NCBI RefSeq assembly: GCF_004010195.1
Contig: NC_057718.1
Span: 47,885,803 to 47,949,802, forward strand
Direction of reading: 5' to 3'
Source of the DNA: Chiloscyllium plagiosum
Taxonomy: Eukaryota
DNA: 64,000 nucleotides
Both the position numbers and the translations under genes were made by a program. Below, in pieces: positions 1 through 64,000 of this stretch. A model generated the notes under the pieces. It was not told where the DNA came from. It saw nothing but the letters and a program-made list of their open reading frames with translations, and searched no databases. The stretch's first letter is position 1. The number at the start of each line of letters is the position of its first letter.

Positions 1-272
1 CTCTCTGCGCCTTACATTTACATTCAAGGATGCTCATTCTAAATCTGACATTGCATATTCAGCCCACCACGTCTCATGCACGAAAGCTCTTGGTATTGCA
101 TTGCATCCTATCCGCTTATTGGCTCTCACCCACCTCATCCTCCCAAACTAACCCTTTTTGCACTCTGTGCTTCCCATCACTTCAATGAGGCCACCTTGCT
201 GCCTATCCTGTGTATGTATCAGTATTACCTAATTTTCTGTCATATGTAATTTCTCCCTTTGCCTCATTACAG

Positions 273-1330
273 GAAACAGTGGTCTTTAACCAGACAGAGA
301 ATCCAAAATCAATGGGGAGGCAGGTGGCAGACATCAAACTCATTCCTCTTGTATGAAGTAAATCTAGATTTGACTGGAGAAGATAATGATTGCTCATGTG
401 GGGGGTGAAGAGACCTCTAGTGGGCAGCAAACCAGTAAGCTTCATTGTGCTGTGCTGTTCTCCTATTATGATCCGTGCTAATTCTTACTCAATGTGCACA
501 ATTTCTTGTCTATCTTTGACAACTACTTTCCTCTTCTATATGCAGGCAGTAGTGGCACTCAGTGAATGTTTGCAAACACCCACAGCTGCACGTCGATCTC
601 TGAAGGGAAGGTACTGCCCCTCGGATAGCATTGGTAAAACTTTCACCTGCACCTCCAGCAGCTCAGAGATTTTCACATTAGTAGCTTCTCTTTCTAGTTT
701 GGACTCCAGAGTGAGTGGTGGTGAGTCTGGTGATTCCATCGCTGACATGTTTCTGCAGCTGGTTGAGGAAAGAAAGCCCTAAGTCTGTGATTCTCTGAGG
801 AATGCCGCTTTGCTCCTGGCAAACTAAGACCCTGTTCTCAGCCATTAATTACTTTGTCAGTCTGCATAGACAAGCTAAGGAAAATCAGGCACATTTGTCA
901 GGGGCCTGCAGAAAGCCAAGCCAAAGGATGGAGGAGTCCATTGATTTTATCGATACTGTGCTGGCTTAGGGATGTCTGCATCTAGCTAACTCTGTGGACT
1001 GGTGACCACCATGGAGACATAGGTCCGGTACTCCTGTGGTCTGCTAGACTTGTGCACAGACATGCTTGATATCATTGGCAAGGCAAGAAGGAGATGAAGG
1101 ACCTTGTCCTTACTCCTGCCACTCTGGGAGACCGGGTGCAAAGAGGCATTTAGAGAGAGGAGGAGTGGCATAGAGGTACTACCACCCCCCCCCAAAAAAA
1201 AAGTAGCAGCTTCTTTGGATGATGCAGCAATGCCCAGCTCCTCTACCTTGCTCTTTCTTGTGATTCCCAAGCTTCCAGTTGTTCAAGCTGAATGCAGGAG
1301 AATGAGCCTGCACTCGGAGCAAGATACTTT
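273..1330 (+). pseudogene. Degenerate Myb/SANT-like partner gene of a PIF/Harbinger transposon (exon remnants)
   Basis: Exon-like block 273-434 between a pyrimidine-rich ttacag acceptor and a gtaagc donor. It reads ETVVFNQTE..GRQVADIKLI../..DLTGEDNDCSCGG, resembling the recalled Harbinger Myb-protein motif EKxAHNxRE..TGGG.PDIRxLT..EE..LELTGED. A coiled-coil-like QRMEESI..LAxGCLHLANSV lies near 920-1000. Convergent with the transposase relic. Many stops and frameshifts. Confidence 0.45.
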
Positions 1331-2399
1331 CACCAAAGTTAGATAGCATGGGTGAAATATCACTGTCAATAAATGTTCACTTTTGTAAACATATACTGTT
1401 ATAGTGTCTTCTGTGTATAATTTTTGTTGTCGGACCTGGTAAGTCAAACCTGTGTGGGAGATTAACAGCCCCTTCACACAAGGATGAAAGGAATTACAAT
1501 TATCAAGCTTTGTTCATCTCTCACAAGCAATAGGCTTTTTGACTGCATATGGCCTTAAGGCATTAGATATTCTTGAAAGTCACTGAGGACTGCTGCCAAG
1601 GTGCTATGCTTTAATGCAGAAAACAATGAAGATAAACACAATTTGCAGGAAGTGTGCTGGGCCTGGCTTGCATATGTTATTCCACATTAAGACTCACCCT
1701 ATGAGTGAAAATACAGAATCTTTCTGGAGAGAAAGATTTATGCTAAGTATCAGCTGTTCAAGGAAAAGCGTATACTACCATTCAAGGATGCCAGGTGTGC
1801 AAGTCCACTTTCAGCACTTGGTATGCTGGGAAAAGCTGTACAGCCTGCTGCCTCTTGCAGGTTGAGTGCACTTTGAGAGGATGCACAATCATTTTGGAAC
1901 GACAGGCCCTCTGTGTGCACTCTGAACAATAAAATGTCATCCATGATGAAAGGAGGTTGGTATCAGCTCGCTATTAGGAGAGATTTTGCTACACAGCAGC
2001 TGGAAATTATATCCTAATAGATGTCCTAATAGCTACCTAACCTTAGACACACTGTGTTAGTGCTTTGTCTCACTGGCTGCTGCTTTTTCATTAACTGTCA
2101 ATAGAACATTGTATGGATCCACGTATGGATCACCTGAAGATTTCAAGCTTGCAAATACATGATAACGAGGCATTTATTCAGCAACCCAATAGGTCAAAAA
2201 CTACACAGTAACAAGGTCCACATGCCCTTTGCATTAAGCAGTGCTTTCTCATTGTATTACAAGTAGAATCTTAAACATTTAAATGAAGTCCAAATCCATC
2301 GTGAGGATCCCAGATTTTCTTTAGTCTGCCTTCTTAATGCTTACTCTGTCATAGTCTCTTGGATGGTTCTGGTCAATATCCTCATCACGTTCATCCTCA

Positions 2400-3300
2400 G
2401 AATATTGCTGTTATCCCATTTTGTCTGCATTCAGGGCCCCCTCTCTTGCTTTGTCAGTTCCTGTTGTGAAGAGTGATGCAGGCCACACTTTCTGAGCTGT
2501 TCTGCAAGAACCTGTCAGAGCAATCTGAATATCAAAACCTCATCCGAAGGAGGCCTAAGGTGTGTTCCACTATGGTCAAAGCAACGGCAGCATTATCTCT
2601 TCATTCTGTGTCAGTCCAATTTTTTGTAAAGGTAACATGAGCTGTTTTTGTAGGGGCAGCCATCCCTGTATGGTCGGAGTACCTTGGAAGACAATGGGAG
2701 CTTAACAGTTTTAAGTATGTAAGACTCTTGGCTACCCCCAGGATATCTGGCACAGACCTCCAGAATTTGACATCTATGGTCAAATATAATTTGAACACTA
2801 ATGGAGTAAAAGCCTTTTTCTGTTGACAACACTGAAATTTAACAACAGGTGCTCTCGAAGCAGTGTGGGTGCAGTCAGCATGCATCTGGAAGAAGGTAGT
2901 GATAGCAGAGAATCTCAGGGCTGGAGCTGATTGAACCTCCTTTTCATATGGCACTGATATAAAGATCTGTGCTCTGGCGAAAGCAGCAGCAGTATCATCC
3001 CAGGTGCATTCATTAGTTGATGATTGGGAAATGCCATATAGCTCCCCCAGCTGCTCCTTGAAACAAGCTGCTGACACCAAAATTGAGGACAGCTAAGATC
3101 TTGACAGTCACCAGGATGGGACTGCCACCAAGTCCTTCTGGGTACAAGTCCTGCTGCAGCAGACAACACAGTTTGGCGATGGTGGAATGGTACATTTTTA
3201 ATTGGTGCTCGCACTGTCTTTCAGACAGTTGTGGAAAGTGACTAGGCCTGTAGATGCGGAATCTCGTCATTGTTTCTCCACAGAGTATATTCACCTGCTG
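2400..3300 (-). mobile_element. Degenerate PIF/Harbinger (HARBI1-family) DDE transposase
   Basis: Frameshifted pieces in the expected order: RIYRP..LSERQC..LCCLLQQDL..VTVKILAVLNF..LFQG; LYGISQSS..AFARA..F..HADCTH (first D); KGFYSISVQIIFDH..ILEVCARYPGGSQESYIL; GWLPLQKQLMLP (LGDxGY motif missing); TIVEHTLGLLRMRF (catalytic E, about 2535-2576). Confidence 0.85.
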
Positions 3301-3559
3301 ATTCTCCCTCTGAAGTCTGTGTGATAGCTGCTGGAGGGTACTGTTTTTGCTGGACTTGCCAGTGATGTTGTAATTGCTCTCCTTCAACGTTGTCTTTGAG
3401 TGCCAAGGCCATAGTGACTCCAGTAATGGTGTTTTCCCTGTAGTATCTCTGAACAAATTGTGGGGAAGTTTCAGAAAGATGAAGCAATCTTATTGAAGGA
3501 ACACCTAAAACCTCGTATCCAGAGCACTAAAGCCTGATGTTAAGTCCTCATGCTGTGTC

Positions 3560-4420
3560 AAGAAGTGTGGTGCTGGAAAAGCACAGCCAGTCAGGCAGCA
3601 TTCGACGTTTTGAGCATAAACTCTTCATCAGGAATGTGGGGGGAGCTCAAGGGGGCTGAGAGATAAATGGGAGGGGGGGAAGGTAACTAGGAACACGATA
3701 GATAGGTGAAGGTGGGGTGATGGTAATGGTCGAAGCGGAGGGTGGAGTGGAGAGGTGGGAGAGAAGATGGACAGGTAGGACAGATCGAGAGGCCCCTGCC
3801 GAGTTTGAGGGTTAGATCTGGGATAAGGAGGGGGAGAGGAGATGAGGACACAGGTGAAATTGACATTAATCCCATGTGGTTGAAGGGTTCAGACCAGAAG
3901 ATGAGGTGTTCTTTTTCCAGTCGTTGGGTGGCTAGGATTTGGCATGGAGGAGGCCCAGGACTTGCATGTCCTTGGCAGAGTTGTGGAGGAGTTGAAGTGA
4001 TTGGCCATAGAGCAGTGGTGTTGTTTAGTGTATGTGTCCCGGATATTTTCTCTGAAATGTTCCAGAAGTTGGCTTCCTTCTCCCCAATGTAGAGGACACC
4101 ACATCAAGAGCAATGGACACAGTAGATGAGGTGTTTTAATGTGCAGGAAAATCTCTGCCGATGTGGAAGGATCCCTTCATCCAGCCTATCGCCATCACCC
4201 CCAACTCCATCCATCTATCGCATTCCTAGCTACCTTTCCCCCAATCCCACCTCCCCTCCCATTTATCTCTCTGCTCCCTTGCCACCCCCCCCATTTCTGA
4301 TGAAGAGCTTATACTCAAAACGTCAACTCTCCTCCTCAGATGCTGTCCAACTGGCTGTGCTTTTCCAGTGCCATACTTTTTGATATGACTTTGATCTCCA
4401 GCATCTACAGTCCTCACTTG
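3560..4420. mobile_element. Truncated Penelope-like retroelement with inverted pseudo-LTRs
   Basis: 3560-4170 on - holds a GIY-YIG endonuclease remnant (LHWGEGSQLLEHFRENIRDT..HCSMANHFNS, compare YIGET..L.ERFREH..VA.HFNS) plus a pLTR. 4175-4420 on + is a second pLTR ending ctccagcatctacagtcctcactt. Confidence 0.8.
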
Positions 4421-4639
4421 CCCTGTCATAAAGTTTGGCATGGAGGCTTCCCAAGGAGGTCATTGTGAAGCCTCTGTTAAGGAGCTGTAAGGTATATGAC
4501 CATATCTAATTGTATGTAGTACTACCAAGACTTTCATGCAACATAGGGAATAGAATTCTGCCATGCCAATGTTTTTTACTTTGCCCCGGAAGAGAAAAGT
4601 AGCTTACTTCACATACTTTGCATGCAGTGGCAGCCATTT

Positions 4640-5360
4640 TGTGTACTTGTATTAATTTTCTCATGGGATGTGGGCAGCACCGGCTAGACCAGCATTTATT
4701 GCCCATCGCTCATTGCCCTGGAGAAGATGGTGTGATGAGCTGTCTTCTTGAACTGCTGTAGTTGTTGGAGTTTAGAGACAACCACTGTGTTAGGAAGGCA
4801 CTTACAGGAACTTGACCCAGTGACAGTGAAGAAAGAGCAATATAGTTCCAGTTCACAGTAGTGTGCGACTTGGAGAGAAACCTGCAGGTAATGGTCTTCC
4901 TATGCATCTGTTCCCCTTGTCCTTCTAGATGTTAGAAGTCTCAGATTTGAAAGGTTCTGTTGGAAGAGCTCTGGTGAGTTACTACAGTTTATGTTCTAGA
5001 TGGCACATTGCTGGTGTTGAAGATGGTGATTGGGTGCCAATCAAGCGGGCTGCTTTGTTCTGGATAGTTTCCCACTACACTCCTCATGTGTCTTATAGAT
5101 GGTGGACAGGTACTGAGAATATTGGAAGTGGTTTTCTTGCCGCAAAGTTGATTTGAACTTGTGGACACAATATTTATATAGCTGGTCCAGTTCAGTTTTT
5201 GGTCAGTGGTAATTCCCAGGATACTAATTATGGAGGATTCAATGATGATGATGCCATTGAATGTCAAGCAGTGATGGTTAGAGTCTCTCTTGTTTGAATT
5301 GGTTATTTCCTGGCACTTGTGTGATGTAAATGTTACTTGCCATTCATCATGACACAAGAA
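4640..5360 (-). mobile_element. LINE 3' fragment, CR1/L2-clade 'family B'
   Basis: Shared terminal motif gatgtgggc..ccagcatttattgcccatc..ttgccctggagaagatggtg, plus RT-tail translation ISILGITTDQKLNWTSYIN. The same family recurs at about 13410-13970, 17760-18230, 46165-47160, 59490-60380 and 63930-64000. Confidence 0.75.
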
Positions 5361-5529
5361 CATGTATTCTGTTTTTAATTCTTTTGCAGAATTATTTTGC
5401 TTTTCTCACATGGACACAGTACTTTTTTTTAGAAAGGTTAATATTGTGTCAATCTAGTTTTTGAGTTTGAAATGCTGAGTAAAAATGTGCATCATTATTC
5501 CAATTTCAATTATGTTTGCATTCGTTTAG

Positions 5530-5633
5530 ATGAAGATATCAATGGAAGAGTTCAGAAGCTTGGCAACACGCTACCATGACCTTTATCAGTCATCTTTTGA
5601 TGCTGACTCTGCTACCTTGAGAAATGTTGAGCT
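5530..5633 (+). CDS. INTS7: Integrator complex subunit 7, internal exon (MKISMEEFRSLATRYHDLYQSSFDADSATLRNVEL)
   Basis: tttag acceptor; translation matches recalled vertebrate INTS7 (SMEEFRSLA.RY.DLYQ.SFDADSATLRNVEL). Ends in phase 2 at a GTATCCTTT U12 donor. Confidence 0.95.
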
Positions 5634-6799
5634 GTATCCTTTTCTGCTGAGCTGTAAATTACTGTTTTGAACATCAGTTGTGGTGACAAAAAAAAACTAT
5701 GTGGAGGCAAAATAACCAAAGAACTGTCAGTTGTGTAGATATTACTAGTCTCAGCAAGTAATTGGTTTGTGTATTACTTTTAATTAGCAATTGCAAATGC
5801 ATGCCGAATTGTTTTGAGTTACACAGCAAGGTGCAAATGGCCTTCTCTATCAACATTATTAAAATTCATAGGAACAGGAGTAGGCCATTCAGCCCATTAA
5901 GCTGCTCTGCTATTTAATATGATCGCGGCTAATTGAACACTTCAATGCCTTTTATCCACTTGATCCTTATAATTCTTTACACCATCGGTAATCAAATATT
6001 TATCAACATGTACCTTAAATATACTTTCACCAAGCTTCCACAGCTTTCTGGCTATAGAATTACAAAGATTCACCACCAACTGAATAAGAATAATTCTCCT
6101 TATTTAAGTCCCAAATGTGCCCCAAATGTACCATTAAATTGTGCCCCTGGTACTAGATTCCCTAAGCAGGGGAAACATCTTATTGTACGCACTCTGTGTA
6201 TTCCTTCAAGTATTCCGAAGGATTCAATGAGATCACCTCTCATTCTTCGAAACTTCAAAAAATACAGACCCAGTTTGCTCAATCTCTCTTCATTGGGCAA
6301 TCTCCCTGTCCCAGGAGCAAGTCTGGTAAACCTTGGTTGAACTCTTTCTGTGGCAATAATATCTTTCCTGAGATAAGAAGACCACAATTTGACAAGTTTT
6401 TAATTTGCACATGGGTTAACTCAATCCTGCCACCTGAAGACAGTATGTTGGTGGATTTTGTTTTATGCTGCATTGACATGAGCATTGGTAGTTAGTGATT
6501 GGGAAGCAGGGGGTGAATCAGATTGGTCAATCTTAAATCCTCTGTTTGACATTTAAAAGGCAAGAAGTGACCTACGTAAATGGTGATCAATCAATGTCAC
6601 CAGTCTTATGCTGTCCTAAAGGTACAAGTTGCCATCTTGAGTTGAATGCAGAGGCAGAATAAGTCAATAACATAAATTTTGAAGGGTTATTTCTGTTATC
6701 AAAGCTGGTCTCCATTTTTACTGACTTATAATGTACACAAATGAGAACATTTGTGACTAAATTAGTTGCTAATCACTGTGGCCTTAACTTTATTCATAG
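5634..6799 (+). other. INTS7: U12-type (minor spliceosome) GT-AG intron of INTS7
   Basis: 5' splice site GTATCCTTTT (5634-5643), branch point CCTTAAC (6782-6788) about 12 nt upstream of the AG at 6798-6799, and little polypyrimidine tract. The joined codon CT|A is Leu and keeps the frame. Confidence 0.92.
5868..6390 (-). mobile_element. CR1 LINE 3' fragment inside the U12 intron
   Basis: Translation WSSYLRKDIIATERVQPRFTRLAPG..EERLSKLGLYFLKFRRMRGDLIE (CR1 ORF2 C-terminus) and a CR1-type 3' tail. Confidence 0.85.
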
Positions 6800-6868
6800 A
6801 CAACAACAAAGTTGCCTACTGATTTCCCACTCTATTGAAGCTCTAATCCTAGATCCGGATTCTGCTAG
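6800..6868 (+). CDS. INTS7: INTS7 internal exon (QQQSCLLISHSIEALILDPDSA)
   Basis: 69 nt, phase 2 to 2, gtaatg donor; matches recalled INTS7 QQQSCLLISHAIEALILDPESA. Confidence 0.95.
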
Positions 6869-6914
6869 GTAATGGTGTGCCTTCTATTGTGTGGTAGTTT
6901 CTCTGATATAGTGG

Positions 6915-7141
6915 AGAAAGTGAGGTCTGCAGATGCTGGAGATCAGAGCTGAAAATGTGTTGCTGGAAAAGCGCAGCAGGTCAGGCAGCATCCAGGGAAC
7001 AGGAGAATCGACATTTCGGGTATAAGCCCTTCTTCAGGAATCTTCCTGAAGAAGGGCTTATGCCCGAAACGTCGATTCTCCTGTTCCCTGGATGCTGCCT
7101 GACCTGCTGCGCTTTTCCAGCAACACATTTTCATCTCTGAT
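6915..7141. mobile_element. Palindromic non-autonomous Penelope pLTR mini-element with hammerhead-like core
   Basis: 99-bp inverted arms 6942-7040 and 7043-7141 with 3 mismatches and a 2-nt spacer. Flanked by the direct repeat tctctgatatagtgg (6900-6914 and 7134-7148). The arms match the pLTR at 36735-36868. Confidence 0.85.
7046..7073 (+). ncRNA. Minimal type I hammerhead ribozyme-like motif in pLTR
   Basis: CTGAAGA-A-GGGC(TTAT)GCCC-GAAAC-GTC: conserved core, 4-bp stem II, an extra A after A9, and a loopless palindromic ACGT stem III. Stem I pairing is weak and activity is not shown. Confidence 0.6.
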
Positions 7142-8973
7142 ATAGTGGTATACCTTGAAATATCCTTGGCAGGAATTTATTATAAAGAAGTGGGGTGTGT
7201 AGTGGGTTAGAAACCTCATTTCCATTTCAATTTTGAAATCAACTGGACTGGTGGGATAATTTATTTTTGTTCTGCTAGTTGTGATGGACTTAGTGAAACA
7301 ATTTTTCAGATTCCTTCCTGGCCCTACTGCCCTGCATCAATTTCCTGATAAATTTAACAAGCAATGACTTAGATTGCCAGTCTCATTCAGACACCAGAAG
7401 CAGCAGTAGGTGATGTTTTAAGGTTGGCAATGAGGTTTGTTTGGAGTGCAGAATTGAAATATTGTTAGTTCATAGATGTTTGTGATATACATGACTTGAC
7501 GTCATTTAGAAGTAGTTCAAAAGTGTACCCAAAGGGTCATTATTAACATTCTCCGCTGCAAATCTTGTTAGGATATCAAATATCTAGCCAAGAATTGTGA
7601 AGTTTTTAACAGCCCAGCTTGCAGACAACTCCAGTGCTGCAAATTAAATATATCACAATCAAAAAGTTATAAAAATTCAATGACTGATACAGTGAAGTTT
7701 GAAACTTGATGAAATTCTACAGTTCACCTCTTCAGAAACCTCTTGGGAACCTCTGTTTAATGCTGATCTCTTGATTAGGATGAATGAATTGTTATGTTAC
7801 CAACTGCATAAGATATTGATGTTGGCTGTTGTAAAGGCAGCTTATGTTATCTTCTGTGGGATAGTACTCACTAAAGTATAAAATTAATTTTCAGAATTAC
7901 AGAAGTCATTTATAGCGTCAAAATTAGCCATAATATTTCAATAAAAAGCCAGTCTCAACAGCCTCTCCCTGATCTTCAGTGACACCACCATGATTCATTT
8001 CCACCATTAACCATTGACTCTGTACAGGCTGGGCCAGGCACATCAATATTCTGTCTGCAGTATCTGAGGAGATAGAGTGGTTTTGAACAAGTGGGTCATT
8101 TCATGATCTTTCAATGCCTTTACCATAAATCTTGACTGAAAGTTGTCTTTCCAATTCTGAAAATTGCAGCTTTAAGTGTATCATAGGGTCTCATCTGAAT
8201 CAAAGTTAAAGCCACTGAGAACATTTCTCACCCTGAAAAATCATGTTTGATATAGTATTTCAGGTTGTAAGTGTGCAGCACTTTGAACTCCTGATTGAAT
8301 TAACTTGCAAATTAAAATACATTGCTAAATATAAAAGCAATACAATATGTAATTAAAATGTTCTCACCAGACAGATCAAGCCAGATTGACTGGGCTGCAT
8401 CGAGCAGCAGAAGTTGATCTGTGCAGGTGATCAGCTGAAGTCCTAGGGCTACCTGTACTGACCAGTTTCTGTCATTAGATGGAGCCCTAGATTTCAGTCA
8501 AATTCCAAACAGGTTTGTGCAACACTAATAATTAAGAGAAGAAACCTGTGGCTGAAGGTCAAAGATAAGTGAATCAGTGGTAAGCAGGGACATGCTGTAC
8601 ATAATAGTCATTTGTAATGGAATACTCACAATGGGCAAGATGGTTATAGCCATAATATCACTTGAAGTTAAACAACCATTTAACACACAGCAGTTTACTT
8701 CATTGATGTCCCTGCCTCTCGGCTCAATACCCTATGTGTCTTATTAACAAAACACCATGACTGTAATATGTAAAATTCATATTGCAGCAACTCGTCAAGC
8801 TTACTTTGAAAGCATTCTAGCCTCATTATCTCTTCCATCAAGGACAAGAGCAACAGAATCATGAGCATACCATCTGATTTATTAAAAGGACTACAGAGGT
8901 TTAAGGAGAAGGCTACCACCAACTTCGTGGTAACTGGAAATGGCAATAAATGTGGCTTACCAATTTTGCCCAC

Positions 8974-9905
8974 ATAGTCATAGAGATATACAGCACGGAA
9001 ACAGACCCTTCAGTCCAACCCGTCCATGCTGACCAGATAATCCAATCTAATCTAGTACCATTCACCAGCACTTGGCCTATATCCCTCCAAACCCTTCCTA
9101 TTCATATACCCATCCAGATGCCGTTTAAATGTTGCAATTGTACCAGCCTCCACCACTTCCTTTGGCAGCTCATTCCATGCATGCACCACCTTCTGCAAGA
9201 AAATGTTGTCCATTAGGTCCCTTTTATATCTTTCCCCTCACAACCTAAACCTATGCCCCATAGTTCTGGACTATGGGGAAAAGACTTTGTCTATTTACCC
9301 TATCCATGCCCCTCATGATTTTATAAACCTCTATGAGGTCACTCCTCAGCCTTCAACGCTCCAGGGAAGACAGCCCCAGCCTAGTCAGCCTCGCCCTATA
9401 TACCTGCGACTACTTTCAAGGAGCTATGAACCTGCACTGCAAGGTCTCTTTGTTCAGCAACACTGCCTAGGACCTTACCATTAAGTGTATAAGTCCTGCT
9501 AAGATTTGCTTTCCTAAAATGCAGCACCTTGCATTTATCTAAATTAAAATCCATCTGTCACTCCTCAGCCCATTGGCCCATCTGATCAAGATCCTGTTGT
9601 AATCTGAGGTAACCCTCTTCGCTGTCCACTACACCTCCAATTTTGGTGTCATCTGCAAACTTACTAACTATACCTCCTGTGTTCACATCGAAATCATTTA
9701 TGTAAGTGACGAGAAGTATTGGGCCCAGCACCGATCCTTGTGGCACTCCACTGGTCACAGGCCTCCAGTCTGAGAAACAACACTCCACCACCACCGTCTG
9801 TCTTCTACCTTTGAGCCAGTTCTGTATCCAAATGGCTAGTTTTCCCTGTATTCCATGAGATTCAACCTTGCTAATCAGTCTCCCATGGGGAACCTTGTCA
9901 AACAT
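8974..9905 (-). mobile_element. CR1 LINE 3' portion with internal deletions
   Basis: RT motifs FDKVPHGRL..SGVPQGSVLGP..SKFADDTK and a catagtcatagag 3' tail. Confidence 0.9.
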
Positions 9906-11181
9906 CCGAGGAATAAAATTGTAAAACAAGTTACAAATCCAGAATATATTTTTCAGTCATTGTATTCAGTCATAATAAACACTTTCTGAGCAAACAGAGC
10001 TTCTGTACTGCTTGGGCTGCTGGTACCAAATTCTATCTGGTACTAAGAGTTTGCTGATTAGATGTGGATATCTTGCACAATTGAACCATCCTCAGATTAT
10101 TCTGTTCTAGAACATCCTAATTCACTGCCTGCTGTATTAGTATATGAATCTCAGAATTTTGATTATACTTAACTTATATATGTTACCTATTGAACCTTTT
10201 TGATTTATTTGTACAGTGGTTTATTTCAAGTTTTTCATGTGGCATGCCTGAAAACTCCAGTAGCAATGCTCTGAATTATTTCCTAGGTAGCAGAAGTATA
10301 ATCCCACTCTTAACTAATATTTACTTCCTAGTAACTATTCAAAAAATGTCATTTCCTCTGTATGAGAATATCTTGAGTACCAGATTAATTACTGATGATT
10401 TCAGATACCCTGGGAGACAATTTTTCATGGAGACAATTTTTTCTTTTGGTCAGAGCAACTAATGGACATTCGTTTCACCAATAATTTCAGTGAGAGAGCT
10501 ATTAAGCATCCACGATTCTTTGTGACAAACTAAACTAATTCCGTGAAATTTTCATGCAGATTGCTTTGCACTGGATGAAATATATTGCTCTGTTTTTGTC
10601 TTCTCTTACCTCCCATCCCATCTCGGTTCTTGGGAATGGGGTGAGGATGACTCAAATTTAGAATCCTATTTTCACATAAGTATCAATGTCTTCTTCAAAA
10701 ATACAAAATTGTGGCAATTTATACATTTTTGCTGTCTTTATATGAGACAGACCAATATGATAGTTTCTATGGGGGGGGGGGGGGGCAATGCTGTTGGATG
10801 CTTCAGGGCATCCTCAAAGTTGTTTTTAATTTATAATATTCCCTTTTTTTAACTTGGTGCATAAAGCACCTGATCTGGTTGATGCATCGACCTTGGCTAT
10901 CATAAATCTATTTAGATCATGAAGCTAGTTGCGTAGAGTGAATACTCTACAGAACAAAAGTGAGAGGGCTCTTTTATTAATTTTGCATTGCATAATTCTG
11001 TCACCCTCCTGTTCTTCAAATAAAATTGTAGCCATTCCTATCAATTCTAAAATATGTATTGAAAGAAATATAGTGCATGAACTAAAGGGTATAATATGTA
11101 TAAACTGACATGGCTTAGAGGTAAATGTATTATTGCTGAAAAGTTTTTTAAGATTATTTGTTTTAATTGATTCCCCTGCAG

Positions 11182-11314
11182 TTTCCAAGAATATAGTTGT
11201 AGTGGGAATGTGTACGCAGAGAGTGAATATGAAAGAAGCATGCTGTCTGTGTTTGCTCAGGTCCTGGAGGATGTTGAGGCCCTGAACAGAAAGTACCCTC
11301 CAGTTTCCTACTTG
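11182..11314 (+). CDS. INTS7: INTS7 internal exon (FQEYSCSGNVYAESEYERSMLSVFAQVLEDVEALNRKYPPVSYL)
   Basis: cccctgcag acceptor, gtaagt donor, 133 nt, phase 2 to 0; matches recalled INTS7 FQEY..SEYER.M.SV..VLE.VE.LNRKY.PVSY. Confidence 0.95.
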
Positions 11315-11439
11315 GTAAGTAACATAGGTTGCATAGGTAACATAGGCTTAATAACAAATGGTGGTAGCTTTGTGCCTGTAAAATACCTTTGTTGTGTGAA
11401 AAAATTTTCAGCTCCTCAAATAATTGAAAAAATTAATTT

Positions 11440-12240
11440 CTCCATTTGTTACAGCCGTTCTTCTTTCCCCAGATAGAGAAAACCTTTTCTCAGCATCTAC
11501 CATGTTCAACCCCTTAGTTTTATGCTTCAATTGAATCACCTCTTCTTCTAAGCTCCACAGAAAATAGTCAAGACTAATGTGGTGCTGGAAAAGCACAGCA
11601 GGTCAGGCAGCATCCGAGGAGCAGGAAAATCGATGTTTCGGATGGAAGCCCTTCATCAAGAATGGCTCCTCCCTGGAACGTCAATTTTCCTGCTCCTCGG
11701 ATGCTGCCTGACCTGCTGTGCTTTTCCAGCACCACTCTAATCTTGACTGTGATCTCCAGCATCTGCAGTCCTCACTTTCTCCGCAGAACATAGGCTTGCT
11801 GTACTGAATCTTGCCTCATAGGACATTCCCTGATCCAAAATCCAGTCCTGTGAACTGTCTTTTTGCTGCATCTCCGGCAAATATATTCTTTAGTAAGAAG
11901 GTCAAAACTGCACACAGTATTCCAGGTGTAGCTGCACAGGTGCCCTGTACTATTGAAGTAAGAGTTATTTGTTCCTCTTTTGTAACTGCTTGTTGTACGT
12001 ACTTGTTAACTTTGTGTAATTCATGTCCAAGCATATTAGATTCCTCTAAATGCAAACATTTCTGAATCTCTCACTTTCAAAAACATTGGGTTTTTTCTCA
12101 TTTTTCTTGTGAAAGTGAAATAACTTCACATTGCACTCTATCTGCCATATTGTTGTCCATCTGTCTATATCTATTTGCAACCTCTATGTATACTTGTTAC
12201 AGTTTGATTTTCCATCTAACTTTGTATCATGAGAGTTCTG
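11440..12240 (-). mobile_element. Old CR1 fragment interrupted by a pLTR palindrome
   Basis: CR1 ORF2 C-terminal similarity on both sides of 11568-11780. Confidence 0.6.
11568..11782. mobile_element. Palindromic Penelope pLTR mini-element
   Basis: Inverted arms gtggtgctggaaaagcacagcaggtcaggcagcatccgaggagcaggaaaat and their reverse complement. Imperfect TSD ctccacagaaaatag (11553-11567) vs ctccgcagaacatag (11779-11793). Confidence 0.85.
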
Positions 12241-12893
12241 GTACTTAAAATGAGTTTTATTTCTTTCTGTATTGAGACCCATATAAAATGTGTGCAACCT
12301 TTTGTTCTGGTGTCTTGGTTCACTATGTTCATAGGTATTTTTTATTCTTTTTGCTAAAATGATAATCATAAGACCTTTCATTTAACTACATAAAGCATGA
12401 CTGTAATTTTTATATTTAATATTAAAATTGACTTCAGGGAAAAAAAAATGTAAAGTTATTTTGAGTTGTGAAATTTTTACAGTAAACCATCGCTAAAACA
12501 CCCTAGGTTTAACTCCGTTAGTAAAGCCATGTATATAATAATTGATCTTTTGATTTTGCACATATACAGTTGTTCAAGTTCAGTCTTCAGGTCAATTTAG
12601 GAGGTAGGAAAATAATTGGATGTATGTTAGGGTGAGTTGAGCTGGGGATGGGAACAAGAGGGAGTTCTCAGCAGGTGGAGAATTGTGGAAAACACAGCAA
12701 AACACGGGGATCTGATTATATATTCAGTTTTCTTTTCAAATGCCATACAAATAATTATGCAGGTAAATGGCCTTGTTTCATTATCTACATATTAACTATA
12801 AAGGTAACAAACCTGTACAATTAATGTCATGTCCAGTGCTTATTTTCCTGCCGGTCAAATGTTCATTGATCTTCTCATGTAATTTGATTCCAG

Positions 12894-12992
12894 CACACCA
12901 TGTGCCTTTGTCGAGCTATCATTTCCTTGTTGAAGGTTCCCTTGTCATTTCAGAGATATTTCTTCCAAAAGATTCAGTCCACTAGCATTAAG
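12894..12992 (+). CDS. INTS7: INTS7 internal exon (HTMCLCRAIISLLKVPLSFQRYFFQKIQSTSIK)
   Basis: ttccag acceptor, gtatgt donor, 99 nt, phase 0 to 0; matches recalled INTS7 LLKVPLSFQRYFFQKLQSTSIK. Confidence 0.96.
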
Positions 12993-14798
12993 GTATGTCT
13001 ATTAAAAACTGTCTGATTTTGATATTAAAATTTTAAAGGTGGCTTCTTGGGCTTTGCAACAGTATAATTCATTTTTAATTCATGTTTAAACATTTTACAT
13101 AAATGCCACAAGTAACTTGTACTTCAGTTTAGAACGCTTCTCTTCCTTCATTCTTTATCTCTCTCCATGTCTACCCAGGTTCTATGCTGCCATTGAATTT
13201 CATCCACTAATTTATTGACCAGTCCAGTGTCTTATCAATATCCTCTTAAAATTTCCTTTGGATTTCAAAATTGTTGTAAACCATCTGCTTTAATAATACT
13301 TGCAAATTTGGACATCATCCACTTGAGCTTGTAGGGAAGTCATTGATATTTGTAATAAACATAAGCAGTCCCAAACAATACTGTGGGATGCTCTTCTACC
13401 ACTGAGACTTTTGTCTTTGATGGGATGTTGGCATTGCTAACTAGGTCAGCATTTGTTTCACATCCCTAATTGTCCTCAAGAATGTGATGGTGAGCTACTT
13501 TCCTGAACTGCTGCAGCCCTTGGAATGTAGGGATACTCACTGTGATGTTAAGAACGAAGTTCCAGGATTTACACCCAGTTGCAGTGTTGGACTGGGTGAT
13601 GTGGTATGTGACTTGGAGGGTAACTTGCAAGTATTAGTGTTCCCATGTATCTACTGCCATTGTCTTCTAGGTGGTGAAAATTTGAGGTTTCAAAGCTGCT
13701 AATAAAGGGTACTTAGAGAGTTGCTACAGTGCATTTTGTATGTGCTATCACTGCACTGATACTGATGGTGAAGTGAGTGAATGTTGAACATATTAGATAG
13801 GATGACAGTCCAGTCCTTTGTCTTGGATGGTGTTAAGTTTTTGTGTTGCTTGAACCACGCTCATATAAGCAAGTGGAGAGAATTGCACCTTAACTTGTGC
13901 TTTGTAGATGGTGGACAGATTTTGGGGAGATGAGCGGTGCGTTACTCACTCTAGAATTCCTAGCCTCTAATGTGGTCATTGCTCATCTCATGGAAATGCT
14001 CTGGGACTCCTACAACTACAATCTCCTTTCATTGTGATAGCTATTACTGCGACCAGTGAAAACTTAATCCCTTTGATTCACATTGATTTTGCTACAGGTA
14101 CTTGGTGGTACAGTTGTCTAAATGTTGCTTTCACTGCAAGGACAATCATTCTCCCTCACCTAGTCCTTACTCCTCAGCCCTTCCAACATTCTAACCAGTT
14201 TTTACTCTAGTTTTGTATCCTTTCCCTAATTCTGTGTCTCTTATTTTTCCCAGTAGACTCACGATGCAGCTTATCAAAAACCTTCTGCAAATTGATGCAT
14301 ATCACATCATTTGCATTTGTCCCATCACCATCATAATGTCTTCAAAGAATTGTCAGCCTGATCATGCACCATTTTCCTTTTTAAAATCATAATTTGCTGC
14401 TCCCAGTTATATTGGTGAGAGATGTTTCACCTTTAATTAAAGATTCCAAAGTTTCCCCACCATACATATGAAACAACGAGACTATACCTTCCTGTAGCAG
14501 TCCTCCTTCATTGCTGAGATGAACAAAGCAGCACACTCATTTTGTAGAGTATGCGTTCTCCATCACTTACCTGAAACATATTCGCTTATGAAAATATGAC
14601 TTACATTAGCTGCAATTCAGATTGCACGTTGACACCATATTTTATAGAACTATAAACTAACGTTTCTATTATGCAGGAACTCCTCCACTGAATAATATAA
14701 CAATCATCACTTTAGCAGTCTCTCAGCTAATTGAAATAAGGAAAGTATTTCATGAATTTACATTTTCCTTCAGGTAATTTTCACTGATTCTTTTGCAG

Positions 14799-14984
14799 TT
14801 GGCACTATCGCCTTCTCCTCGCACTCCAACTGAACCAATCACTGTACAGAATAACCAGCAACTGGCCCTGAAAGTAGAAGGTGTTATCCAGCATGGCTCC
14901 AAGCCTGGCTTCTTTCGGAAAATTCAGGCAGTTTGCCTAAACGTCTCATCCTCACTGCAGACCAAAGGTGTACAGGATTATAAG
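14799..14984 (+). CDS. INTS7: INTS7 penultimate exon (LALSPSPR...QDYK)
   Basis: ttttgcag acceptor, gtaact donor, 186 nt; LALSPSPRTPTEPITVQNNQQLALKVEGVIQHGSKPG matches INTS7. Confidence 0.97.
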
Positions 14985-15572
14985 GTAACTGCCTTCATCA
15001 CGTTTACAAAGCTGTATTTATCCTCAATAGTATTGATAACCCAATATGTAATCAGTTTGAGTTGTTATAAATGAATATCGATGCATGTTTGTAAGAACAT
15101 GTTTTCTAACTGATCTGTTGTACTTGTAGATTGTTAGGGTTAAACGCCTGAGAACAACATCAACCCAGTTTTCATTCTGCATTAATAATGAGTGTATTGC
15201 TTGGTGGTATGTTATACTGATTAGGATACAATTTGACGCCCTTGCCTAATGTCTTTGTGTGCACCCTTAAAGCCTATAAGTTGTAATGTCTTCATGAAAG
15301 TGTAAATGTATTTAATTCAAGATAAAACTGCAGTTGTTCCAATATATTGCAGCTACACATTGATGTCTTTGTCCATTTGTCACTTGATATTATCATTTGG
15401 TAGATTGTTAGCAATGTTCATTGCTTGTACTTTATTTCAAAAGTGGATGAATAATTGAGACTGATGATGTTTTGCATTTATAAAGTCAGTTAAAGTTATA
15501 ACTTCAGTAAAATTGAGCTTTATAATGCTGACAAATGTGCATGAGTTTAAATTTCTCATGTCCATTTCTCAG

Positions 15573-15857
15573 GTATTGCTGGAGAATATGACGAATGAAG
15601 TAGAGCAGCGGGTGGAGCCCCATAACGACTATTTCAGCACTCAGTTCCTGTTGTGTTTTGTTGCACTTGGGAACCACAGTGTTACTGTTGAAGCATCTGT
15701 CATTGATTCTAATGGCATAATTTGGAAAACAGGACCCAGAACTACTATTGCTGTCAAATCCATGGAGGATCCATTCTCTCAGCAATTACGCCTGCAGCAG
15801 CAACAACAGCAGTCACAACAGTCACAGCTGCAAAGGAACGCACTCTGCAGATTTTAG
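15573..15857 (+). CDS. INTS7: INTS7 terminal coding exon (..NMTNEVEQRVEPHNDYFSTQFLL..Q-rich tail..RF*)
   Basis: tttctcag acceptor, in frame with the previous exon, TAG stop at 15855-15857; matches the INTS7 C-terminus. Confidence 0.97.
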   Translation, partial: VLLENMTNEVEQRVEPHNDYFSTQFLLCFVALGNHSVTVEASVIDSNGIIWKTGPRTTIAVKSMEDPFSQQLRLQQQQQQSQQSQLQRNALCRF

Positions 15858-16660
15858 TGACGAATCATTTCAACTTGGGAAATATGCTTTGTGAATATTT
15901 TGTCAGGTAATAAGGACTTTGTTAAATATCAGATGATCAGCTTAACATTGGTTGAGGAATATCAGGGATGTAATTCTTCCTTCAAATTCCCTAATGTTGT
16001 ATTAAACAGTTTACTCTGAATTAAACTCTGTTTTTTTGCAATCTTCAAGTTCCTTCACCAGCTCTTTCTGCCTTGTCCACCATAAAATGAAACAAACTGA
16101 CTATCACTGCTAGTACTGCTCTTTGGATCAGTTGATGTGTGTTGAATTAGATTGCACACTTTATTGTTCGAAACTCCCTACTTTCTAAGAGTATGCAATG
16201 ATTTAACTGGCTCTGACAAAGCTGAGGTTCCGAGTAAATAAGTTTTATGCTGATACCTTCCAGAATCTGGCTATGGACATTTTTTAAAGTCATGTTTTTG
16301 ATTAATTCTTTACCCATTGATTGTTAATTTTGGAAGGTTTATGAACTAGGATCAAGCAGTGACCAGTGACGTGTGTCAATCACGTAACAATATAAAATTT
16401 GTGTCTTCAAAATTAATGGATGAGGAAACAACTTTTAAAAGAGCCTCTTGCTCCTTTTTCCTTGATTCCCTTAACCAATAAAAATATATCAGTCTGCCTT
16501 GAAGATTTCAATTGATTGAGCAACCCACTGAGGCTTTTGAAGAATAAAGTCTCAGATATTCACTGCACTTTGTGAAAACATGCTTCCTGATTTCACAATT
16601 ATAAACTGAATTGAAAAAGCCTATCTGAAAGGTGTTTAAGTCCTGACTAGTTACAAAGCC

Positions 16661-16873
16661 ACAAATTACTGCAGATGCTGGTACTGAAAACAACAAATGC
16701 TGGATATCACAGCAGATCAGGCAGCATCTATGGAGATAGAGCAAACTAATGTTTCGAGTCTAGATGACTCTTCATCAGAGCTTAATGAAGAATCATTGAG
16801 ATTCGAAACGTCAGCTTGCTCTCCCTCCATGGATGCTGCCTGATCTGCTGTGATATCCAGCATTTGTTGTTTT
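16661..16873. mobile_element. Palindromic pLTR mini-element of a second Penelope family
   Basis: Inverted arms aaaacaacaaatgctggatatcacagcagatcaggcagcatc and their reverse complement. The - strand core reads CTGATGA-agagtc(atcta)gactc-GAAAC. Degenerate TSD agttacaaagcc (16649-16660) vs aattataaggcc (16874-16885). Confidence 0.8.
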
Positions 16874-18473
16874 AATTATAAGGCCGCTTTGGATACAAGT
16901 CTGATTTTGCAAGCTTCACAATTATTAAGTTTATCACAATAAACACAAAAGAATGCTTCTTTATAAAGCAATGAATTCAGTCAGTTCACTATGGAACACC
17001 AATTTGTGGCTTCCTACCTGACTGGGTGCTTGTTTCTTGTTTTGACTGAGCTCTTTCTTCTCTCCTCATCTTGCACGGCTAGCTGCTAAAAATTACGACC
17101 ATTAAATTCTTGCTAGCTACTTTTATAAATAGTCAGTGATATTTCTGAGTTCTGGTCGGCTTGCCAATGCATGAGCAGCATATGATGCATCTCTGGTTAT
17201 CTAGGTGATGTTTGCCCAATTGGTTTCTTAAGGTGGCGGTCATCTTATTGATATAATTTATCATCATCTGACTGATTTCCTAAAGTTTCAAGTCATTTTG
17301 AAAGGATAATACTATCTTTCTTTGCTTTTCAGAGAGATAAGAGTCACATGTTCAGGAATCAAACCTAGCACTGTACTGAATATGTACACCTTAGGATGTC
17401 TCATAGGAAATCATTATGTCGTTCATTAAAGACAAATTATATAACAATGTACTATTGGAAGAAAATCCTGTAAAATACACATCACAAGTACCAATGTAAA
17501 ACTATTCATAGGCCAGTACAAAATATAAAAGAAAATCACAGTTTCTCTTTAAGTGACTTTAAGTCAAAAAGTTAATCAAAGTTTAAAAAAAAATAAAATT
17601 GTGTGGCTTCAAATAAGTTGTCACTCATATTTGTCCTGTAACAAAGCAAGCCATAAAGGTGGATCTCCTTTACCCTTGAGTTAATCTCAATCCTACATGA
17701 TTTATTTACTGTACACAGATACCCAAATACCATTGCTCCTGCATAACTTCACATTTTTCAATTTTAGCATGATCAGAATTTATTGCCAAATCTGACTTGC
17801 TCTAAGAGGTGGTGGTCATTCACCTTGAAATTCTGCAGTCTGAATGAGTAAAGTGCTGTCATAGTACACTGGTTACAGGATTTAGGTACACTGGTAACTT
17901 ATTTCAAATAAAGAAAGGTGAATATTTTGTGTGGTGATTTATATTTTGTCAGGAATGTGTGGCTGTTCCCATGCAGCTGCTTCTGTTGCCCATCTGGCAA
18001 AGTCTTCAAAGAACCCTTGGCTAGTTGCTCATGTTTCTGTCCTCATGAATGAGTTGCTGTAGAGCAGTCTGTACATGATACACATTGTACTTGTGGTGGA
18101 GGAAATAGTTGTTCAAAGGAGTGCATAGACTTCTGGTCAAGTGGGTACTTTTGTCCTGGATGATATCGAGCATCTTGAGAATTACTGCAGATCCACCTAT
18201 CCCATTACACTTCTGCCTTGTGTCAAACAGGCGATGGTGAAGCTCTGCAGAAGAAATTAGCATAGAGAAAAACAAATTTTCTTTTGAGTGAGTGAGCCAG
18301 TTTTAAAGCTATTTTTTGCCATAGATCAGATTATTTTGATAGGTGTTTACTGCCATTATATATTTTTAAAAATATATGTTTGGTTTATTGTAAATTATGA
18401 AAGTGAAGAATTTCAATTTTTAAAAGCTTTATGCATTTCTTCAGATTAAATAAATAGTCAGAATACGAGATCA

Positions 18474-18677
18474 GGCAAAAGTGAGGACGACAGATGCTGG
18501 AGATTAGAGTCGAGAGTGTGGTGCTGGAAAAGCACAGCAGGTTAGGCAGCATCTGAGGATGAGGAAAATCAACGTTTTGGGCAAAAGCCCTTTATCAGGA
18601 ATTCCTGAAACATTGATTTTTCGCTCCTCCAATACTACCTGACCTGCTGTGCTTTTCCAGCACCACACACTCGACCC
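18474..18677. mobile_element. Palindromic Penelope pLTR mini-element (older)
   Basis: Inverted arms gtcgagagtgtggtgctggaaaagcacagcagg and cctgctgtgcttttccagcaccacacactcgac. TSD cagaatacgagatca (18459-18473) vs caggatactagatta (18678-18692). Confidence 0.8.
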
Positions 18678-18989
18678 CAGGATACTAGATTACCCTTCTC
18701 TAGGCAATTTTTATATGAATGCCATTTCCTGCAATCAAGTGATGAGTAACCTAAACTATCAATAGAATTTGCATTGCAAAAAAATAAAAAATACAAAATA
18801 TGTTTCTGGATCCTACATTTGATGATACATTAAGCACTCAGAATCTCCAGTGGGATCTCTGTTAAATGTTTTGCATTAATAATATTTATTAAATGTTATA
18901 TATCTTCATTTCTTGACTCATTTCAGTTGCTGAATAATCCATCTGTGGAGCTAGTCTCTGCCAAAGGTGGATCAGGTGATGTTGGATGA

Positions 18990-19340
18990 GGTGGATGAGA
19001 ATTATCTTGCCACTTGCCTCTGAGCCAAGCTGGTGCTCCACTCAGTGCTGCTTGGAGTGGTTGGTGCTTTTGCAAATGCTTCTCCAGTCTGTGCATTCTA
19101 GGACAAGCGATTCCCACATATTGGTGGGGATGTTGCATTTATTTTGGGTGGCCTTGTGGCATTTCCTTTGCCTTCCTAGTGATGACTTACCCTTGTGCAG
19201 CTCAGAATAAATCATTTGTTTTGGGAGTCTTGGGTTCGGCATTTGGACATTGTGGCCCACCCATTGCAGCTGGTCGTGCATTACCAATGTCTGAATACTG
19301 AGGATATTGGCCTGGGATGGGGCATTGGTATGCCCCATTC
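18990..19340 (-). mobile_element. RTE-clade LINE 3' fragment
   Basis: QLQWVGHNVQMPNPRLPKQMIYSELHKGKSSLGRQRK..KCNIPTNMWESLVLECTDWR is a typical RTE/BovB C-terminus. Confidence 0.85.
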
Positions 19341-19419
19341 TACCTTCTTCAAAGGAAGCAGCAAATCTATAACAATACTCTATAATGAGCAGTTATCTAA
19401 ATGTTCCTGTACTGACACT

Positions 19420-20860
19420 TGATCCATCTGGTTCACTTCATCCCTAAGAACCAGCTCCCAGCAATGTTTTCTTCTTGTTGAATTAGAAACATACTTCTGT
19501 AGAAAATTCTCCCAAAAAAACTGAGCTCCTGTCCTCCTTTCCGACTATTCCAGTTTCTGTCTAGATAATTAAAGTTCCTATGATATTTTTTGCACCTTGC
19601 CAATTTGTTCCTCTGCATCTTTTCCACTAGTGGACTCAGACCATAGCTAGTGGTCTAATTGTACATTCTTGTTTTTTAATTGAAGTCAAGTAGGTCTGTC
19701 CATGACCTTCGTGGAACATCATCGCTGTCCAGCACTTCTGTCTTTTCCTTAATCAATTTGTCACCTCTCCACTCCACCCCACCCCACCCCTCCCCTCTAT
19801 CTTTCTTGATTACCTTGTATGCAGATTCATTTAATAACCAGTTCTGCCCTTATTTATATTAGCTCACTATTCTGTGTTATAGCCACAACATCCTATTTCC
19901 ACATGACTCTGCACCTGTAACTAACTCAGCAATCTTTTTTTTAACCACACTCAATGCATTCGCATGCAGGCATCATCACCCAGGTTCAGACTTTGTCAGT
20001 TGCTTCCATATGCTGAACCCACTGAATAACTTGCTATTTTCTATTACAGTGCTCTCTTTCACTTTCAGTGTTCTCTTTGGCATTCATCTCTAATACTATT
20101 TATTGGTTGGTTTAATATCTCTCCCCACAAAGAAATTGGTCTCAGCTGTGCTTAGGTATAGTTTGGTCATCCCTGCATAGGATTAATTTTAGCCCCATTG
20201 CACTCTCCAGCACTTTTCCACTACTTCTGCACCATCTTTCAAACCACGCAAATGTTTGCTTTTTTCTTGTATTCTGATACTTGTGTGTAGAACCAGGAAT
20301 ATTCCAGTGATTACTACTTTTAAGGTCCTTTTGCAAATTTCCTGTTTAACACCTTAAGTTTTGACCATGAACCATACACATCCTTCTACCCATATCCTTG
20401 GAATTGATGTAGCAAACACTTCCCCTGAGGGTCAGCAAAGTACTGGGGCAGTGCATCATCCTGAAGTCTGAAGCTGTAAAAACATCCATCTCTCCCCCTG
20501 TCAATTTCCGATCATGATGGTTCAGTCTTCTTCATGAACACTGTCTGTCTAGCAATGTGTCATGGACTTGGCTGTTTGTGCTTCCCAAATGAACTGTGAT
20601 TTCTATCAGCATTCAAAATTGAACACTATGGGAGAGTGAGATACACCCAGGTGACTATCTGGTGGTCACCTATTTTTTCCTCTCCCTGCATACTCTTAGG
20701 CTGTGGTATGACACCTCAAATCTTAAACCTCACGGATGTGTTGTGATGCCAGCTGCTTCTTTAGATCTGAAACCTGGAAATTAAGGTTCTGCCACTAGTG
20801 ACACAAATGCACTTTGGGCTGCTTCCATGTCCTGGATAGCCATGTTCCCAGGTAGAACAG
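19420..20860 (-). mobile_element. Old CR1 5' portion (ORF1 esterase-like and endonuclease remnants)
   Basis: Degenerate NFNYLDRNWNS..(compare GDFNYPxIDW) and FAWFERWC (compare NAWLxxWC of the CR1 ORF1 SGNH-like domain). Confidence 0.55.
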
Positions 20861-21129
20861 GATTTGCACTTGAGAACTCAGCTGCTTTCCTGAACCTTTT
20901 AGATAAACTGTACTATTACTAATAAACTTTACTATTTGAAAACTCAGCAGATACAGGCTTCCTTTCTATTGACATCATGAAATTATAGGGAAGTTAATAT
21001 ATTACATGAACCTTTTCAGTAAATTTTTAATTTCCTAATTCCTTAGACTAATTCCCAATTTCAGAAACAAGGAGACAAAACTACAAAATTCACCTGCCAA
21101 TCAACTTGTAGACATCCTTGATATATACT

Positions 21130-21390
21130 TCTGATAAAATGTATCCCATAATTGAAAATTTTAAGCCAGACCCAAGGAGTGCTCCCTTGTTTTCAAATAG
21201 TATATGGGACCTCTTATGTCTAACTGCACAAGCAAAAAATGGTTTGTCACCTGATGACATTTCTATTAATGCAATATTTCTACAATGCTGCACTTGTTAG
21301 AGACTTGACTGCGTGAAAGTAGTGCAGTGCAACTTGTCTAGAATCTCAGTCAGAAGTGGAAGTAGTATCACTGGGTCATCTGTGCACTTC
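21130..21390 (-). mobile_element. Ancient Deu-domain SINE-like remnant
   Basis: The reverse complement resembles the recalled Deu core (..cataagaggtcccatatactatttgaaaacaagggagcactcc). Confidence 0.4.
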
Positions 21391-22289
21391 ATGGATAAAT
21401 ATTCATATCTTGTAAATAAACTCCCACCCTTAATGCTTACTGCCTCCATTGAAGCGTACAGTTAGTTTCCCAGCAACCTGATTTTCCAGGGTATAGGTTT
21501 CTGTTATAACACAGGATATTAAGGTTCTATCCCCTTATTACAGATGGTGTTCATCATTGGTTGCAAGTAAGAGCACAAAGCATCTTTTGCTTGTTTGTCT
21601 ATATTCCAAAGTTTTAGATATGATACTACTAAAATTTTACTGGGATAACAATGGCTCATCTGTCAATTGGTCTACTTATTCAGACTCTTGAGAAAATGTG
21701 GGAAAATTTAAGATTCTCTTTGTAAATGAATTATACTCATCAGATTGAATCCACAAGACACACAGACCATCCAGAAATGTGTGTTTCACACAGAAGCCAA
21801 AAAGTCAAACTCGTAAAGTATCTAACGTAATGCAATATAGCTACATTTATAATATTTTACAAGTCTTATTTGAACTGAATTAAATTGAATTTATTGTCAT
21901 GTACTGAAGCAGTGAAAAGCTTTGCCTTGCGAGCAATACAGGCAGATCACAGAAATAGCATAGATAAGTAAATAATAGGTAAATAGTAGCAAAAACATAA
22001 ACACAGGTCGAGGCGAATGTTAAAATTATGAGTCCATTCAGTATTCTAACAACAGGAGGGTAGAAATTGTTACGAAATTGGCTGGTGCATGTGTTCTGAC
22101 TTCTGTACCTTCTCCCCCATGGTAGAGGTTGTAGAAAAGCATTTCCTAGGTTGGCATGTCTGACATATGAGGAGAGATTGAGTCAGTTACGATTGCATTT
22201 ACCCAATGGGAAGGGCTCAGTTCAGGAAAGTTAGTCAGCATGGACCACTTGGGTCAAAGGGTCTGTTTCCATGCTGTAGAACTCCATAA

Positions 22290-22464
22290 TGCACTGAACC
22301 TTATGGGTAATTTAGCATGACCAATTAACCTGAGCCACATATCTTTGGAATGTGGGAGGAAACCCACGCAGACAGGTGGAGAGAATGTGCAAACTTCACG
22401 CATCAAACCCAGGTCCCTAGTGCTATGAGGCAGCAGTGCTAACCACTGAGCCACCATGCCACCC
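22290..22464 (-). mobile_element. tRNA-derived HE1/V-SINE-like element
   Basis: The - strand begins gggtggcatggtggctcagtggttagcactgctgcctca (A box), then a gggtttgat B-box-like motif and the V-domain tgtgtgggtttcctcc. Confidence 0.8.
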
Positions 22465-25400
22465 ACTTCCATAGTTGCTTGGGCCAAGCAGAAGCTGCAA
22501 ATTATTTGCATATTGAATGCTTCAGTCAAAGCAAATCATCACCACCCAAAAACTAAACTATTGGTCATATTTATGCTGATACTGGGCTGTGAATTGCTTA
22601 AAGCAAGGTTTCTGCCCCACTATACTGCAAGTCCTGCTTCATAAGTGCTGGGCAATCAAATGGCCAGCAGCTTTCTGGTTCCAGCAGCAAATCAAATGGA
22701 CTTGAAGATGAATCTGGGGTTTTGCTATGGGCCAGGCTGACAGGGTCCAGCAAAGTGTGTAGGAGCATGTGTGAACAGAACAGGACTGAAGGCACAGGCA
22801 ATTAGCTGAATTTTATGACACAGACTTCTCAACACTATTGCATCATTCCTAACTGAAAACCACTTTGTGAGCAATTACTGTTAATGCAGAAGAGAGGAGC
22901 AGAAGCAGTATGATTTCCCTCCAATTGTACACATAATTATAATAGTTAATGATGTTCAAGTGTCCTGTTTTTGATGCTTCAATAAGTTCAATAAAAAATT
23001 TGGAAGACTCTCTCAGTTAAAGTTACATCTGTATCTTTTGCCATAGAACATAAATATAATCAATTAATTAAGACAGATTAATGCAAAATCAGAGAATGAA
23101 CTACAATTGTCTTTTGTCCCAAGGTAAAAAAATTTATTGATTTTGATCAAACTAGCAAGTGTAGATATGGCTACACTGATTCATTCTGCAGCCTTTTCCC
23201 AAACAGTGGAGTCACAATTAAAATAAAACAATCTCTGCACTGAACTGATGGAAATTGTGTCATACACATTACTGTACACTGCAACATGCAACCTGGAACA
23301 CCTTGATATGAAATTATTTTGCATTAGGTGTATATAAATAACAGGGCAGACTTAAAGTTCTTATATTTAGAAATGGTGTAGTCTTCATATCAATGTATTT
23401 TATTAATATCCCTTCTCTGCATATTTTAGTATACAACAGTTGTAAAACAATGAATACAATTAGGTACAAAGTTATCAAGAGTTTTTGCAGTTTGACATCA
23501 ATGGTAACCTGTTTGAGGGTTTATTTACTCTTAAGATTAAAAACATTGTAAACAGCATGTTTTAAAAGAAAAAGGCAAGAGGAAAATTTATATACGGCAG
23601 TCAACCATATTTATCTAGGGCTCATAGAAAATAAACAACAATATTTAAAATTCATTTGTTTCAGGTGTGTTTTTATTTGATTTCAGACTTCTCCATTAGA
23701 CTCTCTGGAAAACCAGATTTGGATTTAGCAAGCTAGCTCAATAAGTATTCTCATCTATAGTTTCATGTTGGATTGCTACATGCCTGGATACCTTTGTTCA
23801 TCCACTGTTATATGACTTTATACAGGTTAGTTTCCTCACACAATAGGTTATATTTCTCATGTTCTCAAAGTTATTACAGGAAAGATTGTGACTTGTCACC
23901 ATTATTTCAGCAAAATCACAATTAAATTCAGAAAGATTCCACTAGTTGACAGGAACAACAAGACAGTGAATATTCAAGGAAAATTGGGGGGGGGGGGGGG
24001 GGGGGGAAAAAGTGCTGTTAAGTCCAATACTTTGTTTTCTCCAAAGTATTGGACTTCCCAACCTATTTCTGAATGTGTAAACAATAGGTTACACCACAGT
24101 AATGTTACTAATTAAAATCAAAATTGGAAAATGTACTCTATAAATAACACTTTAGAAGAACCTACCATTAACACATACATGACTAATTTCCTCCTTGCTA
24201 CTTCACCTCATGAGAAACTGCTAGTTCTTTCCACTGTACATTCCACCTCCATACTTTACTCAAGCACAATAAGAAAACAGATGGATTGGTGAGCAATTGA
24301 TATTCAATAAAACGTAGGTTTAAAACTTATCTAGATGCAGATTATACCATTTCAAATTTCAACTGCAAACTTCCAATTATTCTTTTCTGATAAAGCACAG
24401 CCAAATAGAATCTTGCATTTTAACCTATGTTAGTCCTATATGCTTCCAGATTGGATCTTTTGAGTAACTCAACCACCCATAATGAGGCAGGTACAGTCAA
24501 CCATTATGGATGTCGTGAGAGGCAGCGCATGGATTAAAGTTGTGATTTGTAAGGTTCCCAAATGGTAGGGAAAATAAACATAAGACCTCAAAATGCCAGT
24601 GCAGCATGTAAATAAAGTTAAGCTAGAAACTGTTGCAGTAGAAGGACCTAAAGGATAAAGTCAAACCCAGTGTTCAGCAAAATTAAATAACGTGGTATAA
24701 TTTTTGTAGGTTTTTTTTGTTCCAGGAGAGGTGACGAGATAGCTGGGATTGGGGTGGCAAAGGGCAGCAAATTTTGCTTACTTAAATCTTAAGTTCATTT
24801 TGTTGTTTCCCCAATTTTGGTTTGAAATTGACCAGCAATAGATATGATGTAATCAGTCAGCACTGGACTCCTGAAACTTTCAAGCTGGCTGAATGGTTGA
24901 TGTGTCAGGAATTTGGGCTTGATGTATGAAAACTAAAGGGGGAAAAAAAAAGGATGATATACACAAGTTGGCCTGATGATTTCTGCCCTAATTTGTCATT
25001 TTCTATTCATAAGGATTTTATTGTTTTTGGTTACACCAGTCTTGTTATTGAGAAACAGTCCTAAGATTATATCCAGTGGAAATCCATTGAGGATGCTCAA
25101 TAAATCTTAAGTGACAGGTGTAGTTTTATTTATTTTTAAAATAAAATTCATATGCCGACTGATGATTAATAAAAACAATTTAAAACACACTTTTTTTTAC
25201 TTAAAGCAGAAATACTGACATTCTGAAACACAATCTCGTCAAGAAATGTAAAATGCAATACAAAAACAAAATTCAAATATGTTGGAACCTCACACCATGA
25301 CCTAATATATGGAGAAAATTATTTGACATGTTTGAGCTCTTGAAATTACTCCAACATTTCTTAATTATCACACGTCAACAGCTAAAATACAGTACTGCCT

Positions 25401-27759
25401 TGTGGCATGTAAGCAGATCTCAGCAACAATTTTACCATTACTTTGATATCTGCAGTATCCTACTAATTGGAAGAATACTATCTAATTGGAAGAAATAGGA
25501 TTTTGGACTAGTCATCGGAACAACAATTAAACTCGGGTCATGAAAAAAATCAGCCTTTAAAATGACCCAGTATACTCAGAACGTGCATGCAGTATTTCAG
25601 TATTTCTTTCTCTTTTGGTGTTTAAATATTTAAATATAACAGAGAGCCAACTCATGTATGATAAAGGTTGTGGAGTTCAGAATTATCTCCTTAGAGGACG
25701 AGGTAGGGGTTGGAGGGGAGTGAAAAAGTGATCACATAATTTTGCACTTACACATTTTATATATTTCTGCAAAGCACCCAACATAACACCATCTGCTATA
25801 TATAGAATCCAGAATTTCTTTTAATAAAATTCTAGATCTTGCTTAATTAGCTGAATTTTCTTTTCTTCCATTTGCCTATATTTTTCAGTTGTTCCAACTT
25901 CTGGTTTCAAAAGGTTCTGGTTTTAAAGACATTCAGATAGGGGCTCTAACCTCCTGGATTAAATATTTTAATTAATAACACAATCATTTACAGTTCATGT
26001 GCTGATTGGTTATCAAATCAGACCTTTGAAATTTCTGGCTGATCAAAATAGGGTATTTGATGGTTGTCACATCCATGATAGGTATGTCTGCAGTAAAGAA
26101 CAGAAAAAGCTTTCAATTGCCTCATTTTTGTTTTGTCAGTGTAGGAACATGCTTAACCAGCTGGATGCATACTTGCTGTAGGGGAGGGCTAGCTGTACAA
26201 AGGGAACAGAGCATAGACCACCACATGTGCTCCCAGCAATATACATGAGAACTGACACCTCCCAGACTCCTAAAACACTTATGCAGGAAGGAGGACTTAA
26301 CGCAAACACATTTCTGATGGGATGAAAAATATACCAATTCAACATTTCTTCGCCACCCCACACGTTACATCATTTTTTATTAACATGGACTATTTTGATT
26401 TAAGACAACTATAATACTCCAAGTCATAAATAAACCAGTGTCTCTACCTTTAATCCCAAACACTATAAACTGTAATGCATGTTTCCTTTTCCTGACCTGA
26501 GCCATTTTACTTTGGCCTAATGGCAAAAGAACAATGGGCCTGGTTTCTAAGCAGGTGGCAAAAAAAATCCAGTGTTAGGCAGTGAAATATTATTCTTAAT
26601 GCCTGAGCTACCAGCCCATTTATTGAAGCGAAATACTGAAATTCAAGAAATTAGTTAGTTCACAAGGTTTTTTTTTTTAAAATCTTGGAAAAATAAATCA
26701 TGATTTCCAAGCATCAAAATGGAACAATGACAAAAATGCCTTCAGTCAACAGATTAATTGACCAAGATTAAAAATCATCTGCATCAATTCACGCAAACTA
26801 TCAGTAACAATTACACAATTCAACTGAACAATAGAACGTGTACATAAAAGATACAGCCAGAATCAGTGAGTTTTAATAAAGGAACATAGTAAAATGTACC
26901 AAGATGATCCTGTACTTTAATCTATAAATTTTTTTGTTATTTCTAATCCATTGTGTGAAATCTCTTATAAGAAACACTTTCCATGCTCTCTGACAGTCTG
27001 GCTATCCCGCAATAGTAGCACTGTAATAGTCCTGAACTAACTACAACTAGCAGCTTCTTGCTAATTAAGATACTACATGATTGGCTCCATTACTTGATTT
27101 GGTCATTTCAACTAAACTTTACTCAGAATGTACCATACATATTAGAAATAGAATGAAGTTTTTTCTCAGCTTTCCTAACTATTTTACTTGTAACTATTTA
27201 TGTGTCAAAGATGTCATAATTAATGATTTATGATCACTGAAGTTGTAGTTGTTTTAGACCAGTACTTATGAATCATAAACCAAAGTATATTAGCTGCTAT
27301 GAAAACAAACTTCTCTCTGCCAATAATATAAAAACAGTGACAGATTTGACTAGTTTCTCATCAAGGTCATCTTAATTTGGAAAAGATAGGAGATATGAGC
27401 TTCCTCCTGACAGTCTTGAATGTTGGCAATTTTGCCTCCTGAAGCAACTGGAAGTGACAGTATTTACTGCAGTAACTTGAAGCACTCTCCAACCTTTTTT
27501 TTCCTGTTTAAAGAGGATATTGTGGCTATGAAGGATAATCGAACAGTAAGGATGCTTAAGGATCACGTAAACCTTAACACCAGGTTGTAGACTTGAAGGT
27601 CTGGATTAATATTTTAAATTTGAGTCTAAAAATCTTGATGAAAAATGACAGGCGACCAATCCATCCTTATTTTTTATCATCCTTCAAGAAACATATACAT
27701 TCACACATGGACACTGACACACGTGCTTGGGTTCAAGTCTGAATTCAAAGTTGTAGTTC

Positions 27760-27923
27760 TCAAAATTCCCAGAGTGCCAGGCAATGATACAAATACTCCA
27801 GAACATTATACCACATGTAGCCAGAAAGAAATCCCATTAGTTGTACAAAGAAGAGCCACAAAGGGTCAAGGGTCATAGCTCTGGAAGTTGCTACAGTTTG
27901 ACCTTTGGGAGGAGGGAATGCTC
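27760..27923 (-). CDS. LPGAT1: Lysophosphatidylglycerol acyltransferase 1, terminal coding exon (GAFPPPKGQTVATSRAMTLDPLWLFFVQLMGFLSGYMWYNVLEYLYHCLALWEF*)
   Basis: ttttgttttacag acceptor; phase 1 joins G|GA with the 40471 exon; TGA at 27762-27760; matches recalled LPGAT1 GAFPP.KG..SR.MTL..LW.F..FLSGYMWYN..Y.YHCL. Not present in the ORF track. Confidence 0.95.
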
Positions 27924-28559
27924 CTGTAAAACAAAACAAAAATTCTCTTTCAGTTTTCTTAGTAATTTCATAAAAGGTGGCATGTTCTGTTTAATCTGAT
28001 GAATAAACCATTTCCAAGAATCAATATTCTCTTTCCACTCTAGAATATTTCTTCCTCCACCAGATCAAAGAACTAGTGAGCTATAGATTTATTATAATTG
28101 ATAATGCCATACTGTTGTTACAGGTGATCAGGGCATAAACATCTTAAGGACAGGAATGCTATTTCCACCCTTTAAGATGGGAAAGACATTATCCTAAACC
28201 CCATTCAGCAGAGCAGCCTAAAAACCTTACCAACAGCGAAAGCTGCATTAATTTTAGCCTCTTATTCATGCTACTAGATGTACAAGACAGTAGATAAGCA
28301 ATGCAACCTTATTAATAAACTTGTTCAAAATAGATTCATTTGTAGTACAAAGATTGTGCATTAGTGAAAAAGGACAGTTTGTCATGGCTTCTTGTATTGC
28401 ATTCATCAGAATAATTTGCAAGAATTACCAAGTAAAGGGAAAACAACATTTATATTGGATAGCAGGACAGTATTGTTTGGTTGGCAAGTGGACTCTGATT
28501 GGTAGAAGTGTTGTGATTAAAACAAAACACACCACTTAGAGGACTGATAGTTAACTGCC

Positions 28560-29550
28560 AAGTTTTCTTTAAATCCTAAATGAGGCTGGTTGACTGATCA
28601 GTGAAGGTACTTCCCTAAGAAATTAAAGGAACAATTGTCACCCATTTTGTTGAAGTGAAACAGGCACAGTGCACCGATGCGTCTTCTATCTGCAAAGAAC
28701 AGGCCTGATGTATGAATATATGTAGCTTCCCATACACACAAATGTGCTACACAGAGCAGAATTAACAATCCTACATTGGGTTGTCAACTTAATTATTCAC
28801 AAACTGAGGATTATTTAGCAAAGACTGTCCAAACACAGAATTACATCTAATGTTGGACACTGTTTCGAGCTCTGCAAGCATAGGCTGGTTGTGCGTGGCC
28901 AAAATGTTGCTTGTTGTCAACAGCTGGATAGATATCACAACACTTTGGGAACATATAGTGCGCATACCTAGCAATACACTGGTAGCTTTACATCTTGCTC
29001 AAACTTCTCACTTTGTATTTAGTACAAACCTGTGAATGGACCCAAAGCCATCTCATTTGTTCCTGAAAAGTGCTCTGTCTCAAACACTGAGCAACAGTAA
29101 ACTGTTTCATACAGTCAGTGCAGTAGTGACACGAGTGGTATTTGTCACTAATAAACTGCTAACATCAAGCTCGAAAGACTTTCTGCTTACAACATAAATG
29201 AGCAATGTGGTTAATGAATTTCAATGTCGATGTGGTGCTTATAAGCTACAATTTTCAAGGACTGGCAAATCATATCAAACAGCATATCTCTTTGACTGTT
29301 CACAACAAGCGGAGTGCTGATCATGCCTATGCTTGCAAAACTTAAGTGTCCAACATTACTTACGATTCCACAAACTGACAAAATTTGCTAAATAATTATT
29401 AATACATGTCTACCAGGGTCAACTCACTAACTAATCAACATTCTCCTCAGAGTATAAATGTTGTTTCTGTTTACTTGCGAATTCTTGTGAATAATCCTTG
29501 AATGCAAGATGAGAAACTTCAACAAAATTTATTTATTTCACCAATATCCA
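28560..29550. mobile_element. Old Penelope-like GIY-YIG remnant in inverted arrangement
   Basis: + strand 29130-29400 reads TRVVF.TNKLL.SSSKDFL..MSNVV.EFQCRC. The - strand 28790-28930 carries the same family's TVSNIRCNSVFGQSLLNNP segment. Confidence 0.55.
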
Positions 29551-30689
29551 ACATATAAATGTCAACATGTTGTCCTTATATAAAGGAGATTCTATTGTAA
29601 TGAAGTCTTCACTCATTTTGCCTTCTTTGTGGTTTCTTATTGGGTACAAAATAGTTTCCTCTATCATCAAAAAGCAAAATGGTACTCATTTATAACAAAA
29701 TTATATTCATAACATGAAGATTTATGTCACAATTTGTGTGCAGATTAATGTGATCTTGTATTTTTTTCTGAAAGATGAGCTAAAACTAATTTGAGACGGC
29801 ATTGCAAAAGGTCAGTTTCCACAAACCCCAGAGATGATAATGAACAATATCCTAAATATTACTCCATCTTTATTTGCAGATTTTAAAATTATTTTTAAAC
29901 AGTTTTAATAAAAATTTTAACAACCTCAAAAGTTCCCCGAAATTTCTTGAATATTGCGATGTGATTACTGTTCATGTATGAGAAGACAAACAGTTGTCAA
30001 ACTACTTTAATCAGTGGAACCACAGTTAAACTTCAATATTTTCCACATTAATTACCTTTGCAACTGATTACTAAAATTGTTCATATTGTGTTCTTTTTGG
30101 GCTGGATTTTTGTTTTGTATTCCTCCTTTGGACCGGCCTGTTCGGTCTTGTAAAACATACAAACTTACCGAGCCACAGCTGTTGTCAGCTCTGTGCTTTC
30201 CCAAGATGCTGAACACAACTATAATTAGATCTCAAAATTCTCAAAGCCTCAGGCAATGATTCAAATACTTCAGAGTATTACAAACAGAACAAGTAAGAAA
30301 TCCCATGAGGTATACCATTAGAGCCATAAAGGGCTGAGGGTGCAGCTCTGGAAGTCACTGTTGTTCAACACTGTCCTCCAGATCCCCAGAGTGGTCTGGA
30401 AATTGTCTGCAATAATGGAAATGGTGCTGCCACAAAACTTATTAACTTCATAGACGCTCCAAAAAAAAAAGAGGCAGAACTTAATCACCCGAGTGTAGGT
30501 GCCAGTGGATGACCCAGAAGTGAGCAACATTACTGCTATTGGCAGGAACGCTAAGTCATTAACATTAATGCAGTCGAGACATGGTGCCGGGTCAATTGTG
30601 TAGTAGGGTAGGGAAATGCCAACCTATACCTACAGTCTATGGTCCAACCAGAATACAATGCTTACAAGTCAACAGCATCAAATTTTAAA

Positions 30690-31530
30690 AAAAATTGTGA
30701 TGCATTGCTTTTATAAGCAAAAAAAATTTTGACTTTGCAAAAATATAGTTATTAAAAATACAACCAATAACAAAATATCAGTATAATAAAGAGAAAAAAC
30801 AAAAGTTACAATACAACTACTGTCTACTAGCTACTTACCTACCCTATAATACAAAACAAAACCAATAAATAAGTGAAGTGACTAACAGATCAAAAATAAA
30901 AGCAAAAAAAACACAAAATTTCTGTGCTCGGCGCAAAGCTCCCAAACAAAAGAATGGGAGTATTGTATATAAACCCGTATTAACTCAGGAGTCTCCCCTC
31001 CAGGGCCCAGGCCTCAACAAACCTAACCGTTCTGGTTAAACAAATACCCTCGCTAAAATAGCTAACAAATCTATATCCAAACACCACAAATAGGGCTGCC
31101 ATGTCTTATAAAAATGGTCTGTTGTGTGGTACACCACGTTTGTAAAAAAAGTCCAAGGGAATGTGCTCCATAATTAATTTCCACCATCCCAGCAAGCCCG
31201 GTGGGTTCTCAGAACCCAACTTATCAGAATATTCTTCCATGCACAGTATGCAAGAATATTAATTACTTCCTTCCCACGCCCGGCTAAAGATGATAACTTT
31301 GGTAGATCTAAGAGGAAAGATATCAGGTCTACTTTAACTTCAGTCCTCAATACCCTCCCGATCTCTCCTGCCACTGCGCTCCAATAAACACTGAGCCTGT
31401 GGCATGTTCGGAAGCAATGGGTAAGAGTACCTCCACTTACTTTACATTTGGGGCGCAATGAAGACACCCCTTTTTAAACTTAGCCAGATGAAATTAACTG
31501 CATATCGCATGTCCTATTACAGATCGAGAT
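30690..31530 (-). mobile_element. L1/Tx1-clade LINE 3' fragment
   Basis: Cys-rich ORF2 end PKCKVSGGTLTHCFRTCHRLSVYW..ARKNIL.SW-like..FYKTWQPYL, followed by a T-rich 3' UTR on -. Confidence 0.8.
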
Positions 31531-32194
31531 CTGTATCACCATCTTAATCATGCCACCCACCACAGATGTTCCAGACCTCCAGTCTCATTTATATCTATTC
31601 GATCAATATCATGCAGTAGAGAATGGCCAATGCATAAATAGCTCTAACAGGACAGAGCATGATCACACAGTTCAGCAATATCTTCCTAATGTTTACCTAA
31701 AGGCAAACTTGTTGCAGCTTCCATCACATTTGATCGCACATGCCAGAAGCGGATGTGGAACTGGTCAGATAGCAAGATAACAGGGCAATTGGAGATAGCG
31801 AAATAGGAGTGCAGAAAGAAAAGTGCAAAGAAATATTGAGAGCTTGGTTGCCACCACAGGGCAGAAAGGAAACTTCAGAAAGATAGGAAGAGGAGTTGTG
31901 AATGTCAAAAACAATAGCTGTATTCTCCAATATAGGAGTGGCAGCCTGTTTCATCATCAAAACCATACTGAGGTGGAGGTGGTGGTGGTGGTGGGGGGGG
32001 GGGGGGGGGTGCTTGGGAGGCAAGAGGTGGCTAGGGGCAGTCAAACTGGTAGTCAAGGTCATTGTAATCAGCAGCCTGCTTCCACCTCACCTGCAGATAT
32101 TGGGGTTGCCCCAGACTGCAACATTTATAAATGCATGAGAAAGTGCACACACACATTTTCCTCAGTGCTGTATATTGTTAGTCTTAGACTATAA

Positions 32195-32750
32195 AACACA
32201 GGAACAGAAAGAGGCCAGTCAGCCCATTTCGTGTTCTTCACAATTCATTGAGATTGTGGCTGATCTGTTAATCCTCAATTCCACTTACCTGCCTTTCCCT
32301 CAAAATACTCAATTCCCTTAGTGATTAAACATCTGTTTATCTCACCCTTGAATATACATAAACAACCCAGCTTTGACAGCTCTCAGTGGTAATGAATTCC
32401 ACAAATTCACTACAAAGAAGAATTATGCAAAAAAGAAATTATTTCTCCCCTCTGTCACAAGTGGGTGATTCCTTATTCTGAGATTATGCCCTCTTGTCCT
32501 AGATCTCACCAGAAAGAGAAAGAACCTTTCCACAACTATCTTGTGAAGTCTCTCAAGAATTTTACATGTTTTAATACGGTCACTTCTCATTTTTCTAGCC
32601 CCCAAAGAGTACAGGCCCAACTAACTCAACCTCATGTAAGGCAATTCCTCCATAACTGGGATCAACTTGGTGAACGTTCTATGGGACTACCTCCAATTCC
32701 AGAATATTCTACCTTTAATAAGGGGACCAAAATAGTTAATGATATTCTAG
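32195..32750 (-). mobile_element. CR1 3' fragment
   Basis: LGLYSLGARKMRSDRIKTCKIL..SRTRGHNLRIR and a CR1 tail. Confidence 0.75.
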
Positions 32751-33775
32751 TTTAGATTTTGAATCATTAGGGAAAAAGATAAGGATGGGCTAGAACAAAA
32801 GTTCTAAACTGAGGAAAAGTTAATAAAACTAAGATATGTTATGATTGGCTCAAGTGGATTGGGAACAACTATTCGCAGAATAAAAATGTCACAGCAATGA
32901 GAGGCATCAAGATGAAAACAGTAAGTGTATACAACAAACATATTCCTGTAAAGACAAAGGGTGGAACCAAGTCCCAAGAATCCTGTATGTCAAAGGCATA
33001 ACGGTAAGGATTAAGAAAAAAGAAGCTTATAGCAGATAGTGAGAGAACAACCCTGAGTGGAAGAGGGGAATTTAAAAGCAAATGGGGATAGGAAAGAGTG
33101 TATGACAGGATGAATAAAATAAAATGTAAAAAGAGCAAGGTTCATTAGATACCATTGAGGTAGTGTGTATGTGGACCCAGAAGACATGAGCATAATCTTC
33201 AATGAGGAGCTGGGGTTGGTCTTCACAATGGAAAAGGATGATGCAGGTATAGACATCAGGTGGAGAGCAGAAATATTAGAAGAAATTAACAGAGAGAGAG
33301 GAGGTACTTGCTGGTTTTACAGCTTTAAAAAAGGTGGATAAATCTGCAGCTCCAGATGAGATGTATTTCACACTGTTCAGTGAGAAAAGGTAGAAGTTAT
33401 CATAGGCCCTGGCAGTCATTCTCAAATCCTCTTTGGCCATGGGTGAGGTGCCAGAGGACTGCAGGAGTATGAATATTGCTTCACTATTTACTAAAGAAAG
33501 GTAGAGATAGACCAGTAGTTTACAAGCCTTGTTTGACCTTGGTGGTGGGGAACTTATTAAAAAGAATAATGAGCGACTGAGTATGTCTACACCTGGAGAA
33601 TCATGAATTAATCAGGAATAGACGGCACGGATTGCTTAACGTAAAATCATGTTTGACAGATTTGATTGAATAGTTTGAGGAGATAATCAGGAGCTTCAAT
33701 GAGGGTAATGCATTTGATGTGGTTTACATGAGCTTCAGCCTTTTCATTAGGTCCCTCATAGCAGATTGAGATCCA
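32750..33775 (+). mobile_element. Old CR1 ORF2 internal fragment
   Basis: Degenerate KVDKS..PD.MY, VPEDCR..NIASLF.K, and DVVYMxFS..VPH.RL RT motifs. Confidence 0.7.
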
Positions 33776-34565
33776 GCACCAGGCATACTTAAAAATGAGA
33801 TGTCAACTTGAAGCTAACAAATATGCGTGCCAAATAACATAAGTAACTAATAGACAGAGCTAAGTGATCCCACAGCCAACTGATCAGATCTAAGCTCTGA
33901 AATCTGACCACATCCAGTCGTGAATGGTGGTGGACAATTAAACATCTCACTGGACACTCCACAAATATCCCCATCCACAATGATGGGACAGCCCAACACA
34001 TCAGTGCAAAAAATAAGGCTGAAGTACTTGCTGCAATCTTCAGCCAGAAGTGCTGATCCATCTCTGCCTCCACCTCAATCTCACAGATAGCAGTCTTCAG
34101 CCAATTCAATTCACTCCAAATAGTATTAAGAAACAGTTGGAGACACTGGATACTGCAAAGGCTATGGGCCCTGATAATATTCCAACAATTGGACTGACGA
34201 CTTATACTCCAGAAACTGCCACACTACCCCAAGCTCTTCCAGTACAAAGTTACAACGTTGGCATCTACCTAATGTGGAAAATTGGCTAGGTATATCCTGT
34301 ACACAAAAAGCAGGACAAATCCAACCCAGCCAATTACAGTCCCATTAGTCTACTCTCAACTATCAGTAAAGCGAAGGAAGATGCCATCAAGCAGCAACTG
34401 CTCAGCGACAACCAGTTTGGGTTCTGCCAAGGTCACTCAGCTCATGACCTCGGTACAGCCATTAGTTCAAACACGGACAAAAGAACTGAATTCTAGAAGT
34501 GAGGTGAGAGAGTGTCAGCCCTTAGTGTCAAAGCTGTATTCGACTGAGTGTGGCATCGAGGAGCC
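33775..34565 (+). mobile_element. LINE family B ORF2 internal fragment
   Basis: IKKQLETLDTAKAMGPDNIP..YNVGIY.MWKI..KQDKSNPANYSPISLLS..FDxVWH. Confidence 0.8.
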
Positions 34566-36868
34566 CCCACGCCGATCTCCGCCCCCACGCCTAACCCTAC
34601 CCCCACCAGGTCCTAGCACCCAGCCCTGCCATATATTCACCATCCCTCCAGACCTCCCCCTCTCTGAGGATGAAAGATTAGTTCTCAGCAGAGGCCTCAC
34701 CTTCATCTCCCTACACTCCCAGATTAACAAATTCAACACGCGGCGAGACATCGAGCATTTCTTCCGCCGCCTTCGCCTCCGCGCCTACTTCTTCAACCAG
34801 GACTTCCGCCCACCCTCTGATGACCCCTTCTCCTGCCTCCAACACACCCCATCCACCTGGACACCCCGTGCTGGCCTCTTACCCACCTTCGATCTCTTCA
34901 TAGCCAACTGCCGCCGCGACATTGACCGCCTCAACCTGTCCACCCCTCTCACCCCCGCAATGTGCAACCCTCCGCTCCAACCCCAACCTCACCATCAAAC
35001 CGGCAGACAAGGGAGGTGCGGTGGTAGTTTGGCGCACCGATCTTTATATTGCTGAGGCTAAACGCTAGCTCGCGGACACCTCCTTCTACTGCCCCCTTGA
35101 CCATGACCCCACCTCCCACCACCAAACCATCATCTCCCAGACCATCCATAACCTCATCACCTCAGAGGATCTCCCATCCACCGCCTCCAACCACATAGTC
35201 CCACAACCCCGCATCGCCTGTTTCGACCTCCTGCCCAAAATCCACAAACCTGACTGCCCGGCTGACCCATTGTCTCAGCCTGCTCCTGCCCACTGAACTC
35301 ATTTCTGCATACCTTGACACGGTCCTGTCCCCCTTAGTCCAAGAACTCCCCACCTACGTTCGGGACACCACCCATGCCTTCCACCTCCTCCATGATTTTC
35401 GCTTCCCCAGCCCCCAACGCCTTATCTTCATCATGGACATCCAGTCCCTATATACCTCCATCCCCCATCACTAAGGCCTCAAAGCCCTCTGCTTCTTCCT
35501 TTCCCGCCGAACCAACCAGTACCCTTCCAGTGATACCCTCCTTCGACTGACTGAAGTGGTCCTCACCCTGAACAACTTCTCCTTCCAATCCTCCCAATTC
35601 CTCCAAACCAAAGGAGTAGCCATGGGCACCCACATGGGTCCCAGCTATGCCTGCCTCTTCGTGGGATATGTGGAACATTCCTGAAGGGCTAATGCCCGAA
35701 ACGTCGATTCTCCTGTTCCCTCGATGCTGCCTGACCTGCTGCGCTTTTCCAGCAACACATTTCCATCTCATCTTCCACAGCTATACTAGCACCACCCCCC
35801 ACCTTTTCCTCCGCTACATCGATGCCTGTATCGGCGCTACCTCATGCTCCGAGGAGGTTGAACAGTTCATCCACTTTACTAACACCTTCCACCCGACCTC
35901 AAATTTACCTTACCATCTCAGACTCCTCCCTCCCCTTCCTAGACCTCTCCATTTCTATCTCGGGCCGCGCCTCAACACAGACATTTACTATAAACTGACC
36001 GACTCCCACAGCTACCTAGATTACACCTCCTCCCACCCTGCCCCCTGCAAAAACGTCATCCCATATTCCCAATTCCTTCGCCTCCGCCGCATCTGCTCCC
36101 AGGAGGACCAATTCCAATACCGAACAACCCAGATGGCCTCCTTCTTCAAAGACCGCAATTTCCCCTCAGACGTGGTTGACGATGCTCTCCACCGCATCTC
36201 CTCCACTTCCTGCTGCTCCGCCCTTGAACCCCGCCCCTCCAAACCCAAAACCCCACTGGTCCTCACCTACCACCCCACCAACCTCCAGATACATCGTATC
36301 ATCCGCCGTCATTTCCGCCACCTCCAAACAGACCCCACCACAAAGGATNNNNNNNNNNNNNNNNNNNNNNNNNNNNNNNNNNNNNNNNNNNNNNNNNNNN
36401 NNNNNNNNNNNNNNNNNNNNNNNNNNNNNNNNNNNNNNNNNNNNNNNNNNNNNNNNNNNNNNNNNNNNNNNNNNNNNNNNNNNNNNNNNNNNNNNNNNNN
36501 NNNNNNNNNNNNNNNNNNNNNNNNNNNNNNNNNNNNNNNNNNNNNNNNNNNNNNNNNNNNNNNNNNNNNNNNNNNNNNNNNNNNNNNNNNNNNNNNNNNN
36601 NNNNNNNNNNNNNNNNNNNNNNNNNNNNNNNNNNNNNNNNNNNNNNNNNNNNNNNNNNNNNNNNNNNNNNNNNNNNNNNNNNNNNNNNNNNNNNNNNNNN
36701 NNNTTTTATCTTAGCCTGCTTGACACACCTTCCTCATTCCTGAAGAAGGGCTTATGCCCGAAATGTCGATTCTCCTGCTCCTTTGATGCTCCCTGACCTG
36801 CTGCACTTTTCCAGCAACACATTTTTAAGCTCTGATCTCCAGCATCTGCAGTCCTCATTTTCTCCTCA
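34565..36868 (+). mobile_element. Young 5'-truncated Penelope-like retrotransposon (RT, gap, terminal pLTR)
   Basis: LSEDERLVLSRGLTF..FFRRLRLRAYF; IKPADKGGAVVVW; LLPKIHK; MDIQSLYTSIPH; GVAMGT.MGPSYA; FLRYIDA (YIDD mutated); IPYSQFLRLRRICS. C-rich and CpG-rich. pLTR at 36704-36868. Several stops and frameshifts. Confidence 0.9.
36349..36703. other. Assembly gap (355 N)
   Basis: Run of n characters. Confidence 1.
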
Positions 36869-38178
36869 TCAGTGATAGGCAACATGGTTTTGTGTGATGG
36901 GAAATTGTGCCTTACCAACTTAATAGAGTTCTTTGAGAAAGTGACCAAGTTGATAGTTGAAGGAACAGCTGTTGATGTCATATACATGGACTTTAGTAAG
37001 GCATTTGAGAAGGTTCCCCATGTTTAGCTAATGGAGAAAGTGACATCACATGGTGTACAGGGTGTTCTAGCGAGATGGATAAAGAACTGGTTGAGCAAAA
37101 GGAGACAGTAGTACTTGAAGGGAGTTTCTCGAAATGGAGGAAGGTGACCAGTGGTGTTCCACAGGGATCAGTGCTGGGGCCACTGTTGTTTGTGATATAT
37201 GTAAATGGCCTGGAAGAGGGCATTGTTGGTCTGATCAGTAAGTTTGTAGATGACACGAAGATTGGGAGAGTAGCAGAAAGCATAGCAGACTGGCAAAGAT
37301 TACAGGAGAATATAGATAGACTGGAGAGTTGGGCGGAGAAGTGGCAGATTGAGTTCAATCCAGGCAAATGTGAGGTGATGTATTTTGAGAAGTGTAATTC
37401 TAGAACCAACTGTACTGTAAACTGAAGAGCCTTGGGTAAAGTTGATGAGCAGAGAGATCTGGGAGTTCAGGTCCATTGTACCCTGAAGGTGGCTGCACAG
37501 GTGGATAGAGTGGTCAAGGCGGCATGTGGTATGTGTGCCTTCATTGGAATGGGTATTGAGGTCAGGTCACGTTAAAATAGTACAAGATTTTGGTTCAGCT
37601 ACATTTAGAATATTGTGTACAGTTCTGGTCGCCACATTACCAAAAGGATGTGGATGCTTTGGAGAGGGTTCAGAGAAAGTTTACAAGGATGTTGCCTGGT
37701 ATGGAAGGGTTCAGAGAAAGTTTACAAGGATGTTGCCTGGTATGGAAGGTGCTAGCTATGAAGAGAGGTTGAATAGGTTAGGATTATTTTGATTAGAAGA
37801 AAGGAGATTGAGGTCTACAAAATCATGAAGGGGATAGACAGGGTGGATGGAGATAAGCTTTTTCCCAGGGTGAAGGATTCAGTAACAAGAGGTCATGTGT
37901 TCAAGGTGAGAAGTGAAAAGTTTAAGGGGGATAAATGTGGAAAGTATTTTACGCAGAGGGTGGTAGGTGCCTGGAACGTGTTGCCAGCAGAGGTGATAGA
38001 TGCAGGCACAGTAGATTCATTTAAGGTGCGTCTGGACAAATGCATGAGTAGGTGGGGAGTAGGGGGATACAGATGCTTAGGAATTGGCCGATAAGTATAG
38101 ACAGTGGATTTGGATCGGCTCAACCTTGGAAGGCCAAACAGCCTGTTCCTGGGCTGTACATTTTCTTCGTTCTATCTA
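36869..38178 (+). mobile_element. CR1 LINE 3' ~1.3 kb
   Basis: QHGFV..CLTNLIEFF..DVIYMDFSKAF..SGVPQGSVLGPLLF..SKFVDDTK..LEYCVQFWSP..FTQRVVGAWN, ending in a ttcgttctatcta tail. Confidence 0.92.
37665..37746 (+). repeat. Perfect 41-bp tandem duplication within CR1
   Basis: agggttcagagaaagtttacaaggatgttgcctggtatgga occurs twice. Confidence 0.95.
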
Positions 38179-39359
38179 GCAGTATTGTTTAATTATTAAA
38201 ATATGAAGGCTTTCCAAAGTACTTTTTCAATAAAATAATTAAAGGGTTGAATAGTAGAATTAAGTAATAAAGTTCCAGATTAAGAAAAATATTAATTACT
38301 GGTTCCAAACCTAAGATTGGGCCACTTCAAATTAGGTCATGATTCAAATTTTGTCAAACGCAGAAGGATGACCTTTGTGAATCACAAGCAGACATTAATG
38401 TCAACACTGCTGAGCTTCCAGAAAAGCTTCAGAATGTTTTTGTAATGGTTTATTTGTCTTCTCCTGAAACACTGACCATTTGAGAATTAAGAAAACCAGA
38501 CCTTGCAGAGGAGATAGTTTTCAGCTATTGCAACACTCCATCCAGTCCATCGTGGTTGGTTTTGCAGAAGTTTTTCCTGAATGCGAAAGTGCTGGCTTCA
38601 AGAAGAGACTTAGTTTGTTTGATAGCTTTCCCCCCCCCCCCACCCACACTACTGAATTCAGAGAATACAGAGCAGGCACTGCTGGTGGAATTTCTTTATC
38701 ACTCTTATTTATCACTGATACACTGTTCAAGTCTCACTGCAATACAGGAGTGTGGTGACAACAAAATAGAACCGCAGAGTTCTATGGTAGACAATATTTG
38801 TAACTGTAGTTTGTGGAAGGCTGCACTGGCATTGTATGAAGCCAGATGTACGTATTTAGTTGGATCAAGGCTTGGTAAGTAACTTGCAAGACTTTGAATT
38901 TGCTGTGTTTGATTTATTGCAACTGAATTGAATTTCTCAAGTATGATTTTACAGTTTAACATCTGAAAAATTATATTTTTTTTTACAAGAACAAGATTCA
39001 ATTTAAGGTCACCTAATAGACACCTTTTAGATAATGAAAGATAATAATCAAATAAATGATATATTTCACTGACCAGTGATAACAATCTTGGGGAGAAAGT
39101 ACAAATTCAAAATTATCATAAATTAAAGGGAGAGTTTAGAATTATTTCCTGCCCTGGAGTTGTCATAACATGTCCAAACAGTGGATTAAAATTTTTTTTA
39201 CACAAGATGATTAATGTTCATAATCCACTACCTCAAACCATAGGTGATTTTCAAACCAAAGTTGTGAAGAATAAAGTATTTAATTGCAAAGAATAAGATT
39301 AAAATGTGTGGAGACTAGATTTGGCTGATAGTTGATGAACAAGATCCTGCTTACATTTT

Positions 39360-39849
39360 AGAGTCATAGAGATGTACAGCATGGAAACAGACCCTTTGGT
39401 CCAATCTGTCCATGCCGACCAGATATTCCAACCCAATCTTGTCCCACCTGCCAGCACCCGGCCTATATCCCTCCAAACCCTTTCTATTCATATGCCCATC
39501 CAGATACCTTTTAAATGTTGCAATTGTACCAGCCTCCACCACATCCTCTGGCAGCTCATTCCATACACGTACCACCCTCTGTGAAAACGTTGCCCCTTAG
39601 GTCTCTTTTGTATCTTTCCACTCTCACCCTAAACCTCTGCCCTATAGTTCTGGACTCCCTGACCCCAGGGAAAAAACTTTGTCTATTTATCCTATCCATA
39701 CCCCTCATAAATTTGTAAACCTCTATAAGGTCACCCCTCAACCTCTGACCCTCCAGGGAAAACAGCCCAGCCTGTTCAGCCTCTCCCTATAGCTCAAATC
39801 CTCCAACCCTGGCAACATCCTTGAAAGGGTTCAGAAAAGATTTACAAGG
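39360..39849 (-). mobile_element. Young CR1 3' fragment with 5' inversion
   Basis: 39360-39823 is a CR1 3' end on -. 39824-39849 is the immediately upstream CR1 sequence in the opposite orientation. Confidence 0.88.
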
Positions 39850-40470
39850 TTCACATGATAAAACTTTTCTTCCACAATCCAAAAACACGGTCATAGAAGT
39901 GTTAGTGTCATGGGAATTTAAACCAGAGTCCAGTATTCCTCAATGTCATGCACATTGTCAAGGGGTAGAATCTGCATTAGTGACCATAAATGCCAAACCT
40001 CTCATGAACTGGGCACAAAAAGTAATCAAATAAAGAATATGCATTTGGCTTGTTGAAAAGGTATTTTGTTCCAGTGTAACTACAGATATATTTACATTTA
40101 ATAAAAATTATTTAAAACTTCAAAGTTCACTTTAGAGAAGTTACATCTGATATGCAGAAACTTTCAGAATAAAATCATAGACACCTTCCTTCAGGCAGTC
40201 AACTTAGATACAATATTTAGTGGCTAGCCAAATCTTTCCAACTAGAAAACTTCCAACTTGATTGAAATGTGTTAGGAGAGTGATTCAGTCTGTAGCAGAT
40301 TTTCTTTCATGTGGATAAATAAGTCTTTTTTTGATCTGGTCAATTGCGATACAGTGTTCACAAGAGTTTACAGGACTTGGGAATCAATGCTGATAAATGA
40401 AAATTCCCAGAGAAAGTCACAAAAAAATTTAAAGTTCTTTTCATATCCCAAGAAGCTAAGCAGAACTCAC

Positions 40471-40577
40471 CCGTTTCATAAAAATGTGCCAAAAGTTCAT
40501 CTTTTTCTACAAATCGCTGGTAAAGCCATTTAGTTAATGCCTCGCTCTCTATTGGAACATCCTTAATGGGATAGATC
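40471..40577 (-). CDS. LPGAT1: LPGAT1 penultimate coding exon (IYPIKDVPIESEALTKWLYQRFVEKDELLAHFYET)
   Basis: ttttctgcag acceptor, gtgagt donor, 107 nt; matches recalled LPGAT1 IFPIKDVP.E...LT.WLYQRFVEK..LL.HFYETG. Confidence 0.96.
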
Positions 40578-42384
40578 CTGCAGAAAAGAAACAAGGATAA
40601 CACTCTTTAGAAAATCATGAACAGCAAATTTGCATTTGAGGGATTCATTTTATTGTTGCAGTTTTTCTCCAAAGCTTAAAACCTTTATTTCCCTGCACAA
40701 TAAACAAGAGATGGATTCCAAAGTTTTTGTATTACACAAATGCCTGGCCAACATCCAAGCAAGGAAAATGCCAGCCACTTCCCTCTTCAACATCTTGAAG
40801 TTGCAATTGTGAGCTCTAAGATTTTGATTCTTTGGAACTGTATCTACAGGTCTATCAGATGACTAGATTTCTGGACTATATTTTCAAAAATAGGATAAAT
40901 GAAAGGGGCTCATGTGACCTGATCAACAGTTTTTCGGTTAGAGATCAAAGGAGATATCAGATTGTCTTCCTGAGAGGACACGAGGTATCTGCACACATTA
41001 GCTGCAGTTTCTGAGTATACAATTAGTCAACAGTAAGTCTTTTAAAGTCTCAAAGATATTATAGACAATGAGTTGTAAACAGTTGTGTTCTAAACTATCC
41101 ACTTATATCTATGATGAAAGGAATTGTGATGAAAAATAGTTAATTAGCATTTCTACCTAAAAGTTAGATGTTTCACATTGCCACGGGGAAGAAGGCATTG
41201 TTGTCACGGCTGACATTAGGGACAGGATTCCCTACAAATCCATGAATATTAGACACTACAGTCTGAGTTGGCCTGTAGCCATGAGAGGTACACAGCAACA
41301 CAGACAGAAGCACCCAAAACACAAAGTGCTGACTTTGTTGTTCATCACACAAAATATGGGTGGAAGCCTGTGACCAGATTGAACAGTTCATAAGGATTTA
41401 GGGGAGGCTGGAAAATTCTCCTAGTTTGGGCCAGAGGGAACGATCTACAAGGTAACCTATGCAGTGAAAGTCCAATCTGTATCAGAAGTTACCTGGCTAG
41501 GAAATTAAAAGCAAGCAAACCATAGAGCTGAAAATAATTTTGACTGGTTCTTGCATGAAGTATCCATTTACAGAATAGCGCAATTTACATCCATTAGGGC
41601 AACAGTTTCAGTTGTCTTAAAAATTAGAGAATCACTCTCTGTATTTAATATAGAAGCTGCTCACATACCAAATTGTATCTAATCAAGAGTATGTCTTTAG
41701 TTATTTGATATACTAAAGTTCTAAAATGTGAAATCTTGTCATGTCATTATTTTACATAACTTTTAAAATGGTACTTGAACTTCCAGTTATCAGTCTCGTC
41801 CAAGTTTTCAACAGCTGAGACCTCACCATAAGCTTAACAGGACCAAACAAATCAACATTGTGGCCTCAAAGCAGACCAGAGACTAAACGTTCTAAGACAA
41901 GTTACTTTTCTGACCCCGTCAAAGGCTCTCCCAACTCTAGTAGGCTCAGCACTTAGCTATCCCTCAACTTTTACTACAACAAAACAAAAACATCAAATCT
42001 CCAAGACACACAATATCCAGTCTTGGGCACACATTACTGTTTCTTCATCATAAGTAGCTCAAAATTCTGGAATTCCCTATTTAACACTATTGTTCCTGTA
42101 CTATCTCTACAAGTACTGCAGTGATTTAAGAGGAAAGCTAATCATAGACTTCTCAGGTACAGAGAGAAACGCTTAGAGTATTTGCAAATTTACATTTCAT
42201 TACTGGATATTAAATTCCAACAATCAAATAACATGCATTGTGTTTTTTTAAGAAGCAGATCAAACAGAGGGGGGTTGACTTTATACAACCCAATTTATAA
42301 CTTGTGTCCCAAAACATGCAACAGCCAATGAGCACTTTTGAAATATAGTAACCATTGTAACTTAAGCAAAACAAGAGCTAGTTC

Positions 42385-42920
42385 TGTGATGATATAGTGT
42401 CTTTAAGAAATATGTGCTGTCCTCTTTCTCTTGCAGAGGGGTGTTGTCACAGTGGTGCTGAAATAACTCCTTCAGACAGGTGGGAAATAGCTTTGGGTTC
42501 TCCCTGGGGTGTTTTTTTTTCAAAAAAATAGGACAAAAGAATCACAAATGGACAGGGTCAGGCTCACATAAACCCAAAAAGGATTTGGTTTGGTTTTCAG
42601 TTAGTTGGTAGATTTTACTGGCTGCTGGAGCTGATAGCTTGAGTTCACTGCTGCTACAGTGAAATCTTAGAGATGTTTCCTCTTTAAAAAAAAAATCAAA
42701 CTGGCAGTTTATTTTTTTTTCATTTTATTTCTACTGGACTGGAAACAGCAAGACTAACAATTGTTGCGGAACTGCTTTTGCCAAGCGTGTGTTTATGGGA
42801 TGCTGCCTATATTGGAACAGTTGATGTTTATTGGTTACATAATACACGATTTTGTTAAGTATTTCAATAGAGTAAAGTTATGTCAATTCTTCTTCGTTGT
42901 ATTTTAACTGTGCTGTACCT
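42385..42920 (+). mobile_element. Possible solo LTR remnant
   Basis: Starts tgtgatgata; non-coding, with a T-rich U5-like end. No TSD or second LTR was found. Confidence 0.3.
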
Positions 42921-42923
42921 TTC

Positions 42924-43220
42924 ATAGAATCTCTACAGTGTAGAAACAGGCCCTTCAGCCCTCCGAAGAGTGTCCCACTCAAATCCATTCCCCTACCCTA
43001 TTATCCTATATTTACCCCCTAACTAATACATCCCTGAACATTGTGGGCAATTTATCCTGCACAGCTTTGGAATTGGAACGAAACTGGAACACCCAGAGGA
43101 AACTCACAAAGACACGGGGAGAATGCGCAAATTCCACAGAGGCATTCACCTAAGGCTGGAATTGAAACTGTGTTCCTGATACTGTGAGGCAGCAGTGTGA
43201 ACCACTGAGCCACCACCCTG
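42924..43220 (-). mobile_element. HE1/V-SINE-like element with CR1-like tail
   Basis: - strand ggtggtggctcagtggttcacactgctgcctcacag head; tail gggcctgtttctacactgtagagattctatg. Confidence 0.8.
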
Positions 43221-43399
43221 TCCTTTGCCTTTTAAAAAAATATAAAAGTCGGGGTCGAGGCCATTTCCATAATTTACTTTGGGTGGGGGGGGGGGTAAGA
43301 GAAGAGATAGATAACCAATAATATTTTTGATGGTGTGGATTTGGGAATTAGTGTTTGCCAGAACACCTGAAAAACCCTGTTTTTTCCAAATGGGCTGGA

Positions 43400-46010
43400 A
43401 CATTTTACATTCACTCAAGAACAGAGAGCTTAGTTTACTGTTCAGCCTTGAACATGCTCAATGACTGAGGTTCCACAGCATTTGAGGCAGGGAATTCCAA
43501 AGACTCACCACCCTGAATGAAGAAATTCCCCCTTTTCCCCCCGCTTTAAATGGGCCACTCCTTATTCTGACATTACATCCCTGGTTCCGGATACACCAGT
43601 CACAGGGAACATTCTATTTATATCCACTCTGTCAGACTATAATAATTTTAAATACTTCAAAATTCTAGAGAACACAGTCAGTTTCCTCCATCTCTGCTCC
43701 CTTGACAATTCTGCCATTGCAGGGATTAGTCTGGTGAATGTCAATTGCTCTTATTCTATAGCAACTAAATCTTTCCTTCGGTAGGAAACAAAAAGTACAG
43801 ATTAAATTCATCAGCTGCAGACTCACCAAGGCTCTATACAATAACAACAGTTCTATATTCCAATTCACTAGCAATGATAATCAACAAACCATTTGCCTTC
43901 CTTATTGACTTTTACAGTCAATGCTAGCATGACTGCATGCTAGCTTTTAGCGACTCATGAAGGAGGACAATCAGGTCGCTATGGACACTCAACACTTCCC
44001 CAAACTCCTGCCAGTTAAGAAATAATGATTTTTTTTCTATCAAAATGATTAACTTTATACATTCAAATTATTATTCCACCTGCCACGTTTCTGCCCATTC
44101 ACTTAGCCTGTCCAATCTTGCATCTTTATCACATCTTATGTTCACACCTAGTTTTGTGTGAACCTGGAAATTTGGAATTGTTATAACTGGTCCCCACATC
44201 CAGGAAGAGGTGAAGAGGGGTTGGGAAAAAGGGAGAGGGAAGGAAGTATTGATGGGCTTACTTTTGTGGCTTGTAGCATTTGAGGTGGAATGTGGCTCAA
44301 GTTTGGAGGGGGTGAGCGTGCACGATTTGTTAGCTTTCTCCATGGGATGGTGCATGTGGAGGAGATATCTCAGAATTCAGGTGAAATCATAAGGACTTTC
44401 ATATTTATTTGATACCACACAGGTGAAACATTGGCAACCATGGCCTCCAGGCTAATGGATTCACGTTAACCCGAGGACAATGACTGAGTCTGAAGTGGTA
44501 CACTATAATGTTTTCACACATCTAATCGCATTGTAGATACACACATCTCACTGATTATGGGCAGGATAGCAGACACACACACTGATACGAGCACAGAACA
44601 GTTGCAGGACTGGCTAATGAGGAGCCTCTGAAGACATGGAAAAATGCTGGATGTACAAAACAAAATGTGGAAATGTGGTAGGACTTCCAAAGAGTTTGTA
44701 TGACCATAAGATATAGGTGCAGAATTAGACCATACAGCCCATTACGTCGGCTCCACCATTCAACCAAAATAAGTTTCTCAATCCCATTTTCCTGCCTTCT
44801 TCCTGTAACATTTAATCCCCTTACTAATGAAGGATCACGTATCTTTGTCTTAAATACATGCAATGACATGGCCTCCCCAGCCTTCTGCGGAAATCAGTTC
44901 CTGATTCACCACTCAGGTTGAAATAATTTATATCCCTGTAATCCTGCATTTCCCATGGCTAATCCATCTAACCTGCACAACTTTGGATGGGAGGGGAAAC
45001 CAGACCACCTGGAGGAAACCCAAGCAGAAAATGCACCAACTCCACATAGACAGTCGCTCGAGGTGGGGGTGGGGGGGTGGAAAATTGAACCCAGACCCTG
45101 GCACTGTTAACCATATGCCACCCTTTTTCTTTGTCCACTCTCCTAGCCTGTCCAAAAGATTTTGCAGCCTCCCCAAGTCCTCAACACTATCTGCCCCTTC
45201 GCCTACCTTTATATCATCTGCAAACTTAGCAACAAAGCTATTAATTCCTTATAACGTGAATAGTTCTAACCCCAAGGGAACTCCACTAGTCACCACCTGC
45301 CATCCTGAGAAAGATCCCTTATCACTACTCTCTGCCTTCTGTCAGTTATCCATGCCAGAATCTTGCCATAATACCATGGATTCTTATCTTAATGAACAAC
45401 CTCCCCCACTATAGTACCTTGTCAAAGGCCTTTTGGAAATCCAAATAGATTATGTCAACTGTCTCTGTTTTGTCTAACTTGCTCATTACCTCCTCAAAGA
45501 ATTCTAATAGATTTGTCAGGCATGACCTCCCCTTCATGAATCAGTGCTGACTCACCCATATTTAACAAGGCACTTCAGTGTCCAAAATCTTATCCTTAAT
45601 TATGGACTCTAAAACCTTACCAGTGACAAATATCAGCCTAACCAGCCTATAAGCTTCATGTGCTCTGCATCCCTCCCTTCTTAAACAGGGGTTACATTCC
45701 TAATTTTCCAGTCCACTGGGACTCTGACTCCAGTGACTCCTGAAAGATCACCACCCAAATGCCTCAACAATCTCCTCCAGAAGGGTATGGGTGTGGTCCA
45801 TGATTTATCCACCTTCAGACCTTTCAGTATCCCAGCATCTTCTCCTTCATGCTGGCAACTGTACTCACCTCTGCCCCGACTCTCGAAGTTCTGGTATGCT
45901 ACTGGTGTCCTGCACAGATGCAAAGTACCTACTCAGTTCCTCTGCCATTTCTTTCTTCCCCATTATTACTCCTCCAGCCTCATTTTCCAGTGTTTCAATG
46001 GATTCCTCTA
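43400..46010 (-). mobile_element. Cluster of CR1 fragments with an embedded SINE (about 44930-45125)
   Basis: Several CR1 ORF2 remnants (LDRLSEWAETWQ; LKGLKVDKS; VPVDWKIRNVTP) and a V-SINE-like segment. Confidence 0.7.
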
Positions 46011-49000
46011 TTAAAGGATTGGCAACTATCACAGAAGGTTAAACTCCGCAGCTCACTGACGGGATGCTGGGTATGAATTCTGATTCGCAATCCACAACAG
46101 CTAAGATTCCTGCCACTGGAGATCTCTATTCTGGTAGGCTCCTCATAGCCGCAAATTTTTTAAAAAAATATTTGTTTGCGGGATGTGGGCATTGTTAGCT
46201 AGTCCAACATTTATTGCTTATGCTTAATTGATCTGGACAAGGTGGTGTTGAGCTGTCTTGTTGAAGCACTGCAGTTCTTAAGAGTTTGGGGATGCCTACA
46301 GCACTGTTTAAAAAGAGATCTAGCATTATGACCCAGAAACAGTGAAATAACAATAACATAATTCAAAGTCAAGATTGTGTATAGCTTGCAAAAATTGTAG
46401 GAGGTGCTGTTCAATCCAGCTGCTCCCATTGCCCTTCTATGTGGTAGAGGGCTCAGGTTTGGAAAGTGCAGTGAGACATGCCTTGGTGAGTTACAGCAGT
46501 GTATTTTGTAGATAGATGTAGTGACAGCAGCTTGCACTGTGATGAAGGAAGTTAACATTGCAGGTAGTTGACAGAGTGCCAATCAAGCACAGAGTGTTCA
46601 ATCACACTCCTTAGTCATGCCTTGTAAATGGTGGATAGGCATCAGAGAGACTACACTGCAGAATTCCTAGCATCCGACATGCCCCTTGTAGCCATAGGAG
46701 TGGTCCAGTTCAGCTTCTGATCAAGGGTCACCACCACCAACACCAAACCACCTCCACTCCCCACAAAATGCTATAAGTGGGGCAATCAGCAAAGGTAATG
46801 TCACTGAACTACAAGAGGGCAGTGGTTAGATTCTCTTTTGTCAGACACTGTTATTGCTTGGCATTTGTGTGGTGTGAATATTATTAGCCACTTCTTAGCC
46901 AACCCTGGCTATTGTGTAGGTCATGCTGCAGATGGACCTAGGTTGCTTCAGTATCTGAGTAGTGGTGAACAGTGCTGAACAGTGTGCAATCATCAGCAAG
47001 CACCCCACTTCTAACTTATGATGGAAAGAAGGTCTTTGTAGCAGCACTGAATTCATTTAAGCAAAGGACATATCCTGATGAACTCCAGGGACTGAGACGA
47101 CTGACCTCCAACAGTGACAAACTTCTTTTTTTCTAGTTATGACTCCAACCAGCATAGTGTTTAGCCCTATCATTGAGGGCGAGCATATTTGTGGCACCTC
47201 TGCCTGCTCTTAAGATTACTTATCCAACATGTAACTTGGCATCCATCAAAGCCCATCCACAGCTGGAAGCAAGGTAGGAGCACACAACTGCCAGGCAGAA
47301 CAGAACTAAAAACAAAAGCTGTAACAGAACTAAAAAAAAAATTACACTTAGGCGTTTGTTTAACGCATCTCTTGTTTGGAGATTTGATCAGAATCTGTAT
47401 TAAATTATAGGGTTGTACTAGTTTCTGTCCTGACTTCATCAGTCTCTCACTTGTGTAGTGATCTGGTTTGGTTTGGATTGACGAAGTGCTATCAAGTGAG
47501 ATTTCCCTGATCTGGGCTCATATTATACCTTACCATTGCACATGTAAGGCCAGCTCTGGTATTGATACCTGATATGAAAAACATTAGGAGAATAAAACAA
47601 GCATGTTTTCAATTAACAAATTTCACATTCTTAAGATGTTCTCAAAGTGTTGCCTTCACTTCTCTATGCCATCCAAAGCCTATTGTACTTTAGGTTCCAC
47701 TGCTGGCTGGCATGGTCCTTTATCCTTATTCTAAAACTTATGTCAGAGGATGTGACTTAGTCCACTTGATCATCCTCTGCAAGGGCCTCCCGCGATAAGT
47801 GGTTAAGCACAGCATATGATGATTAGCAAGATAAGAGTCGGGAAATACTACAGAGTTGCCTACTCTGTGTAATCATTGAAATCACAATTATGGTTCTGTA
47901 GTTGCATGGCTCTCTTCTAATGCATCACAAGCTCGGGAAGTGACAAAGGCAAAGGCAATGTTGAAGTTTTCAACAACAGATGAACTAAAATGGAGGCGGA
48001 AAGTGACGGAGAGGATATAGCTTGGAAGGTCAGCTCAGGGCCAACTGTGCTACAGATTGGTTAAATATAAGAAAGATGGTACACTAATGGAGGCAATTCC
48101 ATGCTTTAAAATGATCAGAGACTGACGACCTCAGAACCACACAACTGGCATAGGATGAAACTTTAACAGCCAGGGAGTGTGTTCCTGAGTTAGGTAACTC
48201 TGGATCTGTCCTCAGCCAACTTAAAGGTCTTCATAACTGAAATAAAATTTAAGTTTTAAAAGAAAATGTATTCTTTTTGTTTAATCTATAGGAACTCCCT
48301 TGACTTTTCTGCTCATTTAACTGGAAAAAATCCAAAGCCTCAGTTTCCCCCACAGGATGCATTCTTCAAAACCAGTGAAACGAGATGTATGGAGATAGAT
48401 ACAATCTCAGTTTGAAAGTAATTAAATTATTAATCATCCACATAAAACAAATTTCCAGTTGGTAATGATCCTTGGTTTCTGATCATTGTTGATTTCTGCA
48501 GGGAACAAATACACAGTTCTAAAACAGGAAAAACCCAATCTTTAAACAGGTGCAGTGGTCATCAATATGGACTATAATGTGGCTACACAAAATCCATTCA
48601 ATGAGTACTTCACTCGTAATCACTATTTTAAAAAAAAACAGAAATGTTTGTTGCAAATACTAAGTTACATACTTCCTTAAATATATGTAATTCATGCTAA
48701 GTAGTAAAACCTGATGAACAGGCAAAGACTCTCAAGCTTCTGCACTTCACAGCAAATGTCACTATTTCATGTCAAGCAAGTTATTTTGGAGCAACTCAAA
48801 CTAATTGTTACACTCACTACAAGATTCGCCTACCCTTGTCCAGATATTATAAGCTCTAACAAATTGAACTGCATTTCATCTCTAAATAGGCTGCAAATTA
48901 TCAATGAATATCTCAGATGTTAACCATTTTTACGAATCTGAAGTAGTGGTGCGTGGAATTGCATAAGCAAAATGAACTCTACAAAAAGTGACATCCGGAG

Positions 49001-50165
49001 ACTTCAACTGAGTAATGAATTCCAGAGAAGGAAATCACAAGTACAGAAACTGACAATTCGTCAATATGTATACTGTTACACAAAGCTGCAGGACAATGTT
49101 CTTTCCAGTTGAAGATATAATAAAAAAAAAAGGGACAGTACCAGGAACACAAAGCTAGAGAATTTTCTTACAAAGTACAAGCTGCTTGAAATTTGGAGCA
49201 GACCTTCGAGCACTTGTGAGCTGACATGATATTAATTGCTGCTGAGAGACATAAACAGAGGTCATAAAAAGACACATTTAAACAGAGCCAAACTGGCAGG
49301 TGGTTAGGATTGCAAACATGGCTAAATGTTTGTTACACAAACTAAAATGAGTAATTATAAACACAATGATATCTAAGTAAAGGATAGGACAGAGTCCGTA
49401 GGACTTGCAAACAATTTGCAGTTATGATGCCATAGCTAAGATCAGGATACTCTGACCTCAATGTGTTCCCTCAATATTTGCTGCTGCTGTTTGTAGGTAG
49501 TCCTGCCAGAAGATCTGCTTTCAAATTATTATGCTTATCTGTCTTCCACTATCCTCACATCCACTGTAGCCTATTTGCAACCATCCTTTGACAACCGGTA
49601 CCCAACCACATGCAGGCTAGGCCTTCTTTTTGTTGATCTTACTTTTCCCTCAGGAAGAACCTCGGTAGCTTTTCAACTCTGATCAAATGCCCAGAAAGCT
49701 GACATTTTCTTTTCTGGATGCGATTTTAGTAGTATAGTTCCTTTCACTCCTGCCTAAGATTTTTTAATATTGAATTGTTAATATATGTTAAGAGCAAATT
49801 TTAAAGACCTCTATTTTCTTATTCAAATCTTATTGTCGATTGGGTTTCTGAGGTACACAGGAAAGTGGATAGAATGTAACATCTTAACAGCTCCCCAACT
49901 CCCAAATGACATGCTTGAATTTTCTTGTTAACACTTACTTCAACTTCAGAAAATTACATCTGGTTCTTATCTTCTAATTTCTGCATCACATTTGCCATAT
50001 CAATGCCTACATACTCTAAAAATACTATTCATAATCTGAATCACTGAACATTTGCTTCCACGTGGTTTTACTTAAAAATTGAGCTCTAGATAAAAGTGTA
50101 AAAACCAAACAATGTAAGTTCCATACAGATTCCAGAATAGGATTTCTAATCTTAGCTCTAAAACC

Positions 50166-50537
50166 TTATAGAGGTTTACAAAATTATGAGGGGCATGGAT
50201 AGGGTAAATAGACAAAGTCTTTTCCCTGGGGTTAGGGAGTCCAGAACTAGAGGGCATAGGTTTAGGGTGAGAGGGGAAAGATATAAAAGAGACCTAAGGG
50301 GCAACTTTTTCACACAGAGAATGGTACGTGTATGGAATGAGCTGCCAGAGGATGTGGTGGAGGCTGGTACAATTGCAACATTTAAGAGGCATCTGGATGG
50401 GTATATGAATAGGAAGGGTTTGGAGGGATATGGGCCGGGTGTTGGCAGGTGGGACTAGATTGGGTTGGGACGTCTGGTCGGCATGGACAGGTTGGACCGA
50501 AGGGTCTGTTTCCATGCTGTACATCTCTATGCCTCTA
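50166..50537 (+). mobile_element. Young CR1 3' fragment
   Basis: MRGMDRVNRQSLFPGVRESRTRGHRFRVRGERYKRDLRGNFFTQR; very similar to the 39360 and 52986 copies. Confidence 0.92.
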
Positions 50538-52985
50538 AGTGAGAGAATAAAATGGTCATCTCTAAGAATATAAACTAAAACACTACAGGAATAGATGCAA
50601 ATTATACTCAAATTAGGTACCATCAGTTCCCTTGGCACACGGAACATTACTGCTTTCTTCTGACAGGCCATACACAGTAAATACTAGCACCTCCTGACAA
50701 ATAGTATAAATACTAATTAACCTGCTGCTCCTGAACACTTTCAGTAAACACCACAGACACCATTTCCTTAACACTGCACTGCAAATTGTCAGTATATTAA
50801 TTGGAAATCTGCAGTTGCCAAGTACATTGACTAAAAAAACCCACAAGGGGTTTCAAGCATCTTAAACAATGTCATGAAGTACTTCATAATTCTCTATCCT
50901 CAGACCTGCAAGAAATTAATTATTTCTTTGTTTCCAAAATTGAAATTATCTGCTTGGCATTCTAACCCCAAACTCCTCATCCAGTCTTAACTTCAGAGTA
51001 TCCTCTATTTTCTCCACTGTTTTGCCAAATCTCAGACAGACTGATTTGTTCTATATAGACAGTCGGCTAACCTATTGATTCTTTGAGTTCCTGACATGCA
51101 GACTACCTGCCTTGCAGATGTACAAGGTATTTGCAAATATTATCAACTCCCGTGTTCAGAATTTAGTTCTTTTTTACCCACATCAGCCCCCCACCTTCTC
51201 ATAGCTTTAAACCTCATCTTATAGTCCATCCTAACATCTCTATTCTCTCAATTTCTTTTTAAACATACCTCTTTCCCATCTTCTATCACATTATTACCCA
51301 GTTGCACAGCCATTTCTTCAAGCATTTTGTTTTAATCCATTCAATCTGACTTTCACTTCGAACTTTCTAGTAAAGCCATGCCATTAACAACATTGTTATG
51401 ATCAAAATCAATAGTTTAAATTAATGAAGGATTAATATTCCCTCCAAATATTTTGTAGTGATATTGGAGAAAGGGACATCAATGCAAGTCTACTTCCAAT
51501 CCCCACTGACACTCTATTGAATCTCACCTTTGCCAGATTGATAATTCAGCAGTTCAAGAAAAATTAAACCAGTCAGTTCAAGCCGTACTCATTGTTTTAA
51601 TGCACAGTATTATACTACTGCATTACCAATAAAATATGTAAACAAATCAAAACAGAGTTGTTAAAGAAAATTCCAGTCATCTCACATTATGATGCAGGCA
51701 TATTAGCAAAACCAATTTATTTGATAATCACTCTCAGTGACACAGATCAGAGCTCAACCTTTTACTTTACCATTGTGAAGTACTCAGCTGATCCAAAATT
51801 CAGAATAATACAATATCAAAATTAAAACAATGTTTGTGATCTGATTGGCTTGTATACAGCAAGATGCTCAGGCTGGTAACACTAGTTAGAACAAATGCAT
51901 AAGCATTCACCAACACTCACTCTAAAGTGTAAACCTATGCATTAGATTTCTTTATTTACTTCCATTTTTCTAAATAAATACCTATAATACTATTTTCACA
52001 TACGAAAATAATTCAACAGAATGTCTAGTTTTGTTTGAAAAAGCTTTGATTGATATGCAATCTGGATTAAAGTTGCACTCCACAAGAGAGAAAGATTATT
52101 TTGTGCAATGCTAAAATCTGTAGTTAAATTGCTAAGTGTACTTTATATAAATTATTGTTGTTAGAGAAAGAATCGAAGACTATGGGTTGGATTTGATGCA
52201 GTTTACTGCAACTGGAGCCATAGTGGCAGGCCTACTTAATTATGTGAGCAGCTCCGTGTCGGTTTCCCAGTACAGAAAACCTTCCCCCAAACGAGTGGGA
52301 CCTTGGAAGGGTCAAATTAACATCCTTTATCTCTGAATCCATGATAATGTAGTTGTTGTTTAGTGATTAAAATGGAGGCCAATGACTTGACCACATGCCC
52401 CACAAAACATCTAGTCATTTATTGACCTGCCTGTTGCACAACATTGCAATGCAAAAAAAAAGTCTGTATTTAGGAGGCACAAAAGCTATTACAGTCATCA
52501 TCCATTAAGTGAGGCTTGTGTGAAGGCCAGGAAACAGGAGGATGGCAAGCATAATGTCATGAATGAGATGCAATGGATCAGTTAATATACTTCTACTGAC
52601 CCATTTATTCCCCTCTGCTGAAATTATACAAAGTCCCTCAGTATTAATGGTCCTTGTAACCTCCTTCACCATTCCCTTAATCTTGCATTAAAGAACAGCA
52701 AAGCCATTCAGCCAACTTTTATAGTTTACAATATGGACATAGAAGCTATTTAAAATTACTCAAGTGCTATGAACAATAAAAGTGACTAGTTTAATATCAA
52801 ATGTGATAACTGTCTTGAATTAGTTTTACAGCAAGTGTCAACTCATGAACCTAGTGAGCTTTTACTGAATCGTCTTCAATGCAAGTTTATCACTTCTTAG
52901 GGAAAGAGACTAGCACTATAAGCAATACTCCACGTAAATGAAATAATTCCACAGATGCTGATATCCTGTCACCAGCACAGCGAAG

Positions 52986-53323
52986 AGGATAAATAGACAA
53001 AGTATTTTCCCTGGGCAAGGTGAGTCCAGAACTAGAGGGCATAGGTTTAGGGTGAGAGGGGAAAGATATAAAAGAGAACTAAGGAGCAACTTTTTCCCCG
53101 CTGAGAGTGATAAGTGTATGGAATGAGCTGCCAGAGGAAGTGGTGGAGGCTGGTACAATTGCAACATTTAAAAGGTATCTGGATGGGCATATGAATAGAA
53201 AGGGTTTGGAGGGATATGGGCTGGGTGCAGGCAGGTGGGACAAGATTGGGTTGGAATATCTGGTCGGCATGAACGAGTTGGACCAAAGGGTCTGTTTCCA
53301 TGCTGTACATCTCTATGACTCTA
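52986..53323 (+). mobile_element. Young CR1 3' fragment
   Basis: Same family as 50166 and 39360; ends catctctatgactcta. Confidence 0.92.
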
Positions 53324-54477
53324 AGTCAACCTTTATTTACATGTGAAAAGTACTTGACACTGATCCAGCTTCGTCAGAGTGTCAGGATATCTTACACTCT
53401 TGTTTTTATCTGTCAGTCAGGGCTCCCTTACAGGATCGCAATCAGGAAACTCATACTCTAAACATAAAATGCAGAATATTTAATCCTGAAAGGGGACACG
53501 CAAAATTTTGACTCGTCTTACTACATTCTACATTGCAATGCACTTCCACTTCCAGTACCTCTTTCTTTTGCAGTCTGTAATGTGGAGATGCAGTGCATGG
53601 GGTTAGGAAGCCAAAAGCTCTATTATACTGTATTAAACAAGATAAAGAAGAAAAATAAAAGACTTAATGACAAAATAGGAAATGGGGAACCCAAAATATA
53701 GGGAACTAGGCATACAACAGAAAGCAGAACTGTCATTGAAGCCTTATCTACTTAAAATATAATGTACACACATAATACATACTGTACAGCATTTTCCTAA
53801 AGTACAGCTGCCTAGAAAAGTTGCTAATTCTATATGGTCATTCAATAAAATAAATAGCTAGTTCCTCCATGAATAACTCATGATCATCTCATTACCAAAA
53901 TCAATTTGAAAAGACTTATTCAGCAAACATTGCATCAAATGAAGATACATATTACAGGATAATAGATTCTACTATAATATTAATCTTAGTACATAAACTA
54001 ACACCATATCATTAAATATGGTAAGACACTTCAGAAATCAGATCACTGTGACACAAATATGCACTATGAGGTTATAGCAAATGGTACTTTTTCCTGACTT
54101 TATATTTAATGATTAATTATTTTGTTCAGATGAAACCCAAGCAAAAGGGTAAACTCCATAAATAAGGGAAGAAAAGAAGCACTGTCATACAAAATGGTAC
54201 AAGCTGAAAGTGATTAAAGGTCCTTAGCAAAGTCAAGGAAACAGTACAGTGGGTCTGCATGATTTTCAGAAACTGATGAATTATTGCCTGTGTAGTCCCA
54301 TCATAAAAAGAACTTGCATGGCTGACTTGTTTTTTTTCTTTTGACTTGTTGCCTTGTAGTTCCTAAGGATTTCTGAGGTGGCAAACAATTAACTCCATTT
54401 ACTATTTCATTGTAGATTGATGTGTGATCACATCCTGAAATAATTACAACACAGGAAGACTTTTCAGCCCAAACAGT

Positions 54478-54712
54478 CTTAGACTCAGTTTTACAGCACG
54501 GAAATAGACTCTTCAGTCCAACTTGTCCATGGCGACCAGAACCTAAATTAATCAAGTCAATTTTCCAACATTTGGTCCATACCCCTCTAAACCCTTTCTA
54601 TTCATGTACCTATCCAGATGACTTTAAAATGGTGCAATTGTACCAGCTTCCATTACATCCTCTGGCAGTTCATTCCATGCACGCACCACTGTGTGAGAAA
54701 GTTGCCCTTTTG
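54478..54712 (-). mobile_element. CR1 3' fragment (older)
   Basis: Diverged copy of the same CR1 3' end. Confidence 0.7.
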
Positions 54713-55899
54713 TCAGTGTTTTATACTTTTATAATTGTAAGCACCTTTCCAGATCTCCTTTGTTATAACTATGCAGCCCCAATGTCTCAAAGAAATGTAT
54801 TGAAAAATCCTGATGACTTTGTGCTTTTTTTTTTAAATTGCCTCAACATTTTTCCAATAGTCTGGAGCCCAAAACTGCAGACAGCCATTCGAACTGTGTT
54901 CTTACTAAGGCTTTATTAATGTTATATTGCTAACTCCCAGCAATACCTCTCGCTAAACAGCTTCATCTTCGTTCGCTTTTCTGGTTAACTTAATCCACTT
55001 GAAATGCAATGTTTTGAGAGATGGAACGACAAAATCCCTCATCTCTCTATCATTATTAGTTGAACCAAAGCGGATACCTCACATTTAGACACTGAATTTC
55101 AACCATTAATTTTTGCCTATCCCACCATCTAAACAATGTCAGAATTATCCTTCATGTCTTTGTATAGCTTCCAAGTTTATGCATGCTCCCTTTACTCCAC
55201 GAACAAAACAACCAGAAGTTGTCCCACAACTGAACAACTTGGTATATTTTTATTTACTAGCAAGCAGTGAAAAACTGTCTTTTAACTGCCTTTCGATTTT
55301 TCTCTTTTAACCAGTTTAAATCCAAGTCTCGCTAATAAGATTTGAACTCTGACTCTGGACCACAAGTGATTCTGCTAAATAGATTCACGTGTAGCATTTA
55401 TCAAGGGTCAGATGAATTGAAAACTCAATCCTTTTTCCAGCACAAAACTAAATCTGATCAGCAAAAATACACACACAAGTTTTAAGTGTGCTTATAAAAG
55501 CAAAACACCAGCTATAGAGCAGGAATACTCATTAGATGAAAGAATGCATTAATTTGAACACTTTACTCCAATCTGCCATTCCTAGAATAAACTTGTAATT
55601 TTTGATATACATTATAGAGAGACTTACTATTGGATTTTCCTCCACTTACTCAGTTAACAGCCATTAACACTGCAGGAGCGATTGCAAGTGGAATATTGTT
55701 ACTAAATACTGTTATGTGCACAAAGGAGGGCAGAAAAAGATGATAGTTAAAAAAGAAACAATATCTGTTAAGTATGTTTTTCTTTTGAGGTTTGCAGATA
55801 AATTAAAACTTGTTGAATGGTTTCCTTTAAAATTGGGAAGTGTGAACAAAAGGAAGAAAGTATGTAGATTATGAAAACTTGAGCCAACAAAACATTGCA

Positions 55900-58235
55900 A
55901 TTAAGAACAGAAGAACTTGGAGCCAGAGTGCACAATTCAGTCCCTCCATTTGATACAATCATGACTGATCTCATCTTTGTCTCAACTCCAGTTTCCTGCC
56001 CACTCTCTAGAACCCTTCATCCCATGACGAATTAAAAACCTGTCCACCTCCTTAAGTTTACTCAACGTCCCAATATCCACCACACTTTGTAAAAAAGTGG
56101 ATTCTACAGATTCACAACCTTTTTGAGAGAAATAATTTCTCATCTTCGTGGTTAAGATAAGGTGTAGCAGATTTAAAACAGTGACCTCACATTCTAGATT
56201 GCCTGACAGGAGGAAACATCCTTTCTCCATCCAATTTGCTAATCCTATTTAGTATCTTAATTATCTCAATTACATCTCCTGTCATTCTTCTAAACTCCAG
56301 ACAGTAAAGGTCGAAACTGCTCAGTTTCTCTTCATAAGACAACCCCTTCATCTCTGGAATCATTCTAGTGAACTTCCTCAGAACTACTTCCAAAGAAATT
56401 ACATCCCTCTTCAAGGAAGAGGCCCAAAATTGTGTGTAATACTCCAGGTGCACAGTCACTAATATGGAATACAACTGCACCCACACATCTCTACTTTTTA
56501 TACTCTATTCATTTTGCCTTCCTTATTTCCTTCTGTATCTGCATATAGTTTTCTGCAATTCAAGTACAATGTCACCAGATCCCTCTGCACTGAAACACTC
56601 AACTTTTTCCCTCTTAAGATAAGTTGCCTTTTTATTTCTCAGACCAAAATGGATAACCTCACACTTACCTATGTTAAAATTCATCTGCTAAATTTCGGCC
56701 CATCGACTTAACCTATCCATATCCTTTTATAAATTTATTATCCATTTATCCCAACTTATTTTCCCACCATTTTAGGTGTCATCTGCAAATTTGACTACAT
56801 TACTTTCTATCCCTGCATCCAAGTCATTAATATCGATGATTTGCGGGCTCGAGAACCAAACCTTGCAGCACCTCACTGCATCTTGCCAACTAGAAAAAGA
56901 TCCATCTATAGTAACATAGGAGATAGGAACAGGAAGAGGTCATTCGGCCCTTCGAGCTTGCTCCACCATTTATCACAGTGATGGCTGATTGTCCAACTCA
57001 AAACCCTATTCCTGCTTTCACTCAATAACCTTTGATTCCATTCGCCACAAGTGCTATATCCTGCAGTCTCTTGAATACAACAATGTTTTGGCATCAACTA
57101 CTTCCTGTGGTAACGAATTCCATAGGCTCACTGCTCTTTGGGTGAAGAAATGTCTCATGTCCATCCTAAATGGTCCACCCCAAATCCTCTGGGTCTGTGA
57201 CCCCTGGTTCTGGACGCACCCAACATCAGGAACATCTTCTCTGCAGGACCCCATCTAGTCCTGTTACAATTTTAAGCCTTTATGAGATCCTCCCTCACTC
57301 ACCTGAACTCCAGTTCAAACAATCCTAACCTAGGTCAAGCTCTCCTCATATGTCACTCCCGCCATCCCTGGAATCAGCCTGGTAAACCTTCGCTGCTCTC
57401 CCTCAAGAGCAAGAGCATCCTTCCTCAGAAAAGGATACCAAAACTGGGACATAATATTCCAGGTGTGGCTTCATCAAGGCCCTGTGTAACCTCAACAACA
57501 CATCCCTGCTCCTGTACTCGAAATGTCTCACAACGAAAGCCAACATATCATTTGCCTTCTTTACCACCTGCTGCACCTTCATGCTTGCCTTCAGCGACTG
57601 GTGCACAAGGACACTCAGGTCCCACTGCACACTCCCCCACCCAACTTACAGCCATTCAGGTAGTAATTTATCCAGACTCTCTCCGTCGGTCAGCCAGTCC
57701 TCTATCCCAGCTACTAAATTACCCCTAACCCTTATTACCCCTTACCTTGTCCAGTAATCTTTTGTGCAGCAACATAAATGCCTTCTGGAAGTCCAGATAT
57801 ATTACTGGATCCCCATTATTCATATGGCTTGTTACATCTCCAACGAACTCCAGCAAAGTAGTCAAACATGATTTATGCTTCATAAAACCATGCTGACTCC
57901 AATGGATTATACTTTGACTTTCCAAATGTCCTGTTATTATTTCCTTAATAATGGATCTGACAATTTCTAAAGATAAGTTGAACTAACTGTTCTGCATTTT
58001 CCTATTTTCTGCTTTCCTCCCATTTTGAATAAGGGTATTAGATAAACATTTTTCTAATCCACTGGAACTTTTCTCACATCCAGGGAATTTTGGAATGGTA
58101 TAAACAATGGAACTTCTATTGTTGCTACCACTTCCTTTAAGACCCTAGGACATCGGCTGTCAGGCCCAGGGGACTTGTCTGCTTTAAATCCCAATAGTTT
58201 GCTCAGCACTTCTTCCCCAGTGATGATGGTCTCTC
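55900..58235 (-). mobile_element. CR1 ~1.5 kb with a second CR1 nested at about 56905-57666
   Basis: Host CR1 RT (KADKSPGPD, SQHGFMK..CLT.LLEF, IYLDFQKAF, LEYYTQFW) is interrupted at aaagatccat|..|ttatccagactctc by another CR1 3' fragment. Confidence 0.8.
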
Positions 58236-59489
58236 TAAAATCAAGTACATGGCCATGAAATCTGTGAAAAATAGTCACCTTCAAAATTAGTTTTAATGCA
58301 TTCTTGAAATTAACAATGTAATTATTAATTTTTGATACTGAGGTGAGTAAAATAAATTATATTAAAATCCAGCCTTTAGTTCCACTTTACAATGGACCAA
58401 GTGCAATCTCAATAAACATTTTCTGTAAAGAAAACTTCAGGACATACATCCAACAGTACGGAAGATACAACTACAATTTTCCAGTTTACAATCATTACAG
58501 TAAGGGTTCAATGTGCCAAACGTCTCAAGGGTTCCATCAGTTCCTGCTTCCTTAGCAGAAATTTCCCGTATACAGCTTAGATCTTGTCCAGGGGCAACTA
58601 ATTTACCTAAACAAAGGTAGAGGACTCAGGATGCCCTCTTCCACTGGCTCAATGGGATTCTGGCATGTCTCTGGATGCAGATATACCTAGTGAGTTGAAC
58701 ATTAGATTGGCAAAAGGTGGATCTCATCACTGGAGCAAGAAAGCAGCCTGGAACCTGAAAGCTATGGCATTTTAAAGAAGGAAATTGGAATAGTTCAGCT
58801 CCCTTAACATAGGAAGGCAAAAAAGACACCATTGACATTGGAGTTAGATGGGACTTTTTAAAAAGCCCATCTCTAAAACGTACTTCCAATAGTGTATGCA
58901 CCTGCCTGCTATATGTTCATTATTTGCCCTCCCACTGAACTTCAAACTAGCAAGGACAACACTGGAGACCATTGAACAAAAACTGGAATTGTCCTGAGGG
59001 AGTTCAGTATCTTGTAGTTAATAAAGTTGAGAAATGTTACCTTTATTAGGCGTCGTACATCCAAACTAATCCACGGCAAATATGTGAAGCTTCTCTGATG
59101 TGTTAAATCCAGAATCAATGAAGTAACAGATGGGAAAACAATGAGCAATTAAAAAATATAGCCAGCCTAAGTGTGAATATGGTCTGCAGTCAGATTTACA
59201 GGGAAAGTCACTTGTAATTGAGTGGAGTGGTTTAAATTTGATGACAATTTCCTAAACAGCTGTTATGAAATGCTTCAAAAATGCAGTTTCTTAGACACAA
59301 AATACTCCTGATGAATGTTATGCTGACATATTCAAAATTCTGGAAAGCAGTTATCAGCTTTTTAAATTTTGTCTAAGCACTGTTTAGCACTATTGCCTGT
59401 GGCCCATCAATAGCAATTCTGGTAAGTGGCTTAATTGTATCTTATTTTTGCAAAACGGAATTTACAACACTTCGTTAAAAATAAGTTCA

Positions 59490-61075
59490 AGAGATATGGC
59501 GGTTATTGCCTGGGACAACAATTATTTTTTGCCCATCTCGGATTGCTCTTGGGAAGTGGTGGTGAGTTGCATTCTTGAACCACTGCGGTCCTTAGGGTGT
59601 GGGTACAGCCACAGTGCTGTTAAGAAAGGAGTTCCAGGACTGTGACCCAGAAATAGTGAAGGAATGTTGATATAGTTTCAAGTCAAAATTATGGCTTGGA
59701 GGGGAACTTGCAGGTGGTCCCATTCCTTTGCATCTGCTGCCTTTGTCCTTCTAGATGGTGGAGATTGCAAATTTGGAAAATGATATCGAAAGTGCCTGGC
59801 TGAGTTTTTGCAATGCATCTTGTAGATAGCTCATATTTCTACCATCAACAGTGGTGAAGGGAATAAATGCTGAAGACAGTGGATGGGATGCCAATCAAGT
59901 AGGCTGTTTTGTCCTGGGTTAACGTCAAACATTGAATGTGGTTGGAGATTTACTTGTTCAGACAAATGAAGAGTACTCCATTACATCCTGGTGTGTGTCT
60001 TCCAGATGGTGCAGAGTCATTGGAGAGTCGGGGGAGAGTTGCTTATTGCAGAATTCCTAGCCCCTGACCTGTACTTGTAGCCACAGTATTTATTTGGCTA
60101 GTGCAGTTCAGCTTCTGGTCAATGGTAACTCCTAGGTTGGTGATAGTGGGGGGTTTCAGTGATGATGATGCTATTGAATGGTAAGTGGAGATTGTTATAA
60201 TTCTCTTTTGTTTCAGATGGCAGTTGCCTAGCATTTGAGTGGCTTGAATGTTACTTGTCACTTGTCAGCCAAAGCTTGGATGTTGTCCAGATTATGCTGC
60301 ATTTTAGATGTGGACTACTTCAGCATCAGTCATCTCAATACTGCTGAACTCTACACTAATAGCAAACCCTTTCATTTATGACTCTATGGTCACCCATAAC
60401 TTTTGATTTTCTTGCCAAGCAAGAGTCTACCTTTGCTTAAAATATGCAATAATCTCAGCTCCACCAACTTTTGAGGCAGAGTGTTTTATAGTCTCACAGC
60501 CACAAAACAATTCCCTTCTTCTTTGCCCTAAAAGGGTGGTCGCTATTTGGTCTCACCAATGCCCTATATAACTGACAAATAACACTCTTGTTTTTATGTT
60601 CAATTCCTCTTGTAATAAAGGTTAGTGTTCCATTAGTCTTCCTGATTAAGTGCTGTACTAGCATCTTCTTTTGTGTTAAGTATGTTTCCAACTACCAGAA
60701 TACTTTTGCTCTAATATGTACCCATTCCAGTTTTGCTGGGACTCCTTGATACTGGACTTGGTCAAATGCTGCCTTGATGTCAAGAACAATCTCTCTCACC
60801 TCACCTCTTGAGTTCAGCTCTTTTGTAAATGCTTGACCAAGACAATATAGGTCAGAAGTTGAGTGGCTCTGGCAGAATCCAAAGTGAATATCAGTGAGCT
60901 GACTATTTCTGAGCAAGCCTTGTTTTGATAGCATTATCAACCCAGACCATCAGTTTACATCAGAAAACAGACTGATAGGGCTTTAACTACCAGTTGGATT
61001 TGTCCTGCTTTGTATGGCCAGGATATACCAAACAATTTTCCACATTATTGAATAGATGCTTGTTGTACAGTGTCA
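59490..61075 (-). mobile_element. LINE family B fragments with an intervening CR1 piece (about 60385-60690)
   Basis: NLGVTIDQKLNCTSQINTVA; FGFCQSHST..KELNSRGEVREIVLDIKAAFDQV; KQDKSN. Confidence 0.75.
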
Positions 61076-61759
61076 TTAGTTCTCCTATAAAATGCCAGAG
61101 TTGCGTTTTCATGTGACACCCTGGAACCATACCAACCTGGACCAGGGTTACAATCCAGGCTTGTGCAGTCTCAATCATCTGAAGGAATACTCAATGTTGG
61201 AAGAAGATCAATGACCTTCTCCATTCTGCCAGTGAAAGTACCACCATCTTCAGGATAATATCTTATACTCACTCTCTCTCTGTCACTGTACCCACCATTT
61301 TCCTGCAACATCTTCCACACTTACCCTCATCATCGCTAATATCTGACTCGGACTAACCTGGAATCTCTTCTGTACAGCCTCGTCACCCCCTCAGGACAAC
61401 TCCACACATGCATCAAAAGTAGCAGTATGTTTGCCACCTTTATCTTTCTCACCATAGGCAGAGTTTACTGACTCTGACCACATCCTAGTCCCTGTACTGG
61501 TTTTTCTTTGCAGTTAATCACCATAGTGATTAGTCACTGAAACAGATTCACAGGAGTCTGCAGATGTTCTTTAGCATGTAAAAGAAATTTTTTAAACAAA
61601 AAGAGTAAAAAGCTCTTAATACAAACAACAAAGCCAAGTTTCAAACTGCATCTCAACACTGTCCTTTTATGGCTGGCCAATTCCAGTGAAATTTCATTCT
61701 TATCTCAACTTTCAGTTTTTAAATTAAGATTGTTCCCAGCTTCTTGCCTTCAGGCTGAA

Positions 61760-63450
61760 GAGACATTTTTCACGATACTTTTCAAAGTCCACGCACAAAT
61801 ACTTCACAATACCTTTCACGAAGCTCTTCGCAAGAAAGTGCACAAACCGACTGATCACGTGACGCTGATGCAGAGTCCACGCCTCGGTGCACCGTGATAC
61901 CTAGTGCCAACGATGAGAATTGAATAAAAGCGAACGAATGTTCGCTTTATTACAAAAAAAGTCAGCAATTCACAAGCCACATTACAGACAATGCATGTTT
62001 AATAAATGTTTGTTAAAGGAGAACTACCTGTAGTGGAACAATTTGACTATGGGTGCACCTCGACCTGGAATGAGGATTCCGGACTTATAACTAGATTTAC
62101 CATCATCACTCTACCCTCATTTAAACTTGCAAATAATACGTTTTTTATTTTAAAAAATTCAGCAAAATCTTGTTCTAAACTTCCGAAACCTGCCTCCAGG
62201 ACATGTTTGAATGTGGAAACTATGAGGCTATGTTTATCGGGGTCTATGCAAGATAAGAAGCAGGCATGAAAGAAGGCAGGAATGTTATTTGTCAGTTATT
62301 AAAACAAACCTAAGTGTTATCCAGGTCCTACTGCACGTGGACAAGGATGGATTCATTACCTGTGTAGCTGAAAATGGAACTGAACAGTGTGCATAAAACT
62401 ATATTCGCACATCATATCCTGTGCTGGAAGACTGTTCATTGATGAAACAGTTGCTTGGCAGTTGGGGAATTCCCGCAGCAATATCTTGGGATTCAGAGGA
62501 TTGGCCTCTAACACAACCATATTCATTGGTGGCCAGCTACAACTTTGGCTCAAATTTTCTATCCTGACTCTCACTGACATGAGTTTTACTAGAGCTCCTT
62601 GGCATCAAATTTGATCAAATGTCCAACATGAAATCAAAATACGATCTGATTTTCTCCATCCAAAGAGTATTGAACAGTCACTTTCACCACATGTATGGCA
62701 TTCGCCTCTTTCACAGAAAAGTTCAGGCCAAGTTAATTAAGAGACTGCTGTACAAAGCACTCTTTCAATGATTGATAACTGCTTAGAAAGCACTCAAGTA
62801 ACCTTGAGCTGTACGCCTTGCTTCCACCATGGCATGGGAGCAACTAATGTAGCTCTACCTCTGATGTATCTCTGCTAAAATCACAGACCATATCCAGGCA
62901 ACTACTGCAGCAGCAAAATTATCAGCATCTACCTTCTCCTCAGCCACATACTCCTACATGGCCCAAACGATACAGATAATAAGATGTAGTTGGAAGGAGG
63001 CGAGAGCTCCAATGGAGAGTTTATATAAATTGGACAATACCTTAACACAAGCACCTACCCACTTACATTGTTGTAAATACCTACTGTTCCTCCAACACTG
63101 ATGTTCCTCTACCATCGTTGGCTGTTTGTACACTACTATATGTCTGTCCTCTGGAATTCTCCACTCCATTCCCTCCTCTTTGCTTATTTCACGATTGTTA
63201 AATACTTCAAGTTCTATCTTTTCAGATGTGCGTCAGGCTCCCTACCCTAGTCCATTAATCTTCTTGATGTCCACTGCCTCCCTTTCCTCCATACTATATA
63301 GAAATAAGACAGAATCCTGTGTGAGAAGAATCAGTTCGATGTAACTGCAAATGATTGTTCATTCTGAATGCACAGGCCTACATTTTGGTCACATTTTCTG
63401 GTGAAAGCCTAAGAAACGTTCCATACATCAAGCCAAATGTAATTTTGACC
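61760..63450 (-). mobile_element. Highly degraded Ngaro/DIRS-like (tyrosine-recombinase) retrotransposon
   Basis: Ordered remnants on -: EDRHIVV..GTSV (compare RxIVDLS.P.G.SVN); VGACVKVLSNLYKL (compare G.GC...KVDL..AY); YILLSVSFG (compare YxD..LPFG); DADNFAAA (compare YIDDF.GA); LN*LGLNFS; RNase H-like NMVVLEA..NCQATVSSMNS..QFHFQL..VHV..DNT; then a CpG-rich terminal region. Confidence 0.5.
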
Positions 63451-64000
63451 AACCAATATTATACACATATCATTTATGAAAGTACATGAACTTAGACCTA
63501 AAATGTCAGGAAAATCTTAGCAACCTTGACATCTGAAATTACTTCATGCAATAACTGTTGAGTCCACTATTTTAATCATAATCTGCTTTATCAATTTATA
63601 CTCAAAAAGAAACAAAACATATGAGATTGTGTGTGTAATTTGGACTTAAAATCAATGATTAGTTTCCAAATGTTCATTCAAGATCAAAAGTACAGGAATA
63701 ATACGGTCAAGTAATTAATATAGTTGTGACTGAAACAATTTATTTACTGACAAAACCGATTGTTAAATTGCAAAATTTAAGTAGTAGCAAATCTCTCCAG
63801 ATTATACAAACCTAATATATTTGTGAATTTGGTTTATCTGGAGAGAAAAAAAAAAGATCAGTTGATAACAACTATATGGTATCAATTTATATCTCAAAGA
63901 CAAAAAACGTTCAACATTCTGGAATTCTTCTTTAATCTGTTCATGGGATGTAGGTGATTGAGACTAGGCCAGCAGTCATTGCCAAATCTTAAATTAAGGC

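What the first reader, a model, noticed from the sequence alone, without database searches (positions are those of the whole stretch)
6915..18677. Family of fold-back Penelope pLTR mini-elements carrying hammerhead-like cores, with a coding relative in the same window
Seen: four ~200-bp insertions (6915-7141, 11568-11782, 16661-16873, 18474-18677) consist only of two inverted pLTR halves. Each has a 12-15 bp direct repeat flank, and one arm always carries an extra ~25-35 nt tail (gatctccagcatctgcagtcctcactttctcc-type). The inversion point always falls at or within the CTGANGA..GAAAC motif. 3560-4420 is a longer version of the same architecture. Three of the four match the pLTR ending the coding Penelope at 36704-36868; the 16661 copy belongs to a second family. 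Established: Penelope-like elements have GIY-YIG endonucleases and inverted pLTRs, and many carry minimal hammerhead ribozymes. Inference: self-cleavage defines a tiny RNA that Penelope RT copies twice in opposite orientation, giving a ribozyme-bounded non-autonomous retroelement. Two families converge on the same geometry.
Basis: partly seen in the sequence, partly recalled or inferred. Interest (0 to 1): 0.7.

Follow-up and report, generated by a model that had tools for sequence, protein, structure and literature searches.

The report
Hairpin stubs of shark Penelope retroelements
The small mirror-image insertions are real, but they are stub-sized leftovers of Penelope-like jumping genes in a known layout, and their shared starting point hints at where the element's RNA begins rather than where its ribozyme cuts.

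Summary
The four ~200-bp hairpins are real: head-to-head halves of a Penelope-like element (PLE) terminal repeat (pLTR), a tail on one arm, and a target duplication that is convincing in 3 of 4. This layout (inverted pLTR, one tail, TSD) is already described for PLEs. Copies instead begin at a fixed A (36736), the first base of hammerhead helix I, in both families; RNA-read depth rises 5.6-fold over 24 nt there. Junctions differ between copies, so the hairpins look made anew at each insertion, not copied from a mini-master. Best reading (0.55): two priming sites near the 5' end of an uncut PLE RNA give two run-off cDNAs that are joined head to head. The start-site claim is inferred, not shown. 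The scan noted the same pattern and the same RNA-start idea before on other windows of this genome. New here: in listed asymmetric joints the tailed arm is the shortened one (8 of 9), as twin priming on one RNA predicts. Ribozyme activity is untested.

The parts
6900..6914 (.). Copy A left TSD (15 bp, perfect; right copy 7134-7148)
   Evidence: 1 of 1000 random site pairs scores as well
6913..7041 (-). Copy A tailed arm; spans reference 36736-36865, i.e. from the fixed A to the tail end
7043..7141 (+). Copy A tail-less arm; reference 36737-36836; its last 7 nt are shared between target duplication and template; holds the only strict hammerhead core (C3 at 7046)
11553..11793 (.). Copy B with TSD (11553-11567 / 11779-11793, 13 of 15); tail-less arm 11568-11664 (-) reaches reference 36735; tailed arm (+) starts later, in or after stem II, and ends at 11782
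16661..16875 (.). Copy C, second family; tailed arm 16661-16782 (-) starts at an A 4 nt before C3; tail-less arm (+) from about 16783; TSD weak (10 of 13)
18459..18690 (.). Copy D with TSD (18459-18471 / 18678-18690, 11 of 13); tailed arm 18472-18602 (-) reaches 36736; perfect palindromic junction at 18601-18602; tail-less arm (+) lacks about 18 nt of the core and stem II
3558..4420 (.). Long copy: tail-less arm (-) about 3558-4172 with the C-terminal GIY-YIG region (4160-3870), 3' UTR and core (C3 at 3631); tailed arm (+) about 4190-4420 (C3 at 4297); short palindrome at the junction 4169-4174
35676..35766 (+). Copy E: single tail-less arm inserted inside the RT of the coding copy; starts at reference 36735; 1 difference in 61 nt from A's tail-less arm; no TSD found
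34580..36348 (+). Decayed, 5'-truncated PLE ORF (RT and thumb), broken by stops, frameshifts and copy E; runs into the N gap
36704..36866 (+). Reference pLTR with 32 nt of upstream sequence: fixed start A at 36736, core C3 at 36740, predicted cut after 36767, second priming zone about 36830-36836, tail end 36865-36866

Best explanation
These are dead-on-arrival insertion products of endonuclease-bearing Penelope-like elements, built anew at each event. (1) A PLE RNA starts at the A four bases before the hammerhead core, within the upstream pLTR [inferred]. (2) The PLE protein nicks both target strands 13-15 bp apart [TSDs shown in 3 of 4; nicking of both strands shown in vitro for the anole element]. 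(3) The two target 3' ends prime reverse transcription at two internal sites about 30-35 nt apart, helped by 2-7 nt of target-template match [two end positions shown; priming mechanism from the anole element]. (4) When priming happens on the pLTR at the 5' end of the uncut RNA, the polymerase runs off the RNA end after about 95 or 130 nt [inferred]. The leading, tail-less cDNA reaches that end; the trailing, tailed cDNA stops at the second primer, part way, or displaces it and also reaches the end [pattern seen; mechanism inferred]. (5) The two cDNA 3' ends are joined through 0-4 nt of self-complementary sequence, giving the head-to-head hairpin [junctions shown; joining step inferred]. Priming on a downstream pLTR gives longer arms, as in 3558-4420. 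The hammerhead is carried along uncut and does not set the boundaries. Confidence that they are PLE insertion stubs: about 0.9; the figure below is for the whole run-off model.
For: Every one of the 4 hairpins has one arm starting at the same base (reference 36735-36736; same register in family 2), and so does copy E. Raw RNA reads of run X21 (2,791 laid of 12,955,460 read): summed depth 183, 196, 203, 214, then 287, 633, 907, 1192 over 36728-36751, then 1285-1497 across the cut site. DNA contigs: loose ends at 36736 in 376 (X1) and 334 (X13) contigs and at 36745 in 374 and 298, with A/T-rich consensus of 0.30-0.34 agreement, as expected of unrelated flanks; 3' ends at 36865-36867. Of 9 opposite-strand joints listed, 8 have one arm reaching 36734-36745; in 8 the shortened arm is the tailed one; in 5 it is the tail alone, from 36830-36831. 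In the window, B and the long copy also have the tailed arm shorter and E has only the tail-less arm. Junctions differ. The start base sits in an initiator-like context in 2 of 3 copies with upstream sequence, and a TTTAT motif lies 31-32 nt upstream in 3 of 3 (consensus and position recalled). Literature: two RT start sites define the tail, both strands are cut and extended, uncut RNA is the main template (PMC11167929); Penelope transcripts start within the upstream pLTR (PMC2377424).
Against: No RNA start site was observed: the table of places where many molecules begin or end is empty. The initiator-like pattern occurs at 1.2-1.7% of positions by chance and one of three copies misses it. 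Only 15 of 67 joints were shown and none is a symmetric hairpin; assemblies collapse such hairpins, so the joint sample is biased. Position 36830 is also where the B/D subfamily is clipped against this reference (754 and 620 loose ends), so tail-only joints could be partly artefact. Part of the depth step may come from subfamilies whose upstream sequence no longer aligns (X21 loose ends at 36745 agree 0.75, X16 at 36732 agree 0.45; no 36736 row among the top six for X21 or X16). In A, C and D the tailed arm is full length and the tail-less arm is the one trimmed by 1-5 nt or deleted inside. In D. virilis the transcript starts upstream of an intron whose 3' end, not the start site, maps to helix I (PMC2377424, PMC4209133). 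The in vitro data are from a Poseidon element; the nearest relatives here carry a Neptune-type linker motif.
Confidence: 0.55

Rival explanations
1. Same PLE by-products, but the fixed edge is set by a block or hand-over at the hammerhead (folded or dimerised ribozyme, or bound protein) on a longer RNA. Two RNAs paired as a double hammerhead could hold the two cDNA ends together.
For: The edge coincides with the first base of helix I in both families. Minimal PLE hammerheads are thought to act as dimers (PMC4209133; PMC6765202 passages). Both arms copy the same stretch, which two RNAs would allow.
Against: A polymerase moving 3' to 5' meets helix I at 36768-36771 first; a stall should leave edges there, and depth shows no step. 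Monomer folds are weak (z -0.4 to -2.3 for six core regions).
Confidence: 0.17
2. The edge is made at DNA level: the PLE endonuclease cuts at ATT (36736-36738) in its own pLTR or cDNA, or a cDNA self-primes at a short palindrome (the Arkhipova model).
For: The anole protein prefers 5'-ATT-3' (PMC11167929). Short palindromes lie at the junctions of A, C, D and the long copy, as reported in rotifers (PMC3846280). Direct joints from 36866 back to 36736 exist (17 and 7 contigs, letters between not known).
Against: Family 2 starts at the same register without ATT. Junction spacers of 0-2 nt (A, D) are too tight for an intramolecular fold-back. Self-priming alone does not explain TSDs with both ends on two fixed template sites.
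Confidence: 0.13
3. A SINE-like non-autonomous unit of about 130 nt (or a hairpin master) with its own promoter is transcribed and mobilised in trans.
For: A discrete unit 36736-36866 is very abundant: 65,324, 39,025 and 7,518 contigs laid in runs of three organisms. One loose-end consensus (X1, 36745) resembles a recurring short palindromic junction.
Against: Junctions of A, B, D differ; listed joints are diverse. The anole protein needs about 55-60 nt of ORF RNA beyond the priming site (first 172 nt of ORF, starts at 111-118; PMC11167929), which stubs lack. Stub subfamilies track longer copies (A and E with the 36704 pLTR; B and D with the long copy).
Confidence: 0.1
4. One reading: self-cleavage releases a tiny RNA that is copied twice, giving a ribozyme-bounded element.
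For: Hammerhead-like fold with compensatory changes. One listed joint has an arm ending at 36766, and direct joints from 36767-36771 back to 36736 exist.
Against: Arms keep the ribozyme part upstream of the cut; no depth step and no listed loose-end pile at 36768. In the anole element cleavage is dispensable and no RNA-seq reads end at the cut (PMC11167929).
Confidence: 0.03
5. Cut-and-paste MITE.
For: Short, with inverted arms and a TSD.
Against: Ends are asymmetric (tail), TSD length varies, centres differ, and the arms are PLE pLTR sequence contiguous with a GIY-YIG region in the long copy.
Confidence: 0.02

Closest known systems
Complex insertions of endonuclease-positive PLEs: inverted pLTR plus tail (PMC3846280, passages and Discussion read; PMC8557442, passages read; PMC2377424, parts 1-3 of 4 read)
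   Same: Head-to-head inverted pLTR, 30-40 bp tail on one end only, TSD (8-10 bp in rotifer), palindromes at the inverted junction.
   Different: Here the unit is reduced to the two pLTR halves; TSDs are 13-15 bp; arm starts pile at one base at the front of the hammerhead.
Minimal hammerheads in PLE pLTRs (PMC4209133, parts 1-2 of 4 read)
   Same: Type I minimal motif, bulged base before stem II, no stem III, short helix I; that paper already mentions dual motifs 100-700 bp apart on opposite strands and many single motifs from truncated PLEs.
   Different: It does not describe the junction position, the tail or the TSD of such pairs in the parts read; here the two cores are adjacent. Cleavage is untested here.
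Anole Poseidon element PAc in vitro (PMC11167929, parts 1-2 of 4 read; 3 supplementary files searched for four terms, no hits)
   Same: Two internal RT start sites that bracket the tail; both DNA strands cut and extended; hammerhead dispensable.
   Different: Different clade (relatives here have a Neptune-type CxxxxCxxC linker); the parts read do not deal with how inverted copies form or where copies begin.
Non-LTR retrozymes (bioRxiv 10.64898/2026.07.22.740005, part 1 of 5 and passages read)
   Same: Non-coding, hammerhead-bearing, PLE-derived.
   Different: Retrozymes are head-to-tail tandem arrays with a ribozyme in each unit; these are head-to-head pairs with no tandem array.
Twin priming of LINE-1 (recalled, not read here)
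   Same: Two target ends prime on one RNA, giving an inverted segment with microhomology at the junction.
   Different: L1 arms do not overlap and the second site is variable; here both sites are fixed and arms often overlap almost fully, which needs strand displacement or a second RNA.

Membership tests
Endonuclease-positive PLE insertion | pLTR belongs to an element encoding RT and C-terminal GIY-YIG endonuclease | tested here: met
   RT/thumb region has 69 relatives, many with PF00078 and PF01541; the long copy joins the endonuclease region (E 7e-10) to the pLTR. For the coding copy the link crosses an N gap; for family 2 no coding partner lies in the window.
Endonuclease-positive PLE insertion | Head-to-head inverted pLTR | tested here: met
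   5 of 7 pLTR-bearing insertions in the window
Endonuclease-positive PLE insertion | 30-40 bp tail at one end only | tested here: met
   A, B, D, long about 30-35 nt; C shorter (about 20 nt)
Endonuclease-positive PLE insertion | Target site duplication | tested here: met
   Above chance in A, B, D; not in C, long copy or E. Empty sites not tested.
Neptune clade | Cys-rich Zn-finger-like linker between RT and endonuclease | tested here: inconclusive
   Present in close relatives P0003 and P0004; in the window this part falls in the N gap; no tree built.
Minimal type I hammerhead | CUGANGA and GAAA-CG-UH cores with a bulge and stem II | tested here: met
   Intact in 1 of 9 arms examined, decayed by 1-2 changes in most others; stem II pair 2 is G-C in 4 and A-U in 2 of 6 tailed arms. 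Few independent changes.
Minimal type I hammerhead | Match to an Rfam hammerhead model | tested here: not met
   minimal motifs lacking stem III may fall outside those models (inference)
Minimal type I hammerhead | Self-cleavage as monomer or dimer | not testable with these tools
   needs in vitro assay
Non-LTR retrozyme | Head-to-tail tandem units each with a hammerhead | tested here: not met
   All pairs in the window are head-to-head
Non-autonomous family from a master copy | Shared junction and ends across copies | tested here: not met
   Junctions differ in A, B, D; small sample
MITE | Symmetric terminal inverted repeats and fixed TSD length | tested here: not met

The most novel reading that the evidence does not exclude
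In shark PLEs the RNA begins exactly at the first base of the hammerhead, and the protein primes mostly on this 5' pLTR, so most insertions are retrovirus-style 'strong-stop' run-off products. Two such cDNAs from two fixed priming sites on one RNA are joined to give the hairpins. The same step would explain the inverted 5' pLTR and junction palindromes of full-length PLEs, why PLEs need tandem copies, and would recast the ribozyme as a device that clips the capped first 32 nt off the element's RNA rather than one that releases it from a precursor.
Probability: 0.3. Interest if true: 0.62.

Novelty: new member of a known kind. Interest (0 to 1): 0.33.

Why it matters
How PLEs make their pseudo-LTRs and inverted ends, and what their hammerheads do, are open questions. 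A very abundant, fixed-edge stub population gives a direct test: map the RNA start and count arm ends genome-wide. Practically, these stubs can be misfiled as MITEs or microRNA hairpins (Rfam miRNA models score them below threshold), and they put ~100-bp double-stranded RNA into introns (copy A lies about 45 nt past an INTS7 splice donor). As a class of element it is ordinary.

Tried and rejected
No own genome was held, so no genome-wide census or empty-site test was possible. Pattern scans found nothing in metagenome, viral or prokaryotic contigs; a shorter pattern gave 119 loci, none with more than 34 nt of similarity, taken as chance. Pfam scans of ORF fragments were blank; identity came from homologues. 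No RNA holder was listed for the hairpin, which says nothing on expression. The single-cell poly(A) run gave no pile of molecule ends; such libraries are poor for start sites. An ATG in the pLTR opens a frame through the tail in A, B and the 36704 copy, but it matched none of the 69 relatives and family 2 has an early stop, so I do not claim it as the ORF start. A splice acceptor at 36736 was rejected (no AG). An alternative hammerhead register cutting at 36736 was rejected by inspection (no stem III partner). Literature searches for an explicit description of PLE hairpin stubs, twin priming or strong-stop products in PLEs, or shark PLE structure found none beyond the papers cited; Repbase, Dfam and most subscription papers are not covered, and the paper on dimer cleavage (PMC5785218) was not held. 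Supplements of the bioRxiv preprint were not seen and could list this family.
Full report
Observation. The four short elements are real inverted pairs: arms of 94-99 nt at 84-97% complementarity for A (6915-7141), B (11568-11782) and C (16661-16873), and a 51-nt seed at 88% for D (18474-18677), whose centre is broken by a deletion. Five of the seven are inverted pairs. All are head to head, and only one arm carries the tail. With boundaries held to +/-5 nt, the TSDs of A (15 of 15), B (13 of 15) and D (11 of 13) are matched by 1, 2 and 9 of 1000 random site pairs; those of C and the long copy by 64 of 1000; E has none.

Identity. The RT/thumb stretch 35770-36348 has 69 relatives among 313 candidates, the best from carpet sharks (72% identity), and full-length ones carry RT and GIY-YIG domains. 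The coding copy is 5'-truncated, decayed, split by copy E and ends in 355 N; its join to the 36704 pLTR is not shown. The long copy supplies that link for its own subfamily: the C-terminal endonuclease region (4160-3870, E 7e-10) runs on into 3' UTR and pLTR. Distances over 61 shared columns give three groups: A, E and the 36704 pLTR (1-6 differences); B, D and the long copy; and family 2 (C; 21-29 differences from the others in the 60-61-column comparisons). Close relatives have a Neptune-type cysteine linker (definition from PMC8557442 passages), so Neptune is likely but untested.

Hammerhead. Rfam gave no hammerhead hit. A minimal descriptor gave 7 hits, 6 in these arms, against 0.33 in 30 shuffles. 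The fold is the minimal PLE type of PMC4209133: core, bulged A, 4-5 bp stem II, no stem III, short helix I. Stem II pair 2 is G-C in 4 and A-U in 2 of 6 tailed arms; helix I also changes on both sides between families. These are few independent events. Only 1 of 9 arms keeps both cores intact. Activity is untested.

Where the arms begin. In reference coordinates the predicted cut follows 36767. The arms do not start there. A's arms start at 36736 and 36737, B's tail-less arm at 36735, D's tailed arm at 36736, E at 36735, and C's tailed arm at an A in the same register, 4 nt before C3. That A is the outermost base of helix I. I laid four public runs on 36704-36880. In raw RNA reads (X21; 2,791 laid, both strands alike, so mostly intronic copies) depth is flat at 183-214 over the first 24 nt, climbs to 1192 by 36746-36751, and changes by 1.04-1.08x per bin across the cut site; about 14% of peak depth continues upstream. 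In DNA contigs of two organisms the main 5' loose ends listed are 36736 (376 and 334 contigs) and 36745 (374 and 298), with low-agreement A/T-rich flanks, plus 36830 (754 and 620), which is a subfamily clip; 3' ends are 36865-36867. Twenty-four rows were shown and 804 were not; none shown is at the cut site. So the edge is real and is the front of the ribozyme. Against over-reading: divergent upstream sequence in other subfamilies adds to the step, and RNA reads are weighted by host expression.

How the hairpin forms. Junctions differ: A has one extra base between mirrored halves, D a perfect palindrome, B a shortened tailed arm, C and the long copy short palindromes. The target duplication shares 7 nt with the template at A's tail-less end and 2-4 nt at several other primed ends, which fits priming by target 3' ends. 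Of 15 joints shown (52 not shown), 9 change strand; in 8 one arm reaches 36734-36745, in 8 the shortened arm is the tailed one, and in 5 it is the tail alone. That is what two primers on one RNA predict: the inner primer leads and reaches the end, the outer one trails. B, E and the long copy agree; A, C and D have both arms nearly full, which needs strand displacement or a second RNA. The joint sample is biased, because symmetric hairpins collapse in assemblies and none is listed, and 36830 is also a clip point. A 7-bp complementary pair (around 36785-36791 with 36840-36846) is nearly invariant in both families and lies between the two priming sites; invariance is not proof of structure.

Mechanism. 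The anole element cuts and extends both DNA strands, starts reverse transcription at two internal sites that bracket the tail near the start of the ORF, needs ORF RNA beyond them, and uses uncut RNA (PMC11167929). Penelope transcripts begin inside the upstream pLTR (PMC2377424). Put together, priming on the pLTR nearest the RNA 5' end would give run-off cDNAs of about 95 and 130 nt, the sizes seen. The fixed A sits in an initiator-like context in 2 of 3 copies with upstream sequence, with a TTTAT motif 31-32 nt upstream in 3 of 3; both consensus notions are recalled, and the initiator pattern is common (1.2-1.7% of positions). I put this model at 0.55.

Comparison with what is known. Inverted pLTR, one-sided tail, TSD and junction palindromes are described in PMC3846280 (passages, Discussion), PMC8557442 (passages) and PMC8969392 (passages). 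PMC4209133 (parts 1-2) notes dual minimal hammerheads on opposite strands 100-700 bp apart. Retrozymes are tandem and do not fit (bioRxiv 10.64898/2026.07.22.740005, part 1 and passages). PMC12910113 and PMC8455134 (passages) added nothing on structure. Nine searches found no paper that maps a fixed start at helix I or proposes run-off twin priming for PLEs; repeat databases and subscription papers are not covered. The scan's own notes report this pattern many times in this genome (103 of 187 notes fit 'Penelope hammerhead'), several with the same RNA-start idea; I had written that idea down before seeing them, and they are not independent evidence.

Verdict. Real, PLE-derived, known layout in minimal form; not a ribozyme-bounded new class. 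The fixed start and the direction of asymmetry are useful mechanistic clues that CAGE and a genome-wide census could settle. Interest 0.33.

Noticed in passing
window 5530-5633 and 6801-6866: Two consecutive exons of Integrator subunit 7 (INTS7). The intron between them starts with a U12-type donor at 5634 (consensus recalled). Copy A lies about 45 nt past the next donor.
   Followed up: partly
window 35676-35766: Young single tail-less pLTR arm inserted inside the RT of an older PLE, with about 6 nt shared with the target at its 5' edge and no TSD.
   Followed up: yes
window 36349-36703: The 355-N gap separates the PLE ORF from its supposed 3' pLTR; about 600 nt would be expected, and the flanks on the two sides look like different LINE copies, so the gap may join unrelated insertions.
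   Followed up: partly
window 36704-36880, run X21 against X1 and X13: RNA reads list more A>G places (22 vs 5-6) and T>C places (37 vs 12-17) than DNA contigs; A>G at 36754, 36796 and 36835 is 2.5-4x commoner in one read orientation. Possible A-to-I editing of hairpin RNA, but non-editing changes are also raised and no matched DNA exists.
   Followed up: partly
reference 36767-36771 back to 36736: Some contigs repeat just the ribozyme segment in direct orientation, jumping back from near the predicted cut site to the fixed start. Could be a trace of cleavage or of a 4-nt direct repeat shared by both places.
   Followed up: no
window 36785-36791 with 36840-36846: A 7-bp complementary pair nearly invariant across both families, between the two priming sites; candidate protein-binding stem.
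   Followed up: partly
P0006 C-terminus: A predicted zebra-shark protein reads through the 3' UTR into what looks like a translated hammerhead core of another family, so such PLE ends are being annotated as host proteins.
   Followed up: no
window 53106-53219 / 54577-54690 and 37948-38036 / 39499-39587: Longer-spaced inverted repeats (114 nt, 84%; 89 nt, 71%) unrelated to the pLTR; probably oppositely oriented LINE fragments.
   Followed up: no
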